Shown piece after piece: positions 1 to 64,000 of a stretch of DNA of 64,000 nucleotides (positions are counted from its first letter, which is position 1; every line of letters starts with the position of its first letter). The notes beneath the pieces were generated by a model. It was not told the origin of the DNA. It ran no database searches and saw nothing but the letters and a program-made list of their open reading frames with translations. Origin of the DNA: Kiritimatiellia bacterium (lineage in GTDB: Bacteria > Verrucomicrobiota > Kiritimatiellia > RFP12 > JBMNHG01); assembly GCA_050950285.1 (NCBI GenBank), contig JBMNHG010000004.1, positions 1 to 64,000 on the forward strand, given 5' to 3'. Position numbers and translations under genes: made by a program.

Positions 1-1921
1 AGAAGCATCGCGGAGTCCGTGCGGTTGTTGAGCTCTACGGCGCCGCTGGCGGAGAACTTGATGGTGGTCGCCCAGTTCCAGTCGTTGATGGAGCGGGTCT
101 TCGCGTTCGCGAGCATCAGCGGGGCCGGGGCCCAGTCGCCGGCGAAGGCGATGGGTTGATTCTCCCGGGCGCGCTCGACGAGCGAATGCCAGACGTTCCG
201 GCGGCGGTCGTCGCGCATCGGATTCCACGCGAAGGGCTGCTGGTTCAGCGCGCCCGAATCCCAGGTGTAGCCCGGGCGGTTAGGGTTCGTCGGCCTTCGT
301 GGGGTCGGTGGAATTCCGGTATTCCTCGAGATTGGTCATGAAGTCCATGTCGGGATCGTCGTCGGGGTCGCCCGCCGTGGCCGTCGCGTGGTCCGGGAAT
401 TTGCCGAAGAAGAACATTTCGAACCAGTTCGGCATGCCGTCGCCGTCGAGGTCCCCGTTCTCCGAGTAGTATTCGGGTTCCTCGGCGGGGAAGTCCTTGC
501 GCCACTCTTCGTCGTAGCCCGTGCCGAAGGCGACGAGCGTGTTGTCTTCGCGCCAGCGGCGGTCGGAGACGGGTTCGGGGGCCTTCACGGAGCAGACCGT
601 CTCTTCGCCTCGCTTCACCGTGGCCGCGAGTTCGCCCGGCTTGAGGTCGAAGTAATGGAAGCCGAAGCCGGCGGGGGCTTCGTAGGCGCCATAGCCTTCG
701 ACCTCGACGGTGGCCGGTTCCTTGAGAAAGGTGATGACCTGCAGGACGGAGCCGCAGTCGAGGCGGCGCGAGTACAGCGGCCAAGGCGCGGGATTGCCCG
801 CCGTGCGACGGTAGACGAGGTGCACTTCGTCTTTCCCGATCGGGGGCGGCACGCCGTCGTTCTTCCATTGCTCGATGAAGTACTGGTTCACGCGGATCAC
901 GGAGTAGCCGTTGCCCGTGGTCGGCGCGATGCCGGATTCCTCGCCGTAGTCGTTCCAGGTCACGAACTGGATGACGCGCGCGTCGTTCGTGATGGCGGCC
1001 TCCCAGTTGAGGCGCAGCATGTCGAGTCCTCCCCACGACATGACCCAGCCGCTTTTGTTCGCGTACTGGTAGGACATCGGCTGGCTCCAGAGCGCGCCGC
1101 CTTCCTTGACCGCACGGGCGGTGACCTCGCCGCCGAGGCTTCCGCCGCCGCCGGCGCCGAGGAAGCCGCCCACGGCGTCGTAGATCTTCGCGGCCCCGGC
1201 GCCGACCTTCTCCCAGTCGCCGTTGTAGCTGTCCATCGAGCCGTGGATGAAGACCGGTTCGCCCACGCGCTCGCGGAAGGCGTCCCATCCCTCTTTCTCG
1301 CGGGCGAGCCGCTCCTCCACGGAGCCGTGGTCGCCGCCGCCGAGGGCGCTGGAATAGTAGCCGAAGAAGAGGGGCTTGCCATCGAAACGGCCGAGGTTCG
1401 GGGAGTCCTTGTGCTTCAGCACGAACTCGGCGGTGCGCACGTAGGCGTCGACCATCGTCTCGCCTTCGCCCACGGCGTGGCACGAGGCGTCGAAGCAGAC
1501 GGTCAGGCCGAAGTCGACCTTCATCTCCTCGGCGACCTTGAGGAAGGTCTCGAAGGTCTGCATCGCCCCTTCGCCGCCGGCCCAGGCGTCGAAGGCGAAT
1601 CCGTCGAAGCCGAAGCGCTTCGCGCGGGAGATTTCGAGGCGGGGCGTTGTCTTCCGCCGAGAGTCCCTGGGCAAAGGCGGGCGTGCGCGGCACGAGCGGC
1701 CAGTTCACGAAGTTCCCGCCGAGCTGGTCGAGGTAGCCCTCGCCCCTGAGATACTGGTGGGTCTGGCCCCAGTGCCAATGCATCGCCCCGCATGCGGCGG
1801 GGAAGCACCCCATGTAGTGGGCGTAGATTTTCCGTTCGACAGGGGCGTCTCCGGCATGCGATGGCGGTATCGGGACGAGGGCCGCCAGCGCGATCGAAGC
1901 AAGAAGCACGGGAGGTTTCAT
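1..1921 (-). CDS. Secreted GH71/GH99-like glycoside hydrolase with an Asp-rich Ca-binding repeat and a further C-terminal domain; two apparent +1 frameshifts; runs off the window start
   Basis: ATG at 1921 with an AGGAG RBS and signal peptide (MKPPVLLASIALAALVPIPPSHA). IYAHYMGC motif, then a frame change at the G4 run 1641-1644 into RLEISRAKRFGFDGFAFDAW...QFVTWNDYGEES (GH71/99-like). DLDGDGMPNWFE and DPDMDFMTNLEEY repeats. The stop at 280-282 is bypassed by removing one base, and the new frame stays open to position 1 (RPGYTWDSGALNQQPFAWNP...). Confidence 0.65.
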
Positions 1922-1950
1922 GGTTTTCTCCTGGGGTCGTGGAATCCGGG

Positions 1951-4254
1951 TCATACGGCAAATTCGTGGCGGGCGATGATCTCGTCCTGCACCTTCCTGT
2001 CGAGTTTCACGAAGACGGCGGAAAGGCCGGAGACGCGCACCACGAGGTCGGCGTGCGCTTCCGGATCGGCCTGGGCGGCCTTGAGGGTGGAGGCGTCCGC
2101 GATGTTGGGCTGCATGCAGGGGATGCCCGCTTCGCACGAGGTGCGCAGCAGCGCGGCCATCGTCGCCGGCGTGGCGCCGTTGCCTTTCGGCATCTGGAAG
2201 TCGAGCACGGCGTTTCCGGGCGCGGAGGTGAAGTCGATGGCGCGGAGGAAGGCGATGGTGTCGGTGATGCTCCTCGGGGCGTTCGTCCGGTGCGGGGCGA
2301 TGCCCTGCGAAAGCGGGTCTCCTGCGCGGCGTCCGTCCGGCGTGGCGCCGGTGGCCTCGCCGAAGTGCTGGAAGAAGTAGTACACGAAGAAGCTCGGTTG
2401 AAAGTGCCCGCCGCGCTCGTTGCGGCATGCCGCGACGATGTCGGTGATGTCCTTCGCGACGCGCGCCGCGAGTTCCGCCACCTCGGGATCGCTCCCGCCG
2501 AAGCGTGGAAGCGCGAGGAGGTGCCGCCGCAGGGCTTCGGACCCTTCCCAGTTCGCGCGGGTGGCGGCGCGGAGGCCGCCAAGCGAGACGAAGTTCCGCT
2601 CGTACACGGCGATGCGGATTGCGGCGAGGATGTTGACGATGTCGGCCAGGCCCACGAGCGCGCATCCGGTGGGGTTGTAGCGCGCGCCGCCGGCGGCGAC
2701 GTCGCGCCCGCTCTCCACGCATCCCGCGATGGTGGACGAGAAGAGCGGGTAGGGGTGGAATCGCTCGAAGTGTCGTCCGTCCTGCCGCCACCACGCGGCG
2801 CCTTGGCGCAGCATGCGGCGGAGTCCGCGGAGGGTGCGCGCATAGAAGGCCTCGAAGGTGGGCGGATCGGGCGACAGGGGCACGGCGCCTTCGCCTGTCC
2901 CGGTTGTTCCAAGAAGGATGGCGAGCGTCTCGCGCAGGGCCGGGTTCCGGGTGGCGGGCGCCCCGTGGAAGAGCAGTTCGAAGGCCTTGACGAGGTTGAA
3001 GTAGTAGCCGGCGCCGGCGGAGTGCTCGACGCCTTCGCAGATGGGCTCCTGGCATCCGCCGTTCACGAAGTTCCGGGCGTCGGCGGGGGATTTCCCGTGG
3101 CGGCACAGGGCGGGGACGAGGATGTCGTCGTTCGAAAAGGCGAAGTTGTTCGTGCCGCGCAGGACGGAGCCGGAGAGGAAGGCGAGGTAGTCCGCGGGGG
3201 CCTTCGCGGAGATGCGGCAGTTGGGCTTGGGGCTGAGAAGGCCGTTTTGTTCGTGCACGCGCACGAAGAGGCGGGTGAGCGGGGTGTCCACGAAACGCCC
3301 CGTACGCGGGTCGGCGCCGCCGAGGACCAGGGTGGTGCTGGTTTCCGGCCAGGCGCGGGACCGGGAGTCCATCTTGATGTCGTGCACGAGCATCCAGCGG
3401 GCGACAAGGTCTTCGGCCTCGTCCGGCGAGAGGCGCCCTGCGGCGAGATCGGCTTCGTAGAGCGGCGTGAGGAGCAGGTCGGGGCGTCCGAGCACGGAGA
3501 TGCCGATGTTGTCGAGCGAGGCGAAGACTTCGCGGGCGAAGAGAATGGCGGCGAGGCCCTCGTGGAAGGTGCGCGGGGGGTGGGCGGGGACGCGTTCCAT
3601 GGCGGATGCGGCGAGGGAGAGGCAGCGGCGCTGTTCCGCGTCGAGGGTCGCGCGCGCTTCGTCGAGAAGGGCCCTGGCGCGGGCGGCGAAGCGTCCGGCG
3701 ATGCGGAGCGCGGCGTCGATTCCGGCGAGCATGGCGCGGGTTTCGGCGTTCTGGCGCGGCCGTGCGGCGATGCGGGAGCGGATGCCGAGGAGCCCCTCCC
3801 GGAGGAGCGTGGTGTAGCCGATGCAATGGTGGTCGACGTCGTAATGGTCGCCGTAGATGTTCCACAGCCCCACGGTCTGGTCGGGGCGCCAGAGGGAACA
3901 GAGGGCCATGCGCTCGCGTGCCGTGCTGGCCTTGCGCCGTTCGGACTTGAAGCGGTAGACTTGCGAGCCCGGCGCGGCGAAGTCGGGGCAGCCCCAGTTC
4001 CAGGGGTGGCGCAGGGCGGTCTCGAAGCAGAAGGGGAAGCGGGTCCAGACCACGGTCTCGCACTCTTCGGCGAGGAGGGTGTAGAGGCGTCCTTTCAGCG
4101 TGGCGGCGGAGGCTCGGGGGGCGGCGTCGCAGAAGGCGCGGGCCTTGGCGTTGATTTCCTCCCGGCGGCGTGCCGCGGGGCCCCCGGGCGCGAGGTCGCG
4201 TTCGAGTCCGCGGTAGCTGGCGGCGAGCTCTTCCCGGAGCGCTTCGTAGGCCAT
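1951..4254 (-). CDS. Glycyl radical enzyme (PFL2/eliminase-like family), substrate unknown
   Basis: 767 aa. Cys loop NGGCQEP, C-terminal glycyl loop LVVRVSGLSAVF, GATPDGRRAGDPLSQGIAP and LPRFG motifs. Confidence 0.85.
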   Translation of the reverse strand: MAYEALREELAASYRGLERDLAPGGPAARRREEINAKARAFCDAAPRASAATLKGRLYTLLAEECETVVWTRFPFCFETALRHPWNWGCPDFAAPGSQVYRFKSERRKASTARERMALCSLWRPDQTVGLWNIYGDHYDVDHHCIGYTTLLREGLLGIRSRIAARPRQNAETRAMLAGIDAALRIAGRFAARARALLDEARATLDAEQRRCLSLAASAMERVPAHPPRTFHEGLAAILFAREVFASLDNIGISVLGRPDLLLTPLYEADLAAGRLSPDEAEDLVARWMLVHDIKMDSRSRAWPETSTTLVLGGADPRTGRFVDTPLTRLFVRVHEQNGLLSPKPNCRISAKAPADYLAFLSGSVLRGTNNFAFSNDDILVPALCRHGKSPADARNFVNGGCQEPICEGVEHSAGAGYYFNLVKAFELLFHGAPATRNPALRETLAILLGTTGTGEGAVPLSPDPPTFEAFYARTLRGLRRMLRQGAAWWRQDGRHFERFHPYPLFSSTIAGCVESGRDVAAGGARYNPTGCALVGLADIVNILAAIRIAVYERNFVSLGGLRAATRANWEGSEALRRHLLALPRFGGSDPEVAELAARVAKDITDIVAACRNERGGHFQPSFFVYYFFQHFGEATGATPDGRRAGDPLSQGIAPHRTNAPRSITDTIAFLRAIDFTSAPGNAVLDFQMPKGNGATPATMAALLRTSCEAGIPCMQPNIADASTLKAAQADPEAHADLVVRVSGLSAVFVKLDRKVQDEIIARHEFAV

Positions 4255-4279
4255 GGCGTTTGCGTGCGTGGGATGGCGG

Positions 4280-4852
4280 TCAGGAACCGGGGTGGACGCT
4301 TCGGCCGCCTTGCTTGCAGAGCGGGCAGTCGGCGGGCGCCCAGACGGTGGGGGTCATCTGGAGCAGGCTCACAAAGGGGCATCCGAAGGCCGCCGTGCCG
4401 CCGCTGCGGTCCACGAGGACGGCCACTGCGGCGGGGACGCCGCCGGCGGCCTTGACGATGTCGATGGTCTCCTGCACGCGTCCGCCGCGCGTCACGACGT
4501 CTTCGGCCACGAGGTAGCGTTCGCCGGGGCGGATCCGGAAGCGGCGGAGGACGAGGGCGCCGTCGGCCTTCTCGGCGAAGATGTGGCGCTTGTCGAGGGC
4601 GCGTCCCATCTCGTGGCCCACGAGGATGCCGCCGATGGCGGGGGAGATTACGCCGTCGATTTCGAGGCCGGGGCAGGCGGCTTCGAGGCGCTTGGCCAGT
4701 TCGGCGCAGAGGCGTTCGGCCAGGCGCGGGAAGCGGAGGAGGTTGGCGCACTGGAAGTAGCGGTCCGAGTGGAGGCCGGAACGGAGTTCGAAGTGTCCGG
4801 AGAGGAGGGCCTCGGTATCGGCGAGGATCTGGAGGATGTCGGATTCGTTCAT
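4280..4852 (-). CDS. pyrE: Orotate phosphoribosyltransferase
   Basis: Start MNESDILQ at 4852. GHFELRSGLHSDRYFQ; PRPP-binding VAEDVVTRGG; C-terminal CPLC...PGS. Confidence 0.92.
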   Translation of the reverse strand: MNESDILQILADTEALLSGHFELRSGLHSDRYFQCANLLRFPRLAERLCAELAKRLEAACPGLEIDGVISPAIGGILVGHEMGRALDKRHIFAEKADGALVLRRFRIRPGERYLVAEDVVTRGGRVQETIDIVKAAGGVPAAVAVLVDRSGGTAAFGCPFVSLLQMTPTVWAPADCPLCKQGGRSVHPGS

Positions 4853-4866
4853 GGGATGGAGGGGGG

Positions 4867-6000
4867 CTAGCGGGGCAGGGTGATGCCGCGGCGGAGGAAG
4901 GTGGGTTCGTCGAGGTTCTCCCCGTTGAGGATGGCGGGGTCGATCTGGAAGAGGTTGCTGCGCCCGGCGCGCCGGGCGGCCATGGGGGCGCCGCTTGCCT
5001 TGCCGTGTCCGGACAAGGAGAAGGCGGCGTCGTCGCCGGTACCGGCCGCCCCCCATTTCTCGAAGGCGAGGGCCACGAGCTGGATCGAGCCGTCGAAGCG
5101 GTCGTCGAGAACGGTGCCCATCCGGAGCGGGCATCCCGGCTGGCAGGCGGCGGTGACGGCGTCCGTGACGGTGGACAGCTCGCGGAGGCGGAGGTCTTCC
5201 CCGCCGAGGATGCCGAGGACCAGGGCCTGCGCGTTTCCGAGGGCCTTGGCGCCGCCGAGGAGGGGGGACTGGACGAGGGCCTTGACGGCGTTACGGGCCC
5301 GGTCGGGGGAGTTGTCGGCCTGGGATACGGCGAAGCGGAAACGGCCCCCGCCCTGGCGGAGGATCGTGAGCAGGTCGTCGGCATCGAAGCGCACGAAGCC
5401 TGGCGTGAAGAGGAGGCGCCAGAAGAGGACGAGGGCGCTGGAGAGGATGTCCGTCGCGCGGCGGATGGCTTCGGGAAGGGGGAGGCCGGCGCCGCCGGGA
5501 GCGCTCTCGAAGAGATCGTCCAGGGGAAGGAGGCAAAGGGCGTCCGCATGTTCTTCGAGGATGGCGGCGGCGCGGTTTGCCTCGGCGCGCCGTTCGGCGC
5601 CTTCGAAGGCGAAGGGGAGCGTGGCGAAGCAGAGCGTGGCGACGCCGGCTTCGCGGGCGATCCGCAGGACCTCCGGCGTCCCGCCGTTGGAGAAGCCGCC
5701 GCCGAGACCGCAAACGACCACGGCCGTACGGGCGCCGGAAAGCGCCTCCCGCACGCGTTCGGCGTCGTCCTGCACGGCGAGGCGGCCGTTCACGCGGTCG
5801 CCGCCCGTTCCGCGGCCGTCCAGGCGCGAGGCGCCGAGGACGGCGCAGCGGAGGTCCTCGATCGCGCGCGCTTCGAGGGCGTCGGAGTCGAAGCCCACGG
5901 CGCGGAGTCCGGCGCCGAAGGAGCGGCGCGCCGCGGCGGCGATCCGGCATCCGGCGCCTCCCACGCCGGCGAGGAGAAGGCTGTTGTCTTCGAAGTTCAT
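4867..6000 (-). CDS. ftsZ: Cell division protein FtsZ (divergent GTP-binding motifs)
   Basis: GVGGAG, GRGTGGD, TLPFAFEG and C-terminal NLDEPTFLRR core peptide; lies directly downstream of ftsA. Confidence 0.85.
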   Translation of the reverse strand: MNFEDNSLLLAGVGGAGCRIAAAARRSFGAGLRAVGFDSDALEARAIEDLRCAVLGASRLDGRGTGGDRVNGRLAVQDDAERVREALSGARTAVVVCGLGGGFSNGGTPEVLRIAREAGVATLCFATLPFAFEGAERRAEANRAAAILEEHADALCLLPLDDLFESAPGGAGLPLPEAIRRATDILSSALVLFWRLLFTPGFVRFDADDLLTILRQGGGRFRFAVSQADNSPDRARNAVKALVQSPLLGGAKALGNAQALVLGILGGEDLRLRELSTVTDAVTAACQPGCPLRMGTVLDDRFDGSIQLVALAFEKWGAAGTGDDAAFSLSGHGKASGAPMAARRAGRSNLFQIDPAILNGENLDEPTFLRRGITLPR

Positions 6001-6007
6001 GGCGTAC

Positions 6008-7213
6008 TCAGGGCTTCCGGAGGAATTTGCGGAGCCAGTTGGTCATCGGCGAGGAGGAGACCTCGTTTTCGAGCATGGCGTTGCCGATGCGGAGCAGTCC
6101 CACGAGCGTGGCGTAGGCGGCGGGCGGGTGGTCCAGGGGCAGGCCCTGCGCCTTCAGCGCGCGGGCTACGGCGCAGGGAAGGCCGAAGACGCCGGAGGCG
6201 AGTTCCGCCACCTGGGGCAGGGCGGCGCCGCCGCCGGTGAGGACGATGCCGGAGCCGATGCGGTGGAGGGCGCCCGATTCGACCAGGCGGGCGCGGACCA
6301 GGCGGAAAAGTTCGTCCATCCGCGCATTCGTCACGGTCTGCACGGCGCGTACGCTGATGGTGCGCTCGGCGGTGAAGGTGTTGCCGGGAAGGGTGCATCG
6401 CGCGGCGCCGGCCTCTTGCGTGAGGAGGGCGCTCCCATGCTCGCGCTTGAGCTTCTCGGCGACCGCCGTGGCCACGCCGAAGGCGACGGCGAGGTCGTTG
6501 GTGAGGTGGTTCCCGCCGATGCCGATCACGCCGGCGTCGGTGAGGGTGTTGCGTTCGCACACGAGGAACTTGGTGGTCCCGCCGCCGAGGTCGATCACCG
6601 CCACGCCGTTCTGCTTCTGTTCGTCGGTGAAGACGGCTTCCGCCGCCGCGAGGCCGCTGAAGGAGGCGCTGTCGATCTCGAGCTGGGCGTTGCGGCAGAC
6701 CTGGCACACGTTCTCGGTGCGGTCGTGGGCGGCGTGGATGGCGATGGCGCGGAGGGACAGGCTGGAGGCGCGCATGCCCATGGGGTTCTGGATGTAGTGC
6801 TGGTCGTTGATGGAGTAGCTGACCGGGAAGGAGTGCATCAGCTCGCGGTCGGGCCTGAGCGAAAAGGCGTAGGCCAGATCCTCCACGTCCTCGATGTCGT
6901 CGGCGGTGACGGTGTGGTCGGCGTCATGGAAGGAGAGGGTGCCGACGTTGGGCTTGGTCTCGACGGACGAGTTGGCGATGCCGAGCTGGATGTAGCGCAC
7001 CTGCACGTCCGAGGTTTCCTGCGCGTCCTTCAGCGCGGCAAGGAGCGAGCCCAGGGCGTCCTGCGTGCTGGAGACCATCCCCTTGCGGACGCCGTACGAG
7101 GGGACGTCGCCTACGCCGATGACGTTGATGTTGCCGCTGCGCGTCGGCTCGCCCACGAGCACCTGCGTGCGGGTGGTTCCGATTTCCACGGCGGTGAGGA
7201 TGGAGTTGGACAT
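6008..7213 (-). CDS. ftsA: Cell division protein FtsA
   Basis: VEIGTT, GVRKGMV, NPMGM, VIDLGGGTT, GGNHLTNDLA, GIVLTGGGA; amphipathic C-terminus WLRKFL. Confidence 0.93.
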   Translation of the reverse strand: MSNSILTAVEIGTTRTQVLVGEPTRSGNINVIGVGDVPSYGVRKGMVSSTQDALGSLLAALKDAQETSDVQVRYIQLGIANSSVETKPNVGTLSFHDADHTVTADDIEDVEDLAYAFSLRPDRELMHSFPVSYSINDQHYIQNPMGMRASSLSLRAIAIHAAHDRTENVCQVCRNAQLEIDSASFSGLAAAEAVFTDEQKQNGVAVIDLGGGTTKFLVCERNTLTDAGVIGIGGNHLTNDLAVAFGVATAVAEKLKREHGSALLTQEAGAARCTLPGNTFTAERTISVRAVQTVTNARMDELFRLVRARLVESGALHRIGSGIVLTGGGAALPQVAELASGVFGLPCAVARALKAQGLPLDHPPAAYATLVGLLRIGNAMLENEVSSSPMTNWLRKFLRKP

Positions 7214-7236
7214 GGGGAACGTGTCTCCGGAGGCGG

Positions 7237-8130
7237 CTATTGGGGAAGGGCGTGGATGTTCCGGGAGTCGATCGATGCGTCGAAGATCCGGTAGGCTTGG
7301 GCGCGGGGGGAGTTCATCGCGCTGACGAGTTCGTGGACGCGGCGCGCCAGGTTGTGGGCCGACTCCTCGCTGAAGGTCCCCATCCCTTCCCAGGCAAGCC
7401 GGGCCTGGCGGTTGTCTTTCATGATGCAGAGGAGGTAGTCTTCGCAGGCGATGTCGATGGAGCTGATGGGAAGGAGGTCCTTGCCGTTCCCGCAGTAGGA
7501 GAGGAGTTCGATCGCGGCCATGGCAAGGCGGCCGTCCACGCGGTCGCCGTCGGCCAGCGGGATGCCTTTTCCGAAGAACTGGTAGCCGGTGACGATGGGC
7601 AGGGCGCGGGGGCGGTTGTCGATGGTGAAGACGACGCCGTCCCGGTCGATGGCGAGGTTCGTCCGCCCGAGGCGGGCGATGGGGGTGCGTTCGTAGGTTT
7701 CGACCACGAGCGTGTCCGGGAGCTGGCGCGAGATGCGGGCGTCGGAAATCGTCGAGATCTTAAGGAGCCTGCGCCGTATGTCGGCAAGGTCGAGCCTGAA
7801 GATGGAGGTGCCGCGCCGAAGGCCCATGAGCTTGCAGTGGCTCGACGCGTTCAGCTTCTTTTCGCTGGCCTCGATGATCTCGCCGTTCAGGTTGACGTAG
7901 CGGATCTGGTAGGCGGGCGAGCGGAGGAGGTATTCGCGGATGCCGTAGGCGGCGCCGCCCAGGAACAGGAGGATGCCGAGGATCCAGAGGGTCGCACGGA
8001 GGGCGTGGCGGGGACGTTTCGTGCGCTTCATCAGCCCCTGCGGACGTCGCGCCAGGACGTCGCGCCGCGGCTTCTTCGCCTTGGCGCGTTTCCTGGGGAG
8101 CCAGCTTGGCAGGGAGAAAGAGCGACCCAT
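7237..8130 (-). CDS. ftsQ: Cell division protein FtsQ/DivIB
   Basis: Basic N-terminus, single TM helix, POTRA-like ISRQLPDTLVVETYERTPIARL; sits between ddl and ftsA. Confidence 0.8.
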   Translation of the reverse strand: MGRSFSLPSWLPRKRAKAKKPRRDVLARRPQGLMKRTKRPRHALRATLWILGILLFLGGAAYGIREYLLRSPAYQIRYVNLNGEIIEASEKKLNASSHCKLMGLRRGTSIFRLDLADIRRRLLKISTISDARISRQLPDTLVVETYERTPIARLGRTNLAIDRDGVVFTIDNRPRALPIVTGYQFFGKGIPLADGDRVDGRLAMAAIELLSYCGNGKDLLPISSIDIACEDYLLCIMKDNRQARLAWEGMGTFSEESAHNLARRVHELVSAMNSPRAQAYRIFDASIDSRNIHALPQ

Positions 8131-8133
8131 TCC

Positions 8134-9060
8134 TCAGTCCTTGGTCGGCGTGTCGAACGCGGCCGTCTCCATCACGCGGGCGCAGAGTCCGGGGAACGGG
8201 AGCCCCGCCTTGGCCGCGGCCTTGGGCAGCAGGCTGGTGGAGGTGAAGCCGGGGAGGGTATTGAGTTCGAGGACGAACGGCTCGCCCCCGGGCGTGATGC
8301 GGAAGTCGACGCGCCCGAGTCCGCGCGCGCCGAAGGCACGGAAGACGGAGCGGGCGATATCCTGGCAACGCGCGACGAGTTCACGGTCGGCCGGATCCTC
8401 GGGGAAGACGTAGCGCGTGGTGCCGTGGGCCTTGTATTTCGCGGCGAAGTCATACCATTCCGGCGCCTGGATTTCGATTGCGGGCAGGGCCTCGCCGTCG
8501 AGGATTCCCACGGTCCACTCGCGGCCCGGGATGAAACGCTCGGCCAGCACATCGCCCCCGTAGCGGCGCGCCTCGGCAAGCGCCGCGGGCCAGCCGGCCT
8601 CGGCGAGCGCGATTCCGACGCCGACGCTGGATCCGCCTTCGGGCGTCTTCGCCACGAGGGGCGCGGGGAAGGGCATGCGGTCGTCGCCGGCCTCCACCAC
8701 GGCCCAGCGCGCGCTGGGGATGGCGTGGCGGTCGAAGAGCCGCTTCGAGAGGATCTTGTCCATCGCCATGCGGCTCGCCGCCGCGCCGGAGCCGGTGTAG
8801 GGCACGCCCATGCGGTCGAGGTCCGCCTGCGCCCCGCCGCTTTCGCCGTATCCGCCGTGGAGGGCGAGGAAGACCGCCTCCACGCCTGCGGGCAACTCCC
8901 CGATCGACTCGGATTCCAGGATGTGGGGCACGGCGTCGTAGCCCGCCGCGACGAGCCCGTCGAGCACGGCCTTCCCGGAGAGGAGGGAAATCTCCCGCTC
9001 GGTGGAAACGCCGCCCATCAGGACCGCCACTCTCTTGAAACGCGCCATTGTCGTCCTCAT
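8134..9060 (-). CDS. ddl: D-alanine--D-alanine ligase
   Basis: VAVLMGGVSTEREISLLSG, ALHGGYGE, PYTGSG, GSSVG, YDFAAKY, LELNTLPGFTSTSLLP. ATGA overlap with the upstream stop; an alternative start is at 9048. Confidence 0.93.
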   Translation of the reverse strand: MRTTMARFKRVAVLMGGVSTEREISLLSGKAVLDGLVAAGYDAVPHILESESIGELPAGVEAVFLALHGGYGESGGAQADLDRMGVPYTGSGAAASRMAMDKILSKRLFDRHAIPSARWAVVEAGDDRMPFPAPLVAKTPEGGSSVGVGIALAEAGWPAALAEARRYGGDVLAERFIPGREWTVGILDGEALPAIEIQAPEWYDFAAKYKAHGTTRYVFPEDPADRELVARCQDIARSVFRAFGARGLGRVDFRITPGGEPFVLELNTLPGFTSTSLLPKAAAKAGLPFPGLCARVMETAAFDTPTKD

Positions 9061-11471
9061 TCGCATCCGGGCCAGGGGGCCCGGTCCGCAATCCGCACCT
9101 CCGGCGAAAGGCCGACGCCAAAGACGGCCTTCACGCGCCGGCGCGCGATGTCCATCAGCGCGAGCACGTCGGAAGCCGTGGCTCCTTCGCCCGCCGCGAT
9201 CACGTTGGCGTGCCGCTCCAGCACTTCGGCTCCGCCCACGCGAAGCCCCTTGCAGCCGGCCTCGTCGAGCATCCGCCCGGCCGGCGCCCCCTCCGGATTG
9301 CGGAAGACGGAGCCGCAGGTGCGCAGCCCGCGCAGGTCGATCCGCTTCGCCCGGAAGGCGGCGCGCCGTTCGCGAAGAACTCCGGGAGCGGCGCGCCGCA
9401 GGCGGATGTCCGCCGAAAGCGCGATGCGTCCCGCGAGCCCGCCGCAATGCCGGTAGCCGTACGCCATCGTGTCGCCCGACAGTATACCGCATCGCCCGTC
9501 CGCGTTCAAACAGCGAATGCGCGCCACGTGGCGGCCTATTTCGTCGCCCTGCGCCCCCGCATTCATCGCGAGCCATCCGCCCAGAACCCCCGGAACGCCC
9601 TCCAGGAACTCGAGCCCCGACAGGCCGTCGCGTTCCAGGCGGTCCAGGAGCGCGGGCCCGGACCAGGCCGCCCCGAGGGACGCGACAACCTCCCCATCGC
9701 CCCCGTCGCGGAGTTCGTAGGGCGGCGCGCCGGGGCAGGCGAGGCGAATCGCGACCCCGCCCGGACCGAGGTCTCCGACAAGGCGGTTCATCCCCGCGCC
9801 CAGCATCTCCCAGGGAATGCCGTGTTTCCAAAGGAGGGCGAGGAGGGCGGAGAGGGCCTCCTCGCTCTCGGACTCGACCAGGAAATCCGCCTTTCCGCCG
9901 ACCCCGTAGCCGGTGCGCAACCCCATCGGCGCGTCGCGTACAACGGCCAGATCCGGAATCGATCGCAGTGCCTCCGCCAGGGAATCGAGGGTCTCCGGCG
10001 CCTCGGGGCCACCTCCGCCGATCGGCGTCGCGCCGCCGATTCCGCCCGTGCGCACCGCTTCCGCGACGTCCCGGGCGGTGTGCGCCACGTTGCCCGCGCC
10101 AATCACGAGCAGCAGGTCGCCCTCGCGCAGGGTCCGGCGAAGGAAGTCGCGCGCCGCATCGAGAGAGGGCGCCAGCAGCGGCGTCGGCGCAGCGTCCGAT
10201 TCGCGGAAGCAACGGTACAGGTCGGTCGCGTGCCCGCCATCGAGCGGCGGCTCCGATGCCGCGAAGACCGGTGCGAGGATCAAGCCGTCCACGCCCTCGA
10301 ACGCGGCGGGGAAGTCGCGCCCGAGCGCCTTCGTGCGCGTGAAGCGGTGGGGCTGGAACAACGCGAGGATCCGCTTCGCGCCTTGCAGCCGCGCGATCTC
10401 GACCAGCGCGCGGATTTCGTCCGGATGGTGCGAATAGTCGGAGACGACGCGGATCCCATGGGCCTGGACCAGGGTGTCGAAGCGGCGTCCGGGGAGCCCG
10501 CCCAGCGAAGCCATCGCCGCGGCAACGCGGTGCGGTTCGTGGCCGAGCGCGATGGCGGCGGCGGCCGCCGCCGTCGCGTTGAGCACGTTGTGCCTGCCGG
10601 GCGCGTCGATGCGGACGTCGCCCAGCGGCATGCCGCGCCAGGCCAGCGAGAAGGTCGTGCCCGTGGCGTCCAGGCGCAGGCCGGTCGCGCGCAAGTCGGC
10701 GCTCCCGGCGAAGCCGAAGCCGATGGAGGGTACGGGGGAGGCCGCCGCGACTTTTGCGGCGCGCCGCGAATCGGCTCCGAAAAGAACGGCATGCCGCGTG
10801 TTCCGCGCGGCGGTGGCGAAGCAGTCGAGGAGTGCCGCCTCGTCGGCGAAGTGCTCCATGTGGTCGAGTCCGATGTTGGTCACCACGAGCAGGTATGGAT
10901 GGTAGGCGGCGAGGGTTCCGTCGCTCTCGTCGGATTCCGCCACGACGATGGAGCCGCGGTGCGTTCCGCCGCCCGAGAAGCCGTCGAGCCCCTCCGCGGT
11001 GCCGCCGATGCACCAGCCCGCATCCTCCCCCAGCGCGCGCAGCAAGCGCGCCGTGAAGGCGGTGGTGGTGGTCTTGCCATGCGTCCCGCACACGGCAATG
11101 GACCGGCAGGCGTCGAGCAGCGCGGCCAGGACGATCCCGCGAGGAGGCGTCGGGATGCCGAGTTCCACGGCGCGCCGCACCTCCGGATGGTCGGCGGGCA
11201 CGGCGGCCGTGCGCACCAGCAGGTCGCATCCGGCGTCGACGTGCGAGACATCGTGGCCCGGGAACACCTCCACCCCGTGGCGGCGCAGCCAGTCCGCCGT
11301 GGCGCCGTCCGCATCCGCGTCGCACCCGGTGACCTTCCATCCCGTCCTCGCCAGCCATGCCGCGACGCCCGCCACCCCCACGCCGCACACCCCCATCGCG
11401 TGGGCGCGCCGGCAGGAGGCGCCGTCGCGCGGCGCGGGCAGGGAGAACGGGATGGGGCGGGGGAGGCTCAT
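9057..11471 (-). CDS. murC-murB: Bifunctional MurC (UDP-MurNAc--L-Ala ligase) - MurB (UDP-N-acetylenolpyruvoylglucosamine reductase) fusion
   Basis: N-terminal part: GVCGVGV, GTHGKTTT, ESDESDG, NIGLDHM, DYSHHP, FQPHRFTRT (MurC). C-terminal part: VGGKAD, GAGMN, GLEFLEGVPGVLGGWLAMNAGA, GSVFRNP, HANVI, EVRI (MurB). Single 804-aa ORF. Confidence 0.9.
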   Translation of the reverse strand: MSLPRPIPFSLPAPRDGASCRRAHAMGVCGVGVAGVAAWLARTGWKVTGCDADADGATADWLRRHGVEVFPGHDVSHVDAGCDLLVRTAAVPADHPEVRRAVELGIPTPPRGIVLAALLDACRSIAVCGTHGKTTTTAFTARLLRALGEDAGWCIGGTAEGLDGFSGGGTHRGSIVVAESDESDGTLAAYHPYLLVVTNIGLDHMEHFADEAALLDCFATAARNTRHAVLFGADSRRAAKVAAASPVPSIGFGFAGSADLRATGLRLDATGTTFSLAWRGMPLGDVRIDAPGRHNVLNATAAAAAAIALGHEPHRVAAAMASLGGLPGRRFDTLVQAHGIRVVSDYSHHPDEIRALVEIARLQGAKRILALFQPHRFTRTKALGRDFPAAFEGVDGLILAPVFAASEPPLDGGHATDLYRCFRESDAAPTPLLAPSLDAARDFLRRTLREGDLLLVIGAGNVAHTARDVAEAVRTGGIGGATPIGGGGPEAPETLDSLAEALRSIPDLAVVRDAPMGLRTGYGVGGKADFLVESESEEALSALLALLWKHGIPWEMLGAGMNRLVGDLGPGGVAIRLACPGAPPYELRDGGDGEVVASLGAAWSGPALLDRLERDGLSGLEFLEGVPGVLGGWLAMNAGAQGDEIGRHVARIRCLNADGRCGILSGDTMAYGYRHCGGLAGRIALSADIRLRRAAPGVLRERRAAFRAKRIDLRGLRTCGSVFRNPEGAPAGRMLDEAGCKGLRVGGAEVLERHANVIAAGEGATASDVLALMDIARRRVKAVFGVGLSPEVRIADRAPWPGCE

Positions 11472-11532
11472 GGCGGCAGGGGATTCGCTCCGGGAGTTGT
11501 GGCGAGGGGTGGCAAAGACGGCGGGCGGCGCA

Positions 11533-14331
11533 TCAGATCGCCTGGAGCCAGTCTTCGCCCACGCCGATGTCGACGTCGAGCGGCACGCCGATGTCGAGGG
11601 CGCCCGTCATCGCCTCGCGGACGAGCGGGCGGACGACCTCCACTTCGTCGCGGGGCACGTCGAAGAGCAGTTCGTCGTGCACTTGCAGCACCATCTTCGT
11701 CCGCAGGCCGGCCGCATCCAGCGCCGCGTGGGCCCGCACCATGGCCAGCTTGACGAGGTCGGCGGCCGTTCCTTGCACGGGCGTGTTGATGGCGTTGCGC
11801 TCGGCGGCCTGCCGCGCGACGGCGTTCCGCGACGAGATGTCGCGCAGCGTGCGGCGGCGCCCCGTCCAGGTTTCGGCGTAGCCCTTTTCGCGGGCCAGGG
11901 CGATGGCGCGGTCCATGTACGCCTTCACGCCGGGGTATTGTTCGAAGTAGCTTTCGATCAACTCCGCCGCCTGCTTGCGCGGGATGCCCAGGCGCTGGCC
12001 GAGGCCGAAGGCGGAGATGCCGTAGATGATGCCGAAGTTGACCATCTTGCAATGGGAGCGCATTTCGGGCGTAACGGCTTCGGCGGGGACGCCGTAGACG
12101 CGCGTGGCGGTTTCGGCGTGGATGTCCGCCCCGCGCGCGAAGGCCTCGAGCATTCCCGCGTCGCCGCTCAGCGCCGCCATCACGCGCAATTCGATCTGCG
12201 AATAGTCGGCCGACATCAGCAGGTGCCCGGCGTCGCGCGGCACGAAGGCGGCGCGCACCCGCTTGCCCTGCGCCGAGCGCACCGGGATGTTCTGCAGGTT
12301 GGGGTCGTACGAGGAGAGGCGCCCCGTTTCGGTCATCGCCTGGCTGAAGTGGGTATGGATGCGCCCCGTTTCGGGCCGGATCCACGTGGGAAGCTTGTCC
12401 ACGTAGGTGGATTTGAGCTTGCTGCTGGCGCGATGTTCGAGGATGGCGCCCACGATGGGATGGCGGGAGGAGAGCTTCAGGAGGGTCTCTTCGTCGGTCG
12501 CGTACTGTCCGGAGGGCGTGCGCCGCGCGTTGGGATCGAGCTTCATGCGGTCGAAGAGGAGTTCGCCCAGCTGTTTCGGCGAGGCGATGTTCACGGGCGG
12601 CGGCGCGGGGGAGGGTACGCCCGCGAAGAGCGGCAGGTCGCCGGCGGATTCGGCATCCCGCGTCTTCTGGGCCTCGGCGGCGTAGGCCTGGATGCGCGAC
12701 TCCAGGGAGCGGAGTTCCTCCTCCAATTCGTCGCCGAAGGCATGCAGGGCGGCCGGGTCGATCCGCACGCCCTCCAACTCCATTTCGACGAGCGTCCGCA
12801 CGAGCGGCTCCTCGCTTTCGGCGAGCGCGCGGCGGAGGCCGGCGGCTTCGACGTCGGCCTCCAGGCGCCGGTGGAGCCGCAGGGTGAAGTCGGCGTCCTC
12901 GCAGGCGTAGTCGGCGATTTCGCGCGGCGGAAGGTCGGCCATGTTCCGCTGGTCTTTCCCGCGCGGGCCGATCAGCCGCTCGATGGGGATCTTCTCGTAG
13001 TGGAGGTACTGGCGGCAGAGGGTGTCGAGGTCGTGGCGTCCGGCGGCATCGAGGACGTAGTGTTCGAGGAGGGTGTCGCGGATTTCGCCGCGCAGGCGGA
13101 TGCCCTGGCGGCGCAAGACGGCGATGTCGTACTTGAGGTTGTGGCCCACGCGCGTCTTCGACGGATCCTCGAGAAGACGGCGCAGCAGCGCGATGGCCGC
13201 GCCGCAGGCGGCATCCTCCGGCGGCGGCACGGGCAGGTACCAGGCCTTTCCGGGGACGGAACAGAAGGAGGCTCCCACGATGCGGGCAGCCCACGGGTCG
13301 AGGCTGGAGGTCTCGGTGTCGATCGCATAGAACGGCGCGGCGGAAAGTTCGGCCTCGAGTTCGGCGCGAAGTTCCGGGGTGTCTGCGCAGCGGTAGTCGT
13401 GGGGGATGGTGGCGAGGGTGGCGAAGGGCGTCTCCGCGTCCGACGCCTTTTCGAACGAGTCGTCGCCCAGCAACCGCCGGCCGACGGCGAACAGCTCGTA
13501 TTTCGCGAGGACGGCGCGCAAGGCGTCCACGTCCGGCTCGCGCCGGACGAGGTCGTCGAGCGTGACGTCCAGCGGAACGTCCCGGCGGATGGTGGCGAGG
13601 AAGCGGCTCAGTCGCGCGGATTCGGCGCCGGCGGCGACCTTCTCGCCCAGTTTGCCGGGAATTTCCGAGGCATGGGCCAGGACGGCGTCGAGCGAGCCGT
13701 ATTGCCGCAGAAGCGACAGCGCGGTCTTCTCGCCTACGCCCGGAATGCCCGGGATGTTGTCGGAGGCGTCCCCCTCCATCGCGAGCAGGTCGACGATTTG
13801 CGAGGCGTCCGCGACACCCCATTGCGAACGCACTTCGTCCGGACCGAAGATTTCGGCGGGAGAGGCCCCTTTGCCGGGACGGAAGAGGCTGATCATGGGG
13901 GATACGAGCTGCGCGGCGTCCTTGTCCGGCGTGGCGAGCACGGCGGGAAGCCCGGCGTCGGCCGCGACGGTGGCGAGGGCGCCCAGCACGTCGTCCGCCT
14001 CGAACCCCTCCACGCGCAGGGTGGGGATGCGCATGGCTTCGGCCAACTCCCGGGCCTGGGGAATGGCGGCGGCGAGGTCTTCCGGCATCTTCTGGCGCTT
14101 CGCCTTGTAGGCGGGGAAGGCGTCGTGGCGGAAGGTGGGGGTGGTCGAATCGAAGGCCAGCGCCAGGTGCGTGGGATCGTGCTCCGCGAGAATCTGGGCG
14201 AGGCTGGCCGCAAAGCCGTGCAGGGCGGAGGTGTTGACGCCGGAACTCGTGATGCGCGGTTTCTTCAGGAAGGCGAAATACCCCCGGTAAAGGAAGGGCA
14301 TCACGTCGATGACAAAGAGTTTTCCGTCCAT
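11533..14331 (-). CDS. polA: DNA polymerase I
   Basis: 5'-3' exonuclease (EADD, DKD, GDASDNIPGIPGVGEKTA); 3'-5' exonuclease (DTET, HNLKYD, YACED); polymerase motifs TGRLSS, ADYSQIELR, KMVNFGIIYG, QVHDEL. Confidence 0.97.
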   Translation of the reverse strand: MDGKLFVIDVMPFLYRGYFAFLKKPRITSSGVNTSALHGFAASLAQILAEHDPTHLALAFDSTTPTFRHDAFPAYKAKRQKMPEDLAAAIPQARELAEAMRIPTLRVEGFEADDVLGALATVAADAGLPAVLATPDKDAAQLVSPMISLFRPGKGASPAEIFGPDEVRSQWGVADASQIVDLLAMEGDASDNIPGIPGVGEKTALSLLRQYGSLDAVLAHASEIPGKLGEKVAAGAESARLSRFLATIRRDVPLDVTLDDLVRREPDVDALRAVLAKYELFAVGRRLLGDDSFEKASDAETPFATLATIPHDYRCADTPELRAELEAELSAAPFYAIDTETSSLDPWAARIVGASFCSVPGKAWYLPVPPPEDAACGAAIALLRRLLEDPSKTRVGHNLKYDIAVLRRQGIRLRGEIRDTLLEHYVLDAAGRHDLDTLCRQYLHYEKIPIERLIGPRGKDQRNMADLPPREIADYACEDADFTLRLHRRLEADVEAAGLRRALAESEEPLVRTLVEMELEGVRIDPAALHAFGDELEEELRSLESRIQAYAAEAQKTRDAESAGDLPLFAGVPSPAPPPVNIASPKQLGELLFDRMKLDPNARRTPSGQYATDEETLLKLSSRHPIVGAILEHRASSKLKSTYVDKLPTWIRPETGRIHTHFSQAMTETGRLSSYDPNLQNIPVRSAQGKRVRAAFVPRDAGHLLMSADYSQIELRVMAALSGDAGMLEAFARGADIHAETATRVYGVPAEAVTPEMRSHCKMVNFGIIYGISAFGLGQRLGIPRKQAAELIESYFEQYPGVKAYMDRAIALAREKGYAETWTGRRRTLRDISSRNAVARQAAERNAINTPVQGTAADLVKLAMVRAHAALDAAGLRTKMVLQVHDELLFDVPRDEVEVVRPLVREAMTGALDIGVPLDVDIGVGEDWLQAI

Positions 14332-14341
14332 TTCGCCCTCC

Positions 14342-15325
14342 TCATGCCTTGGCGGCGGGCCGCTGGACCAGTACGGCGCAGATGATGACCAGGCCCTTCG
14401 CGGCGTTTTGCAGATAGGGCGACACGCCCACCAGATTCAGCATGTTGTTCACGATGCCCAGGATGATCGCGCCCAGCACGGTGCCCCACACCGTCCCGCG
14501 CCCGCCGCTCATCGACGTGCCGCCGATGATCACCGCCGCGATCGCGTCGAGCTCGTAGTTGAGCCCGCCCGTGGTGGAGCTGATGGAATTCATGCGGGCG
14601 GAGAGGAGCGAGGCCGCGACGCCCACGGAGATGCCGGACAGCACGTAGGTCGCGAAGCGGATCCTGGGCACGGAAATCGCGGCGAAGGTCGCCACCCGCT
14701 CGTTCGCGCCGACCGCCAGCACGTGCCGCCCGAAGCGCGTCCCATGCAGCAGCAGGCTCGCGAGCGCGGCCAGCAGCAGAAAGGCCCAGACCGGCGTGGG
14801 AAGCCCGAGCCAGTACCCCATGCCGAAATCGGCGAAGGCGTCGACGTTGGATTTGAATTCGCCCGCGCCGGAGAAGAAAAGCGCCAGCGAACGGAAGATC
14901 GACATCGTGCCCAGCGTGGCGATGAAGGGGACCACGCGGCCAACGCTCACCAGCGCCCCGTTGATGGCGCCGCCCGCCGCGCCCGCCGCGACGCCGGCGA
15001 GGATCCCGAGCGCCACCAGCGTCCACGGGCGCTCCGCCAGATACGGGAACCGTTGGTCCAGCGCATTCATCGCAAGGATGGCGAGGCCCCCGGAAAGCGC
15101 AGTGAGCGACCCCACGGAAAGGTCGATCCCGCCCGCGAGAAGGACGAAGGTCATGCCGATGCCGATGATGCCCGTGTAGGAGACCTGGCGCAGGATGTTC
15201 AGCAGATTGCCGGAACGCAGGAAAACCCCCTCGTCCAGACACAGGCTTGTGATGGCGGCGGCGGCGAAGACGACGACAAAAGCAATCAGCGCGCCGAACG
15301 CCTGCACATCGAATTTGCGTTTCAT
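14342..15325 (-). CDS. Monosaccharide ABC transporter permease (RbsC-like), with no ATPase or binding-protein gene adjacent
   Basis: GIDLSVGS, PFIATLG, TRFGRHVLAVGANE, YELDAIAAVIIGGTSMSGGRG. Likely start MKRKFD at 15325. Confidence 0.88.
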   Translation of the reverse strand: MKRKFDVQAFGALIAFVVVFAAAAITSLCLDEGVFLRSGNLLNILRQVSYTGIIGIGMTFVLLAGGIDLSVGSLTALSGGLAILAMNALDQRFPYLAERPWTLVALGILAGVAAGAAGGAINGALVSVGRVVPFIATLGTMSIFRSLALFFSGAGEFKSNVDAFADFGMGYWLGLPTPVWAFLLLAALASLLLHGTRFGRHVLAVGANERVATFAAISVPRIRFATYVLSGISVGVAASLLSARMNSISSTTGGLNYELDAIAAVIIGGTSMSGGRGTVWGTVLGAIILGIVNNMLNLVGVSPYLQNAAKGLVIICAVLVQRPAAKA

Positions 15326-15331
15326 CCCGCA

Positions 15332-15360
15332 ACTGTACCCCAAACCGCGCCTCTCTCCAA
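15332..15360 (-). promoter_or_regulatory. Sigma70-like promoter, probably giving a leaderless transcript
   Basis: TTGGAG-17 bp-TACAGT, ending 6 nt before the ATG at 15325. Confidence 0.45.
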
Positions 15361-15525
15361 GCAGAGTCTTTCCCGCCGGGCATCCGGCCGAAACGCTTCA
15401 TCCGCCCCGAGGGGCGCGACATCGGTGTTTCCAGCCATACGCATCTTCTCGAAACCCGCTTCGACGCCGATATTCGCCTTTACAGGGTGAGCCTGCTCGA
15501 GCCGAGCCAGCCGTCCGCAGGATGT

Positions 15526-16809
15526 CTATGGGGTGCTAGCCGGACTTTTCCCGTTTTTCCGGACTCGCTTCGGGCTGGCTAGCATTGTGGAGACTTGCCG
15601 CAACCACTTTTCATCCTCTGCAACCACGCAAAGAGCAATCATCAAGGAAACTTCACCCCGATAACCGCCAAAAGGGGAAAACAAGATTGCCCACCCCATT
15701 GAGATCGCCTTCAGAACCGCAAAGGGCGCCAGCGATTGAAGGCGCATGACCTTTTTTTGAACGAAATGCATAATCAAATAAAGCACATAACACCAAAACA
15801 AAAGCCCGAAGATGCCGTTTTGCACCCAAGCACCCACCAACGCGGAATGCCCCGGCAAGCGATCATCGTCCGTATACCCCCAACGATCCCGATAAGAAGA
15901 CCCCGACCCCACAATTGGATGGCGACGAAGAAAGGGCCACGCCCGCACGATATCATCACGGCTGCCCAATACGCCGGATTCCGAGTCCACCATTTCCGCA
16001 TAGTATTTGTTATATTCATCCTCGCCTAATTTTCCTTGAAGAGCCAAATTTTTGTAGATTGAAAAGGTGAACGCACCAACAATTGCGCCTGCAATACACA
16101 GGATCGTAAAATTCCGGATAAACAGCCGTGCGAGTCGTTTGAAGTAGGCATAACCGATGAAAAACACACTGCCCATCAAATTCACTCCAAACGTTGAACG
16201 AGAACCTCCATGGATTAACATAAAGAATGCTGAAAAGATGAGAACAACAATGACCACTATCCAAGGCAACCCATGAAGCGCAACCAAAGGGAACAATACG
16301 GAATAGATGATCGCTTTGAAATAAAGCGGGTAAACCTGCTTTTCCTGCAAATAGTCCTGAAGACCACCGTGGCCTATAAAACCGGCTTTTTCTGCAAAAA
16401 CGAGAAGTGAGCCATTCTGGAAATAATACAAGGAGATCACACAACTGAGACCATTTCCCACAACGAACCACATCCAGGTCCGATAATCCTCTTTCAGCAG
16501 CCAGATTCCGACCACTAGCATGCACCAGACATTGAATACAATCGCATTCCCTTTAAGCGCTACGTCAAAATATTCCTGTCGCCACCAGTTCGAGAACACG
16601 GCGCCGAACAGCCATAGCAAAGCCCACAACAACACTTTATGCTCTGCACGGGTAAATTTCGGAAAATTGATGTAAAACAAAAGAGGCCCAAGAAAAAATG
16701 CGGCCAAATCGAACATCGCAATGCGTCCAAATGGCGTTGGGACAAACAACATGGATCCAAGTCCACACAAAAACGCAAATGCCAATAAGTATTTATTTGT
16801 TTTTTTCAT
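15526..16809 (-). CDS. O-antigen polymerase/ligase (Wzy/WaaL-like) membrane protein
   Basis: About 10 TM segments, GGSRS motif, HPIVGSG...HSALVGAWVQNGIFG periplasmic loop motif. Confidence 0.7.
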   Translation of the reverse strand: MKKTNKYLLAFAFLCGLGSMLFVPTPFGRIAMFDLAAFFLGPLLFYINFPKFTRAEHKVLLWALLWLFGAVFSNWWRQEYFDVALKGNAIVFNVWCMLVVGIWLLKEDYRTWMWFVVGNGLSCVISLYYFQNGSLLVFAEKAGFIGHGGLQDYLQEKQVYPLYFKAIIYSVLFPLVALHGLPWIVVIVVLIFSAFFMLIHGGSRSTFGVNLMGSVFFIGYAYFKRLARLFIRNFTILCIAGAIVGAFTFSIYKNLALQGKLGEDEYNKYYAEMVDSESGVLGSRDDIVRAWPFLRRHPIVGSGSSYRDRWGYTDDDRLPGHSALVGAWVQNGIFGLLFWCYVLYLIMHFVQKKVMRLQSLAPFAVLKAISMGWAILFSPFGGYRGEVSLMIALCVVAEDEKWLRQVSTMLASPKRVRKNGKSPASTP

Positions 16810-17869
16810 AGATCGCCTTACATTGCCGATAAGCGTTCGCAGTAAAAATAGCTGTCTTATCCCAAGTTAGCTCACGATAGTTGCTACATTCTTTTACGGA
16901 AAGCCGCCCCCTCTCCCAGGCTGAAACCACTGCCAACCGAAGGGATTCAACCGATAACGGATCAAAATATTCGGCGTCCCATCCATAATACTGGCTTGTC
17001 CCTCCTTCAAACGAAACAACAGGGCGAGCACCAAGTGCCGCAGCCTCCAATAAGGCGATTCCAGGCGTTTCGCAATTTGAAGGCAGACATGCAACTCGTG
17101 CGAATTTCAATGTCTGGTAAAATGCTTCACTGCCATGAGGAATATGTCCCGTGAACAGCATATTTGAAGAGGCATATCGCTTATAGGCATCGCCCCCGCC
17201 TCCCATAAACACAATTCCGTAGGGTGTATCACGGAACGCCTCCATTAACAGTCTCTGATTCTTTCTCGGCGCAAAGATTCCGGGACAAACGATATATTCA
17301 TCGGCCGGGACAAAATTTGGTCTTTGCAGCTTATCCACCCATGCCGGAATGGGATCAATCGCGTTCGGAACAGAAATAACGGTTGCACCTTTTTTTGTCA
17401 GGCAATAACGTGAAAAATTCCGGACTTCATCCGACGAATTTGGAAGAATCAAGTCATATCCCTTGTAGGAAAAAAATGTTCTCACACCAAACATGGCCAA
17501 AAGGTCACGAAGCAAATCCACGAACAATCGCAAACTCATTCCTTGATTTCTGGCCAACACCAGATTGTAACGGAACGATCTCCAAAAAATAGAGGATGCC
17601 ACAAGCGGAACATCGAGTGCAGAGAATCTTTCGATGAATTTCGAAGGAATTGGCGGGATTGCGTGAATGATATCATAGTCTTTGTAAAATGAATTCCAGA
17701 CTCCTACCCTTTCTCCTTTCGCATCCGAAACAGTTCCCTTTTCATCGACATAGTTATGTGCCACGGTATGCCCTGCATTCTGCAGCGCCTGCGCAGTCTT
17801 GACAGCCTGCAAGCAATCGCCAGTCTTATCATTCCGCCTATGCGCAAACGTGACAATCGCAATCTTCAT
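16793..17869 (-). CDS. Glycosyltransferase, GT4/GT-B family
   Basis: [28 protein letters not shown] (EX7E), TWDKTA. Confidence 0.85.
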
Positions 17870-18996
17870 TCGGCAATCCTCAAGAATTGAACAATCCTCT
17901 GGGCCGCTTTTCCGTCGCCATAAGGATTCGCTCCTCTTGACATCCTGTCATAAGCCTCCGCGTTCATCAACAACTCCTCCACATTCCGGACAATTGTATC
18001 ACGGTCGGTTCCTACCAACTTTACAACACCTGCGTCAACGGCCTCTGGACGTTCCGTTGTATCCCGCATAACCAAAACGGGTTTCCCAAGACTCGGCGCC
18101 TCTTCCTGAACTCCTCCCGAATCCGTAAGAATAAGATGAGCTCTGCTCATCAAGGCAACAAACGCCAAATACGACTGCGGTTCGATCAGGTGGATATTCC
18201 GCAATATTTCTCCACGCAAAATGCGTTCGACAGGCTCTCTGACATTCGGGTTCAGATGGACGGGGTAAACGAATTGTACATCTGGAAAACGATGTGCCAA
18301 TTCTGCTATTGCGTGACAAATGTTCTCAAAACCTTCGCCGAAGTTTTCGCGTCGATGCCCCGTGATAAGCACCATTTTACTTTCGCCCAAACACCTTAAG
18401 CTGTCTCCAGGAAGACCCGCAATACGGGGGGAATGTTCCCTGATCTTTTCGATCGCCAGAAATAGAGCGTCGATTACCGTGTTGCCCGTGACATAAATGC
18501 GCTCATCCGGCACATGTTCGCGCAACAAAGTCTGTCTATTTCTTTCAGTCGGCGCGAAATGCCATCGGGCAAGACGTGTTGTCAACACACGGTTCGCCTC
18601 TTCAGGCCATGGCGAAGCCATATTTCCAGTTCTCAGGCCGGCTTCCACATGTCCGATAGGAATCTTATGATAAAAAGCAGTTAAGGCCGCACAGAATACC
18701 GTTGTCGTATCCCCTTGGACTAAAACGACATCGGGTTTCGCTTCAGCCAAATACCGATCCAGCGCTTCGATGGCACGCACCGTAAGCCCGCCGAGCGACT
18801 GATTCGCGCGCATCAGACCGAGATCGACATCCGGCACAACTCCAAAAACCGGCAACACCTGATCGAGCATCTCGCGATGCTGCCCCGTGACACAAACCTT
18901 ACAGTCAAAATTCGAATGCTTTTTAAGTTCAAGAATGACAGGACAAAGCTTGATTGCTTCCGGTCGCGTTCCAAAAATCACAGATACTCTTCTCAT
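17866..18996 (-). CDS. wecB: UDP-N-acetylglucosamine 2-epimerase (non-hydrolysing)
   Basis: [52 protein letters not shown]. Confidence 0.95.
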
Positions 18997-19004
18997 ACTC
19001 TCCT

Positions 19005-20111
19005 TCAGTTGACCATCTTGCCTAACAAAACCAAGGATTGTTTACGAATTCCTCTTAACTTAGTGTAATCAGCAGTGGAACAATCCAAAAGCAATATTTG
19101 GTTATCACTATCCGAGGCAAATATTTTGGGGGTAACTTCAGAATTCAGAATAAGAGTATCAATGCGAGAATTGGGGTCATGTCCGGTATTTCTGAGATGC
19201 AAGTACAAAAGCTTGCCAAATATCATTGAGAAGGCCGATGCATGAAATGAGTTCGTGAACACTGCCTTGGCCTCATTGATGGCATTTAAGAATTCACAAG
19301 GCCCCATTGTCACTTTCCCGCGTAATGGGATAGAATCAAGTCCCGGAACGAGAACGTCCACTAAATCAACATTATGTTCATGGGCATACCGGCTCGCTTG
19401 ATCATGAAGCACCGAAGACCGCCTGACATTATAAAGAAATACGTACGGTTTGCGAACCTTCGTTGATTGTTTCGCAAATTGCAGCCAAAATCCCTTTTCA
19501 TGCAACAAAACAGGATCCAGAACCGTATGAACCGGTTGTTGGATCATGTCCCCGACATAGTTTGCCCCCGCGTATTCGCGCATGGTGATTATATTGAACG
19601 ACTTCCAGGCATTGACGAATTCAGGAACCAAACTCTTTGGCCGAATGCCATCAACGCCAATACTGGCCGCATACGCATTTTTCTTCCTCCCATCCTTGAC
19701 GAAATCAAGCAAATAGGTTCGGTCGAACTTTTGCGGGGATACGGCAGAGTTAAGAGGATTCCATACCTGATCGCTTCCTACAATAAACGAATCGAAAAGC
19801 CCCTCCAGTTTAAACAATTCCTCCCGGCGATCGATGGGCTCTGACATCGGGAATTGGCTTCTAAAGTCTGCAAATAGTTTCCGCGCGTGACGTTCCGTGA
19901 ACAAGAAGTGAAGCAAGTGTTTAAGGGCAGGCACAGGGTTTCTATGCATTCGCCATGCTCGGTGATAGAGCCATTCGTAGTGCGGGCAGCGCCAATCGAG
20001 AATCATGCCGTCCGCGCCCAATTCCCCAATCGCCATAACCAACGCGAACGCTTGCAGAACAGCGCCAAAATTATTCGCTCTATGCGTTGTTAAAACAGCA
20101 ACCTTTTTCAT
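19005..20111 (-). CDS. Polysaccharide pyruvyl transferase family protein
   Basis: [40 protein letters not shown]. Confidence 0.85.
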
Positions 20112-20115
20112 GATA

Positions 20116-21288
20116 TCAATGTCCTCTCAACAATGTAAAAGCATGATATGCGCGAGTGATTAACTTTTTAAACAAAGTCCTCTTGAACAATTGATGAATA
20201 CACTTCGAATCAACAGACCACGCTCCAGTGAGTTGTCTGAAAAAACGGCGTCTTTTCCAATCTGGAAAATTCCATGCGTCTTTTTTTGTCACTGGGCTCC
20301 AGGCACATGGGTTATCCTGCGTTGCAACCTGTATGTCTACAGGAACGTACGAGCACTCGCCACGATTTTCAACTTTCTTCCAACACTCCTTCCCTTTTGC
20401 CGTCACTATAAAACATAGAGAGACACCCATACCATCTGCGAAGTCTTTCGCAAACTCCGCACATCCCCATGCATCGGCAATCGTCAGATCAGACCTGCTA
20501 GAAAAGCCTTTTGGGCAGGCAAAGCAACTCTGTCGGCAAAACCACCCAAGAGCCCATCCTTTGCCAAGGAATGTGTCGATAAACTTTGTCGAAACACGCG
20601 AACCGTTATCCAACTCGTAACGAATATAAAAGGGCGCCCATCCTTCTTTCTTATCCCGAAAATGAAAGTAAACAAGTTTCCCTTTGGACGTGATGCTCTG
20701 CTTGTAAAGCTCAAAAACTTTAGGAGAAGCCACCGAATGGCAAATCAAGTCCACGCAAAGCAGATTGTCATACGGTTTCTGCAAAAACAGCTTTAAGCCC
20801 GCAATCTGGCACGGACACCCGGAAAACAAGACCTTCCGTCCCGAATCCAATTGAGCTTTGACCTGGCGATAGGTATTTCCCATATCGGACTGGACATATT
20901 TGGAACCTCGCAAATCGTCCAGTTCTTCCTCGTTCTCCGCCGATTTATGGACAACCCGCCACGCTGGCTTCTCCCATCCCGCTCCGTAAACAATCCCGCC
21001 CTGCTTTAGGATCTCGCGGGCAAGGAGCGTAAACATGCCGCCGGAAGAGCTCTTCATGCGGAGCTCATCATCCTTGGCCTTGGCTGCGTAAACGGCTAAC
21101 GGCATTCTTTTCTGACCGGGATGCAGAACGGGGCAGACCTTTTGACACTGCCCGCAATTGACGCATAACGTTTTATCAATGACGGGCAGGAGAAATCCCT
21201 CGGCATCCGGCTTCATCGTGATTGCCCGTTTGGGACAAACCGCATAGCAGGCTGAACAGCCGCAGCATTTCGTCGGGGGGGGTAACAT
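20116..21288 (-). CDS. Coenzyme F420 hydrogenase/dehydrogenase beta-subunit-like (FrhB) 4Fe-4S protein
   Basis: CCGCSACYAVCP and CVNCGQCQKVCP ferredoxin motifs, SSSGG, GSKYVQS, GCPCQ, DLICH, SDLTIADAWG. Confidence 0.85.
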   Translation of the reverse strand: MLPPPTKCCGCSACYAVCPKRAITMKPDAEGFLLPVIDKTLCVNCGQCQKVCPVLHPGQKRMPLAVYAAKAKDDELRMKSSSGGMFTLLAREILKQGGIVYGAGWEKPAWRVVHKSAENEEELDDLRGSKYVQSDMGNTYRQVKAQLDSGRKVLFSGCPCQIAGLKLFLQKPYDNLLCVDLICHSVASPKVFELYKQSITSKGKLVYFHFRDKKEGWAPFYIRYELDNGSRVSTKFIDTFLGKGWALGWFCRQSCFACPKGFSSRSDLTIADAWGCAEFAKDFADGMGVSLCFIVTAKGKECWKKVENRGECSYVPVDIQVATQDNPCAWSPVTKKDAWNFPDWKRRRFFRQLTGAWSVDSKCIHQLFKRTLFKKLITRAYHAFTLLRGH

Positions 21289-22845
21289 TACGCGAGCGCT
21301 TTCACTTTCCGGGAGATTTCGGAAAATATGCGCAAGGCAAACCCGCGCTCCTTGGCATCAAAGACGCCCCACCAGCCAAGTGCCAGGATGACAACTTCCG
21401 TCACTACAACCGTCAAGCAAAGGCGGGGGAGTCCGACCGGAAAACTCCACACACAAAGAGCACCAAGGCCGCCAGCAACAACCATCAGCATCACGAGCGG
21501 GCCCACGACTCGAGTCAGCCAGATTTTTGGAGACATTCCGAAGAGATGACGACAAAAAATGACGCGACCGACCGAAGCAACTGAAACGGTCGCCACAAAG
21601 GCAACGCCGACAGAGGTGACGCCCATTCCGACTTTTATAAGCAACCACGCCAACGGCAAAGTCAGGATGAACACTGTGCCGAGCATCGCCTGATAGAGCG
21701 CAATTTTCCCATGGGCGGCTACCAATATCATGTGCCCGAAGGTGAGCTTATCAATAATCATCATAACCATCATGCAGCAACTGAGGACGGCAGTATGATC
21801 GGGTGGGACTTTGAGCCACAGGTGGAGTACTTCATCCAGTTCAAGTAAAAGCGGAAGGATTAAAATCAGCGCCAGAAACGTGCTGAACTTGCAGGCACGC
21901 AGGGATAGATCGATCGCCTGTTCGCGATGCCCGCTCCCCTCGGCCGTGGTGATGGCGGGTGTTAGGGCATTCTGCATGGCCCCAGACAAGGTAGAGGCCT
22001 GCCCCGATATTTGGTTTGAAATACTATAGGCCGCGTTCGCGGAAGGCCCAAAATGGAGGTTAACAAGGATGGCTGAGCCCTGATTCCGCAAGATTGTTCC
22101 TACCCCACCGAACATCTGCCATCCGGCAAAGCTGAAGAGCTTACCAAGGCGGGAGCGCTCAAGCCACTCCCGCCAGACAACCCGGCAGGCCTTAAAACGT
22201 AAACGCGCAAGCATGACAAGCATCAAGGGGATGCCGGCGTTCACAAGCATCACCAACACGGCATAGGCGATGAGGCGGTCACCAGGATAGCGAAGCAGTG
22301 CGAAGGTGCCGAAAAACAATACGACGACACGAACGATATCAAACACGGCCAGTACCGTGATCAATTGGTAGGCCGTGTACATGGCAGTATAGGGAATCGC
22401 AACCATCCCAAAAAAGGCGCCTAACAATGAAATCCGGAAGACCCAAAGGCATGCAGCTAACCGGTCCGGGGGGATTGTAAGCCAATGCCGGATTGCGTAT
22501 TCACCTATGGGAAGTCCAATCAGAATCAACAGCAAGGGGAGCGCAAGATAGACCGCCAAGGCCGTATTGAACCATCGGCGCAAATCGGCAACCGCGTCAT
22601 GCAGGGGAAAGCGTCTTTCCGTAACCGATGGAATAAGCATAGAAACGCGTCACCGCGCCGCGCATCACCATGCTGATAAATCCGATAAAACCAATGATGC
22701 TGCCCACCACACCGAACAGCCCCAAGTCAACCTGCCCAAGCGCCAGCAAGACCCACCGTGCCGTAAAGAGGTTCAGTCCGAACGTCAGCACGCTTCGTCC
22801 ATACGTAGCCAGCGTGTTCAGAACAATGCGTTGGGAAGAAGTCAT
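21288..22845 (-). CDS. Wzx-like polysaccharide flippase (MOP superfamily), with an apparent +1 frameshift
   Basis: The N-terminal ORF 22597-22845 (MTSSQRIVLNTLATYGRS...LGLFGVVG) and ORF 21288-22640 join in frame if one base of the G4 run at 22604-22607 is removed. Many TM helices; FAGWQMFG and NAAYSISNQI. Confidence 0.75.
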
Positions 22846-22955
22846 ACAATGCAGGAAGAAACTTGCAAGTTGACCCAGTCGGTCAAAAAAGCGATCGTTT
22901 CACTACCATCCCACAGGGGCGACCGATACCACACCGGTTCCCGGAATTGGGGAAC

Positions 22956-22984
22956 AGTATGCGAGGGGGCGCGAAAAGAGTCAA
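22956..22984 (-). promoter_or_regulatory. Sigma70-like promoter for the polysaccharide operon
   Basis: TTGACT-17 bp-CATACT on the minus strand, about 110 nt upstream of the flippase start. Confidence 0.6.
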
Positions 22985-23082
22985 CCCCGTAAATCCGCAA
23001 TGTCGAGGTGTCGCGGTGAAGACAAAGGTGTTTGTGTTCATTTCGGGTTTTGGGTATCCTGTCCGCCCCGGAGGAATTTCGC

Positions 23083-23538
23083 ATGAAATGTCCGAAATGC
23101 GGTCAGGACAAGGACAAGGTGCTGGACAGTCGCTCGGCGCGGGATGGCTCGGCCATCCGGCGGCGGCGCGAGTGCCAGGAGTGCAACCAGCGTTTCACGA
23201 CGTATGAAGAGATCGTGAAGGACTCGCTGCGCGTGGTCAAACGCGACGGGCGGCACGAGGAATTCAGCCGCGTGAAGCTTCAGAACGGCATCCAGCGCGC
23301 CTGCGAGAAGCGGCCCGTCAGCGCCGCGCAAATCAGTTCCATGATTGATTCGATCCTGGACGAACTGGACCAGGAGTTCGACATCGACGTGCCCTCCAGC
23401 GCCATCGGGCAGAAGGTGATGGACAAGCTCGAGAAGCTCGACGTGGTGGCCTACGTGCGCTTCGCCTCCGTCTACAAGCGTTTCGCCGACGTGAACCAGT
23501 TCCTCAACGCCGTCCGCGACATCGTCCAGAAGAACTAG
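23083..23538 (+). CDS. nrdR: Transcriptional repressor NrdR
   Basis: MKCPKC...VLDSR...IRRRREC..C..RFTTYE; ATP-cone VVKRDG; VAYVRFASVY. GGAGG RBS. Confidence 0.95.
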   Translation: MKCPKCGQDKDKVLDSRSARDGSAIRRRRECQECNQRFTTYEEIVKDSLRVVKRDGRHEEFSRVKLQNGIQRACEKRPVSAAQISSMIDSILDELDQEFDIDVPSSAIGQKVMDKLEKLDVVAYVRFASVYKRFADVNQFLNAVRDIVQKN

Positions 23539-23577
23539 TTTCCCTCCCTTTGCATTCCATCCTCCGAGGATTCCCCC

Positions 23578-24537
23578 ATGCTCTCTGACGCCCGTATCCG
23601 CGCCGAACTCGACAACGTGCTCGTTGACGCCGACTTCCCGGAGTTCAACGTCCCCCGCACCGCCGGCAAGGTCCGCGACAGCTATCTGCTCGACGGCCGC
23701 CGCATCCTGGTCACCACCGACCGCATTTCCGCCTTTGACCGCGTGCTGGGCACCATCCCCTTCAAGGGCCAAGTGCTGAACCAGCTGGCGGCCTTCTGGT
23801 TCGAGAAGACCCGCGGGATCGTGCCCAACCACGTGATTTCCGTGCCGGACCCCAGCGTGATGGTCGTGCACGAGTGCGGCCAGCTTCCGCTCGAATTCAT
23901 CGTGCGAGGCTACATCACGGGCGTTACGCAGACCTCCGCCTGGACCCACTACAAGGCCGGCGTGCGCAACTTCTGCGGGAATCCGCTTCCCGACGGCCTC
24001 CGCAAGGACCAAAAGCTCGACGCCCCCATCCTCACGCCCACCACCAAGCACGAGGCACACGACCGCAACATCTCGCGCGACGAGGCCCTTTCCGAGGGGT
24101 TGATCGACGCCGCCACCTTCGACGCCGCGCGCGACATCTGCCTGCGGCTCTTCGAGGCCGGAACGCGGCATGCCGCCGCGCAGGGCCTGATCCTGGTGGA
24201 CACCAAGTACGAGATCGGCACGCTGGACGGCCGTCTCGTGGCGAGCGACGAGATCCACACCCCCGATTCCTCGCGCTACTGGTACGCCGCGGAGTATGCC
24301 GGCCGTTTCGCCCGGGGCGAGGAGCAGCGCAAGCTCGACAAGGAGTATGTGCGCGAATGGCTGGCGGCCCGCGGCTTCCGGGGGGATGGCGAGCCTCCCG
24401 TTCTCCCCGACGAGGTCCGCGTGGAGGCCGCGAAGCGCTACATCGAGGCGTACGAGCGGATCACGGGGCTCGAATTCCAGCCCGTCGAGGGCCCCGTCCG
24501 CGAGCGTGTCCGCGCCGCTTTGGCGGCGTTGCTCTAG
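23578..24537 (+). CDS. purC: Phosphoribosylaminoimidazolesuccinocarboxamide (SAICAR) synthase
   Basis: GKVRD, TDRISAFD, IPFKGQVLNQ, EFIVRGYITG, TPTTK, DTKYE, DEIHTPDSSRYW, DKEYVREW. Confidence 0.95.
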   Translation: MLSDARIRAELDNVLVDADFPEFNVPRTAGKVRDSYLLDGRRILVTTDRISAFDRVLGTIPFKGQVLNQLAAFWFEKTRGIVPNHVISVPDPSVMVVHECGQLPLEFIVRGYITGVTQTSAWTHYKAGVRNFCGNPLPDGLRKDQKLDAPILTPTTKHEAHDRNISRDEALSEGLIDAATFDAARDICLRLFEAGTRHAAAQGLILVDTKYEIGTLDGRLVASDEIHTPDSSRYWYAAEYAGRFARGEEQRKLDKEYVREWLAARGFRGDGEPPVLPDEVRVEAAKRYIEAYERITGLEFQPVEGPVRERVRAALAALL

Positions 24538-25337
24538 TCCGCGAAGCGGAAGAGCGCGCGCCAGTCGGAGCCGTTGCCTTCGCCGAGGCGCACGGCGAGC
24601 GGCCGGCCATCGGCGTAGTCGAAGAATCCGACCCAGTACAGGTGGCGGGAGGGGGCGAGGTTCCGGCGGTCGGTTTCGTCTGGAACGCGGGCGGCGGCGA
24701 AGAGGAGGTAGCGTCCGGGCGGGATGGGGGCGCAGGCGAACGTGCCGTCCTCCGCGGGGGCGATGCGCCAGTCGAGCGTCTTCAGGAACCGGTCGATGCG
24801 GGCGCGGGCGCGTTCCGCGGCGTGCCGCCGTGATGCCTCCTGGTTTCGTCCGGAGCGTTCGACCTCGGTGGACCGGTGGATTTTCACGCGGTTCGGGGTG
24901 ACTTCCACGTGGGGGAGGCCTTCGAACTCGACGGGTGCGGTGTCGCGGCGCAGGGCGGCGTCGATCTCCGCCAGCTCCTGCCGGAGGTCGATCAAGGCAC
25001 GGTGGCGGCGGCCGTCGAGCCGGCCGGCGTACACGCCGAGCTGCTGGGTGCCCCGGGGGAGGGCGAGGCGTCCGAGGAGCCCTTGCGTGTCGCTCTCGAA
25101 GGGGCGGATGTCGAGGGTGGCCATTTGGAGCGGATCGTCCGGGGAGAAGGCGGGCGGCGGCAGGGGCGCTTCGTGCCGGAGGATGGTTCCGCCGGGGATC
25201 CGGGTGGTTTCCCCGGGGCCGATGACGGCGCCGTGCTCCAGCCGGGAGTACCCGCCCGACGAGAAGGACAGTTGCGCCGGCGCGCGGGACGCGGCAAGCA
25301 GCAGCAACGCGCAAAGGGGGATGGGGCGACTCGTCAT
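24534..25337 (-). CDS. Hypothetical secreted protein, last gene of the fabG/KS/E1 operon
   Basis: Signal peptide MTSRPIPLCALLLLAASRAPA. Late EDGTFACAPIPPGRYLL segment resembles a prealbumin/carboxypeptidase-regulatory beta-sandwich. Stop overlaps the purC stop (CTAG). Confidence 0.6.
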   Translation of the reverse strand: MTSRPIPLCALLLLAASRAPAQLSFSSGGYSRLEHGAVIGPGETTRIPGGTILRHEAPLPPPAFSPDDPLQMATLDIRPFESDTQGLLGRLALPRGTQQLGVYAGRLDGRRHRALIDLRQELAEIDAALRRDTAPVEFEGLPHVEVTPNRVKIHRSTEVERSGRNQEASRRHAAERARARIDRFLKTLDWRIAPAEDGTFACAPIPPGRYLLFAAARVPDETDRRNLAPSRHLYWVGFFDYADGRPLAVRLGEGNGSDWRALFRFAD

Positions 25338-25360
25338 GGGCGCGTCCGGGCGGGTGGGCT

Positions 25361-26335
25361 TCAGAGCGTGGCGAGCTCGAGGGCGGCCTGGTAGATGGAC
25401 TCCTCGTCCGGGATGACGGCGGCTTCGAGGGTTTTGGCGGCGGGGACGGGGCAGTCGGGGGAGGCGATGCGCCGAACGGGGGCGGAGAGGGCGCCGTGCG
25501 CATGTTCGCCGACGATGGCGGCGAGTTCGGCGGCGATGCCGCCCGTGACGGGGCCTTCCTCCACGACGAGCACGCGGCCGGTCTTGCGCGCGGAGGCCAG
25601 GAGCGCCTCGCGGTCGAGCGGGGCGAGGGTGCGCAGGTCGATGACCTCCGCCGCGATTTCGTCTTCGGCAAGGCGGTCGGCCACGCGCGTGGCGAGATGG
25701 GCCATCCACGACCATGCGAGGATGGTGAGGTCCGTGCCTTCGCGGGCGACGCGCGCCGTGCCGAAGGGGATGGGTTCGATGGGGGTGTCGGGCAGTTCCC
25801 AGCGCAGCGGGTAGAGGCGTTTGTGCTCCACGAAGAGGACGGGGTTCGGGTTGCGGATGGCGGTCTTCAGCAGGCCCGCGAAATCGGCGCCCGTGGCGGG
25901 CGCGACGATCTGGATTCCGGGCGCGCCGAAGAAGAGGCGCTCGAGGCATTGCGAGTGGGTGGCGCCGTAGCCACGGCCGCCGCCGGAGGGCGTGCGGACC
26001 ACGAGGGGGCATGCCATGCCGTGCAGGTACTGCAGTTTCGCGGCCTGGTTCACGAGTTGGTCCACGCCCAGGGTGATGAAGTCCATGAACATGATTTCGG
26101 CGACGGGCACCGATCCGCCGGCGGCGGCGCCGATGGCCATGCCGAGGATGGCGGGTTCGGCGATGGGCGTGTCGCGCACGCGCTCGGGGCCGAACTCGTC
26201 GACGAGCCCCCGGGTGACGCCGAAGGAGCCGCCATAGACGCCGATGTCCTCGCCGAGGAGGAAGACGCGCTCGTCGCGCCGCATTTCGTCGGCCAGCGTT
26301 TCACGCAGGATTTGCACGGTGGTGGCCTGTTTCAT
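25361..26335 (-). CDS. ThDP-dependent 2-oxoacid/acetoin dehydrogenase E1 beta subunit
   Basis: GEDIGVYGGSF, DTPIAE, EIMFMDF, GATHSQ, EHKRLY, IDLRTLAPLD. ATGA overlap with E1 alpha. Confidence 0.9.
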   Translation of the reverse strand: MKQATTVQILRETLADEMRRDERVFLLGEDIGVYGGSFGVTRGLVDEFGPERVRDTPIAEPAILGMAIGAAAGGSVPVAEIMFMDFITLGVDQLVNQAAKLQYLHGMACPLVVRTPSGGGRGYGATHSQCLERLFFGAPGIQIVAPATGADFAGLLKTAIRNPNPVLFVEHKRLYPLRWELPDTPIEPIPFGTARVAREGTDLTILAWSWMAHLATRVADRLAEDEIAAEVIDLRTLAPLDREALLASARKTGRVLVVEEGPVTGGIAAELAAIVGEHAHGALSAPVRRIASPDCPVPAAKTLEAAVIPDEESIYQAALELATL

Positions 26336-27279
26336 GCGTAGACTCCTTCGGCGGCGCGGGCCGGATCGAGGGGGAGGTCGGCGGAAGCGAAGGCGACGGC
26401 CTCCTCCACGGTTGCGACGGCGCGGGCGTCGGCCCGGCTGCATGCCTCGTCCCACAGGCCGCGGCTCCGGAGCGTTGCCTCGAGACGGGCGATGGGTTCG
26501 TGCCGCCGGGCTTCGGCCTCCTCTTCGCGGCTGCGGTAGACGCAGCGGTCGCCGCGGGAGTGGCCGGAAAGGCGGTAGGTCATGCATTCGAGCAGCGTCG
26601 CGCCGCCGCCGTCGCGCGCGATGCGCACGGCCTCCTCCATGGCCTCCGCGACGGCCTCGACGTCGTTGCCGTCGACGCGTACGCCGCGAAGGGCGTATGC
26701 GGCGGCGCGCCCGGCCACGTTTGGATTCGCAAGGCCTTTCGCGGTGGAGGTGGACATCGCGTAGCCGTTGTTTTCGCAGACGTACACGACGGGGAGTTTC
26801 CAGAGGCCGGCGAAGTTCAGGGATTCGTGGAAGGTGCCCTGGCTCGCGGCGCCGTCCCCGAAGAGGCATGCGGTGACGCGTCCGGTCTTGCGGAGCCTGG
26901 CGTCGAGGGCGAGGCCGGTGGCGAAGGGGAGGCTTCCGCCCACGATTCCGTTCGCGCCATAGAAGCCGATCGAGAGGTCGGTCATCATCTGGCTTCCTCC
27001 GCGTCCTTGGGCGTATCCGGAAGCGCCTCCGAAAAGCTCGGCGAGGAGGCGGCGCGGGCTGGCGCCCCGGGCGAGGAAGTGGCCGTGTCCGCGGTGGGAG
27101 GAGGTGAGGGCGTCGTCGGGTCCGAGGGCGGCGCAGACGCCCACGGCGACGGCTTCCTGGCCGATGCAGACGTGTGCGGTTCCGCCGATGCGGCCTTCGG
27201 CGAAGAGGCGTTCGACGGCCTCCTCGAAGCGCCGGATGAGGAGCATCCGCGCATGGCAGGCTTTGAGGTCGAGGTTCAT
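26332..27279 (-). CDS. ThDP-dependent 2-oxoacid/acetoin dehydrogenase E1 alpha subunit
   Basis: GQEA, HRGHGH, GRGGS, NGIVG, ThDP motif GDGA...ENN, TYRLSGHS. Overlaps the KS stop. Confidence 0.9.
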   Translation of the reverse strand: MNLDLKACHARMLLIRRFEEAVERLFAEGRIGGTAHVCIGQEAVAVGVCAALGPDDALTSSHRGHGHFLARGASPRRLLAELFGGASGYAQGRGGSQMMTDLSIGFYGANGIVGGSLPFATGLALDARLRKTGRVTACLFGDGAASQGTFHESLNFAGLWKLPVVYVCENNGYAMSTSTAKGLANPNVAGRAAAYALRGVRVDGNDVEAVAEAMEEAVRIARDGGGATLLECMTYRLSGHSRGDRCVYRSREEEAEARRHEPIARLEATLRSRGLWDEACSRADARAVATVEEAVAFASADLPLDPARAAEGVYA

Positions 27280-29315
27280 GGGGACGGAGGCTCCAGGAGG
27301 AAGGTGGCGGTTTGGCCGTCGGGGGCGTCGAAGCGGATGGTGGACGGCATGGGGGCGTCCGCGAGCGCGGCGGCGTCGAGGGCCGTGCGCAGGAGGGCGG
27401 CGGCGCCGCGGGTGTCTCCGCACAGGGCGTCGGCGTGCGCGGCCGGATCGCCGGCCCCGGCGGGGGAGGGGACGCCGGCCGGGAGGCTTCCGGCCCTGGC
27501 GAGGGTGGCGATGGCGGCAGCGGGCGTGGCGCCGGGGGGGGCGCGTTCGAGCAGGAGGGCGGCGCCGGCTTCGCCGCGCGGGGTGTCCGGGAGGTCGTGG
27601 CCGATTGTTTCGGCGGCGCAGACGAGCACGACGTCCGCTTCGCCTGCGGCGAGGAGGTCCGCTGCGGCGAGGAGGGCCTGCGCGGAGGCCATGCGGCCCG
27701 TGGTGAAGTTCAGGTGGGGGCCGCGCAGTTCCCATTCCATCGCGGCGAGGCTTATGGCGGTGTTGGCGTAGGCGTGCTGGAAGAGCATGGGCTTCACGAG
27801 GCGCGGGCCTTTGGCCTCCAGGTCGGCCAGGAAGAGGCGGACGGTGTCCGAACCGCCTTCCGCGGTGGCGGCACAAACGGCGCGCCGCTCCGGCGGGACG
27901 TCGTCCAGGCCGCCGCGCCGCGCGATGGCCATGCCGCAGGCGGCGAGCAGGAGTTCCGATTGGCGGTCGAGGTAGTTCTTGGGCGTGGGGACGAAATCGG
28001 CGAGGGCGAAGGGGGGCACGCGGCCCACGGCCCGCCCGTCGGCGTCTTCCTCGAGCGCGGGTTCGTTCTCGGCCAGCGCGGCGAGGTTCTCTTCGGGGCC
28101 GATGCCGAGGGGGGAGAGGAGGCCGATGCCGGTGACGATGCACTTCGCGGGGTCGGGCGGGATGGGCCTGGCGGGGGTGTCGTGGCGTTGGATGGCGGCG
28201 AACACGACGGCGCCGTTGCAACCGCCGATTCCGGCGGAGTTGGAGAGGGCGAGGCGGATGTCCGCCTTTCGCGGCGTGCCGCGAACGACGTCGAGGGGGC
28301 AGTCGGGGTCGGGGGTCTCGAGGTTGGCGGTGGGGGGGATGAGGCCTTCGCGCAGGGAGAGCACGGTGGCGATGGCCTCGGCGGTTCCGGCGGCGCCGAG
28401 GAGGTGGCCGACGACGCCCTTGGCGGAGGTCGCGGGGATGGAGGCGGCGCGCTCCCCGCACAGGTCGAGGAAGGCCTGGGATTCGGTGAGGTCGTTGTGT
28501 TTCGTGCCGGTTCCGTGCGCGTTGAAGAAGTCGAGGTCGGCGGGGGAGGCGTTGGCGCGGGCGAGGGCGCGCCGCATCACGTCGAGGGATCCGGCGCCGC
28601 GCGGGGAGGGGGCGGTGAGGTGGAAGCCGTTGTTGCCGGTGGCCCATCCGGCGAGGCGGGCGAGGGGCGTTCCGCCGCGGGCTTCGCAGGCGGGGGCCCG
28701 TTCGAGGAGGAGGGCGGCGGCCCCTTCGCTGAAGAGCGTGCCGGAGCGGGAGGCGTCGAAGGGGCGGACCACCGTGTCGCGCGCCATCGTGCGCAAGGCG
28801 TAGAGCCCGCTCCACGAAAAGGGGGAAAGTTCGTCGAACCCGACGACGAGCATCCGTTCCGCCCGCCCGGCGGCGAGCAGGTCGGCGGCGGCGGCGAGGG
28901 CGGACGCCCCCGACGCGCAGGAGAGGGAGAGGGTGATGCGGGGGCCGCGCAGGCCGAGGGCGTCGGAGATCCGCGCCTGGCTGTCATCCTGCGTGGGCAG
29001 CTCCATCGTGGCGAAGTTCGTGGCGGCGATGAGCCCGCAGGAGGCGCGTCCGGCTTCCCCGAGGCCTTGCAGGGCCTCCTCGCCGGCGGCGACTGCGAAG
29101 CGAACGGCGCGCGGTGCGTCGGCGGGTTGCGCGGGGATGCCGTCGATTTGCCCGCCGCAGGTGGGGGGGAGGCCGGCATCGCCGGGGAAGAGGCGGACGG
29201 GGCGCAGGAGGCTTTCGCCCTCCAGCAGGGCCTGCCAGAAGGCGCTTGCGCCCGGCCCTGCAGGGGTGAAGGCGCCCATGCCGGAAACGACGATGGAAGG
29301 CGTGGGGTCGTTCAT
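27276..29315 (-). CDS. Beta-ketoacyl synthase (FabF-like KS) fused to a catalytically degenerate KS/CLF-like domain
   Basis: N-terminal KS with Cys-His-His triad (SLSCASG, NAHGTGT, KGVVGHLLGAAG) and NSAGIGGCN. Second thiolase-fold domain starts CIVTGIGLLSPLG and includes VKPMLFQHAYAN and GPHLNFTTGRMAS, with no catalytic Cys. Confidence 0.8.
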   Translation of the reverse strand: MNDPTPSIVVSGMGAFTPAGPGASAFWQALLEGESLLRPVRLFPGDAGLPPTCGGQIDGIPAQPADAPRAVRFAVAAGEEALQGLGEAGRASCGLIAATNFATMELPTQDDSQARISDALGLRGPRITLSLSCASGASALAAAADLLAAGRAERMLVVGFDELSPFSWSGLYALRTMARDTVVRPFDASRSGTLFSEGAAALLLERAPACEARGGTPLARLAGWATGNNGFHLTAPSPRGAGSLDVMRRALARANASPADLDFFNAHGTGTKHNDLTESQAFLDLCGERAASIPATSAKGVVGHLLGAAGTAEAIATVLSLREGLIPPTANLETPDPDCPLDVVRGTPRKADIRLALSNSAGIGGCNGAVVFAAIQRHDTPARPIPPDPAKCIVTGIGLLSPLGIGPEENLAALAENEPALEEDADGRAVGRVPPFALADFVPTPKNYLDRQSELLLAACGMAIARRGGLDDVPPERRAVCAATAEGGSDTVRLFLADLEAKGPRLVKPMLFQHAYANTAISLAAMEWELRGPHLNFTTGRMASAQALLAAADLLAAGEADVVLVCAAETIGHDLPDTPRGEAGAALLLERAPPGATPAAAIATLARAGSLPAGVPSPAGAGDPAAHADALCGDTRGAAALLRTALDAAALADAPMPSTIRFDAPDGQTATFLLEPPSP

Positions 29316-29322
29316 CGGGAAA

Positions 29323-30084
29323 TCACCCCTTCATGCAGAGTCCGCCGTCCACGGAAAGAACCTGGCCGGTGATGTACGCGGCATCGTCCGAGGCGAGGAA
29401 GCGCACGGCGGAGGCGACCTCCTGCGGCGTGCCGAAACGCCCCATCGGCACCCTGGCCAATTGGCGTTCGCGGCGCGCGCCGGCGAGTCCGTCGGTCATG
29501 GGCGTTTCGATGACGCCGGGGGCCACGGCGTTTACGGTCACGCCCGAGTCGGCGAGTTCGCGGGCGGCGCTGCGGACGAGGCCGAGCAGGCCGGCTTTCG
29601 AGGCGCTGTAGGCCGAATGGAGGGCATCGCCCAGAAGCGCGGCGGCCGAGGAGATCACCACGATGCGTCCGGACTTGCGGCGCATCATCGCGCGTGCGGC
29701 AGCCTTCATCAGGCAGAAGACGGAGTCGAGGTTCACGTTCATCGTCTCGCGCCAGTCCTCGAAGCGGGAAAGGGCGAGGAACTGCGTCTTTTGCAACCCC
29801 GCGTTGCAGACGACCACGCCGACGGATCCCAGTGCCGCCTCGGCGTCCGCGAAGAGATCGGCCGCGGCCTCCGGACGGGCGAGGTCGCGGGGCGGGAGCG
29901 CCACGGCGCCGTTGCCCAGGGACTCGGCAAGCGCCCGGGCGAGGTCGATGCCGCCGTGCGAGGCGAGGGCGACGGGATGCCCCGCGGCGTGGAGGGCGCG
30001 GGCGATGGCGGAGCCGATCGCGCCCGAGGCGCCGGTGACCAGCGCGGGCGTGCCCGACGATGGGGTTGGGATTGTTGTTGCCAT
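29323..30084 (-). CDS. fabG: 3-oxoacyl-ACP reductase (FabG-like SDR)
   Basis: TGASGAIG, CNAG, YSASK, VNAVAPG, ITGQVLSVDGG. Confidence 0.85.
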   Translation of the reverse strand: MATTIPTPSSGTPALVTGASGAIGSAIARALHAAGHPVALASHGGIDLARALAESLGNGAVALPPRDLARPEAAADLFADAEAALGSVGVVVCNAGLQKTQFLALSRFEDWRETMNVNLDSVFCLMKAAARAMMRRKSGRIVVISSAAALLGDALHSAYSASKAGLLGLVRSAARELADSGVTVNAVAPGVIETPMTDGLAGARRERQLARVPMGRFGTPQEVASAVRFLASDDAAYITGQVLSVDGGLCMKG

Positions 30085-30091
30085 GCGTACC

Positions 30092-30120
30092 AGTGTAGCG
30101 GCCCCGCAGATTCGATGCCA
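30092..30120 (-). promoter_or_regulatory. Sigma70-like promoter for the fabG operon, probably leaderless
   Basis: TGGCAT-17 bp-TACACT, ending 7 nt before the ATG at 30084; no SD sequence. Confidence 0.45.
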
Positions 30121-30152
30121 TTCCCAATTTGTGTCGGCGCTGGCGGCAGGGC

Positions 30153-30193
30153 AAAAAAAACTTCCCTCCCGCCTCCATGGGGCGGGAAGGAAG
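30153..30193 (-). terminator. Intrinsic terminator of potABCD
   Basis: Minus strand: CTTCCTTCCCGCCCC ATG GAGGCGGGAGGGAAG hairpin followed by T8. Confidence 0.75.
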
Positions 30194-30250
30194 AGAATGG
30201 AAAAGCTCGGGGCGGGCGGCGGAGGTCCGTCGCCCCCTGGCGTGGCGGGG

Positions 30251-31414
30251 TTATTGCGAGGCTTTGATCCGGTCCCAGGCCTTGTTGTAGAGGTCCATGA
30301 CCTCGGGCTGGTCCTCGAAGCCCTTGATGACCTGGCCGTTCGCGAGGGTGGCTTCATCGAGCACGATGAGTTCCCGATAGTCGGGATCGAGCAGTTCGAT
30401 GCCGCCGGCGACGGGGCTCAGGCCGCAGACGTAGTTCATGTTCGCGGCGGCGACTTCGGGATCGTAGAGGTAGTTGATGAAGGCGTAGGCGAGATCCTTG
30501 CGGGAGGCGTTGGAGGCCACGACCAGTTCGTCGAAGGCGATGCAGTAGCCTTCGGCGGGAAGGGCGAAGCCGATGTCGTCGCGCGGGGGGACGCCGGACT
30601 CTTCGTCGCCGACGATGACCTGCGTGGTGTCGGAGGAGTAGCCGTGGCCAAGCCAGGTGGCGCCGGAGGGGACTTCGGTCTTGTAGCTTTCGCCGTCGAA
30701 CTTCCGGACGTTGACGCGCCACTGGAGGATCTGCTCGACGGCCGCGTCGATTTCGGCGGGGTCGGTGGAGTTCATGGAATAGCCGAGGTACATGAGGCCG
30801 GCGCCGATGACCTCGCGGATGTCGTCGAGGAGCGAGATGCGGCCGCGGAGGGCGGGATTGCCGAGGATGGCCCAGCTGGCGGGGTCGGCACCTTCGGGGA
30901 TCTTGTCCTTCACGTAGGCGAAGCCGGTATAGGTGACCACGTAGGGGACATTGTACTCGAAGGAGGGATCGAGAATCTGGCCGGCGAAGGAGGGGGCGAA
31001 GTTGGCGCGCACGTTGGGGATCCTCGCATGGTCGAGGGCGTCGATCATGCCTTCCTTGGCCATGGCCGCGATCTGGTAGGAGGTGGGGGTGATGAGGTCG
31101 TAGCCGGTTCCGCCGGCCTTGAGCTTGGCGTACATGGCTTCGTTCGAGTCGAACGTGTCGATCACGACGGTGACGCCGAGGCCTTTTTCGAAGCCCTGGA
31201 GGATTTCCGGAGCGATGTAGTCGCACCAGGTGTAGATGTGCAGCGTGCCGCCGTCGCCGCCGTCGGGGGGATGGAATCCGCTGGCCTCGGCTGCGGCGAG
31301 GGCTTGGGCGGAGAGGTCGGTTCCCGGCTCGGTTCCGCCTTGCCGCGCGCAACCGGCGAGGAGGAGGGCGGTGGCCGCGAGGGCGGTGGGGAGGGTGTGG
31401 CGCAGGAGTGTCAT
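30251..31414 (-). CDS. potD: Spermidine/putrescine ABC transporter substrate-binding lipoprotein
   Basis: Lipobox LLAGC; YTWCDYI, FDSNEAMYAKL, GYDLITPT, LDDIRE, AYAFINYL. Confidence 0.9.
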   Translation of the reverse strand: MTLLRHTLPTALAATALLLAGCARQGGTEPGTDLSAQALAAAEASGFHPPDGGDGGTLHIYTWCDYIAPEILQGFEKGLGVTVVIDTFDSNEAMYAKLKAGGTGYDLITPTSYQIAAMAKEGMIDALDHARIPNVRANFAPSFAGQILDPSFEYNVPYVVTYTGFAYVKDKIPEGADPASWAILGNPALRGRISLLDDIREVIGAGLMYLGYSMNSTDPAEIDAAVEQILQWRVNVRKFDGESYKTEVPSGATWLGHGYSSDTTQVIVGDEESGVPPRDDIGFALPAEGYCIAFDELVVASNASRKDLAYAFINYLYDPEVAAANMNYVCGLSPVAGGIELLDPDYRELIVLDEATLANGQVIKGFEDQPEVMDLYNKAWDRIKASQ

Positions 31415-32241
31415 GACGCGTTTCCTTTGGGGGTTGGCTGGGGTTTGCGGGTGAGGAGTTTCGAGATCCCTGCGATGGCGCAGGTGAAGAGGAGCATGAG
31501 GGTGGAGAGGGCGAAGACCGAGGGGAGTTCGCGGGAGTGCTTCACCATCGAGCTCACGTAGGTGGGGAAGGTGTTGGTTCCGGCGCCGTTGACGAACGAG
31601 GTGATGACGACGTCGTCGATGGAGAGGGTGAAGGCGAGGAGGCCGCCGGCGACGATACCGGGCATGAGGATGGGGAGCTTGACCTTGAAGAAGGCGTACA
31701 AGGGGCTTGCGCCGAGGTCATAGGCGGCCTCGATGAGGTTGTAGTCGAAGTCCTGGAGGCGCGCCAGGACGGTCATCGCCACATACGAGACGCAGAAGGT
31801 GATGTGGGCGATCAGGATGGTCCAGAAGCCGCAGGCGACCTTCATGGCCACGAAGAGCATGAGGAGCGAGATGCCGATGAGGATGTCGGGCATGACGAGC
31901 GGGGTGTAGACGAGGGCGTGGTGGACGGTCTGGAGGCGACTGCGCCAGCGGTGGAGGGCGAGGGCCGAGGTGGTGCCGATCACGCACGAGACCAAGGTGG
32001 AGAGGCCGGCGATCTTGAGGGAGAGCCAGAAGCTCTGCATGAGATTTTTCACGGCGTAGTCGCCCCGGAAGATCCGGGCGTACCACTTGCCGGTGAAGCC
32101 CATGAACTCGCCGTTGGCGTCGAGGAAGCTCATCGTGATGCCGTTCGGGATGAAGCCGTAGGCCACCACGTACAGGATGGGCACGTAGAGGAAGACGAGG
32201 ACGAGGCCCAGGACGACGATGGGGGTGAAGGAACGTCGCAT
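31411..32241 (-). CDS. potC: Spermidine/putrescine ABC transporter permease
   Basis: FLYVPI, PLVMPDILIGISLL, IAHITF, IEAAYDLGA, FTLSIDD. Confidence 0.9.
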   Translation of the reverse strand: MRRSFTPIVVLGLVLVFLYVPILYVVAYGFIPNGITMSFLDANGEFMGFTGKWYARIFRGDYAVKNLMQSFWLSLKIAGLSTLVSCVIGTTSALALHRWRSRLQTVHHALVYTPLVMPDILIGISLLMLFVAMKVACGFWTILIAHITFCVSYVAMTVLARLQDFDYNLIEAAYDLGASPLYAFFKVKLPILMPGIVAGGLLAFTLSIDDVVITSFVNGAGTNTFPTYVSSMVKHSRELPSVFALSTLMLLFTCAIAGISKLLTRKPQPTPKGNAS

Positions 32242-33239
32242 CAGGAGGCCCCCGTTCCGGTGATGATGAGTTGCGCCGTCGTTCGTTCGAGCTGCTTGCG
32301 TTCGCGGGCGTCCTGCCGCTTCTTCCATGCCATCGAGGCGGCGAGGGGCACGAGGACCGACACCGCCATCATCGTGGCGAGGGCGGAGGCATGGGGGATG
32401 TTGCGGTTCTGGATGGCGCGCATGAAGATCTTCTGGCCGATGAGCACGCAGTTCTTCCCGCCGAGCATCTGCGGCACCACGTAGGAGCCGACCGCCGGGA
32501 TGAAGACCATCAAAATGGCGGAGACGATGCCCTGCCGGATGCCGGGGATGAAGATCTTCCGGAAGGCGTAGAAGCCGCGCGCCCCGAGGTCGCGCGCAGC
32601 CTCCATCAGCGAGAAGTCGAACTTTTCCGCGGCCGTGTAGATGGGCATGATGGCGAAGGGGAGGAAGGAATAGACCGAGACGAGCACCACGGCGGCTTCG
32701 CTGTCCAGCAGGAACGCCGCGGCGGGGTCGACGGGCTCGGCGGAGGCGAGGCGGCAGGTCACGAGGAAATCCCGGAGGAAGACGGGCAGGCGAAGGAAGA
32801 CCCATTCGCGGGAGAGAAGCCACGTCCGATAGCAGGCCTGCACCCAGCCATCCGGATGCACCATTGTCTTCCACGCGAAGACACGCACCACGAAACTGGT
32901 CCAGAAGGGCAGCATGATGGCGCCGGCGACGATGTTCCGCCACTTCGAGTTCATGCGGGCGATGGCGTAGGCGCAGGGGAGCGCGAGCAGGATGCACCAG
33001 AAGGTCACCTTGAGCGAGACGCGCAGCGTGGTGAGGGCGATCGACGGATAGTCGGGATCGGCCATCGCCCGCCAGGTCGAGAGGCTCCACTCGCCGACGC
33101 CGCCGTTGGGGGTGTGGCCGTGGAAGGTGAAGGCGAGCACGATCAGCGTGGGGAGGGCGAAGAAGACCATCAGCCACGCGAACGACGGGAGGGTCACCCC
33201 CCATTCGGCAAACTTCGAGCTGCGGTTCTTCATCGTCAT
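32241..33239 (-). CDS. potB: Spermidine/putrescine ABC transporter permease
   Basis: LPFWTSFVVRVFAW, YSFLPFAIMPIY, EAARDLGA, VFIPAVG. Confidence 0.9.
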   Translation of the reverse strand: MTMKNRSSKFAEWGVTLPSFAWLMVFFALPTLIVLAFTFHGHTPNGGVGEWSLSTWRAMADPDYPSIALTTLRVSLKVTFWCILLALPCAYAIARMNSKWRNIVAGAIMLPFWTSFVVRVFAWKTMVHPDGWVQACYRTWLLSREWVFLRLPVFLRDFLVTCRLASAEPVDPAAAFLLDSEAAVVLVSVYSFLPFAIMPIYTAAEKFDFSLMEAARDLGARGFYAFRKIFIPGIRQGIVSAILMVFIPAVGSYVVPQMLGGKNCVLIGQKIFMRAIQNRNIPHASALATMMAVSVLVPLAASMAWKKRQDARERKQLERTTAQLIITGTGAS

Positions 33240-34390
33240 TCCTCCGACAGGGCTTTCGGCTGCGGGGGGAGTTGGATGAGGGAGGCGTCGATGGCGGAGA
33301 AGGTCTCGAGCATGTAGCCGTCGTCCGGATGCCACCACACGTAGACATTGTCCTCCCATGTGATGGATTCCTGGTCGAGCAGGAAGCGCGAGTGGGGCTT
33401 GAGGGCCAAGATGGATCGGTCGCCGGATTTGAGCCAGTATTTCGTGTAGACGCCCTGGTAGATGATGTCCGTGACGCTGGCCTGGAAGACGTTCGGGTGC
33501 TCGTCGGAGGGAGGCGGGTTGAGCGTCACGCGGATCTTCTCGGGCCGCACGGACAGGTGCACCTTCTGGCCCACGCCGAGGTTCTTGTCGATGTAGGCGC
33601 GGATCCTCGGGAAGCCGGTGGGCTCGATGGTGCAGTAGTCTCCCTCGATGGAGACAATCTCCCCTTCGAAGAAATTGGTGTCGCCGATGAAGGCGGCGAC
33701 GAACGAGGAGACGGGGGCCTCGTAGATTTTGGCGGGGCTGTCGAGTTGTTCGATGCGTCCCTTGTTCATCACGGCGATGCGGTCCGAGAGCGACATGGCC
33801 TCGCCTTGGTCGTGGGTGATGTAGATGAAGGTGATGCCCACCTGGTCGTGGATGGTGTCGAGTTCCAGCAGCATGTGCTGGCGGAGCTTGAGGTCGAGGG
33901 CGGCGAGAGGCTCGTCGAGCAGGAGCACTTGCGGGCGGTCGATGAGGGCGCGGGCGATGGCCACGCGCTGCTTCTGCCCGCCGCTGATCATGGCGGGGAA
34001 CTTGTGGGCGTGCTCCGTCATGCGGATCATCTCCAGCATCTGCTCCACGCGGCGCTTGATGTCGGCGGAGGCGCAACGCTGGAGGCGGAGGCTGAAGGCG
34101 ATGTTGTCCCACACCGTCATGTGCGGGAAGAGGGCGTAGTTCTGGAAGACGGTGTGGACGCGCCGGCGGTTCGGGGGGAGGCGCGTGATGTCCTGCCCGT
34201 CCAGGATGACGCTCCCGGTGTCGGGTTTCTCGAACCCGGCCAGGATGCGGAGCAGGGTGGTCTTCCCGCAGCCGCTCGGGCCGAGGAGCGAGAAGAATTC
34301 ACCGCGTTTTACGGAGAGGGAGACGTCGTTGACGGCATGGAGTGCCCCGAAGCGCTTCGTCACGCCATTGAAGACAAGGAAATCATCCAC
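33236..34390 (-). CDS. potA: Spermidine/putrescine ABC transporter ATP-binding protein
   Basis: Walker A GPSGCGKT, FQNYALFPH, SGGQKQR, LLDEP, THDQ; TOBE-like C-terminus; GTG start. Confidence 0.92.
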   Translation of the reverse strand: MDDFLVFNGVTKRFGALHAVNDVSLSVKRGEFFSLLGPSGCGKTTLLRILAGFEKPDTGSVILDGQDITRLPPNRRRVHTVFQNYALFPHMTVWDNIAFSLRLQRCASADIKRRVEQMLEMIRMTEHAHKFPAMISGGQKQRVAIARALIDRPQVLLLDEPLAALDLKLRQHMLLELDTIHDQVGITFIYITHDQGEAMSLSDRIAVMNKGRIEQLDSPAKIYEAPVSSFVAAFIGDTNFFEGEIVSIEGDYCTIEPTGFPRIRAYIDKNLGVGQKVHLSVRPEKIRVTLNPPPSDEHPNVFQASVTDIIYQGVYTKYWLKSGDRSILALKPHSRFLLDQESITWEDNVYVWWHPDDGYMLETFSAIDASLIQLPPQPKALSEE

Positions 34391-34454
34391 TTCACAAACT
34401 TCCTTGGCGCCACCACGGGGTTACCTGGTTCCGATTGGGCGCGTGAGGAGGCGC

Positions 34455-34483
34455 ATGATGGGGTACCCACCCCCCGATGTCAA
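34455..34483 (-). promoter_or_regulatory. Sigma70-like promoter for potABCD
   Basis: TTGACA-17 bp-CATCAT. Confidence 0.55.
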
Positions 34484-34763
34484 CTGGTTTTTCAACTCTT
34501 GGGAACCTTCCCGCCGGGTGGCGTCGAACGGTCGGTCCAGGCAGAGGGTACGACGATCTTTCGGGCGAGGTCCGGATGGATGGGGCGAGTTCGCGGAGCG
34601 GCGGCCTGGGACTTCGGCGGTGCGCCCGGAGGCCACGTCAACCTCGTCTTGACGCATCCACCCCGCTTCACCTACCCTGTTCCCGTGAAAGCGCACCTTC
34701 GGGCCGGTCTCAGCGGGCGGAACCCCGCGCCGCCCGAAAGCGGTTTCCGATCACTTCCACTGC

Positions 34764-35711
34764 ATGAGAAAACAAGGAATCGCCGTTGTCGCGGTTGGCG
34801 GCAACGCATTGATCAAGCATAAGACCCGCCAAACCATCCAGGATCAATATGATTGTGTAGAAGACACGATCGTTCACATCGTGGACATGATTGAAAACGG
34901 CTGGGACGTGGTTGTCACCCATGGCAATGGCCCCCAGGTCGGCTTTAATTTGCGCCGCTCCGAACTGGCCAAGACAGCCCTGCATGAAGTCCCGCTGGAC
35001 TACTGCGGCGCGAACACCCAGGGCAACATCGGGTACATGCTCCAAAGGGCTTTGCACAACGAATTCAAGCGCCGCGGGATCCACAAAGACGCGATAACGG
35101 TCGTCACGCAGACGGTGGTTGACGAGCACGATCCGGCATTTGGCCATCCGTCCAAGCCCATCGGCAGTTTCATGGGGGAGCGCGAGGCCAAATCCCGCCA
35201 GGCCAAGGACGGCTGGACCGTCGTGGAAGATGCCGGCCGCGGATGGCGCAGGGTCGTGCCCTCGCCACGCCCGGTTTCGATCGTCGAAGCGGAAGCAATC
35301 CACGACCTGATCAAGGCCGGTTTTACCGTGATCGGCGTGGGCGGCGGCGGCATCCCCGTGATCGAGCGCGAGGATGGCACGCTGACCGGCATCGAGGCCG
35401 TGATCGACAAGGATTTCGGCTCGTCCTTGCTGGCGAAATTGATTGGCGCGGATTTGTTTTTGATCAGTACCGCAGTCGAAAAGGTGGCTCTCGACTTCAA
35501 TACACCGGATCCAAAGTGGTTGGATCGGATGACCGTCGCAGAAGCCAGGCAGCACGTTTCGGAGGGGCATTTTGCGTCCGGAAGCATGCTTCCAAAGATC
35601 CAGGCATGCATCCAATTCATCGAGAATGGCGGCCGGAAGGCCTTGATTACCGATCCCGAACATATCCGCGACGCCCTGGAAGGCAAGACAGGCACCTGGA
35701 TAGTCCCCTGA
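34764..35711 (+). CDS. arcC: Carbamate kinase
   Basis: VGGNAL, THGNGPQVG, TQGNIGY, PSKPIG, GWRRVVPSP, GGGGIPV, EAVIDKD, GSMLPKI. Confidence 0.95.
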   Translation: MRKQGIAVVAVGGNALIKHKTRQTIQDQYDCVEDTIVHIVDMIENGWDVVVTHGNGPQVGFNLRRSELAKTALHEVPLDYCGANTQGNIGYMLQRALHNEFKRRGIHKDAITVVTQTVVDEHDPAFGHPSKPIGSFMGEREAKSRQAKDGWTVVEDAGRGWRRVVPSPRPVSIVEAEAIHDLIKAGFTVIGVGGGGIPVIEREDGTLTGIEAVIDKDFGSSLLAKLIGADLFLISTAVEKVALDFNTPDPKWLDRMTVAEARQHVSEGHFASGSMLPKIQACIQFIENGGRKALITDPEHIRDALEGKTGTWIVP

Positions 35712-35781
35712 TCCAATCGCAGGCTGACGCAACGCGCTCCCCGCCTCCGGGGGAAAAGACCTCGCGCGCGGGAAACGGGCC

Positions 35782-35790
35782 TGCTATACT
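35782..35790 (+). promoter_or_regulatory. Extended -10 promoter for carB
   Basis: TGcTATACT, 30 nt upstream of the ATG. Confidence 0.4.
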
Positions 35791-35820
35791 TCGCCGGAAT
35801 TTTTTCCCCAGGGAGCCTCC

Positions 35821-38800
35821 ATGCAGAAGAAGATACTCATCATCGGGTCCGGTCCCATCGTGATCGGCCAGGCATGCGAGTTCGACTATTCCGGGACGCA
35901 GGCCTGCAAGGCCCTCCGCGCGTGCGGCCACAAGGTGGTGCTCGCGAACTCGAACCCCGCCACCATCATGACCGACCCCGTGATGGCGGACGCCACCTAC
36001 ATCGAGCCGCTCAACGCGGAGCGTCTCGAGCAGATCATCGCCAAAGAGCGGCCCGACGCGATTCTTCCGAACCTCGGGGGGCAGACCGGCCTGAACCTCT
36101 CGATGGAGCTTTCGAAGAAGGGCGTGCTCGACCGCTACGGCGTGGAGGTCATCGGCGTGAACCTCGACGCCATCGAGCGCGGCGAGGACCGCGAGGTCTT
36201 CAAGGAGACGATGCGGAAGCTCGGCATCGACACGCCCCGGAGCGGCATCGTCCGTTCGGTCGAAGAGGCGAAGGCGCTCGTCCTCGGCGAAATCGGCTTC
36301 CCGGTGGTCGTGCGGCCGGCCTACACGATGGGCGGTTCCGGCGGCGGATTCTGCTACAACGTGGAAGAGCTCGAGACCGTTTGCGCCCGCGGGCTGGACG
36401 CTTCGCCCGTCCGCCAGTGCCTCGTCGAGGAGTCGATCCTCCACTGGGAGGAGCTCGAGGTCGAAGTCGTGCGCGACGCGAAGAACCAGATGGTGCCGGT
36501 GTGCTTCATCGAGAACATCGACGCCGTGGGCGTGCATACGGGCGACAGCTTCTGCGCCGCGCCGTTCCTCACCGTCCCGAAGGAGCTCGAGGAGCGTCTC
36601 ACGCGCGACGCCTTCAAAATCGTCGAAGCCATCGGGGTCATCGGCGGCTGCAACGTGCAGTGGGCCCACGATCCCAAGACGGGCCGCACCGTCATCATCG
36701 AGATCAACCCCCGCACGTCGCGATCCTCCGCCCTCGCCTCGAAGGCGACCGGCTTCCCCGTCGCGCTCGTCTCCGCGAAGCTCGCCGCCGGCATGACGCT
36801 CGACGAAATGCCCTACTGGCGCGATGGCACGCTCGAGAAGTACACGCCATCCGGCGACTACATCGTGCTCAAGTTCCCCCGCTGGGCCTTTGAGAAGTTC
36901 CGCGCCGTCGAGGACCGTCTCGGCACGCAGATGAAGGCCGTGGGCGAGGTGATGTCCATCGGCAAAACCTACAAGGAGACCTTCCAGAAGGCCATCCGCG
37001 CCCTCGAGAACGGACGCGCGGGGCTGGGCTTTGCAAAGGACTTCCACGAGCGCTCCCTCGACGAGCTGCTGAAGCTGCTCGCCACCGCGAGTTCGGAGCG
37101 CCACTTCCAGATGTACGAGGCCATCCGCAAGGGCGCCACGAACGAACAGCTCGCGCGCCTCACCGGCGTGAAGGACTATTTCATCCAGCAAATGCGCGAG
37201 CTCGTCGAGGAGGAGGAGCGGCTCCTCCGGCATGTCGGCCGCCTGCCGCCGGACGACGAGCTCGTGCAGGCGAAGAAGGACGGCTTCAGCGACAAGTACC
37301 TCGCCCGGATCCTCCGGATTCCGGAGACGGCCGTGCGCGAGCGCCGCACCGCCCTCGGATGCGTCGGGACGTGGCACGCCGTGCCGGTTTCCGGCGTCGA
37401 GAACCAGGCCTACTACTACAGCTCCTACAACGGGGAACCGGGGGAGGTGCCCGTCTCGTCGAACCCGAAGAAGGTCATGATCCTCGGCGGCGGCCCGAAC
37501 CGCATCGGCCAGGGCATCGAATTCGACTACTGCTGCACCCACGCGGCGATGGCCATGCGCGACGCCGGGTACGAGACCATCATGGTCAACTGCAACCCCG
37601 AAACGGTCTCGACCGACTACGACACCTCCGACAAGCTTTACTTCGAGCCCGTGACGGTCGAAGACGTCCTGCCGATCTACCAGGCGGAAAAGCCCGAAGG
37701 CATCATCGTCCAGTTCGGCGGACAGACCCCCCTCAACATCGCCCGAAGCCTCCAGGAGGCGGGATGCCGCATCCTCGGCACGCCGGTCGACTCCATCGAC
37801 GCCGCAGAGGATCGCGACCGCTTCCACGCCATCCTGGACCGCCTCGGCATCCCCATGCCCGAATCGCTGGTGGCGAGCGACCTCGACGGCGCGCTCCGGT
37901 GCGCCGGGCAACTCGGCTACCCGCTCATCATCCGCCCCAGCTTCGTGCTCGGCGGGCGCGGCATGGAGGTGATCTACGACGAGCCCATGCTCGAGGAGTA
38001 TGTCGCCAAGGCCGCGGACGCGACCCCCGACCGCCCGCTCTATCTCGACCGCTTCCTCCACCACGCGCTTGAATGCGAGGCCGACGCGCTTTCCGACGGA
38101 ACCGACATCTTCATCCCCGCCGTCATGCAGCACATCGAGCTCGCCGGCATCCACTCCGGCGACTCCGCCTGCGTCCTTCCGCCCGTCTCCATCAGCGAGA
38201 AGAACCGCGAGACCATCCTCGACTACACCCGGCGCATCGCCGCCGAACTGGAGGTCGTGGGCCTCATGAACATGCAGTTCGCCATCGAGGAGGAACCCGG
38301 CTTCCCCGGCGGCAGGGTCTACGTGATCGAAGCCAACCCGCGGGCCTCCCGCACCGTCCCGCTGGTTTCGAAGGTGGCGGGCATCCCCATGGCGCGCCTC
38401 GCCACGCAGCTGATGGTGGGCCGGACCGTGAAATCGCTCGGCCTCGACCACCGCCACGTCGTCCCCTATTTCGGCGTGAAGGAGGCCGTGCTCCCCTTCG
38501 AGAAGTTCCCGGAGGTCGATCCCGTGCTCGGTCCGGAGATGCGCTCCACCGGAGAAGTGCTCGGCCTTGCCAACACCTTCTGTCTCGCCTATTTCAAGAG
38601 CCAGGAGGCTGCGGGCTCCCCGCTGCCGACCGAGCCGGGGCGCGTGCTGGTCTCCCTCTCGGAAAAGCCGGAGGAGGCCGTCCATGCCGTCCAGGGGCTT
38701 GCAAGCCTGGGCTTCGAGATCCTCGGCACCCGCGGCACGGCGGCTTTCCTGCGTGGACACGGCGTGGACGTCGCCGAGATCGCCAAGATCGGCGAAGGCC

Positions 38801-39042
38801 GCCCGGACGTCCTGGACGCCATCAAGAACCGCGAGATCCAGCTGATCGTCAACACGCCGTCCGTGCACCGCGATGCCCGTTCCGACGACTCCCGCATCCG
38901 CCAGGCCGCCATCAAATACCGCGTGCCGTACCTCACCACCCTCGCCGCCGCCCTGGCGGCATCCGAAGGCATCCGCTCCGCGCGCGACGGCCTCGGCTCC
39001 GTGCGCCCGCTTCAATCCTACCACGCCTCCATCCGCAGGTAG
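35821..39042 (+). CDS. carB: Carbamoyl-phosphate synthase large subunit
   Basis: IGSGPIVIGQACEFDYSG, NSNPATIMTD, duplicated ATP-grasp domains, GQGIEFDY, NPETVSTDYD, C-terminal MGS domain. Confidence 0.97.
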   Translation: MQKKILIIGSGPIVIGQACEFDYSGTQACKALRACGHKVVLANSNPATIMTDPVMADATYIEPLNAERLEQIIAKERPDAILPNLGGQTGLNLSMELSKKGVLDRYGVEVIGVNLDAIERGEDREVFKETMRKLGIDTPRSGIVRSVEEAKALVLGEIGFPVVVRPAYTMGGSGGGFCYNVEELETVCARGLDASPVRQCLVEESILHWEELEVEVVRDAKNQMVPVCFIENIDAVGVHTGDSFCAAPFLTVPKELEERLTRDAFKIVEAIGVIGGCNVQWAHDPKTGRTVIIEINPRTSRSSALASKATGFPVALVSAKLAAGMTLDEMPYWRDGTLEKYTPSGDYIVLKFPRWAFEKFRAVEDRLGTQMKAVGEVMSIGKTYKETFQKAIRALENGRAGLGFAKDFHERSLDELLKLLATASSERHFQMYEAIRKGATNEQLARLTGVKDYFIQQMRELVEEEERLLRHVGRLPPDDELVQAKKDGFSDKYLARILRIPETAVRERRTALGCVGTWHAVPVSGVENQAYYYSSYNGEPGEVPVSSNPKKVMILGGGPNRIGQGIEFDYCCTHAAMAMRDAGYETIMVNCNPETVSTDYDTSDKLYFEPVTVEDVLPIYQAEKPEGIIVQFGGQTPLNIARSLQEAGCRILGTPVDSIDAAEDRDRFHAILDRLGIPMPESLVASDLDGALRCAGQLGYPLIIRPSFVLGGRGMEVIYDEPMLEEYVAKAADATPDRPLYLDRFLHHALECEADALSDGTDIFIPAVMQHIELAGIHSGDSACVLPPVSISEKNRETILDYTRRIAAELEVVGLMNMQFAIEEEPGFPGGRVYVIEANPRASRTVPLVSKVAGIPMARLATQLMVGRTVKSLGLDHRHVVPYFGVKEAVLPFEKFPEVDPVLGPEMRSTGEVLGLANTFCLAYFKSQEAAGSPLPTEPGRVLVSLSEKPEEAVHAVQGLASLGFEILGTRGTAAFLRGHGVDVAEIAKIGEGRPDVLDAIKNREIQLIVNTPSVHRDARSDDSRIRQAAIKYRVPYLTTLAAALAASEGIRSARDGLGSVRPLQSYHASIRR

Positions 39043-39122
39043 GGACCACCTCCGCCGTCCGTTTTCCCGGCCGACCCGTCCGGAGGCGACCCGTCGCGCC
39101 GTGCGCCGCGCGGTTTTTCTCT

Positions 39123-39151
39123 TTGCCTCGGGAGGTTTTTTGCGGTATAAC
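39123..39151 (+). promoter_or_regulatory. Sigma70-like promoter for the xylose-isomerase-like gene
   Basis: TTGCCT-17 bp-TATAAC. Confidence 0.55.
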
Positions 39152-39246
39152 GCCTCCCATGATCCCAACAGCGCCACGCCATCTCGCAGGAGGCGTCCCC
39201 CTGCGGCGCGGGCGCCCAACCCCGGTTCAGAAAAAGGTGTGATCCC

Positions 39247-40362
39247 ATGGCAAAGAAATCCTTCGACAAAGGCCCCGTGACCCTTTGTTCCATGCCCTTC
39301 TGGTGCGTCGCCAATGAACTCCCCGACCCCTTTGGCGGCGCCGTCCTCGATCCGATTTCCTCCGTCGACGTCGCCAAGCTCCTTGCCGAGGCCGCCGGGA
39401 AGGGACTGATCGATGCCACCAGCTTCCACGACGACGATCTCGTCCCCTGGGACCCCAAGCATCCCGAAGACGACCTCGACCCCGCCAGCGAGACCTACAA
39501 GACCCTCCGCGAGATCAAGCAGATCCTCGACAAGGCCGGCCTCAAGGTCAACACCGCCACGTGCAGCCTGCATGGGAACAAGCTCTTCCGCGCCGGCGGC
39601 CTCACCAACCCCGACCCCAAGCTGCGCGCCCTCGCCATCAAGAAGGTCCAGCGATGCCTGCGCATGGGCGCCTTCTTCAAGGCCTCGTACTACACCTACT
39701 GGGTGGCCCGCGACGGTTTCGAAGTGCCCGTCGCCGTGGATTGGAAGAGGGTCTACGGCTGGCTCCGAGCCGGCCTGGACAGCGTCACGGACTACATCGA
39801 GAAGCAGAAGCTCACGAACTACAAGGGCGCCACCATCGAGCCGAAGCCGAACGAGCCCCGCGGCCAGATGTTCCTCCCCACGAGCGGCCATGCGGTCGGC
39901 CTGATCGCCTCGCTCAAGAAACCCGGCTTCTGGGGCGTCAATCCCGAACTCCTCCAGCACGAGAGCATGGCCCTCATGAACTCCGTGATGACGGTCGGCT
40001 ACCTCGTCTCCCTCAAGAAGCTCTTCTTCCTCCACTTCGGCAGCCAGATCAAGGCGCAGTTCGACAACGACTTCCCGCCGCTTGTCGGCCCCGAAGGCCT
40101 CAAGGAGACCGCCCAGATGTTCTGGGCGCTGGAGAAGATGGGCTGGAAGGGCGTCGTGGAATTCGATTGCCACATGCTTCGTGCCGAAGGCGACCCGTCC
40201 GACCCGATCGGCTGCCGCCGCCGCTTCATCGGGAACTGCGTGGACGCCCTGCGCCTCGCGGTCGATCTCGCCGCCCGTTTGAAGGGGATCAGCCGGAACG
40301 ACTACGTGGACGATTCCTCCTGCGACCTCGCCGCCACGAAGATGCTCTGCAACATCGCCTGA
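39247..40362 (+). CDS. Xylose isomerase-like TIM-barrel sugar isomerase (class I-like, divergent)
   Basis: DPFGG, FHDDDL, IEPKPNEPRG, GVNPE, FDND, EFD. Confidence 0.8.
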   Translation: MAKKSFDKGPVTLCSMPFWCVANELPDPFGGAVLDPISSVDVAKLLAEAAGKGLIDATSFHDDDLVPWDPKHPEDDLDPASETYKTLREIKQILDKAGLKVNTATCSLHGNKLFRAGGLTNPDPKLRALAIKKVQRCLRMGAFFKASYYTYWVARDGFEVPVAVDWKRVYGWLRAGLDSVTDYIEKQKLTNYKGATIEPKPNEPRGQMFLPTSGHAVGLIASLKKPGFWGVNPELLQHESMALMNSVMTVGYLVSLKKLFFLHFGSQIKAQFDNDFPPLVGPEGLKETAQMFWALEKMGWKGVVEFDCHMLRAEGDPSDPIGCRRRFIGNCVDALRLAVDLAARLKGISRNDYVDDSSCDLAATKMLCNIA

Positions 40363-40386
40363 TTCCCGAACTCTCCGGAACTGCAT

Positions 40387-40427
40387 GGGGCGGGGCGTCC
40401 GCGGACGTCCCGCCCCGTTTCGCCTTT
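40387..40427 (+). terminator. Probable terminator hairpin
   Basis: GGGGCGGGGCGTCC / GGACGTCCCGCCCC stem followed by GTTTCGCCTTT. Confidence 0.45.
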
Positions 40428-40443
40428 AGGACACGCTACTTCG

Positions 40444-40857
40444 ATGAAAAACAGAAAGAAAGTCGTCTACCTCAGCGGCCCCATCATGGACGAACGCGAT
40501 GATGGCGCCATCGTCTGGCGCAATGAAGCCAAGGAAAAACTGTCCGACCTCTTCGACATACTCGACCCGATGCGCCGCAACTTCAAGGACCGCGAGGTCG
40601 ACAGCGCCAACGAAATCGTCGAGTTCGATCTGCAGGACGTGCGCGATGCGGACATCCTGCTCGTGAACTATTCCCGCGTATCCATCGGCACCTCGATGGA
40701 GGTTTTCTACGCCGCGCACGATCTCGGCAAGTTCGTGGTGGCCTTCTCGCCTTTCCCCTTCAAGGATTGTTCGCCCTGGATGGTGCGCCATTGCACAAAG
40801 ATTCTCCCTTCGCTGGACGCCGCCGTCGAGTACATCCGCAAGAACTTTGGCGAGTGA
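40444..40857 (+). CDS. Nucleoside 2-deoxyribosyltransferase-like protein
   Basis: VYLSGPI, DLQDVRDADILLVN, SIGTSMEVFYA. Confidence 0.7.
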   Translation: MKNRKKVVYLSGPIMDERDDGAIVWRNEAKEKLSDLFDILDPMRRNFKDREVDSANEIVEFDLQDVRDADILLVNYSRVSIGTSMEVFYAAHDLGKFVVAFSPFPFKDCSPWMVRHCTKILPSLDAAVEYIRKNFGE

Positions 40858-40886
40858 TCCCGTCCATTCCGCCCGTGGCGTCCATC

Positions 40887-42386
40887 ATGCGTTCGATTCT
40901 CCTCGCGGTTGCGTTCCTCGCCATGACGACTTCCCCGTCGTTCGCTGCTTCGACCGCCGTTCCTGCGGGAGCCCCGCCGCAGGTTCTCGAGGCGGACGTT
41001 GCGGTGGTGGGCGGCGGAAGCGCCGGTTTCGCCGCCGCCTGGAGCGCGGCGCTTCTTGGGAGCCGCGTCGTTCTCGTGGAGAAGGAACAGGCGCTGGGGG
41101 GCACCTCCACCATCGCCGGCGTGAACAACTGGGAGCCGGGCATGGGCGGGACAGGCGTGCCCTATCGCGTGTACCAGCGCCTTTCCGCCCGTCCGGACGC
41201 CTGTGCGCCGTACGTGATGGCGAAGCATTGCATGTGGCCTGAAAAAGACCAGCCCTACACCTATCCGGGCGCCCTCGCCACGCTCGATCCCTCGATCCCC
41301 TATGCCGCGACCCTGCGCCGCCACGGACCCGGCCTCCGCGACAAAAACTGGTTCCGCGAAAACTGCCATGGGATCATCTTCGAGGCGGACGAGATGTCCG
41401 CGACGCTTCTCGAGATGCTCCGGGAGACCGGCCGGTGCGAGGTGCTTCTCGGCATCGCCTGCACGGGGGCGGAGACGGGGGAGGGGAATCACGTGGAGCG
41501 CATTGTCCTTTCGGATGGACGCAAGGTCGCGGCCCGCGTGTTCGTCGATGCGACGGATGGCGTCCTCTGCGGCATGCTGGGGTGCGAACGGATGTTCGGA
41601 CGCGACGCCCGGAGCGACTATGGCGAGCCCGGCGCCCCGGACAAACCCCGCCCGACGCTGAACGGCGCGACGCTGATGTTCCGGGTGGAACCCGCCGGGA
41701 GCGAAGCGGTCGAGCCCCTTCCGGAGGATGTCCCGGAGGCATGCTGGTGGGCGAAGCGCTTTCCGCTTGTCTTCGCGATGGCCTGCCCCCGCGGCGGCTA
41801 TTCCATGAACATGCTCCCCACCATGGCGGGCGAGGAGGTCCTTCGGCTGGGCCTCGAGGCGGCCTACGCCGAATGCCGCCGGCGCGTGCTCGCCGAGTGG
41901 CACTGGCTCCAGCGCGATCACGCGGAATTCCGTTCCTATCGCCTGGCGTCCATCGCGCCGTCGCTCGCCCTGCGCGAGACCTGCCGCGTGCGCGGGGAGT
42001 ATGTGCTCACCCAGCATGATTTGATTGCCGGCCTGGCGAAGCAGAAACACCCGGACATCATCGCCATCGCAGACCACCCGATGGACAACCATGGCGGCGG
42101 CGGACCAAACGGCGAACTCAACGGCCCCTACGGCATCCCTTACCGCTGCCTCCTCCCGCTGGGCACCCGCAATGTGCTCGTCGCGGGGCGCGCCGCGAGT
42201 TTCAGCTCCATCGCCGCCTCGAGCTGCCGCCTTTCACGCACCATGATGCAACTGGGCGAAGCGGCGGGCGTGGCCGCATTCCTCGCTGTGCGGGACGATA
42301 TCCCCCTGCGGGAGGTCGACGCCGCGGAAATCCGCCGATGCATGGCGGAGAAAATCGACGGCGACCCCTTCCAGGAAAACCAGTGA
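40887..42386 (+). CDS. Secreted FAD-dependent oxidoreductase (FAD_oxidored family)
   Basis: Signal peptide MRSILLAVAFLAMTTSPSFA; DVAVVGGGSAG, LGGTST, FVDAT, RETCRVRGEYVLT, YGIPYRCLLP, MMQLGEAAG. Confidence 0.82.
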   Translation: MRSILLAVAFLAMTTSPSFAASTAVPAGAPPQVLEADVAVVGGGSAGFAAAWSAALLGSRVVLVEKEQALGGTSTIAGVNNWEPGMGGTGVPYRVYQRLSARPDACAPYVMAKHCMWPEKDQPYTYPGALATLDPSIPYAATLRRHGPGLRDKNWFRENCHGIIFEADEMSATLLEMLRETGRCEVLLGIACTGAETGEGNHVERIVLSDGRKVAARVFVDATDGVLCGMLGCERMFGRDARSDYGEPGAPDKPRPTLNGATLMFRVEPAGSEAVEPLPEDVPEACWWAKRFPLVFAMACPRGGYSMNMLPTMAGEEVLRLGLEAAYAECRRRVLAEWHWLQRDHAEFRSYRLASIAPSLALRETCRVRGEYVLTQHDLIAGLAKQKHPDIIAIADHPMDNHGGGGPNGELNGPYGIPYRCLLPLGTRNVLVAGRAASFSSIAASSCRLSRTMMQLGEAAGVAAFLAVRDDIPLREVDAAEIRRCMAEKIDGDPFQENQ

Positions 42387-42507
42387 CCGGACGGCCTCGT
42401 CCGAGGCCCTCCAGACGTCGGAACCGATCGGCGCCTCCCCTGCGTGCTTCCTTCGCCTCGCCGGGAGGACGAATTCCCCCGTGCAATCCTGGAAGCCGGC
42501 TTTGAGG

Positions 42508-42536
42508 GGCGACGCCCCGTCGCCGGGGGCGTCGCC
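42508..42536. terminator. GC-rich hairpin between convergent genes
   Basis: GGCGACGCCCC-7 nt loop-GGGGCGTCGCC. Confidence 0.35.
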
Positions 42537-42550
42537 TGCGGGCATGGCGT

Positions 42551-45500
42551 TTACCGCAACAGGAAAATCAGGCCGGTGTCGAGGGACTGGCGCTCGTAGC
42601 AGCCCATGTCGACGGTGCCATGGTAGATGCGCGCGTTTCCGGCGAGGTCGAGTTCGCCGGAGACGTAGGCGTTGCTCCCCGCATCCATGGCCGGCGAGGC
42701 GGAGCGAAGGGTCGCGTCGAAGTCCGGGTCGCCGGAATCGACGCCCCCGTTGCGGAACAGCGGGTCGCCCGCCAGCACGCCGTTGCCGAAGTAGAGGTTC
42801 GTGGAAACGGTGTATTCGCCGGTCTCCTCGTCCACGATGTTCGTGACGAAGGCGTAGGGGCCGTACACGGTGTCGTGGAGGAGGGAATAGCGCAAGAGGA
42901 CCGATCCGCCGGAAGCGCTCTTGAGTTCGCCGTTGTCGCAGATGGTGTTTTCGACGGCAGTCGACAGCGCGTTTCCGGCGGCTCCGGGGCCGCCGGCGAA
43001 ACCGCCGCTCGTGCGGATGAAGGTGCAGTTCCGGACCGTGCCGCTGTTGGCCATGAGGTTGCCCCAGAGGATCGAGACGGAGTTCGTCATGTCCGCGAAG
43101 AGGCAGTTCGTGAACTCCGGCGCGTTGGCATGGCTCGTCGAGACCAGGGTGCAGCCCTTGCATCCCTCGAACACGCAACGGTCCGCCTTGAACCAGCAGG
43201 ACTTTTCGCCGCCCTGCGCGAGGCCGGTCGGCACGTGGAAGAGTCCGGCGTAGTAGACATTCGATCCGGAGCCCGGAATCAAGCCGGCGTTGTTCGTGTA
43301 CATCCGGAGGTTTCGGAAGGTGCACTCGGAGAGGCGGACGTCGTTCGGCGTGCCGTTCGGGCGGCAGGAGGCGACGAACGCGCGCTCGCAGCGGGCGTTT
43401 TCGAAGAGGCAGCGGGTTGCCTCGAACCAGCGGTCGCGCGAGCGGCTGGCCATGCCCACGTCCGCGTCGGTGGTGTCGAAGGAGATGGCGCTGAAGCGGT
43501 TGAAGTTCGAGACCACGCAATTGGCCATCTCCAGGCGAGAGGCCCGGTAGAGATAGCCGACGGCGGGCTCGGCCGTGTTGGCGAGCGTTTGGCGAAAGAC
43601 GCAGTTGGAGAAGGCGATGGACGCGTCCATCAGGCTGGCGATCGCGCCGGTGGTTCCGGCGAGCGTCGCGCCGCCCACCAGCGGGGTGGCGTAGCTGCCG
43701 CTGCGCTGGAAGAGGTTCGCCACGCCGTTCGTGCCCGTGAGGACCACGTCTTCGGGATTCCCCGTGGCGCCGACGATCGCGAGGCCCGCGGCGTCGAGGG
43801 GGTAGCTTTCGGTGGCCGGCGTGTAGGCGCCCGCCGCGAGCAGGAGGGTGTCGCCTGCCGCGGCGTAGCCCGTCGCGGCCGTCATCGACAGGAAGGGGCG
43901 TTCCGGCGTGCCGATGCCCGTGGTGTCGGAACCCAGCAGGGGATCGATGGCGAAGAAGTCGGGATCGACCACGATGTCGAGGGTAAAGGTTTCGGCGCCG
44001 GATTCGACGAAGTCGGCACCGGCCTGGAAGGTCACGGTGGTCGCGCCCTTCACCGGGGTGACGACCACGCTGGCCTCGGACTGCGCTTCGCCCTGTGCGA
44101 TGGACCGGCCCTCGTCGGCGTCCCACGCCACGGTCGAAGGGCCGTCCACGGAGAGGATCGCGAGTGGAATCGAGGTGGACGCCACGATGCCGTCGGTCGC
44201 CATGGAGAAGGGCCGGGTGAAGGCGCCGTTGGCGGAGCGAAGCACGAGCAGGCGGTCGCCCGCGAAGGCGATATGCTCGTCGACGACGTTCACGTCGAGT
44301 GTCGCGCCGACGACGCCGGGGGCGGAAATCGAGATTTCGGCTTCGCCGAGTCCGGCGTTTGCGGGGGGCGTGAACTGGAAGGTCGCGCTGTCGGAGTCGA
44401 ACACGATGGATGCCGGAAGCCCCCAGTCCGCAGGTCCCGCGAGCGTGGCGGTCAGCGGGAGTGCCACGGAGGCGGACGGCACGAGGGCTACGGCGATGCT
44501 CCTGGCCTCGCCGCGCGGGCACGCGACGAGCCCGTAGGAGGGCATGCGGAAGGTCGGGACAATTTCGGCGTTGTAGAGCGATTCGTAGGCGCCGAGGTCG
44601 GGACGGGCTTCGCCGAGAAGGGTGTTGTCGGCGATACGGGGATTTCCCGCGAGATCGGTCGCGCCGATGGCGCCGGAGGCATGGCCGGCGTCGATTCCGG
44701 GCGAGTAGGCTTTGAGGCGCGCGTCGAAACCGGGAAGGGAGGAGGGGCCGTCCGCGTTCACGAAGATGGGGGCGCCGGGGAGGATGTTCGCCATGCCGGA
44801 AATCGCGGCTTCGGTCCCCAGGTCGCAATTCGAGACGATGGCCGCGTCCGCGAAGGCGAAGCCGTAGCTGTTTCCGGGAACGAGCGGGAGCGTTTCGTCG
44901 GCAAAGATGCAGTTGCAGGCATAGGCGTGCGCGTTCCGGGCCAGCGAGCCGAAGTTCCGCAGGAAGGTGCAGTTGTGGAGGAGGGCGGTCGCGCGATAGC
45001 TGTGGACGGTGCCATACAGGGCGCCCGATGCGGACGTGCTGTAGGGGACGTTGTCCGCGAAGAGCGAGTTGGAGACGCGGAAGTCGCCATCGACGTACCC
45101 ATCGGGTTGGGTCAGGAACTGTGCGCCGATCACCATGTTGGCGGTGTTGCCGAGGAATTGGCACCGATCCACCGAAAGCGACCCATACCAGTTCATGTCC
45201 ACGCGATGGCCGCACACGCCGATGCAGGCGCCCGACGTCCTCAGGCCATTGAGCGCGGTGGGCGTTGTGAGAACGTTCCCGCGGAAGACGGAGTCGCAGA
45301 CGGCGAGGCTCACTTGATAGGTGTTGTAGACGCCGCCCACCACCACGGCCGAGAGCCGGTTGTCGGCGAAGAGGCACCTGCGGATGGTCATGAGGCGATC
45401 GTCCTCCGCGCCGGCGACGGTGCTCTCGCCGGTGACCTGCACCGCGTGGCTGCGGTTCGTCATCCCGATGAAGGCGCAATCGTCGACGGTCACCCGCGAC

Positions 45501-46912
45501 AGGCCGTTGGCGGTGATGCCGCCGCAATATCCCGATTGGCTGGCAACCTCCTCGGTCTGGGTGAAGAGGCAGTTGGAGACGATGCAGTCGGAGGAATCGA
45601 TGTAGAGCGGAACGGCGCGCCGCGCGTTTCTGATGTACAGATCCGAAAGCGAACAATCGCGTTCCAGGGCCGAAAGGACGAAGATCCCGCGCCCGATTTC
45701 GTCTTCGCCGTCGATGATGCGGTCTTCACGGCCGATGGCCTCGCCGGCGGCCGACCAGCCGCGAATCGAGGTTCCGGCGGGGAGTTCCACCGGGAACTGC
45801 TCGCCGTTCGAGGCCGAATAGACGCCTTCGTCGAGATAGATTGCGGGTCGCATCACGGCGACGAGTTGGTTCGTGATGTCGTAGAGGGCCCGCGTGATCG
45901 TGCGGAAGGGGGCGTTGGTGGAGCCGTCGCCCGAGGCGTCGTCGCCCGTTCCGGAGACGTACCATGCCTTCTGCGTGGCGAAGGGGAAGTGGACTTCGCC
46001 GCTGCCGCCGGCGGCGTTCTCGATGATGAAACGACCGTAGTAGGTGGTTCCCGGGAAGAGCGGGGAGAGGTGGACGGTGTCCGACCAGTTGGTGCCGCTG
46101 GCGGACTGCGCCACCACGATGCGCGTGTAGGAGCCGGCGGCGAAGGTGTCGGTTGTGCTGTAGTCGAGGTAGATCGCGGAGGCGCCGACGGAGGGATCGC
46201 AGGAGGAGAACCGGGTGCAGGAAAGGGCGACGTCTGCCGCGGACTCGGTCGCCGCCACGGAAACGGCCATGCCGACGGGATCGTCGTCGGCGGCGTACCC
46301 GTGAAGCTGCAAGCGGGAGAACTGCAGCCAGGCAGTCTGGCCGGATCCGGTCTCGGTCACCAGGAGCCGGTAGTAGCGATACGATGCGGTGTTGTCGAAG
46401 GAATCTTCATAGGCGAGGACGTTCTTGCCGGCGAAGGAGGTGGCCTGCCACACCGTGTTGGTCCAGGCGCGGATGGTTGTCCACCCTTCGCTCGACGCGC
46501 GCAGGGTGCCATCGGTGTCGGCGCCCGCCACGAAGGGGGAGTTTGGGTCGTTCGCACCCTGGAGCTCGAAATTCTTCGGGCGGCGGTCGGAGGGGGCAGA
46601 CAGGCCCGTGGATACGTTGAGGTAGAGCTTGTTGACGACAATCTGGCGGTCCGGCTCGTAGGCGTCTTTGAAGTGGAAGGAGATGTAGTTCGGGACGGCC
46701 GTGTTCTGGAGGCTCATGTAGCGGTCCCCAGTGGGCCCGGTGGTCTGGAAGAGGTTCTCCACATTGCCCCTGGTCGTGTCCAGGGTGCCGTAGCCGTACT
46801 CGTAGTAGGTCGTGCCCTTCGAATAGGCGTCGGAGGTGAGGTTGACGATGTCCAGCGCGAAGGCGGAACAAGCCAAGGACAGTGCAAGCGAAACGGACAA
46901 CGATCTACGCAT
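42551..46912 (-). CDS. Large secreted multidomain protein: discoidin/F5-8-like domain, two right-handed beta-helix modules with choice-of-anchor-Q-like ends, C-terminal GLIFLLR
   Basis: AAGGAG RBS and signal peptide MRRSLSVSLALSLACSAFA. RPKNFELQG...YRYYRL; GDGSTNAPFRTITRA and GIGTPERPFLSMTAA; repeated NCxF and RCxF rungs; SPGIDAG...DLAGNPR...DLGAYE and SPAMDAG...DLAGNAR...DMGCYE. Confidence 0.75.
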   Translation of the reverse strand: MRRSLSVSLALSLACSAFALDIVNLTSDAYSKGTTYYEYGYGTLDTTRGNVENLFQTTGPTGDRYMSLQNTAVPNYISFHFKDAYEPDRQIVVNKLYLNVSTGLSAPSDRRPKNFELQGANDPNSPFVAGADTDGTLRASSEGWTTIRAWTNTVWQATSFAGKNVLAYEDSFDNTASYRYYRLLVTETGSGQTAWLQFSRLQLHGYAADDDPVGMAVSVAATESAADVALSCTRFSSCDPSVGASAIYLDYSTTDTFAAGSYTRIVVAQSASGTNWSDTVHLSPLFPGTTYYGRFIIENAAGGSGEVHFPFATQKAWYVSGTGDDASGDGSTNAPFRTITRALYDITNQLVAVMRPAIYLDEGVYSASNGEQFPVELPAGTSIRGWSAAGEAIGREDRIIDGEDEIGRGIFVLSALERDCSLSDLYIRNARRAVPLYIDSSDCIVSNCLFTQTEEVASQSGYCGGITANGLSRVTVDDCAFIGMTNRSHAVQVTGESTVAGAEDDRLMTIRRCLFADNRLSAVVVGGVYNTYQVSLAVCDSVFRGNVLTTPTALNGLRTSGACIGVCGHRVDMNWYGSLSVDRCQFLGNTANMVIGAQFLTQPDGYVDGDFRVSNSLFADNVPYSTSASGALYGTVHSYRATALLHNCTFLRNFGSLARNAHAYACNCIFADETLPLVPGNSYGFAFADAAIVSNCDLGTEAAISGMANILPGAPIFVNADGPSSLPGFDARLKAYSPGIDAGHASGAIGATDLAGNPRIADNTLLGEARPDLGAYESLYNAEIVPTFRMPSYGLVACPRGEARSIAVALVPSASVALPLTATLAGPADWGLPASIVFDSDSATFQFTPPANAGLGEAEISISAPGVVGATLDVNVVDEHIAFAGDRLLVLRSANGAFTRPFSMATDGIVASTSIPLAILSVDGPSTVAWDADEGRSIAQGEAQSEASVVVTPVKGATTVTFQAGADFVESGAETFTLDIVVDPDFFAIDPLLGSDTTGIGTPERPFLSMTAATGYAAAGDTLLLAAGAYTPATESYPLDAAGLAIVGATGNPEDVVLTGTNGVANLFQRSGSYATPLVGGATLAGTTGAIASLMDASIAFSNCVFRQTLANTAEPAVGYLYRASRLEMANCVVSNFNRFSAISFDTTDADVGMASRSRDRWFEATRCLFENARCERAFVASCRPNGTPNDVRLSECTFRNLRMYTNNAGLIPGSGSNVYYAGLFHVPTGLAQGGEKSCWFKADRCVFEGCKGCTLVSTSHANAPEFTNCLFADMTNSVSILWGNLMANSGTVRNCTFIRTSGGFAGGPGAAGNALSTAVENTICDNGELKSASGGSVLLRYSLLHDTVYGPYAFVTNIVDEETGEYTVSTNLYFGNGVLAGDPLFRNGGVDSGDPDFDATLRSASPAMDAGSNAYVSGELDLAGNARIYHGTVDMGCYERQSLDTGLIFLLR

Positions 46913-46935
46913 GATGGGCTCCTTTTGTTTCTGGG

Positions 46936-46964
46936 AACATACCATGATGAGCCGTTGCGTGCAA
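46936..46964 (-). promoter_or_regulatory. Sigma70-like promoter
   Basis: TTGCAC-17 bp-TATGTT with a TG extension. Confidence 0.45.
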
Positions 46965-47097
46965 GTCATTTGCCTTGTTCGCACTTGACGAAGGGTCCGG
47001 TTGGGTCAAAAAAACCTTTGTGGCATTCCCGTCCGCCGATTACACTGGCGATGCTCGGATCCCGTTTGGTTGAAATCCCGTTTGGCTGGAGGTCGGC

Positions 47098-50000
47098 ATG
47101 CAGAAACCCTTCGTCGCGCTTTTCGCTGTTTCGTCCCTTCTCTGTTTTGCGTCGTCGGCGTCCGCCGTCGGCGTGAAGACCCTCTCCGTCTCACCGGAGG
47201 GAGATGCGCCTCACGCTGTCGCCACAAACGACCTTGGCGTGGCCATCCAGGGGTGGCAATCCACGCTCTTCGGCGAGGAGGGGACGGAGGTTTCGTTCCT
47301 GGTGGAACTGGACGCCCCCGCCGAGCGGCTCACCCTCGTGGCCTACCGGGGCGGGGCCCTTTCGGCGCGCCTTGCCGATGGAACCTGGATCGACGCGCCG
47401 CCGGCTTCCGCTTCGCTGCAGGTGTGGTCCCCCCGCGCCGTCGTGGATGCGGTCCGCCTGCGGAAGCCGGGCACGCTTGATTTCACCGCCCAGCGCAAGC
47501 GCGGCGCGGAGGCGGGCGTGTATTCCGCTTCGGTCGATTTCCTGATGCTCCTGGACGCTGCCGCGGAGAACCTCGCTCCCTCCGCCGGCGTGCTCGTGAG
47601 TTCCGCCGGCGAGCCGAGCAGCGGATTCCAGCCCCGTCCCTGGGTGAACCAGGTCGCCACGCTCACTTCCGGCGAAATCCACCCCGACGTCAACTTCAGC
47701 ACCGCGGCGCGCGAGGACGAGACCTCCCCCGACCGGCCCGAGTGGATTCTCCTGCGGTGGGACGCGCCGCAGGCGATCCATGGCGTGGGCCTCATGCGCG
47801 GACGCCGGGAAACCGGCCTCGGAGACTCCGTGGTGGAGGTCTACACGGGCGAGGGCGACCCACGCTTCGCCGCGGCGTCGGACGACGGTTGGCGCGCGAT
47901 GGAAGGCGAGTGGCTCGCCGCCGCCGGGTTCCGCCATTTCGACCTCTTCCCCTTCCCGGAAACGGTCGCCACCCGCGGCGTGCGGCTCCGCAGCATTGGC
48001 GGCACAAAGGCGATTTCCGCGGGCGAGGTGATGGTGCTGGGCGACGCCCGCGACGGCGCGGCCGAAGCGGCCGATGCCGACGCCCTTTCCGCGACTTCGG
48101 CGGCGCGCCGCGACGGGGTCCCGATTTCGTTCGCCATCCCCGCCGACGGAAAGGTCACGCTGCAGATTCGCGATGCCGAGGGGGCGGTGGTGGCCAACCC
48201 CGTGGCGGGCGTCGATTTCCCCGCCGGCACCCACACCGTGTCCTGGAACCTTGACGACATCGATGGCAATCCCGTGCTTCGCACCGGCGAGTATTCCTGG
48301 CGAGGGCTCTTTACGCCGCCCCTCTCCGTCGAGTTCCGGCACACCTACCATCCGTGGCCCCTCGCCGGCGTGGCGTGGCAGACGCCGGACCGTACGGGCG
48401 GCTGGCTGGCCGACCACGAGCCCCCGCGCACCGTCTGCCGGGGAATGGACGGCACCATGTGGATCGGAGCCTTCGCCGAGGCCGGCGACTCCATCGTCCA
48501 CGTGCGCGACGACGCCACGAAAATCTGGGGGATCGACCGCTGCTGGGTCGCGATCCCCAGCGAGATCTGCTGCGACGGCGACTTCTACTACGGCCTCTGT
48601 GAAGGCGGCTGGATCGGCGACAACCAGGTGATCCTCCAGATCAACCAGCGCACCCATGCCGACCGGAAGATCTTCCAGCGCCCCATCCCCAAGGCCGGCG
48701 AAGGCGCCCCCGAAGACGATCCCACGCTCCACCGGGGGATCACCGGCTTCCAGGTGGTCGGGAACATCGCCTACCTGGCCTTCGGGGCGGACAACCTCGT
48801 CCAGGCCTTCGACCTGACGCGCGGTCTCGAGGCCGGCTTCCGCGGGTTCGGATGGGACATCGCCTACAAACAGTTCGACGACCAGAAGCCGGTGCTCGTG
48901 CGCGAGATCCCCCTCCCTTCGCCCGGACGCCTTCGTCCGTATGGCGAAGGGCGGCTCGTTGCCACCAGCGGGAAAGACGTGGTGACCATCGACCTTGCCA
49001 CGGGCGAGGTTTCCCCGCTTTTCCAGGGCAAACTGCGGAATCCGCTCGGCCTCGGCACGGACGCGGCCGGAAACGTCTACGTGGGCGAGGGTGCGCCGCT
49101 CCACCAGGTCTTCGGCTACGCGCCGGACGGCACGCGCATCGCCACCCTCGGCAAGCCCGGACGCCGGGAGGTCGGACCCTTCGACCCCGACGACCTGGAG
49201 GAGCCCTACGGCGTGGAAGTCGCATCGGACGGCCGCGTGTGGGTGATGGAGCATGTCGACTGCGTGCGCCGCGTGAGCTTGTGGGACGCGGAGAGCGGGC
49301 GCTGCGTGAAGGCGGTCTACGGCCCCACGCGCTACGGCGGCGGCGGATGCATCGATCCCGATGACGACCGGCGCCTCTTCTACAAGGGGCTGGAGTTCCG
49401 CCGCGACGCGCCCGACGCGCCCGTGGAGCTGGTCAACATCCTGTACCGCGTCGACTCCGGCCAGTGCGCTCGCTTCAACGACGCCGACTATCCCGGCTAC
49501 TGCTTCCGCACGAAGAAGGGATGGTTCTCGCGGAGCCGGCTCTGGTTCACGAGCTACATGGCGCCGCACGGCCATCCCAGCATCGTGCTCTGGCTGTACA
49601 AGGGCGACCGCGTCCAGCCCGTGGCCGCCATCGGATCGGCCATCGCGCTACGCGAGACCTTCGGCTGCCCCGCCGGGCGAAAGGGGGACTGGCAGGATTG
49701 GCGCGACACTGGCTTCCTGACGAACGTGGTCTCGACCTACGACCCCGACCAGAAGTTCTTCACCTGGACGGACCTGGACGACGACGGCTTCGTCCAGCCG
49801 GAGGAGCTGCGCTTCGGCGAGATCCGCTCCCCGGATGACGGCGCGCTGCTCACGCACGCCAGCGCCGGATGGAACTGGCGCATGAACCACTCCTTCGAGG
49901 CCGCTGCGGGCGCAGGCGGGAATCTCCTTGTCTTCTTCCGGCCGAAAGGCTTCTCGAAGCACGGATATCCACTCTACGACGTTCCTTCGGAGACGGTCCG

Positions 50001-51276
50001 CGGGCCGCGCGATGGCCAGGGCTTCATGACCGACTCCGCCGGCAACGCCATCGTTCTCGGCAGCCCGCTCGCAAGCGTCGCGCCGGACGGCACGATGCGC
50101 TGGCGCTACCTCAACCAATGGCCCGGCCTCCATGCCGGCCACCACACCACCGCCTATGGGAACGAGCCGGGCGTGCTTATCGCGCCCACCCGCGTCTGGG
50201 GCATCGAGAAGGCCGGCGACGAGCTGGGCGAGGTGGTCGCCTTCAACTCCAACCTGGGCTGCACGTACCTGATGACCGCGGAGGACGGCCTCTTCATCGA
50301 CCGCGTCTTCCGCGACCAGCGCGTGGGGCTGCTGTGGAACTTCAACCAGCCTCCCGCGCCCGAGGTGCTCCGCGAGACGAGCCTTTACGACGAGCACTTC
50401 GGCGGAATCTTCCAGACCGCGCGTGGACGCGACGGCAAGGCGCACTTCTACTACGTCGTGGGGAAGAACCACTGCACGGTGGTGGAGCTGTGCGGGCTGG
50501 AGAACGTGAAGCGCCTCCCCGGTGGCACGGTGGAGGTGCTCCCGGAGGACGTGGAACTCGCCCGGTCGAGGCGCCTCGCGGCGGCGAGCCGCAAGGCCGG
50601 GGCGAAGGTGTACGACGTGCCGCGCGTGGCGGACGGCAGCATCACGGTCGATGCCTCGCCTGCGGAATGGGCGGAGGAGCGGATCGACGGCTTCGCGCTC
50701 GCCTTCGATTCGAAAGCCCTCTACGTGCTGTTCCAGGGCCGCGACGACCGCGCCCCCTTCGAAAACAAGGGCGTGAACCCGCTGGAACTCTTCAAGAGCG
50801 GGGACGTGCTGGACGTGATGCTCCAGACGAAGCCGGGACTTCCCGCCAATCGCAGGGAAGCGGGCGAGGGGGATCTCCGCATCTCCCTCTCCATGTTCGA
50901 AGGGGAGCCGGTGTGCGTGGTGTACGACTTTGTGAATCCGCAGGTGGACCGTGCGGCGCGCATCCCCTTCAGTTCGCCCTGGCGGACGGTGTGGTGCGAT
51001 CGTGCGGGCGTACTGGAAAGCGCGACCATCGCGGTGGACCGCCATGGCGGGGACATCGTCGTCGAGGCGGCGATCCCGCTTTCGGACATCCACTTCGACC
51101 CCTCCGAAGCGGGCGAAGTCGCGGGAGACGTGGGGCGCGTGCTGGGCGACGCCACCGCCACGCGCGCAACCCGCCGCGACTACTGGTCGAACAAGAACAC
51201 CCAGATCCTCTCCGACCTCCCCAGCGAAGCCGGCGTGGAGCCCTGCCTCTGGGGACTCTTCCGCTTCGCGGAATAA
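47098..51276 (+). CDS. Large secreted protein with FlgD-Ig-like domain, NHL/beta-propeller repeats and CBM9-like C-terminal domain
   Basis: Signal peptide; GKVTLQIRDAEG...WNLDDIDGNPV (FlgD-Ig-like); NPLGLGTDAAGNVYV and PYGVEVASDGRVWV (NHL-like); WTDLDDDGFVQPEE; LAFDSKALYV...VEAAIP...LWG (CBM9/DOMON-like). Confidence 0.65.
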   Translation: MQKPFVALFAVSSLLCFASSASAVGVKTLSVSPEGDAPHAVATNDLGVAIQGWQSTLFGEEGTEVSFLVELDAPAERLTLVAYRGGALSARLADGTWIDAPPASASLQVWSPRAVVDAVRLRKPGTLDFTAQRKRGAEAGVYSASVDFLMLLDAAAENLAPSAGVLVSSAGEPSSGFQPRPWVNQVATLTSGEIHPDVNFSTAAREDETSPDRPEWILLRWDAPQAIHGVGLMRGRRETGLGDSVVEVYTGEGDPRFAAASDDGWRAMEGEWLAAAGFRHFDLFPFPETVATRGVRLRSIGGTKAISAGEVMVLGDARDGAAEAADADALSATSAARRDGVPISFAIPADGKVTLQIRDAEGAVVANPVAGVDFPAGTHTVSWNLDDIDGNPVLRTGEYSWRGLFTPPLSVEFRHTYHPWPLAGVAWQTPDRTGGWLADHEPPRTVCRGMDGTMWIGAFAEAGDSIVHVRDDATKIWGIDRCWVAIPSEICCDGDFYYGLCEGGWIGDNQVILQINQRTHADRKIFQRPIPKAGEGAPEDDPTLHRGITGFQVVGNIAYLAFGADNLVQAFDLTRGLEAGFRGFGWDIAYKQFDDQKPVLVREIPLPSPGRLRPYGEGRLVATSGKDVVTIDLATGEVSPLFQGKLRNPLGLGTDAAGNVYVGEGAPLHQVFGYAPDGTRIATLGKPGRREVGPFDPDDLEEPYGVEVASDGRVWVMEHVDCVRRVSLWDAESGRCVKAVYGPTRYGGGGCIDPDDDRRLFYKGLEFRRDAPDAPVELVNILYRVDSGQCARFNDADYPGYCFRTKKGWFSRSRLWFTSYMAPHGHPSIVLWLYKGDRVQPVAAIGSAIALRETFGCPAGRKGDWQDWRDTGFLTNVVSTYDPDQKFFTWTDLDDDGFVQPEELRFGEIRSPDDGALLTHASAGWNWRMNHSFEAAAGAGGNLLVFFRPKGFSKHGYPLYDVPSETVRGPRDGQGFMTDSAGNAIVLGSPLASVAPDGTMRWRYLNQWPGLHAGHHTTAYGNEPGVLIAPTRVWGIEKAGDELGEVVAFNSNLGCTYLMTAEDGLFIDRVFRDQRVGLLWNFNQPPAPEVLRETSLYDEHFGGIFQTARGRDGKAHFYYVVGKNHCTVVELCGLENVKRLPGGTVEVLPEDVELARSRRLAAASRKAGAKVYDVPRVADGSITVDASPAEWAEERIDGFALAFDSKALYVLFQGRDDRAPFENKGVNPLELFKSGDVLDVMLQTKPGLPANRREAGEGDLRISLSMFEGEPVCVVYDFVNPQVDRAARIPFSSPWRTVWCDRAGVLESATIAVDRHGGDIVVEAAIPLSDIHFDPSEAGEVAGDVGRVLGDATATRATRRDYWSNKNTQILSDLPSEAGVEPCLWGLFRFAE

Positions 51277-51306
51277 CACGCGAAGCATCGGCCTGAACGG
51301 ACGCGC

Positions 51307-51337
51307 GGCGCACGGGGATCCTCGTGCGCCTTGTTTT
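51307..51337 (+). terminator. Intrinsic terminator
   Basis: GGCGCACGGGGA/TCCTCGTGCGCC hairpin followed by TTGTTTT. Confidence 0.6.
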
Positions 51338-51455
51338 CATCGACGAAACCGGCGCGTGCAGGAGAGCATTTCAACCGCATCCGGCACGACAACCATCCAC
51401 TACGTCCGGGGCATGCCGTCACGCCGACCCATGAAGTCTCCCTTCCCTGTGCGCT

Positions 51456-51484
51456 TTGACTTCCTGTCGTTCGCCTGTTATCGT
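51456..51484 (+). promoter_or_regulatory. Sigma70-like promoter for ruvA-dut
   Basis: TTGACT-17 bp-TATCGT with a TG extension. Confidence 0.5.
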
Positions 51485-51507
51485 CTTTACGCCCACGGGA
51501 GAATGCG

Positions 51508-52104
51508 ATGATTGCGACGATGCGCGGTATTGTGACCGAAAAGAATCCGACCACGGCGATTTTGGAAATCGCGGGGATCGGCTATGAGATGTCCATCACG
51601 GCGAGCACCTACGAGCGTCTTCCGCCGGTGGGGCAGGAGGCGCGCCTTTTCGTGCATCATGCGGTGAGCGAGGACGACGAACGGCTTTTCGGGTTCGCCA
51701 GCATGGAGGAGAAGCGTCTCTTTCTCCTGCTCGTCACCGTGAACGGCATCGGCCCGAAGGTGGCCATCACCGTTCTCAGCGGCATCTCGGCCGGGGAGCT
51801 TTGCGCGGCGATCGCGGACCGGAATCTCAAGCGCATCTGCGCCATCAAGGGCATCGGCAAGAAGCTCGCCGAGCGCATCGTGGTGGATCTGCACGACAAG
51901 ATCTCCCCGGCGGACGCCCTGGCGGGGTCGACGGCCGGGAAGACCGCGAAGGATGCGTCCGCCGCGAAGGACGCCCTCCTGGCGTTGGGCACGCTCGGCT
52001 TCCCGCCCGATACGGCCCGCAAGATGATCGATGCGGCCATCGCCGCCGGGGCCGACACCTCCAGCGCCGACCAGCTCGTGCGGCATGCCATCTCCCACAA
52101 GTGA
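51508..52104 (+). CDS. ruvA: Holliday junction branch migration protein RuvA
   Basis: MIATMRG, GIGYE, LFGF, VNGIGPKVA, IKGIGKKLAERIVVDL, ALGTLGF. Confidence 0.93.
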   Translation: MIATMRGIVTEKNPTTAILEIAGIGYEMSITASTYERLPPVGQEARLFVHHAVSEDDERLFGFASMEEKRLFLLLVTVNGIGPKVAITVLSGISAGELCAAIADRNLKRICAIKGIGKKLAERIVVDLHDKISPADALAGSTAGKTAKDASAAKDALLALGTLGFPPDTARKMIDAAIAAGADTSSADQLVRHAISHK

Positions 52105-52129
52105 CCCACGCCTTTCGCACCCATCGCCT

Positions 52130-52558
52130 ATGGACATCGCCTTCCAACGTCTCCATCCCGCCGCCATCCTTCCGCGCTACGCCCATCCCGGCGACGCCGG
52201 CATGGATCTCCACGCCTGCGAACCCGTCGACATCCCCCCCGGCGGGCGTTCGCTCGTGCGCATCGGCTGGGCCATCGCCTTGCCCGACGGATGGGAAGGG
52301 CAGGTGCGTCCGCGTTCCGGGCTCGCCCTGAAGCGCGGGGTCACCGTGTTGAACGCGCCGGGGACGATCGACGCCGGCTATCGTGGCGAAGTGGGCGTGA
52401 TCCTTGCGAATTTCGGGACAGAGCCCTTCCATGCCGACCCCGGCGAGCGAATCGCCCAGCTCGTGGTCGCCCCGGTCGCCCAGGGAAGGCCGGTCGAAGT
52501 CCGCTCGCTGGAGTCCAGCGTTCGCGGCGAAGGCGGCTTCGGGTCGACCGACGGCTAG
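52130..52558 (+). CDS. dut: dUTP diphosphatase
   Basis: AGMDL, RPRSGLA, NAPGTIDAGYRGE, ERIAQL, RGEGGFGSTD. Confidence 0.95.
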   Translation: MDIAFQRLHPAAILPRYAHPGDAGMDLHACEPVDIPPGGRSLVRIGWAIALPDGWEGQVRPRSGLALKRGVTVLNAPGTIDAGYRGEVGVILANFGTEPFHADPGERIAQLVVAPVAQGRPVEVRSLESSVRGEGGFGSTDG

Positions 52559-52600
52559 GCCAGGCCTTTCCCTTCTCTTTCGCGGCACGCCGTTTTTTTT

Positions 52601-52641
52601 CCGTTTCGCCCCGTTTCGCCCCGTTTCGCCCCGTGCTCGCC
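52601..52641 (+). repeat. Short tandem repeat: CCGTTTCGCC x3 plus a degenerate copy
   Basis: Exact 10-mers at 52601, 52611 and 52621, then CCGTGCTCGCC. Confidence 0.85.
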
Positions 52642-52736
52642 CCGTGCGCGGACGGCTTTTCGCGGTCGATTTCGCGGCGCGCTTTTGATACCCTCATTCC
52701 ATCGCCTCCGCGTCGGGGGCGCTCAAGGAGCTTCCC

Positions 52737-54233
52737 ATGAACACCCAGACCCCGTACGTCTTTTGGTTCGCCACCGGTTCCCAGGATCTGTATGGCGACG
52801 AATGCCTCAAGCAGGTTGCCATCCATTCCGCGCAGATGACCGAGGGCCTCAACGCCTCCGGCCTTCTTCCCTTCCCCGTGGTGTGCAAGCCCACGCTGAT
52901 CGACTCCGCCTCCATCGCGGGCACCTTCAAGGCCGCGAACGACGACCCCTCCTGCGCCGGCGTGATCCTGTGGATGCACACCTTCTCGCCCGCCAAAATG
53001 TGGATCCACGGCTTGCAGCTCAACCGCAAGCCGCTTCTCCACCTCCACACCCAGTTCAATCGCGAGATCCCCCACGAAACGATCGACATGGACTTCATGA
53101 ACCTGAACCAGTCCGCCCATGGCGACCGCGAGTTCGGGCACATGATGACCCGCATGGGCATCGCCCGCAAGGTGGTGGTGGCCCATTGGGCGGACGAAAG
53201 CGCCCAGAAGCGCATCGCCTCGTGGATGCGCACCGCCGTGGGCGTGATGGAAAGCCGCCGCGTCCGCGTGGTCCGCTTCGGCGACAACATGCGCGACGTG
53301 GCCGTGACCGAGGGCGACAAGGTGGAAGCCGAACTCCAGTTCGGCTGGTCGGTTGACGCCTACGACGTGTCGGACATGGCGAAGTACGCCGATGCGGTGC
53401 CGCAGTCCGAGGTCGACGCCCTCACCGACGTCTACTACCGCGAATACGACCTTCTCCCGGAAGGCCGCGATCCCGCCGAGTTCCGCCGCCACGTCTCCGA
53501 GCAGGCGCGCATCGAGCTCGGCCTGCGGGAGTTCCTGTCCGGGCACGACTACCACGCCATCGTCACCAACTTCCAGACCCTCGGCGGCCTGAGGCAGCTC
53601 CCCGGCCTCGCGATCCAGCGCCTCATGGCCTCCGGGTACGGCTTCGGGGCGGAAGGCGACTGGAAGACCGCCGCCATGGTGCGCATCCTCAAGGCGATGA
53701 CCGCCGGCATCCGGAATCCGAAGGGCACGTCGTTCATGGAGGACTACACCTACGACCTTTCCGGCGAAGGCGCGATTCTCCAGGCGCACATGCTCGAGGT
53801 CTGTCCTTCCATCGCCGCGGGCAGGCCCGCCATCAAGGTGAATCCGCTCACGATGGGCGAGCGCGAGGATCCGGCCCGTCTCGTGTTCACCTGCAAGCCC
53901 GGCAAGGGCGTGGCCTGCTCGCTCGTGGATCTCGGCCATCGCTTCCGCCTGATCGTGAACGCGGTGGAGTGCCTGCCGCAGGACATCCCGATGCCGAAGC
54001 TCCCCGTGGCTTCGGCGCTGTGGCGTCCCGAGCCGGACCTCTTCACCGGCGCCGAAGCGTGGATCTACGCGGGCGGAGCCCACCACACGGCCTTCTCGCT
54101 GGACCTCACCGTGGAGCAGGTCGCGGATTGGGGCGATGCGATGGGCATCGAGGTGCTGGTGATCGACCGGGACACCACGATTCGCGACTTCCGCAACCAG
54201 ATTCGCTGGAACGAGGCCGCATTCGGCAAGTAG
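52737..54233 (+). CDS. araA: L-arabinose isomerase
   Basis: GSQDLYG, WMHTFSPAKMW, MNLNQSAHGDREFG, GYGFGAEGDWK, SFMEDY, HMLEVCP, GGAHH. Confidence 0.96.
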   Translation: MNTQTPYVFWFATGSQDLYGDECLKQVAIHSAQMTEGLNASGLLPFPVVCKPTLIDSASIAGTFKAANDDPSCAGVILWMHTFSPAKMWIHGLQLNRKPLLHLHTQFNREIPHETIDMDFMNLNQSAHGDREFGHMMTRMGIARKVVVAHWADESAQKRIASWMRTAVGVMESRRVRVVRFGDNMRDVAVTEGDKVEAELQFGWSVDAYDVSDMAKYADAVPQSEVDALTDVYYREYDLLPEGRDPAEFRRHVSEQARIELGLREFLSGHDYHAIVTNFQTLGGLRQLPGLAIQRLMASGYGFGAEGDWKTAAMVRILKAMTAGIRNPKGTSFMEDYTYDLSGEGAILQAHMLEVCPSIAAGRPAIKVNPLTMGEREDPARLVFTCKPGKGVACSLVDLGHRFRLIVNAVECLPQDIPMPKLPVASALWRPEPDLFTGAEAWIYAGGAHHTAFSLDLTVEQVADWGDAMGIEVLVIDRDTTIRDFRNQIRWNEAAFGK

Positions 54234-54262
54234 GCCTTGCGGGCAGCCGCTCCGCCCTTTGC

Positions 54263-54298
54263 TCCCGCGGAAAAACGGCGCGCCGTTTTTCCGCGGGA
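54263..54298. repeat. Perfect 36-bp palindrome between convergent genes
   Basis: TCCCGCGGAAAAACGGCG|CGCCGTTTTTCCGCGGGA; the halves are exact reverse complements with no spacer. Confidence 0.85.
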
Positions 54299-54364
54299 CT
54301 TTGGGGGGCTTCCAGCGGCGCGCCGCGTTTGCTGCTAACTCGGCCATAATTCATATTGCAAAAC

Positions 54365-54532
54365 AGGGGCACGGGTTTTCCAACCCGTGACAGAAAGTGG
54401 CCTACCCCCTGAGCGGAATCTTCCAAATCGCTTGAAACCGGGGCATTTCGTCGAAATCTGCCCGGAGGGAAAGGCCAAACTCCAGGCACGGGTTTTCCAA
54501 CCCGTGACACGGACAGGAATGTCCGTGCCCCT
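54365..54532. repeat. REP/REPIN- or MITE-like element
   Basis: 10-bp terminal inverted repeats AGGGGCACGG / CCGTGCCCCT. Two identical 25-bp hairpin units GGCACGGGTTTTCCAACCCGTGACA (54368-54392 and 54485-54509). Third hairpin CACGGACA-GGAA-TGTCCGTG. Confidence 0.65.
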
Positions 54533-54597
54533 TTCCCAACTCCAAATTCCAGCTCCCCATGCCTCAATCTTCGTGCGCAGCGCTATTTGTGGCCGGG

Positions 54598-55470
54598 TTA
54601 GTAGCGCGTGTTGTCCAGCAAGCGTTCGAGTTCCCGGGCGCCCTCGAGCACGCGGGGGCCGGGGCGGCAGACGGCGTCGGTGTCGAAATCGGCGTAGACG
54701 CGGCCGTCTTTCACGGCGCGGACGTCTTTCCAGCCCACGCGGGACGCGACGCGCTCGCGGGCGGAGGCATCGTCGCCGCCGTACAGGCAGACGATCACAT
54801 CCGGGTCGCGCCCGACCACCCATTCGGGGGAGAGGGTGACGTAGCCGTCGCCCGCCAGTTCGTCGCCCAGATTCCGTCCTCCGGCGAGGGCGACCATCTC
54901 GGAGAGGAAGCTCTGCTTTCCGGGGGTCATCATGGGCGAGTCCCACATTTCGAGGAAGACGAGCGGCTTCTGGTCGTCGGGGATGCGCGCGGCTCGTTCA
55001 TGGCCTTCTTCGATTCCTGCGGCCAGGCGGGCGGCGAGGGCTTCCGCCTGCGCGGTGCGTCCGAGGAGCCCCCCGATGCGGAGGACCGCCGGCGGGATGT
55101 CGGCGAGGCGCTGGCAGGGGATGCATTCCTCGCGGATGCCCAGCCGCGCGACGGCCTCGTGCATGGCGGGGTCCGCGTATTCCGTGCTCAAGAGGAGCGT
55201 GGCGCGTGTTGCGGCGAGGGCTTCGGGGAAGGCGGCGCCGAAGTGTCCGACGATGGGGACTTCCGCGACCTCCGGGGGGAAGTCGCAGACGTCGGTTCGT
55301 CCGCAGAGGAGCGGCGCGCCGTCGATGGCGAAGACGATTTCGGTGAGGTTTGGCGCGAGGGTGGCCACGCGGAGTTCGCCGCTTTCGCCGGGTTCGTGGC
55401 GGAGGCAGCCGGAGGTGGCCAGGGCGGCGGCGAAGAGGAGGGCGGCAGGGGAGGGGCGGCGGGGGTTCAT
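54598..55470 (-). CDS. BtuF-like cobalamin/iron-siderophore ABC substrate-binding lipoprotein
   Basis: Lipobox ATSGC; RVATLAPNLTEIVFAI, CDFP, AGGRNL, DPDVI, RPGPR. Confidence 0.8.
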   Translation of the reverse strand: MNPRRPSPAALLFAAALATSGCLRHEPGESGELRVATLAPNLTEIVFAIDGAPLLCGRTDVCDFPPEVAEVPIVGHFGAAFPEALAATRATLLLSTEYADPAMHEAVARLGIREECIPCQRLADIPPAVLRIGGLLGRTAQAEALAARLAAGIEEGHERAARIPDDQKPLVFLEMWDSPMMTPGKQSFLSEMVALAGGRNLGDELAGDGYVTLSPEWVVGRDPDVIVCLYGGDDASARERVASRVGWKDVRAVKDGRVYADFDTDAVCRPGPRVLEGARELERLLDNTRY

Positions 55471-55499
55471 CGGGAATTCCTTCCGGGCGCGGAGGGGTG

Positions 55500-56444
55500 T
55501 CATGGGAGGGCGGTCACGTCGATGCGCGGCGGGCCCCTGCGCGGGCGGGATGCATCCGTCGGGCGCGTTGTGGCGGAAGGCGGCGGCGGCTCCTTTTCGC
55601 CGGTCCAGGCGCGCCAGCCGGCCGGGAGGGCGCGGCGTGCCACGGCGACGAGGGTGTCCTCGAAGCGTTCCAGGCCGCGCCAGAAGGGGAGGGGGCCGAG
55701 CCGGCGGGCGAGCGGAGCGGATTCGCCGGTGACGTTCACGGGGCCGAAGTCGCCGGGGGCCGCGGTTGGCGGCGCGCCGTTCCAGAAGCGATCGGGAGAG
55801 GGGGAGGGGGCCGGTTCCGGTTGGGGCGGAGATTCTGCGGCGGCGGCCGGCCGCGCGGCGTCCCCGGCGTCGAAGGCGGCGAATTCCGGCATGTCGAGGC
55901 CGCGAAGGCGGAGCAGGAGGGCGGGGTCCTGCTCCATGGCCTCGCCGAAGAGCAGGTAGGCTGCGGCAACGTGCTTGCAGACGTGCGACCAGTCGGGGCA
56001 GTCGCAACGGGTCCGCATGTCTTCGGGGCCGGCGGGGAAGAGCGGGACCCCTTCCTCTTCGAACCATCGTTGCAGGCGGCGCGGGAGTTCGCGGGTGAGG
56101 ATGCGGGCGAGAAGGAGCGGGTTCCCGCGCAGGCGGGTGGCGATGCGGCGCGCCGCCGCGGCGTCCAGGGCGGCGAATTCCACGGAGAGGGCGTAGGGGG
56201 TGTCGCGTCCGCCCTGGACGCGTGCGTCGAGACGTCCGGGGGAGAACTCCAGGAGGGTCACCTGGCCCGAGACGGCGTAGTTGCGGCCGCGTCCCAGGCG
56301 TGCGCCGGGACGGAGGGCTTCGAAGGCGCGGATCCAGCGGTCTCCCCACCAGGGACGGGCGGCGGAGGATCGGCGCGTCTGGGATCGGATGCCGCCCCGG
56401 GCGATGAGCGGTATCCTTGGCGCGAAATGCTTTTTCCGGCTCAT
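55500..56444 (-). CDS. SWIM zinc finger protein
   Basis: RLGRGRNYA, ARVQG..PY, CDCPDWSHVCKH, DPALLLRLRG. Confidence 0.8.
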   Translation of the reverse strand: MSRKKHFAPRIPLIARGGIRSQTRRSSAARPWWGDRWIRAFEALRPGARLGRGRNYAVSGQVTLLEFSPGRLDARVQGGRDTPYALSVEFAALDAAAARRIATRLRGNPLLLARILTRELPRRLQRWFEEEGVPLFPAGPEDMRTRCDCPDWSHVCKHVAAAYLLFGEAMEQDPALLLRLRGLDMPEFAAFDAGDAARPAAAAESPPQPEPAPSPSPDRFWNGAPPTAAPGDFGPVNVTGESAPLARRLGPLPFWRGLERFEDTLVAVARRALPAGWRAWTGEKEPPPPSATTRPTDASRPRRGPPRIDVTALP

Positions 56445-57172
56445 GGCGGCGGGAGCCAGCCGGCCTCCAGGAAGCCGGTGGCGGGGCGGGTGGCGGTTCC
56501 GCGCTCGACGGCGGAGAGGAGGGCGCGGACGGCGGGGTGGGTGATGGACGGCGTATCCAGCAGGGCGTGGGCGACGTGGCCGCGGTCGTCCGTGTGGACG
56601 AAGATGCGGACGAGGCCCACGGTGGAGGTCGAGGGGACGTCGGGGGGGACGAAGGAGAAGCGCGCGTTTTCGAGTCCCGTCGAAAGGCGGCACCAAAAGC
56701 TTCCGGGGGCAAGGGGCCCGGCGGAGTCGGATTCGTCCTCCCCGGCCGGGAGCGGGGCGCGGGGGAGGGGGGGCGGGAGGTCGATGCCGGGATTGAAGGG
56801 GTTCCGGGAGACGTTCGAGAAGGAGAAATCCCAGGCGTTGGAGGCGGCCCGGGCTTCGAGGGCCCCATGGGAACGCGCTGCGGGAATGGACGGAAGGAGG
56901 AACGACAGGTCGTCGGTATCGAGCGTGGCGTGGGGCCGCATGCTCCCGAAGTCGGAGCGATAGGCGACGGTGCCCGGGCGGAGGCGGGCCACCGACGTTC
57001 CCGGTGCGAGCAGGACGTATTCGGCGGTGAACGGGGTGGGTGGAAGCGCAGGGCCGACGGGGACGTCGTGCGAGGGCCACAGGTGCCACAGGAACAACGT
57101 CACGCCGGCCAATGCCAGGATGGGCCAGGAGGAGAACCAGCGTTCCGTGTGACGATAGGGGCTGCGTGCCAC
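56441..57172 (-). CDS. Membrane-anchored Pro-rich protein, possibly TonB/TolA-like
   Basis: N-terminal TM helix, Pro-rich linker, C-terminal VRIFVHTDDRGHV...; follows exbD. Confidence 0.45.
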   Translation of the reverse strand: MARSPYRHTERWFSSWPILALAGVTLFLWHLWPSHDVPVGPALPPTPFTAEYVLLAPGTSVARLRPGTVAYRSDFGSMRPHATLDTDDLSFLLPSIPAARSHGALEARAASNAWDFSFSNVSRNPFNPGIDLPPPLPRAPLPAGEDESDSAGPLAPGSFWCRLSTGLENARFSFVPPDVPSTSTVGLVRIFVHTDDRGHVAHALLDTPSITHPAVRALLSAVERGTATRPATGFLEAGWLPPP

Positions 57173-57173
57173 G

Positions 57174-57731
57174 TTATTCGGACCTTACCGAGACGGATAT
57201 GCGGGGGATGCCGCACTCGCGGGCGAGGTTCACGATCGCGAGGACTTCCCCGTGGGGGATCGATTGGTCGGCCAGGAGGAGGAATTCGCGGTTTCCCCGA
57301 TGGACGACCTCTTCGAGCCTGTCGCGGAGGCTCCGCAATTGCACGGGGTCGCCAAGGGTGTAGCGCCCTCCGTCGAAAAAGACGAAGGTCGTGGGGACGA
57401 TGGCCTGGGTCGCCGCCGGATGTGCGGGATCGGCTGTACCTTCGGCGTTCGCGTGCGCCTCCTCCGTCTTCGGGATATCGACGCGGAGCATCACGAGGAA
57501 GGCGTCGGCGTCGATGGCCTCGTAGTAGTGGGCCCGGGGGAGCTCGAAGGTCACGCCCTTCATCAGGGTCTGGCGGGAGGTGACCCAGTAGAAGAGCCCG
57601 GCGACGAGCACGAGGTCGAGCCAGGGGACCACCTGCAGGAAGAACTGCGAGAGCCGGTTCCGCGGCCGGAACCGCATGCGCAGTCCGTCGGCGGTCCATG
57701 AGGAGCCCCAGCGGGAGCCGAGTTCAGCCAT
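57174..57731 (-). CDS. exbD: ExbD/TolR family protein
   Basis: VVPWLDLVLV (TM Asp), FELP, LLADQSIPHGEVLAIVNLARECGI. Confidence 0.75.
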   Translation of the reverse strand: MAELGSRWGSSWTADGLRMRFRPRNRLSQFFLQVVPWLDLVLVAGLFYWVTSRQTLMKGVTFELPRAHYYEAIDADAFLVMLRVDIPKTEEAHANAEGTADPAHPAATQAIVPTTFVFFDGGRYTLGDPVQLRSLRDRLEEVVHRGNREFLLLADQSIPHGEVLAIVNLARECGIPRISVSVRSE

Positions 57732-58374
57732 GGGGATCCCCCTTCGAGGCGGCGGGGGGCGTGGGGCCGTCCCGGAAGAACGCGGTGATTTGGCTGGTTG
57801 CTTCTTCCATTTGCAGGACGATGCGGTCGATGCGCACGACGAGCAGGGTGAACATCCCGTGGGTGGGGATGGCCACCATGAGGCCGAGGATCGAGGTGGC
57901 GCACGCCTTGATGAGGGCGCCCGCCATGTCGTCGGACCTGACGAGCACGGATTGGGCCTGATAGGCCTGGATGGCTTCGAGGATGCCCAGGAAGGTGCCC
58001 AGCAGTCCGAGGACCGGCGCGAGCTGCGCGATGGAAGAGATGACGGAGAGGCGTCGTTCCATGCGCGAGATTTCCACGTGCCCCATGCGGGTCAGTTCGG
58101 CCTCCAGGAGGTCGCTGTCGTCATTCCGGTGCAGGATGGCGGTGCGCATGAGATTGGCGATGGGGCCCGGCGTGTCGTCGCAGAGGGCGATCGCCTCCTC
58201 GATGTTTCCGCGGGCGACCACGTTGAAGACGCCCTTCAGGAAGTAGCGGAAGGCGATTTGCGCGCGGCGCAGGTGGAACATCCGTTCCAGGAAGACGCCG
58301 ATCGCGAGGAGGAAGCAGAGCAGGAGGATCCAGGCGATGGGGCCGCATTGCGACATCCATTCGAGTGCGTTCAT
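57724..58374 (-). CDS. exbB: MotA/TolQ/ExbB proton channel family protein
   Basis: FLER, APVLGLLGTFLGI, ALIKACATSILGLMVAIP. Confidence 0.85.
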   Translation of the reverse strand: MNALEWMSQCGPIAWILLLCFLLAIGVFLERMFHLRRAQIAFRYFLKGVFNVVARGNIEEAIALCDDTPGPIANLMRTAILHRNDDSDLLEAELTRMGHVEISRMERRLSVISSIAQLAPVLGLLGTFLGILEAIQAYQAQSVLVRSDDMAGALIKACATSILGLMVAIPTHGMFTLLVVRIDRIVLQMEEATSQITAFFRDGPTPPAASKGDPHG

Positions 58375-61094
58375 CGGGAGGGTTCTTTCGTGGAAAGGAT
58401 GGAGAGGTATCCGTTGGAGCGGAGGCGTTCGAGGCGCGCGCGCGCCTCGATTTTGCCGGGCAGCGCCGCTTCGCCCGGGGTTTCGCCGGACTTGGCCATG
58501 CGATCCAGGATTTTTTCGGCGGCGGTCTGGTTGTGCTGGGCCATGAGCAGGTCGACGGATTGGAAGGCGGCTTTCACGAACCAGCCCTGGGCGGCCTCGT
58601 CGTGATAGATGCCGCGGCGGAAGTCGTCCGCGAAGGGCCAGAAGACCTTTTCGGCGTACTGCTTGATGGCGAGGTCGATCTGTTGCGACTTTTCGAGGCA
58701 TCGGCCGATTTTGAACTCGGCCTGGAGGCGGAAGGCCACGTTGATGCCGGGCGAGCGCAGGGCTTGGCGGTAGGCGGCCGCGGCGTCGTCGAAGCGGGCG
58801 GGATCGGCGGCGCCGAGCGCGAAGAGGCAATCGCCTTTTCGTCCGAGCGCCGCGGCCGCCCAGTCGCCGTCCGGGAAGCGTTCGACGATCTCGTCGAGGA
58901 GGAGGATGGCATCCTCGAGGCGTCCCAGTTCGGCCAGGGCGTCCGCCTGGAGGAAGCGCGCTTCCTCCAGATGGGCGCTTTCGGGGAAGGTTTCGGGGAG
59001 GGTGGAGAGGATTTCCGCAGCCTTGGCGTAGTCGGCGGCGCGAAGGGCCGAACGTCCTGCCCAGACGAGGGCGACGTCCGCCCAAGGGCTTTCGGGCCAG
59101 AGTCTCGCCATGCGCAGGAAGGTTTCGGTGGCGGGTCCGTATTCGGCGCGGTTGTAGTGGAATTTCGCAAGCCAGAGCGTCGTGTTTGCCTGGAGCAGGG
59201 CGTCGTTTGCGGAGGATGTGGCGGGTTCCCCGGCGCGACCGGGCTGCGCGCCGCCTGCGTTTTCGGCGGCAGGAGGGAGGGGGGCGTCCGACGCGGGGGG
59301 CGGGGACGTGGCGGCGACGGTGTCGGCCGTGTTGGTGGTGCCCAGGAACGCATGGCAGGCCTTCAGGGCTTTTTCGTCCTGTCCCTGGCCGTAGTAGGCG
59401 CGGACGAGCAGGAATTCGGCCTCGCGGCGGGAGTCGGCGAAGGTGCGGGCCTTCTGGAGGTCTTCGGCCGCCTTGGCGAATTGGAAGAGAGCGCAATATG
59501 CGCGCCCGCGGCCGAGCAGGATGCGTCCGCAACGGGCGTCGTCTTCCTCCTCGCATTGTTCCAGCGCGAGGGAATAGGCGAGGACGGCGTCGGTGTTATC
59601 CTGCCGCCCTTCGCGCAGCACGCCCACGCGGAAGAGCGCGTCGGCGGCCAGCGGTGAATTGGTGAGGGCGAGATAGTGGGTCTCGGCCTCGGCGGCGCGC
59701 CCGGCGCGCTCGAGGGATTCGGCGGCGTAGAGCCGTGCTCGGGGGGCGTTGGTGGATGCGGGGAAGGACTTGGCGAAATCGGAATAGGCGTTTGCGGCGT
59801 CCACATACTGTGCGGCCTGGAAAAGGGCGTTCGCCATGAAAAAGAGGCAGTCGGATTTCCAGGCTTCATTTTCATCCGCCTCCCCTGCAAGGTGGAAGGC
59901 GGTGGCGGCAGCGGCGTACGCCTTGGAATGGAAGAAGGCCCAGGCGCGCCCCAGCCGCGCCTTCGGCTCCAGCGGCGTGCCGTGGAAGCTGTCCAGGAAC
60001 ACGTCGTATTCGCGCAAGGCCGCGGGGAAATCGCCGAGTCGGGAGTAGGCCGTCGCAAGGGCGAGTTGGGCTTGTGCGGATTCGGGCTCGCGGGAATGGG
60101 CGGGCAGCACGTGGCTCAGCAGCGCCGTGCCTTGGTGGATGGTGTCGGGGTGCTTCGAGAGGGCCATCCCGCATCGAAGGGCGACACGCCATGCTTTCGG
60201 GTCGTTTCCGACGATCGAGACGGCGTTTGAAACCAGGGCAACGCCTTCCTCGACGCCGTTGGTGGGGGTGATGGACAGATTCGCCAATTCCGCCAGCGCC
60301 ATGGCGCGCTGGTAGGGATGGGATTCCGCCCACGACGCCGTCGCGAGCTGTCGGAGCAACGCTTTTGCCTTGGGAGTCTCGGGCGTGGCGTTTTCGACGA
60401 GAAGACGCGCGCGGAGGAGGATGCCTTCCGCCAGTGCGGCGTTGGTGACGCCACATTCCGCCTGGCGTTCCAGATGTTCCAGGGCCGTTGCGGAATCCCC
60501 TTCGGAGGCGAGCGCCTCCGCCCAGGCGAGCAGGTTGCTGGAACGTACGCCGGGCGAGGTGGATTCCGCGTCGATCCGGCGGAAGAGCGCCTTTGCGCCG
60601 TCCGGATCGCCCGCGGCGAGGAGAAGACGCGAACGGAGCTGGAGCAGGGTGTCGGGCATCTGCCCCGGCGGCATCGTCTTTTCGGCGTCCGCGAGGCACT
60701 CCAAGGCATCGGAGCAGCGCCCTTGGGCATGGAGGGCCGTGGCCCGCCAAAAGGCTTCGCCCTGGGAAGGGGGGAGCGTTGCGGCGAGTTTCGGATGCCG
60801 GTCCAGTGCATCGAGCAACTCGGCGGGTTGGCCGGCACGGTGGAAGGCATGGCACAGGCGGAGGAAGGCGGCTTCCTTTTCGGCAGGTTTGGCGGTGGCT
60901 GAACGGATCACGTCCAGGCAGTTGGTCGCGGCCTGGATGTGAAGCCCGTCCGCCAGCGCGGTGTCGGCATTGCGGAGGAGGTCGATGGGTGCGGAGTGCG
61001 CATCCGCCGCCGGCACGGCGGGAAGGAGCGCGAGTCCCGCCATCCATGCGGCGAGCGCCCAGCGAAAAGGTCGGGTGGAGGAGTGCGGAACCAT
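58371..61094 (-). CDS. Large secreted tetratricopeptide-repeat protein (BamD/CpoB-like repeats)
   Basis: Signal peptide from MVPHSSTRPFRWALAAW. Many TPR units with FP.S/G turns (FHGTPL, FPASTN, WPESPW, FPESAH, FPDGDW). ATGA overlap with exbB. Confidence 0.8.
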   Translation of the reverse strand: MVPHSSTRPFRWALAAWMAGLALLPAVPAADAHSAPIDLLRNADTALADGLHIQAATNCLDVIRSATAKPAEKEAAFLRLCHAFHRAGQPAELLDALDRHPKLAATLPPSQGEAFWRATALHAQGRCSDALECLADAEKTMPPGQMPDTLLQLRSRLLLAAGDPDGAKALFRRIDAESTSPGVRSSNLLAWAEALASEGDSATALEHLERQAECGVTNAALAEGILLRARLLVENATPETPKAKALLRQLATASWAESHPYQRAMALAELANLSITPTNGVEEGVALVSNAVSIVGNDPKAWRVALRCGMALSKHPDTIHQGTALLSHVLPAHSREPESAQAQLALATAYSRLGDFPAALREYDVFLDSFHGTPLEPKARLGRAWAFFHSKAYAAAATAFHLAGEADENEAWKSDCLFFMANALFQAAQYVDAANAYSDFAKSFPASTNAPRARLYAAESLERAGRAAEAETHYLALTNSPLAADALFRVGVLREGRQDNTDAVLAYSLALEQCEEEDDARCGRILLGRGRAYCALFQFAKAAEDLQKARTFADSRREAEFLLVRAYYGQGQDEKALKACHAFLGTTNTADTVAATSPPPASDAPLPPAAENAGGAQPGRAGEPATSSANDALLQANTTLWLAKFHYNRAEYGPATETFLRMARLWPESPWADVALVWAGRSALRAADYAKAAEILSTLPETFPESAHLEEARFLQADALAELGRLEDAILLLDEIVERFPDGDWAAAALGRKGDCLFALGAADPARFDDAAAAYRQALRSPGINVAFRLQAEFKIGRCLEKSQQIDLAIKQYAEKVFWPFADDFRRGIYHDEAAQGWFVKAAFQSVDLLMAQHNQTAAEKILDRMAKSGETPGEAALPGKIEARARLERLRSNGYLSILSTKEPSR

Positions 61095-61104
61095 GGCGCG
61101 GTCG

Positions 61105-61404
61105 TTATCGGGAAACGAAGCCTTCGCGAAGAATGAGAACGCCCATGAGGATGAAGAGCCCGCCGGCGCAAAGTTTGATGCAGCGCTCGGGGACATAGCG
61201 GTTCAACATGCCTCCCAGCAAGACGCCGATCGCCGTGGAGAGGGTGAGGGCGAAGGCGCCCGCCAGGAAGACCGTCCAGAGGCAGGCCGTGCGGGAGGCG
61301 GGATCCGCCGCCGCCGCGCGGCACAGGACGGTGAGCTGCGTCTTGTCGCCCAATTCGGCGAGAAATACCACAAGGAAGGTGGAAAAGAAGAGTTTGAAAT
61401 CCAT
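61105..61404 (-). CDS. TMEM165/GDT1 (UPF0016) family Mn2+/Ca2+ transporter, single-repeat form
   Basis: FLAELGDKTQL motif, 3 TM helices, 99 aa. Confidence 0.88.
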   Translation of the reverse strand: MDFKLFFSTFLVVFLAELGDKTQLTVLCRAAAADPASRTACLWTVFLAGAFALTLSTAIGVLLGGMLNRYVPERCIKLCAGGLFILMGVLILREGFVSR

Positions 61405-61433
61405 GGCGGAAGCTCGTGTAAACCCATCGGGTG

Positions 61434-61467
61434 AAGAAAAAGGGCCGCGCCGGCGAAGGCACGGCCC
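61434..61467 (-). terminator. Intrinsic terminator after the NYN gene
   Basis: GGGCCGTGCC-TTCGCC-GGCGCGGCCC followed by TTTTTCTT on the minus strand. Confidence 0.65.
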
Positions 61468-61481
61468 CTGAAGGGTCTGGA

Positions 61482-62315
61482 TCAGGGGCGTTCGGGGTGC
61501 TGCGCGCCTCCTTGGGGGTTGTCCCGGTATTCACGGCGGCACTTGGAGCAGTAGAAGAAGGCCTTGTCCCAGGTGGTCTCTTCCTCGGCGCCGCAGTTGT
61601 CGCACTTGCGGACCGTCTTGTGACGGGAGTTCCGGCACTCGGAACAGAAGAATTCGGGACCGGCCCACGTCGTCATCTTCTCGTTGCCGCACTGCTTGCA
61701 GACGCGCATCTTTTCCTCGCGGACAAGGCGGACGTCCTTGGCGTGCTCGTCCAGGAAGATCGGCGGGTAGTCCATGATGCCGGGGGAGGTGAGCAGCATG
61801 GTGCTGGTGACGCTCTTCCCGCCAAGGTTGTTGATCGTCACAAGCTGCACGCGTTTGCCCATCTGGCGGACGGTGCGGAGAAGGGGGATGTAGTCCCCGT
61901 CGCCGGCCACGAGCACGGCGAGATCGAAGGTGCCCGGGATGGACGCATAGCGCGCCATCGTGGCGGCCAGCCCCACGTTGACCCACTTGTCTTCGGCGTG
62001 CGAGGCGGATTCACGGCGGAAGTCGAGCTCGAAGATGTCGGTGTCGTAGCCGCACTGCATGGCGAGGAAATCGTAGAAGGTGCGTTGCTTGACGGGGTTG
62101 AAGCCCGATTTGTTCACGGGGATCGTGCCGAAGTAGCAGGTTCGCACGACGTCGATATCATCGTCGATCTGCTCGCTGATGGCATGGGCGATGAGGCCCG
62201 GGATTCCCGCGTAGTCTATTTCGAAGCCGGCTTCCTCGTTCAGCACGTCGAACAGCACCTGGCGACCGCGATACAACCAGCTTCCGTCGATGAAAATCAT
62301 CGCTTTGAGTGACAT
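61482..62315 (-). CDS. NYN (LabA/DUF88, PIN-like) domain protein with two C-terminal C4 zinc ribbons
   Basis: IFIDGSWL, EDKWVNVGLA, LVAGDGDYIPLL..VRQMGKRV; CKQC-x14-CSEC and CDNC-x14-CSKC. AGGAG RBS. Confidence 0.85.
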   Translation of the reverse strand: MSLKAMIFIDGSWLYRGRQVLFDVLNEEAGFEIDYAGIPGLIAHAISEQIDDDIDVVRTCYFGTIPVNKSGFNPVKQRTFYDFLAMQCGYDTDIFELDFRRESASHAEDKWVNVGLAATMARYASIPGTFDLAVLVAGDGDYIPLLRTVRQMGKRVQLVTINNLGGKSVTSTMLLTSPGIMDYPPIFLDEHAKDVRLVREEKMRVCKQCGNEKMTTWAGPEFFCSECRNSRHKTVRKCDNCGAEEETTWDKAFFYCSKCRREYRDNPQGGAQHPERP

Positions 62316-62412
62316 GGTTTTTGCTCCTGGAATCGTTTCGATCACGCACGGGCGAAGTCGAAGCCGAAACTGCGGTTTCGCACGTGCGGCATGTATTGTT
62401 TGGACGGGGACC

Positions 62413-62441
62413 AGCGTATCATCCGGTCTGGATCGGCGCAA
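62413..62441 (-). promoter_or_regulatory. Sigma70-like promoter for the NYN gene
   Basis: TTGCGC-17 bp-TACGCT with a TG extension. Confidence 0.4.
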
Positions 62442-62556
62442 CCGCTTTTTCCGGGCCGGGGGATGCCGGACCGGGGACCAGGCGGGTTCGGAGCCCGCTC
62501 CGTGAGGCCGAAGAAAAGAGCCGCCGCACTCGCGGGAGTCCGGAAGGCGCGTGCCG

Positions 62557-62976
62557 CTACTCGTCGGGGGAAACCGGTTTGCGGGCGGCCTTTTTTGCGG
62601 AGTGGAGGCGCTTTCCGGCGAGGGTGATCGCACGCTGGCGCCGCGATTTCCGCCTTTTCCGGCGGCGCTCCTTCTCGATTTCCTGAATCTTCGCGGATTC
62701 GCGGGATTTCATCTTTTCGAGAAGCTTCTCCGCGAGGCGGTCCCGGGCGAGCCAGCGGTTGTCTTCGCGCGAGCGCGTCCGCTGGCAGCGCGTGGACACC
62801 CCCGTCGGCACATGCAGGAGGGCCACGCAGGAGGAGGTCTTGTTGATCTTCTGCCCCCCGCTTCCGGAACCCGTGATGAAACTCTCCCGGAGGTCTTCCT
62901 CCCGGATTCCCGCCTTGACCATCTTGGTCTGGATACGGGCGATCGTGCTGGCGCGGACCGTCTGGCCATCGCTCAT
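62557..62976 (-). CDS. Short peptide-chain-release-factor-like peptidyl-tRNA hydrolase (ArfB/C12orf65-like)
   Basis: ESFITGSGSGGQKINKT (GGQ), HVPTG...CQRTRSREDNR, basic C-terminal tail. Confidence 0.85.
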   Translation of the reverse strand: MSDGQTVRASTIARIQTKMVKAGIREEDLRESFITGSGSGGQKINKTSSCVALLHVPTGVSTRCQRTRSREDNRWLARDRLAEKLLEKMKSRESAKIQEIEKERRRKRRKSRRQRAITLAGKRLHSAKKAARKPVSPDE

Positions 62977-63004
62977 GGCGCTCTCCTGGGTTGGGGGTTT
63001 GTTC

Positions 63005-64000
63005 CTAGATCCGGACGATGTCGGCGCCCAATGCGCGGAGTTCCTCCTCCACGCGCGCATGGCCGCGGTCGACGACCTCCGCATTGCGGATCACGCTTTC
63101 GCCCTTGGCGCAAAGGGCGGCGATCAGCAACGCCATCCCGGCGCGGATGTCGGGGCTCGCCACGGTCGTCCCGGCAAGGTCGCACGGCCCGGAGACGACC
63201 ACGCGATGCGGGTCGCACTGGACGATGTGCGCGCCCATGGCGATGAGCCTGTCGACGAAGTACAGGCGGCTTTCGAACATCTTCTCGAAGAAGAGCATGG
63301 TGCCTCGCGTGCGCGTGGCGAGCACCACGAGCGCGCTCATCAAGTCCGACGGGAAGGCCGGCCAGGGGCCGTCCTCGAATTTGGGGATGGCGTCGCCGAA
63401 GTCGTTGGTCGCGCGAAGCCGTTGCCCGGCCGGAAGGCAAAGCGCGCCGTCCTGCCAATGCCAGCGGGCGCCGAGCCGACGGAACGGGCGCCCCACGATT
63501 TCCCAGTCGATTCCGTCTTCGATGCCCTCCACGCGCAGGTCGCCGCCGGTGGCGAGGGCGGCCGCCACGAAGCTCCCCGCGTCGATCAGGTCGGGGCCGA
63601 CGCGGTGGGTCACCCCGCGCAACGCCTCGACGCCCTCGATGGAGAGGAAGTTGGTGCCGATTCCGTCGATGCGCGCACCCATGGCGTTGAGCATGCGGCA
63701 GAGATCCTGCACGTGGGGTTCGCATGCGGCGTTGTAGAGGGTGGTCTTTCCCTGCGCGAGCGTCGCGGCCATCACCAGGTTCTCGGTTCCGGTCACGCTG
63801 GCTTCGTCCAGCAGCAGCGACGCCCCCTGGAGACGCTTCGCGCGGAAGGTGTAGGTGGCGCCGCCTCGGACGGTGGCCCCCAGCGCGCGAAAGCCGTCGA
63901 TGTGCGTGTCCAGGCGGCGGCGTCCGATGCTGTCCCCGCCGGGCGGGAAGATCGAGGCCGCGCCGAAGCGCGCGAGAAGCGGGCCCGCGAAGAGGATGGA
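63005..64000 (-). CDS. murA: UDP-N-acetylglucosamine 1-carboxyvinyltransferase (5' part lies outside the window)
   Basis: GPLLARFG, PGGDSIGRRRLDTH, SVTGTENLVMAA, AACEPHV, PWPAFPSDL, FESR, DIRAG, DRG. Confidence 0.95.
   Translation of the reverse strand, partial: SILFAGPLLARFGAASIFPPGGDSIGRRRLDTHIDGFRALGATVRGGATYTFRAKRLQGASLLLDEASVTGTENLVMAATLAQGKTTLYNAACEPHVQDLCRMLNAMGARIDGIGTNFLSIEGVEALRGVTHRVGPDLIDAGSFVAAALATGGDLRVEGIEDGIDWEIVGRPFRRLGARWHWQDGALCLPAGQRLRATNDFGDAIPKFEDGPWPAFPSDLMSALVVLATRTRGTMLFFEKMFESRLYFVDRLIAMGAHIVQCDPHRVVVSGPCDLAGTTVASPDIRAGMALLIAALCAKGESVIRNAEVVDRGHARVEEELRALGADIVRI

Follow-up and report, generated by a model that had tools for sequence, protein, structure and literature searches.

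The 64,000-nucleotide stretch of Kiritimatiellia DNA analysed here (the window) carries four genes, for a FabG-like ketoreductase, a KS-CLF fusion and the two subunits of a ThDP-dependent E1, which on sequence comparison are part of a conserved pathway whose genes lie side by side in some lineages and are dispersed in this genome. The genes very probably form one biosynthetic pathway, and the model proposed for it, to which we give a somewhat better than even chance as a whole, is that E1 would load a C2-acyl group onto a lipoyl arm, KS-CLF would extend it and FabG reduce it, the hydroxy-acyl chain being placed on a surface glycan. No description of this gene combination was found in the open-licence literature. 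The features of the window, followed by three on other contigs (C2, C3) of the same genome, are:

29323..30084, minus strand: fabG, FabG-like ketoreductase, 253 aa, SDR/FabG-like by Pfam/NCBIfam
27276..29315, minus strand: KS-CLF fusion, 679 aa, ketoacyl-synt N+C by Pfam/NCBIfam
26332..27279, minus strand: ThDP-dependent E1alpha, E1_dh by Pfam/NCBIfam
25361..26335, minus strand: E1beta, Transket_pyr + Transketolase_C by Pfam/NCBIfam, with Glu60 and His127
24534..25337, minus strand: ORF5, 267 aa, secreted-looking, assigned to no family by Pfam/NCBIfam
30161..30193, minus strand: terminator-like hairpin at the end of the potABCD operon, 13 pairs, 9 of them G-C, with a T-tail
30092..30097, minus strand: candidate -10 hexamer, 7 nt upstream of the fabG ATG, for a leaderless promoter
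C3:425768-426286: LIP, a stand-alone lipoyl and subunit-binding protein with no acyltransferase domain
C2:167976-168227: dedicated ACP
C2:318510-323600: separate complete E1-E2-E3 operon

The initial annotation had described five co-oriented, closely packed genes, and the five minus-strand reading frames with their Pfam/NCBIfam domains bear this out; fabG and KS-CLF are 7 nt apart, E1beta and ORF5 23 nt, and both of the ATGA overlaps reported (KS/E1alpha and E1alpha/E1beta) are present. The terminator thought to separate the operon from potABCD stands in so far as a 13-pair hairpin with a T-tail follows potD, but such sites are no more numerous than in shuffled sequence (2 found in the scan, 3.6 expected). 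As to the operon's own promoter, the promoter scanner found no sigma-70 promoter, the candidate -10 hexamer lying below its threshold, but a TAnnnT hexamer is placed 7 nt before the fabG ATG. Genome-wide this motif is enriched 6-9 nt before ATG, with a peak at 7 nt (57 of 4191 candidate starts) and 2-25 counts at distances outside 6-9 nt; since the hexamer sits at the peak distance, a leaderless promoter driving the fabG operon is plausible. The five-gene unit was retained only for the four core genes, which are conserved, the fifth being outside the conserved set. By tblastn no homolog of ORF5 was found in any fetched locus or in the rest of the genome, its Atlas neighbours are hypothetical proteins, and the structure TM is at most 0.40. 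ORF5 was rejected as a pathway member and is probably a passenger.

The window is devoid of E2, E3, lipoyl domain and ACP, as had been stated, every such match being on other contigs. The operon is nevertheless not self-contained, nor is the organism without these partners, since LIP, the ACP and the E1-E2-E3 operon are encoded elsewhere in the genome; what survives of the partnerless E1 first envisaged is that it belongs with KS and KR. A GT2 and a Cys-nucleophile hydrolase pair are likewise encoded elsewhere in the same genome, as is the housekeeping acpP-fabF.

Among 151 genomes of the order, LIP was found in 42, KS, E1alpha and ACP in 40 each, GT2 in 38 and the hydrolase in 36, the union being 43. 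KS and E1alpha share the same 22 of 95 high-quality order genomes with LIP and ACP, and GT2 or hydrolase occurs in 19; kin genomes are not independent in these counts. LipA and E2, each present in 48 of 151, track the same genomes, so the co-occurrence partly reflects shared loss. Within the order, KS and E1alpha stand side by side in just 4 of the 38 genomes that contain the two, but LIP-fabG-KS-CLF-E1alpha-E1beta form one contiguous run in six genomes from other orders or classes. GT2 comes next in five of these (the sixth contig ends there) and ACP next in two. Homologs of LIP, E1, GT2 and hydrolase were found in 0 of 59 distant KS loci taken as a control.

The ThDP-binding and catalytic residues of the E1 pair are intact (alpha GDG...NN and H240; beta E60 and H127), GGSQ replacing GGSMH in E1alpha, which scores under the equivalog cut-offs of TIGR03182 (328 vs 393.85) and TIGR03181 (251 vs 411.35). 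The E1alphas of the system form their own clade (11 rows, 95/91), apart from PdhA, AcoA and BkdA, sister to RenH and four BGC-type E1s (92/91, unstarred, long branches) and not nested among them; HTCxGQE, GGSQ and HS[KR]G are common to both. RenH is presumably the counterpart of QncN (its database record says RenH only). AU tests, in which the groups were named after seeing the tree, reject the grouping of E1alpha with PdhA (p 0.031) and with the AcoA/sugar set (p 0.028), and do not reject that with four sugar-operon E1s (p 0.055). By identity the nearest reference E1s are sugar-catabolic (49-50%), the Qnc type reaching 29-37%. The E1 phylogeny called for at the outset thus places E1alpha outside the housekeeping groups, and the sequences suggest a dedicated biosynthetic clade, weakly sister to the Qnc/Ren-type biosynthetic E1s. 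A cognate full E2, as in housekeeping complexes, is lacking: the co-inherited lipoyl protein has no PF00198 and the full E2 is in another operon. The separate clade, the co-occurrence, the contiguous clusters and the LIP-FabG fusion together back the earlier view that this E1 is not a housekeeping enzyme and works with the KS and KR.

The co-inherited LIP proteins comprise about 150-190 aa, in which Pfam finds lipoyl and E3-binding domains only. The lipoyl Lys is invariant in 55/55 and 45/45 aligned LIPs. Stand-alone LIPs of 150-195 aa number 53 among the best 150 matches at 50% clustering; four of 57 short matches (P0022, P0100, P0112, P0150) were excluded from alignment A1 for their different architectures. 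LIP lipoyl domains do not group with those of Qnc-type E2. In relatives, fabG comes after LIP or is joined to it in one protein; such a fusion (447-471 aa) occurs in three genomes, in two of them directly before the KS-CLF fusion. LipA is present in 22/22 high-quality system genomes and E3 in 29/32 genomes tested. When metagenomes were scanned with one LIP as query, 41 loci matched. The match was full-length in two of them (L204, then FabG; L205, preceded by the large LIP neighbour) and confined to the lipoyl domain in the others. That neighbour, a secreted protein of about 2000 aa, has one weak PF06439 match, and its Atlas look-alikes share the PF06439 fold.

The FabG-like protein has the NAD(P)-binding TGxxxxIG at 17 and YxxxK at 159. 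The KS-CLF fusion consists of an active KS half (C133, H267, K299, H304; catalytic residues invariant in 12/12 aligned fusions) and an inactive KS-like half, the two being separate genes in many relatives. The best fold match of its structure model (pLDDT 84.6, pTM 0.90) is the PfaC KS-CLF didomain 6RIW (TM 0.81). The Cys-His-His triad KS with a catalytically dead partner, together with a dedicated discrete ACP and a KR, corresponds to a type II PKS-like system; a dehydratase, characteristic of the highly reducing type II PKS, was not recognised in the contiguous clusters.

Two of the six contiguous runs lie within glycan loci (GT4s, Wzy/ligase): one (G290) continues into the ACP, two hydrolases, four GT4s, MurJ and Wzy_C, and another (G383) has Wzy_C and GT4 genes on its flanks. 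GT2 stands after or near E1beta in 16 fetched loci, duplicates included, and the hydrolase-1 half has CSG at its nucleophile elbow in 20/20 loci scanned. The best NCBIfam matches of the hydrolase pair, which is one fused gene in the order, are the exosortase-A-associated hydrolases 1/2 (TIGR03100/TIGR03101), both under the cut-offs (103-108/168; 151-157/203). The four core genes occur without the GT2 ortholog and the hydrolase pair in G048 (one contig) and G036, so that not all systems have the glycan end. The specialised lipid or metabolite first suggested as product is upheld as to its biosynthetic nature, but the context of the contiguous clusters makes a substituent of a surface glycan the likelier product, rather than a membrane lipid or a free metabolite.

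In the proposed model, the E1 alpha2beta2 would cleave a C2 unit from its donor, either a ketose phosphate, which would yield glycolyl, or pyruvate, which would yield acetyl. By family chemistry it would reductively acylate the lipoyl arm of LIP with this unit, the components of the step being observed. LIP would be an E2 remnant that has kept the lipoyl and subunit-binding domains and lost the acyltransferase domain. From dihydrolipoamide the acyl group would pass to the KS cysteine, directly or via the Cys-nucleophile hydrolase pair and ACP; KS-CLF would condense it with malonyl-ACP, once or for a few rounds, and the keto group would be reduced by a FabG that is tethered to LIP or fused with it. 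Since the clusters show no dehydratase, the product expected is a short (poly)hydroxy acyl-ACP, which, from gene context, the hydrolase pair and/or GT2 may attach to a cell-surface glycan built by the neighbouring GT4, MurJ-type and Wzy/ligase genes. The E3 of the separate dehydrogenase operon would re-oxidise the lipoyl arm. Supply of the starter by E1/LIP is likely, and a glycan destination is moderately favoured; the chances that the C2 starter is glycolyl, on one side, and acetyl or another unit, on the other, are about equal. More tentatively, and at rather less than even odds, we speculate that dehydrogenase and polyketide enzymes form a hybrid complex: the lipoyl arm itself would be the starter carrier, and acyl-dihydrolipoamide would feed the KS-CLF Cys (or ACP via the Cys hydrolase) without CoA or an E2 acyltransferase. 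The ketoreductase would take the position of E2 at the end of the lipoyl-binding-linker architecture, a layout seen in the LIP-FabG fusions.

QncN/L/M and SclQ1-4 are precedents for E1-type glycolyl loading (PMC6335953). The present system resembles QncN/QncL/QncM (quinocarcin), SclQ1-4 (scleric acid) and RenH/RenI in its ThDP E1 alpha/beta pair, lipoyl domain and dedicated ACP. The Qnc/Scl lipoyl domain, however, is joined to an acyltransferase domain of its own and serves an NRPS, whereas LIP has no such domain, lies beside a ketoreductase or is fused with it, and would feed a type II KS-CLF. The system E1s also lack the STGVQG motif and the His of the Qnc-type GGSQH, having GGSQ[M/F/V/L] in E1alpha. 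Compared by description, Flavobacterium psychrophilum WfpC-G has in common an ACP, ketosynthases, a ketoreductase, a surface-glycan locus and the lack of a dehydratase; its ACP/KS/KR make a 3,5-dihydroxyhexanoyl O-antigen group (PMC6519341). That account gives WfpC-G a PglD-type acyltransferase and no E1/lipoyl starter, in contrast to the KS-CLF, E1, LIP and Cys hydrolase pair found here. An active KS with an inactive partner is also known from highly reducing type II PKS, cispentacin AmcF/AmcG/AmcB and the PfaC didomain. The AmcF, AmcG and AmcB models gave weak matches, all under cut-off (229/325, 38/80, 67/80), and, unlike those systems, the clusters show neither an AmcH adenylating loader nor a dehydratase, the starter being proposed to come from E1/LIP; assignment to the cispentacin/coronafacic-acid KS-CYF type was rejected on the same scores and the missing AmcH ligase.

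Acyl-CoA could be the true intermediate, because an E2 acyltransferase domain is encoded elsewhere in 40 of the 42 order LIP genomes (and 4 of 5 more distant ones): E1 would acylate LIP, whose subunit-binding domain is retained, and an E2 catalytic domain in trans would feed an acyl-CoA pool from which KS takes its starter. The separate E1-E2-E3 operon could serve in this way, and the frequency of E3 given above is consistent with it. This route is nonetheless unlikely, since no E2 catalytic domain was found in the system genomes G001, G036 and G396 (92-94% complete), G036 having E3, and G001 and G396 neither E2 nor E3 detected; LIP adjoins or is fused to FabG, not E2 genes, and eight genomes of family f10 carry E2 and LipA without the system. 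The same two E2/E3-negative genomes would suit an E1 running in reverse, whereby a hydroxy-acyl chain, built by KS/FabG and passed to the dihydrolipoyl arm, becomes through E1 a ThDP acyl anion that is added to a nucleotide keto sugar and GT2 moves the C-branched higher sugar. The LIP-FabG fusion would bring the reductase product beside the lipoyl arm and the altered GGSQ-hydrophobic loop might have room for an acyl group of larger size, but the arm would require a reductant, the clusters show no nucleotide-sugar dehydratase, no precedent was found in the open-licence literature, and the E2/E3 absence may reflect assembly gaps; this chemistry is very improbable. It is decidedly unlikely that E1 is a carboligase adding C2 to a keto sugar or ketoacyl-ACP to give a branched tertiary alcohol, with LIP as accessory. 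Branched sugars are made by E1 pairs without E2 (PMC4425429), and the cluster contains GT2 and an SDR; by that description AviB1/AviB2 and Pau11/Pau12 (the E1 tree contained no AviB or Pau sequence) are also PDH-like pairs in glyco-biosynthetic clusters with no full E2. The system E1 is, however, accompanied by a lipoyl carrier, KS-CLF, KR and ACP, and a lipoate-free enzyme would need neither LIP, with its invariant lipoyl Lys, nor LipA, both kept in every high-quality system genome.

At the other end of the pathway, the product might be a glycolipid or membrane lipid, with KS-CLF iterating with FabZ/FabI from fatty acid synthesis and GT2 glycosylating the chain. The KS-CLF architecture does resemble polyene/PUFA systems, GT2 lies close to E1beta, the genome has one PF07977 (FabZ/FabA-family) gene, and cispentacin synthesis is described as borrowing FabI (PMC10698177). 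A dehydratase in none of the contiguous clusters, the Wzy/ligase, MurJ and GT4 neighbours, and a KS shorter than FabF upstream of the active Cys make this distinctly unlikely. That an ordinary acetoin/pyruvate dehydrogenase E1 lies by chance behind fatty-acid genes is scarcely credible, although E1beta exceeds the NCBIfam PDH-beta subfamily cut-off (326.8 vs 321) and KS-E1alpha adjacency is rare in the order: the order repeated in six distant genomes, the identical phyletic pattern, the separate E1alpha clade and the location of housekeeping acpP-fabF and E1-E2-E3 elsewhere all oppose it, and the contiguous clusters and LIP-FabG fusion largely refute it.

The model of E1-primed chain synthesis, if true, would represent a new priming of a type II polyketide system, via an E2 whose catalytic domain is lost or swapped, and the candidate pathway comprises about ten genes in the poorly studied Kiritimatiellia and related lineages. 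As the core proteins are all small and soluble, the mechanism is testable in vitro. The present annotation as separate 'pyruvate dehydrogenase' and 'FabF/FabG' genes misleads metabolic models. Should the hybrid-complex reading also be true, the stand-alone LIP family would be the sign of a widespread way of making acylated surface glycans that has gone unrecognised.

The operon comprised five ORFs at the positions assigned by the initial annotation, and the family scans concurred:

29323-30084, minus strand: fabG, FabG-like ketoreductase (ORF call and family scans)
27276-29315, minus strand: ketosynthase (KS) fusion, 679 aa (ORF call and family scans)
26332-27279, minus strand: E1alpha (ORF call and family scans)
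25361-26335, minus strand: E1beta (ORF call and family scans)
24534-25337, minus strand: ORF5, 267 aa (ORF call)

Both ATGA overlaps claimed (KS/E1alpha and E1alpha/E1beta) were present in the sequence, and the terminator proposed between potABCD and the operon was recovered as a terminator-like hairpin 3' of potD. As to the claimed own promoter, no consensus promoter was called by the scan, but a TAnnnT hexamer was located 7 nt upstream of the fabG start, the peak distance genome-wide. The GC and GC3 of the operon were in line with the rest of the genome, and the nearest relatives were labelled Kiritimatiellae or Lentisphaerales. ORF5 and purC are convergent, their stop codons overlapping at 24534-24537 with no terminator-like site in between. 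The polysaccharide locus of lower GC at 15526-22845 includes a polysaccharide flippase-like gene (21288-22845) that seems to be divided between ORFs of 82 aa and 450 aa.

The enzymes appear to be intact. C133, H267, K299 and H304 of the KS half are invariant in 12/12 aligned fusions and missing from the second half, and the structure model of the fusion (pLDDT 84.6, pTM 0.90) best matched the PfaC KS-CLF didomain (TM 0.81), CLF being the inactive KS-like partner; in many relatives the two halves are separate genes. E1alpha retains the ThDP motif and H240, E1beta E60 and H127, and FabG the dinucleotide and YxxxK motifs. A stand-alone type I-like (PfaA-like) KS domain lies directly 3' of rpoB-rpoC (G000:C8:504292-505806; L005:7293-8807), with no PKS genes adjoining.

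The operon had been described as self-contained and without E2/E3 or ACP, and neither description survived the extension to the source genome (G000), whose other contigs encode the following:

G000:C3:426286-432393 (L111:10287-16394): secreted-looking protein of ~2035 aa, no known family, directly upstream of LIP
G000:C2:1061171-1062760 (L189:8172-9761): secreted alpha/beta esterase, scattered partner, with orthologs upstream of the large protein in contiguous clusters
C2: distinct ACP, scattered partner
C8: GT2, scattered partner
C6: hydrolase pair, fused, scattered partner
G000:C2:317681-323602 (L002:5682-11603): DeoR-type regulator, fused E1 alpha-beta (766 aa), E2 and E3

LIP is a stand-alone protein with lipoyl and E3/E1-binding domains and no acyltransferase domain. 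A secreted-looking protein of ~1950 aa and a LIP of ~170 aa form an upstream pair conserved among KS relatives, both members of which occur on C3. The ~2035-aa protein weakly resembles PF06439-type beta-sandwich domains and directly precedes LIP in most relatives too, across orders and classes. LipA, a LipB-like motif, E3 and a housekeeping fabG-acpP-fabF are also encoded. The 766-aa E1 falls outside PdhA on a long branch and is possibly a sugar-catabolic enzyme instead of a PDH component. A third ACP (G000:C11:146297-146512; L007:8298-8513), in a lower-GC stretch close to glycosyltransferase genes, suggests another glycan acylation system.

The search for co-occurring lipoyl and ACP genes, proposed initially, showed LIP and ACP in the same 22 high-quality genomes as KS and E1alpha, so that all four core genes are held together by 22/95 such genomes of the order. 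Of all 151 order genomes, 42 carried LIP, 40 each KS, E1alpha and ACP, 38 GT2 and 36 the hydrolase; at least one of the six genes occurred in 43, the complete core of four in 36 and the complete set of six in 29. These counts come from one genome sample, in which kin are non-independent evidence. LipA and the E2 catalytic domain (48 genomes each) occur largely in the same genomes, and eight genomes of one family (f10) have both and lack the system. Conservation of gene order was partial: KS and E1alpha adjoin in only 4 of the 38 order genomes having both, the genes being mostly scattered, but six genomes outside the order (G383, G290, G257, G276, G373, G386; 6/13 fetched regions) showed LIP-fabG-KS-CLF-E1alpha-E1beta as a single run, that of G383 with a short insert. 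Among the remaining regions, LIP and FabG are fused in three (G296, G396, G289), three others came from members of the order and carried LIP alone or LIP-fabG, and the last held an ordinary PDH. The G290 run is followed 3' by ACP, hydrolase 2, hydrolase 1, four GT4s, MurJ and a Wzy_C protein; that of G383 has Wzy_C upstream and ACP, hydrolases and GT4 downstream. No homologs of LIP, E1, GT2 or hydrolase were found at 59 more distant KS loci. LIP is a wide family: 57 of the 150 best hits (50% representatives) measured 150-195 aa, and 53 of these showed the architecture of LIP. A variant layout (L025, L032, L041) comprised cmk, KS-CLF fusion, ABC transporter pair, unknown gene, DJ-1 family gene, E1alpha and E1beta. 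On a Thermus plasmid (L274:5853-6101), acoAB is followed by a very short ORF in the E2 position and then by a TRAP transporter gene; this may be a further E1 paired with a lone lipoyl domain.

In the E1 phylogeny that had been proposed, with references from annotated plasmid records, the system E1alphas formed a single clade (11 rows, 95/91), with RenH and four BGC-type E1s as sister (92/91, unstarred, long branches); RenH as lone reference of its type gave the same picture. HTCxGQE, GGSQ and HS[KR]G are common to both groups, PdhA and AcoA having GGSMH, and the system E1alphas lack the His and STGVQG of the RenH/BGC-type group. With test groups chosen after the tree was seen, AU tests rejected a grouping of the system E1alphas with PdhA (p 0.031), with the AcoA/sugar set (p 0.028) or with the two top BLAST hits (p 0.022); a grouping with four sugar-operon E1s was not rejected (p 0.055). 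Identity is 49-50% to the sugar-operon E1s versus 29-37% to the Qnc type, and the LIP lipoyl domains group on their own (88/91), away from Qnc-type E2s. Having either group as its neighbour would fit an enzyme that cleaves ketols, ketose and other donors being about equally likely.

From the observed components, residues, linkage and fusion we infer the reaction steps. E1 would acylate LIP with a C2 unit, and the acyl group would pass to KS directly or via the hydrolase pair. At the nucleophile elbow, the first half of that pair carries Cys in 20/20 loci and the second half mostly Arg; direct priming of KS by the lipoyl-bound group is possible but somewhat doubtful. KS-CLF would then extend the chain using malonyl-ACP and FabG would reduce it, the predicted product, with no dehydratase recognised in the clusters, being a short hydroxylated acyl-ACP. 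The hydroxylated acyl would be transferred onto a surface glycan, and the lipoyl arm recycled in trans by E3, present in 29/32 genomes. Against this model, E2 is available in trans in 40/42 LIP genomes, although none was found in G001, G036 and G396; also against it, the GT2 ortholog and hydrolases are absent from G048 and G036.

Among known systems, QncN/L/M and SclQ1-4 use E1, lipoyl and acyltransferase domains to load glycolyl onto ACP (PMC6335953), while AviB1/B2 and Pau11/12 introduce branches into sugars (PMC4425429). AmcF/G forms a KS-CYF pair (PMC10698177), under whose Amc cut-offs the operon proteins score, and for the Wfp genes synthesis of a dihydroxyhexanoyl O-antigen group by ACP, KS and KR has been predicted (PMC6519341). 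No publication on this gene combination was found in the open-licence literature searched. The genes belong to a real and conserved pathway, bigger than first proposed, and ORF5 is probably a passenger outside it. Apparently undescribed, it would act by analogy like a Qnc-type loader coupled to a type II KS-CLF, while missing one defining feature of each family.
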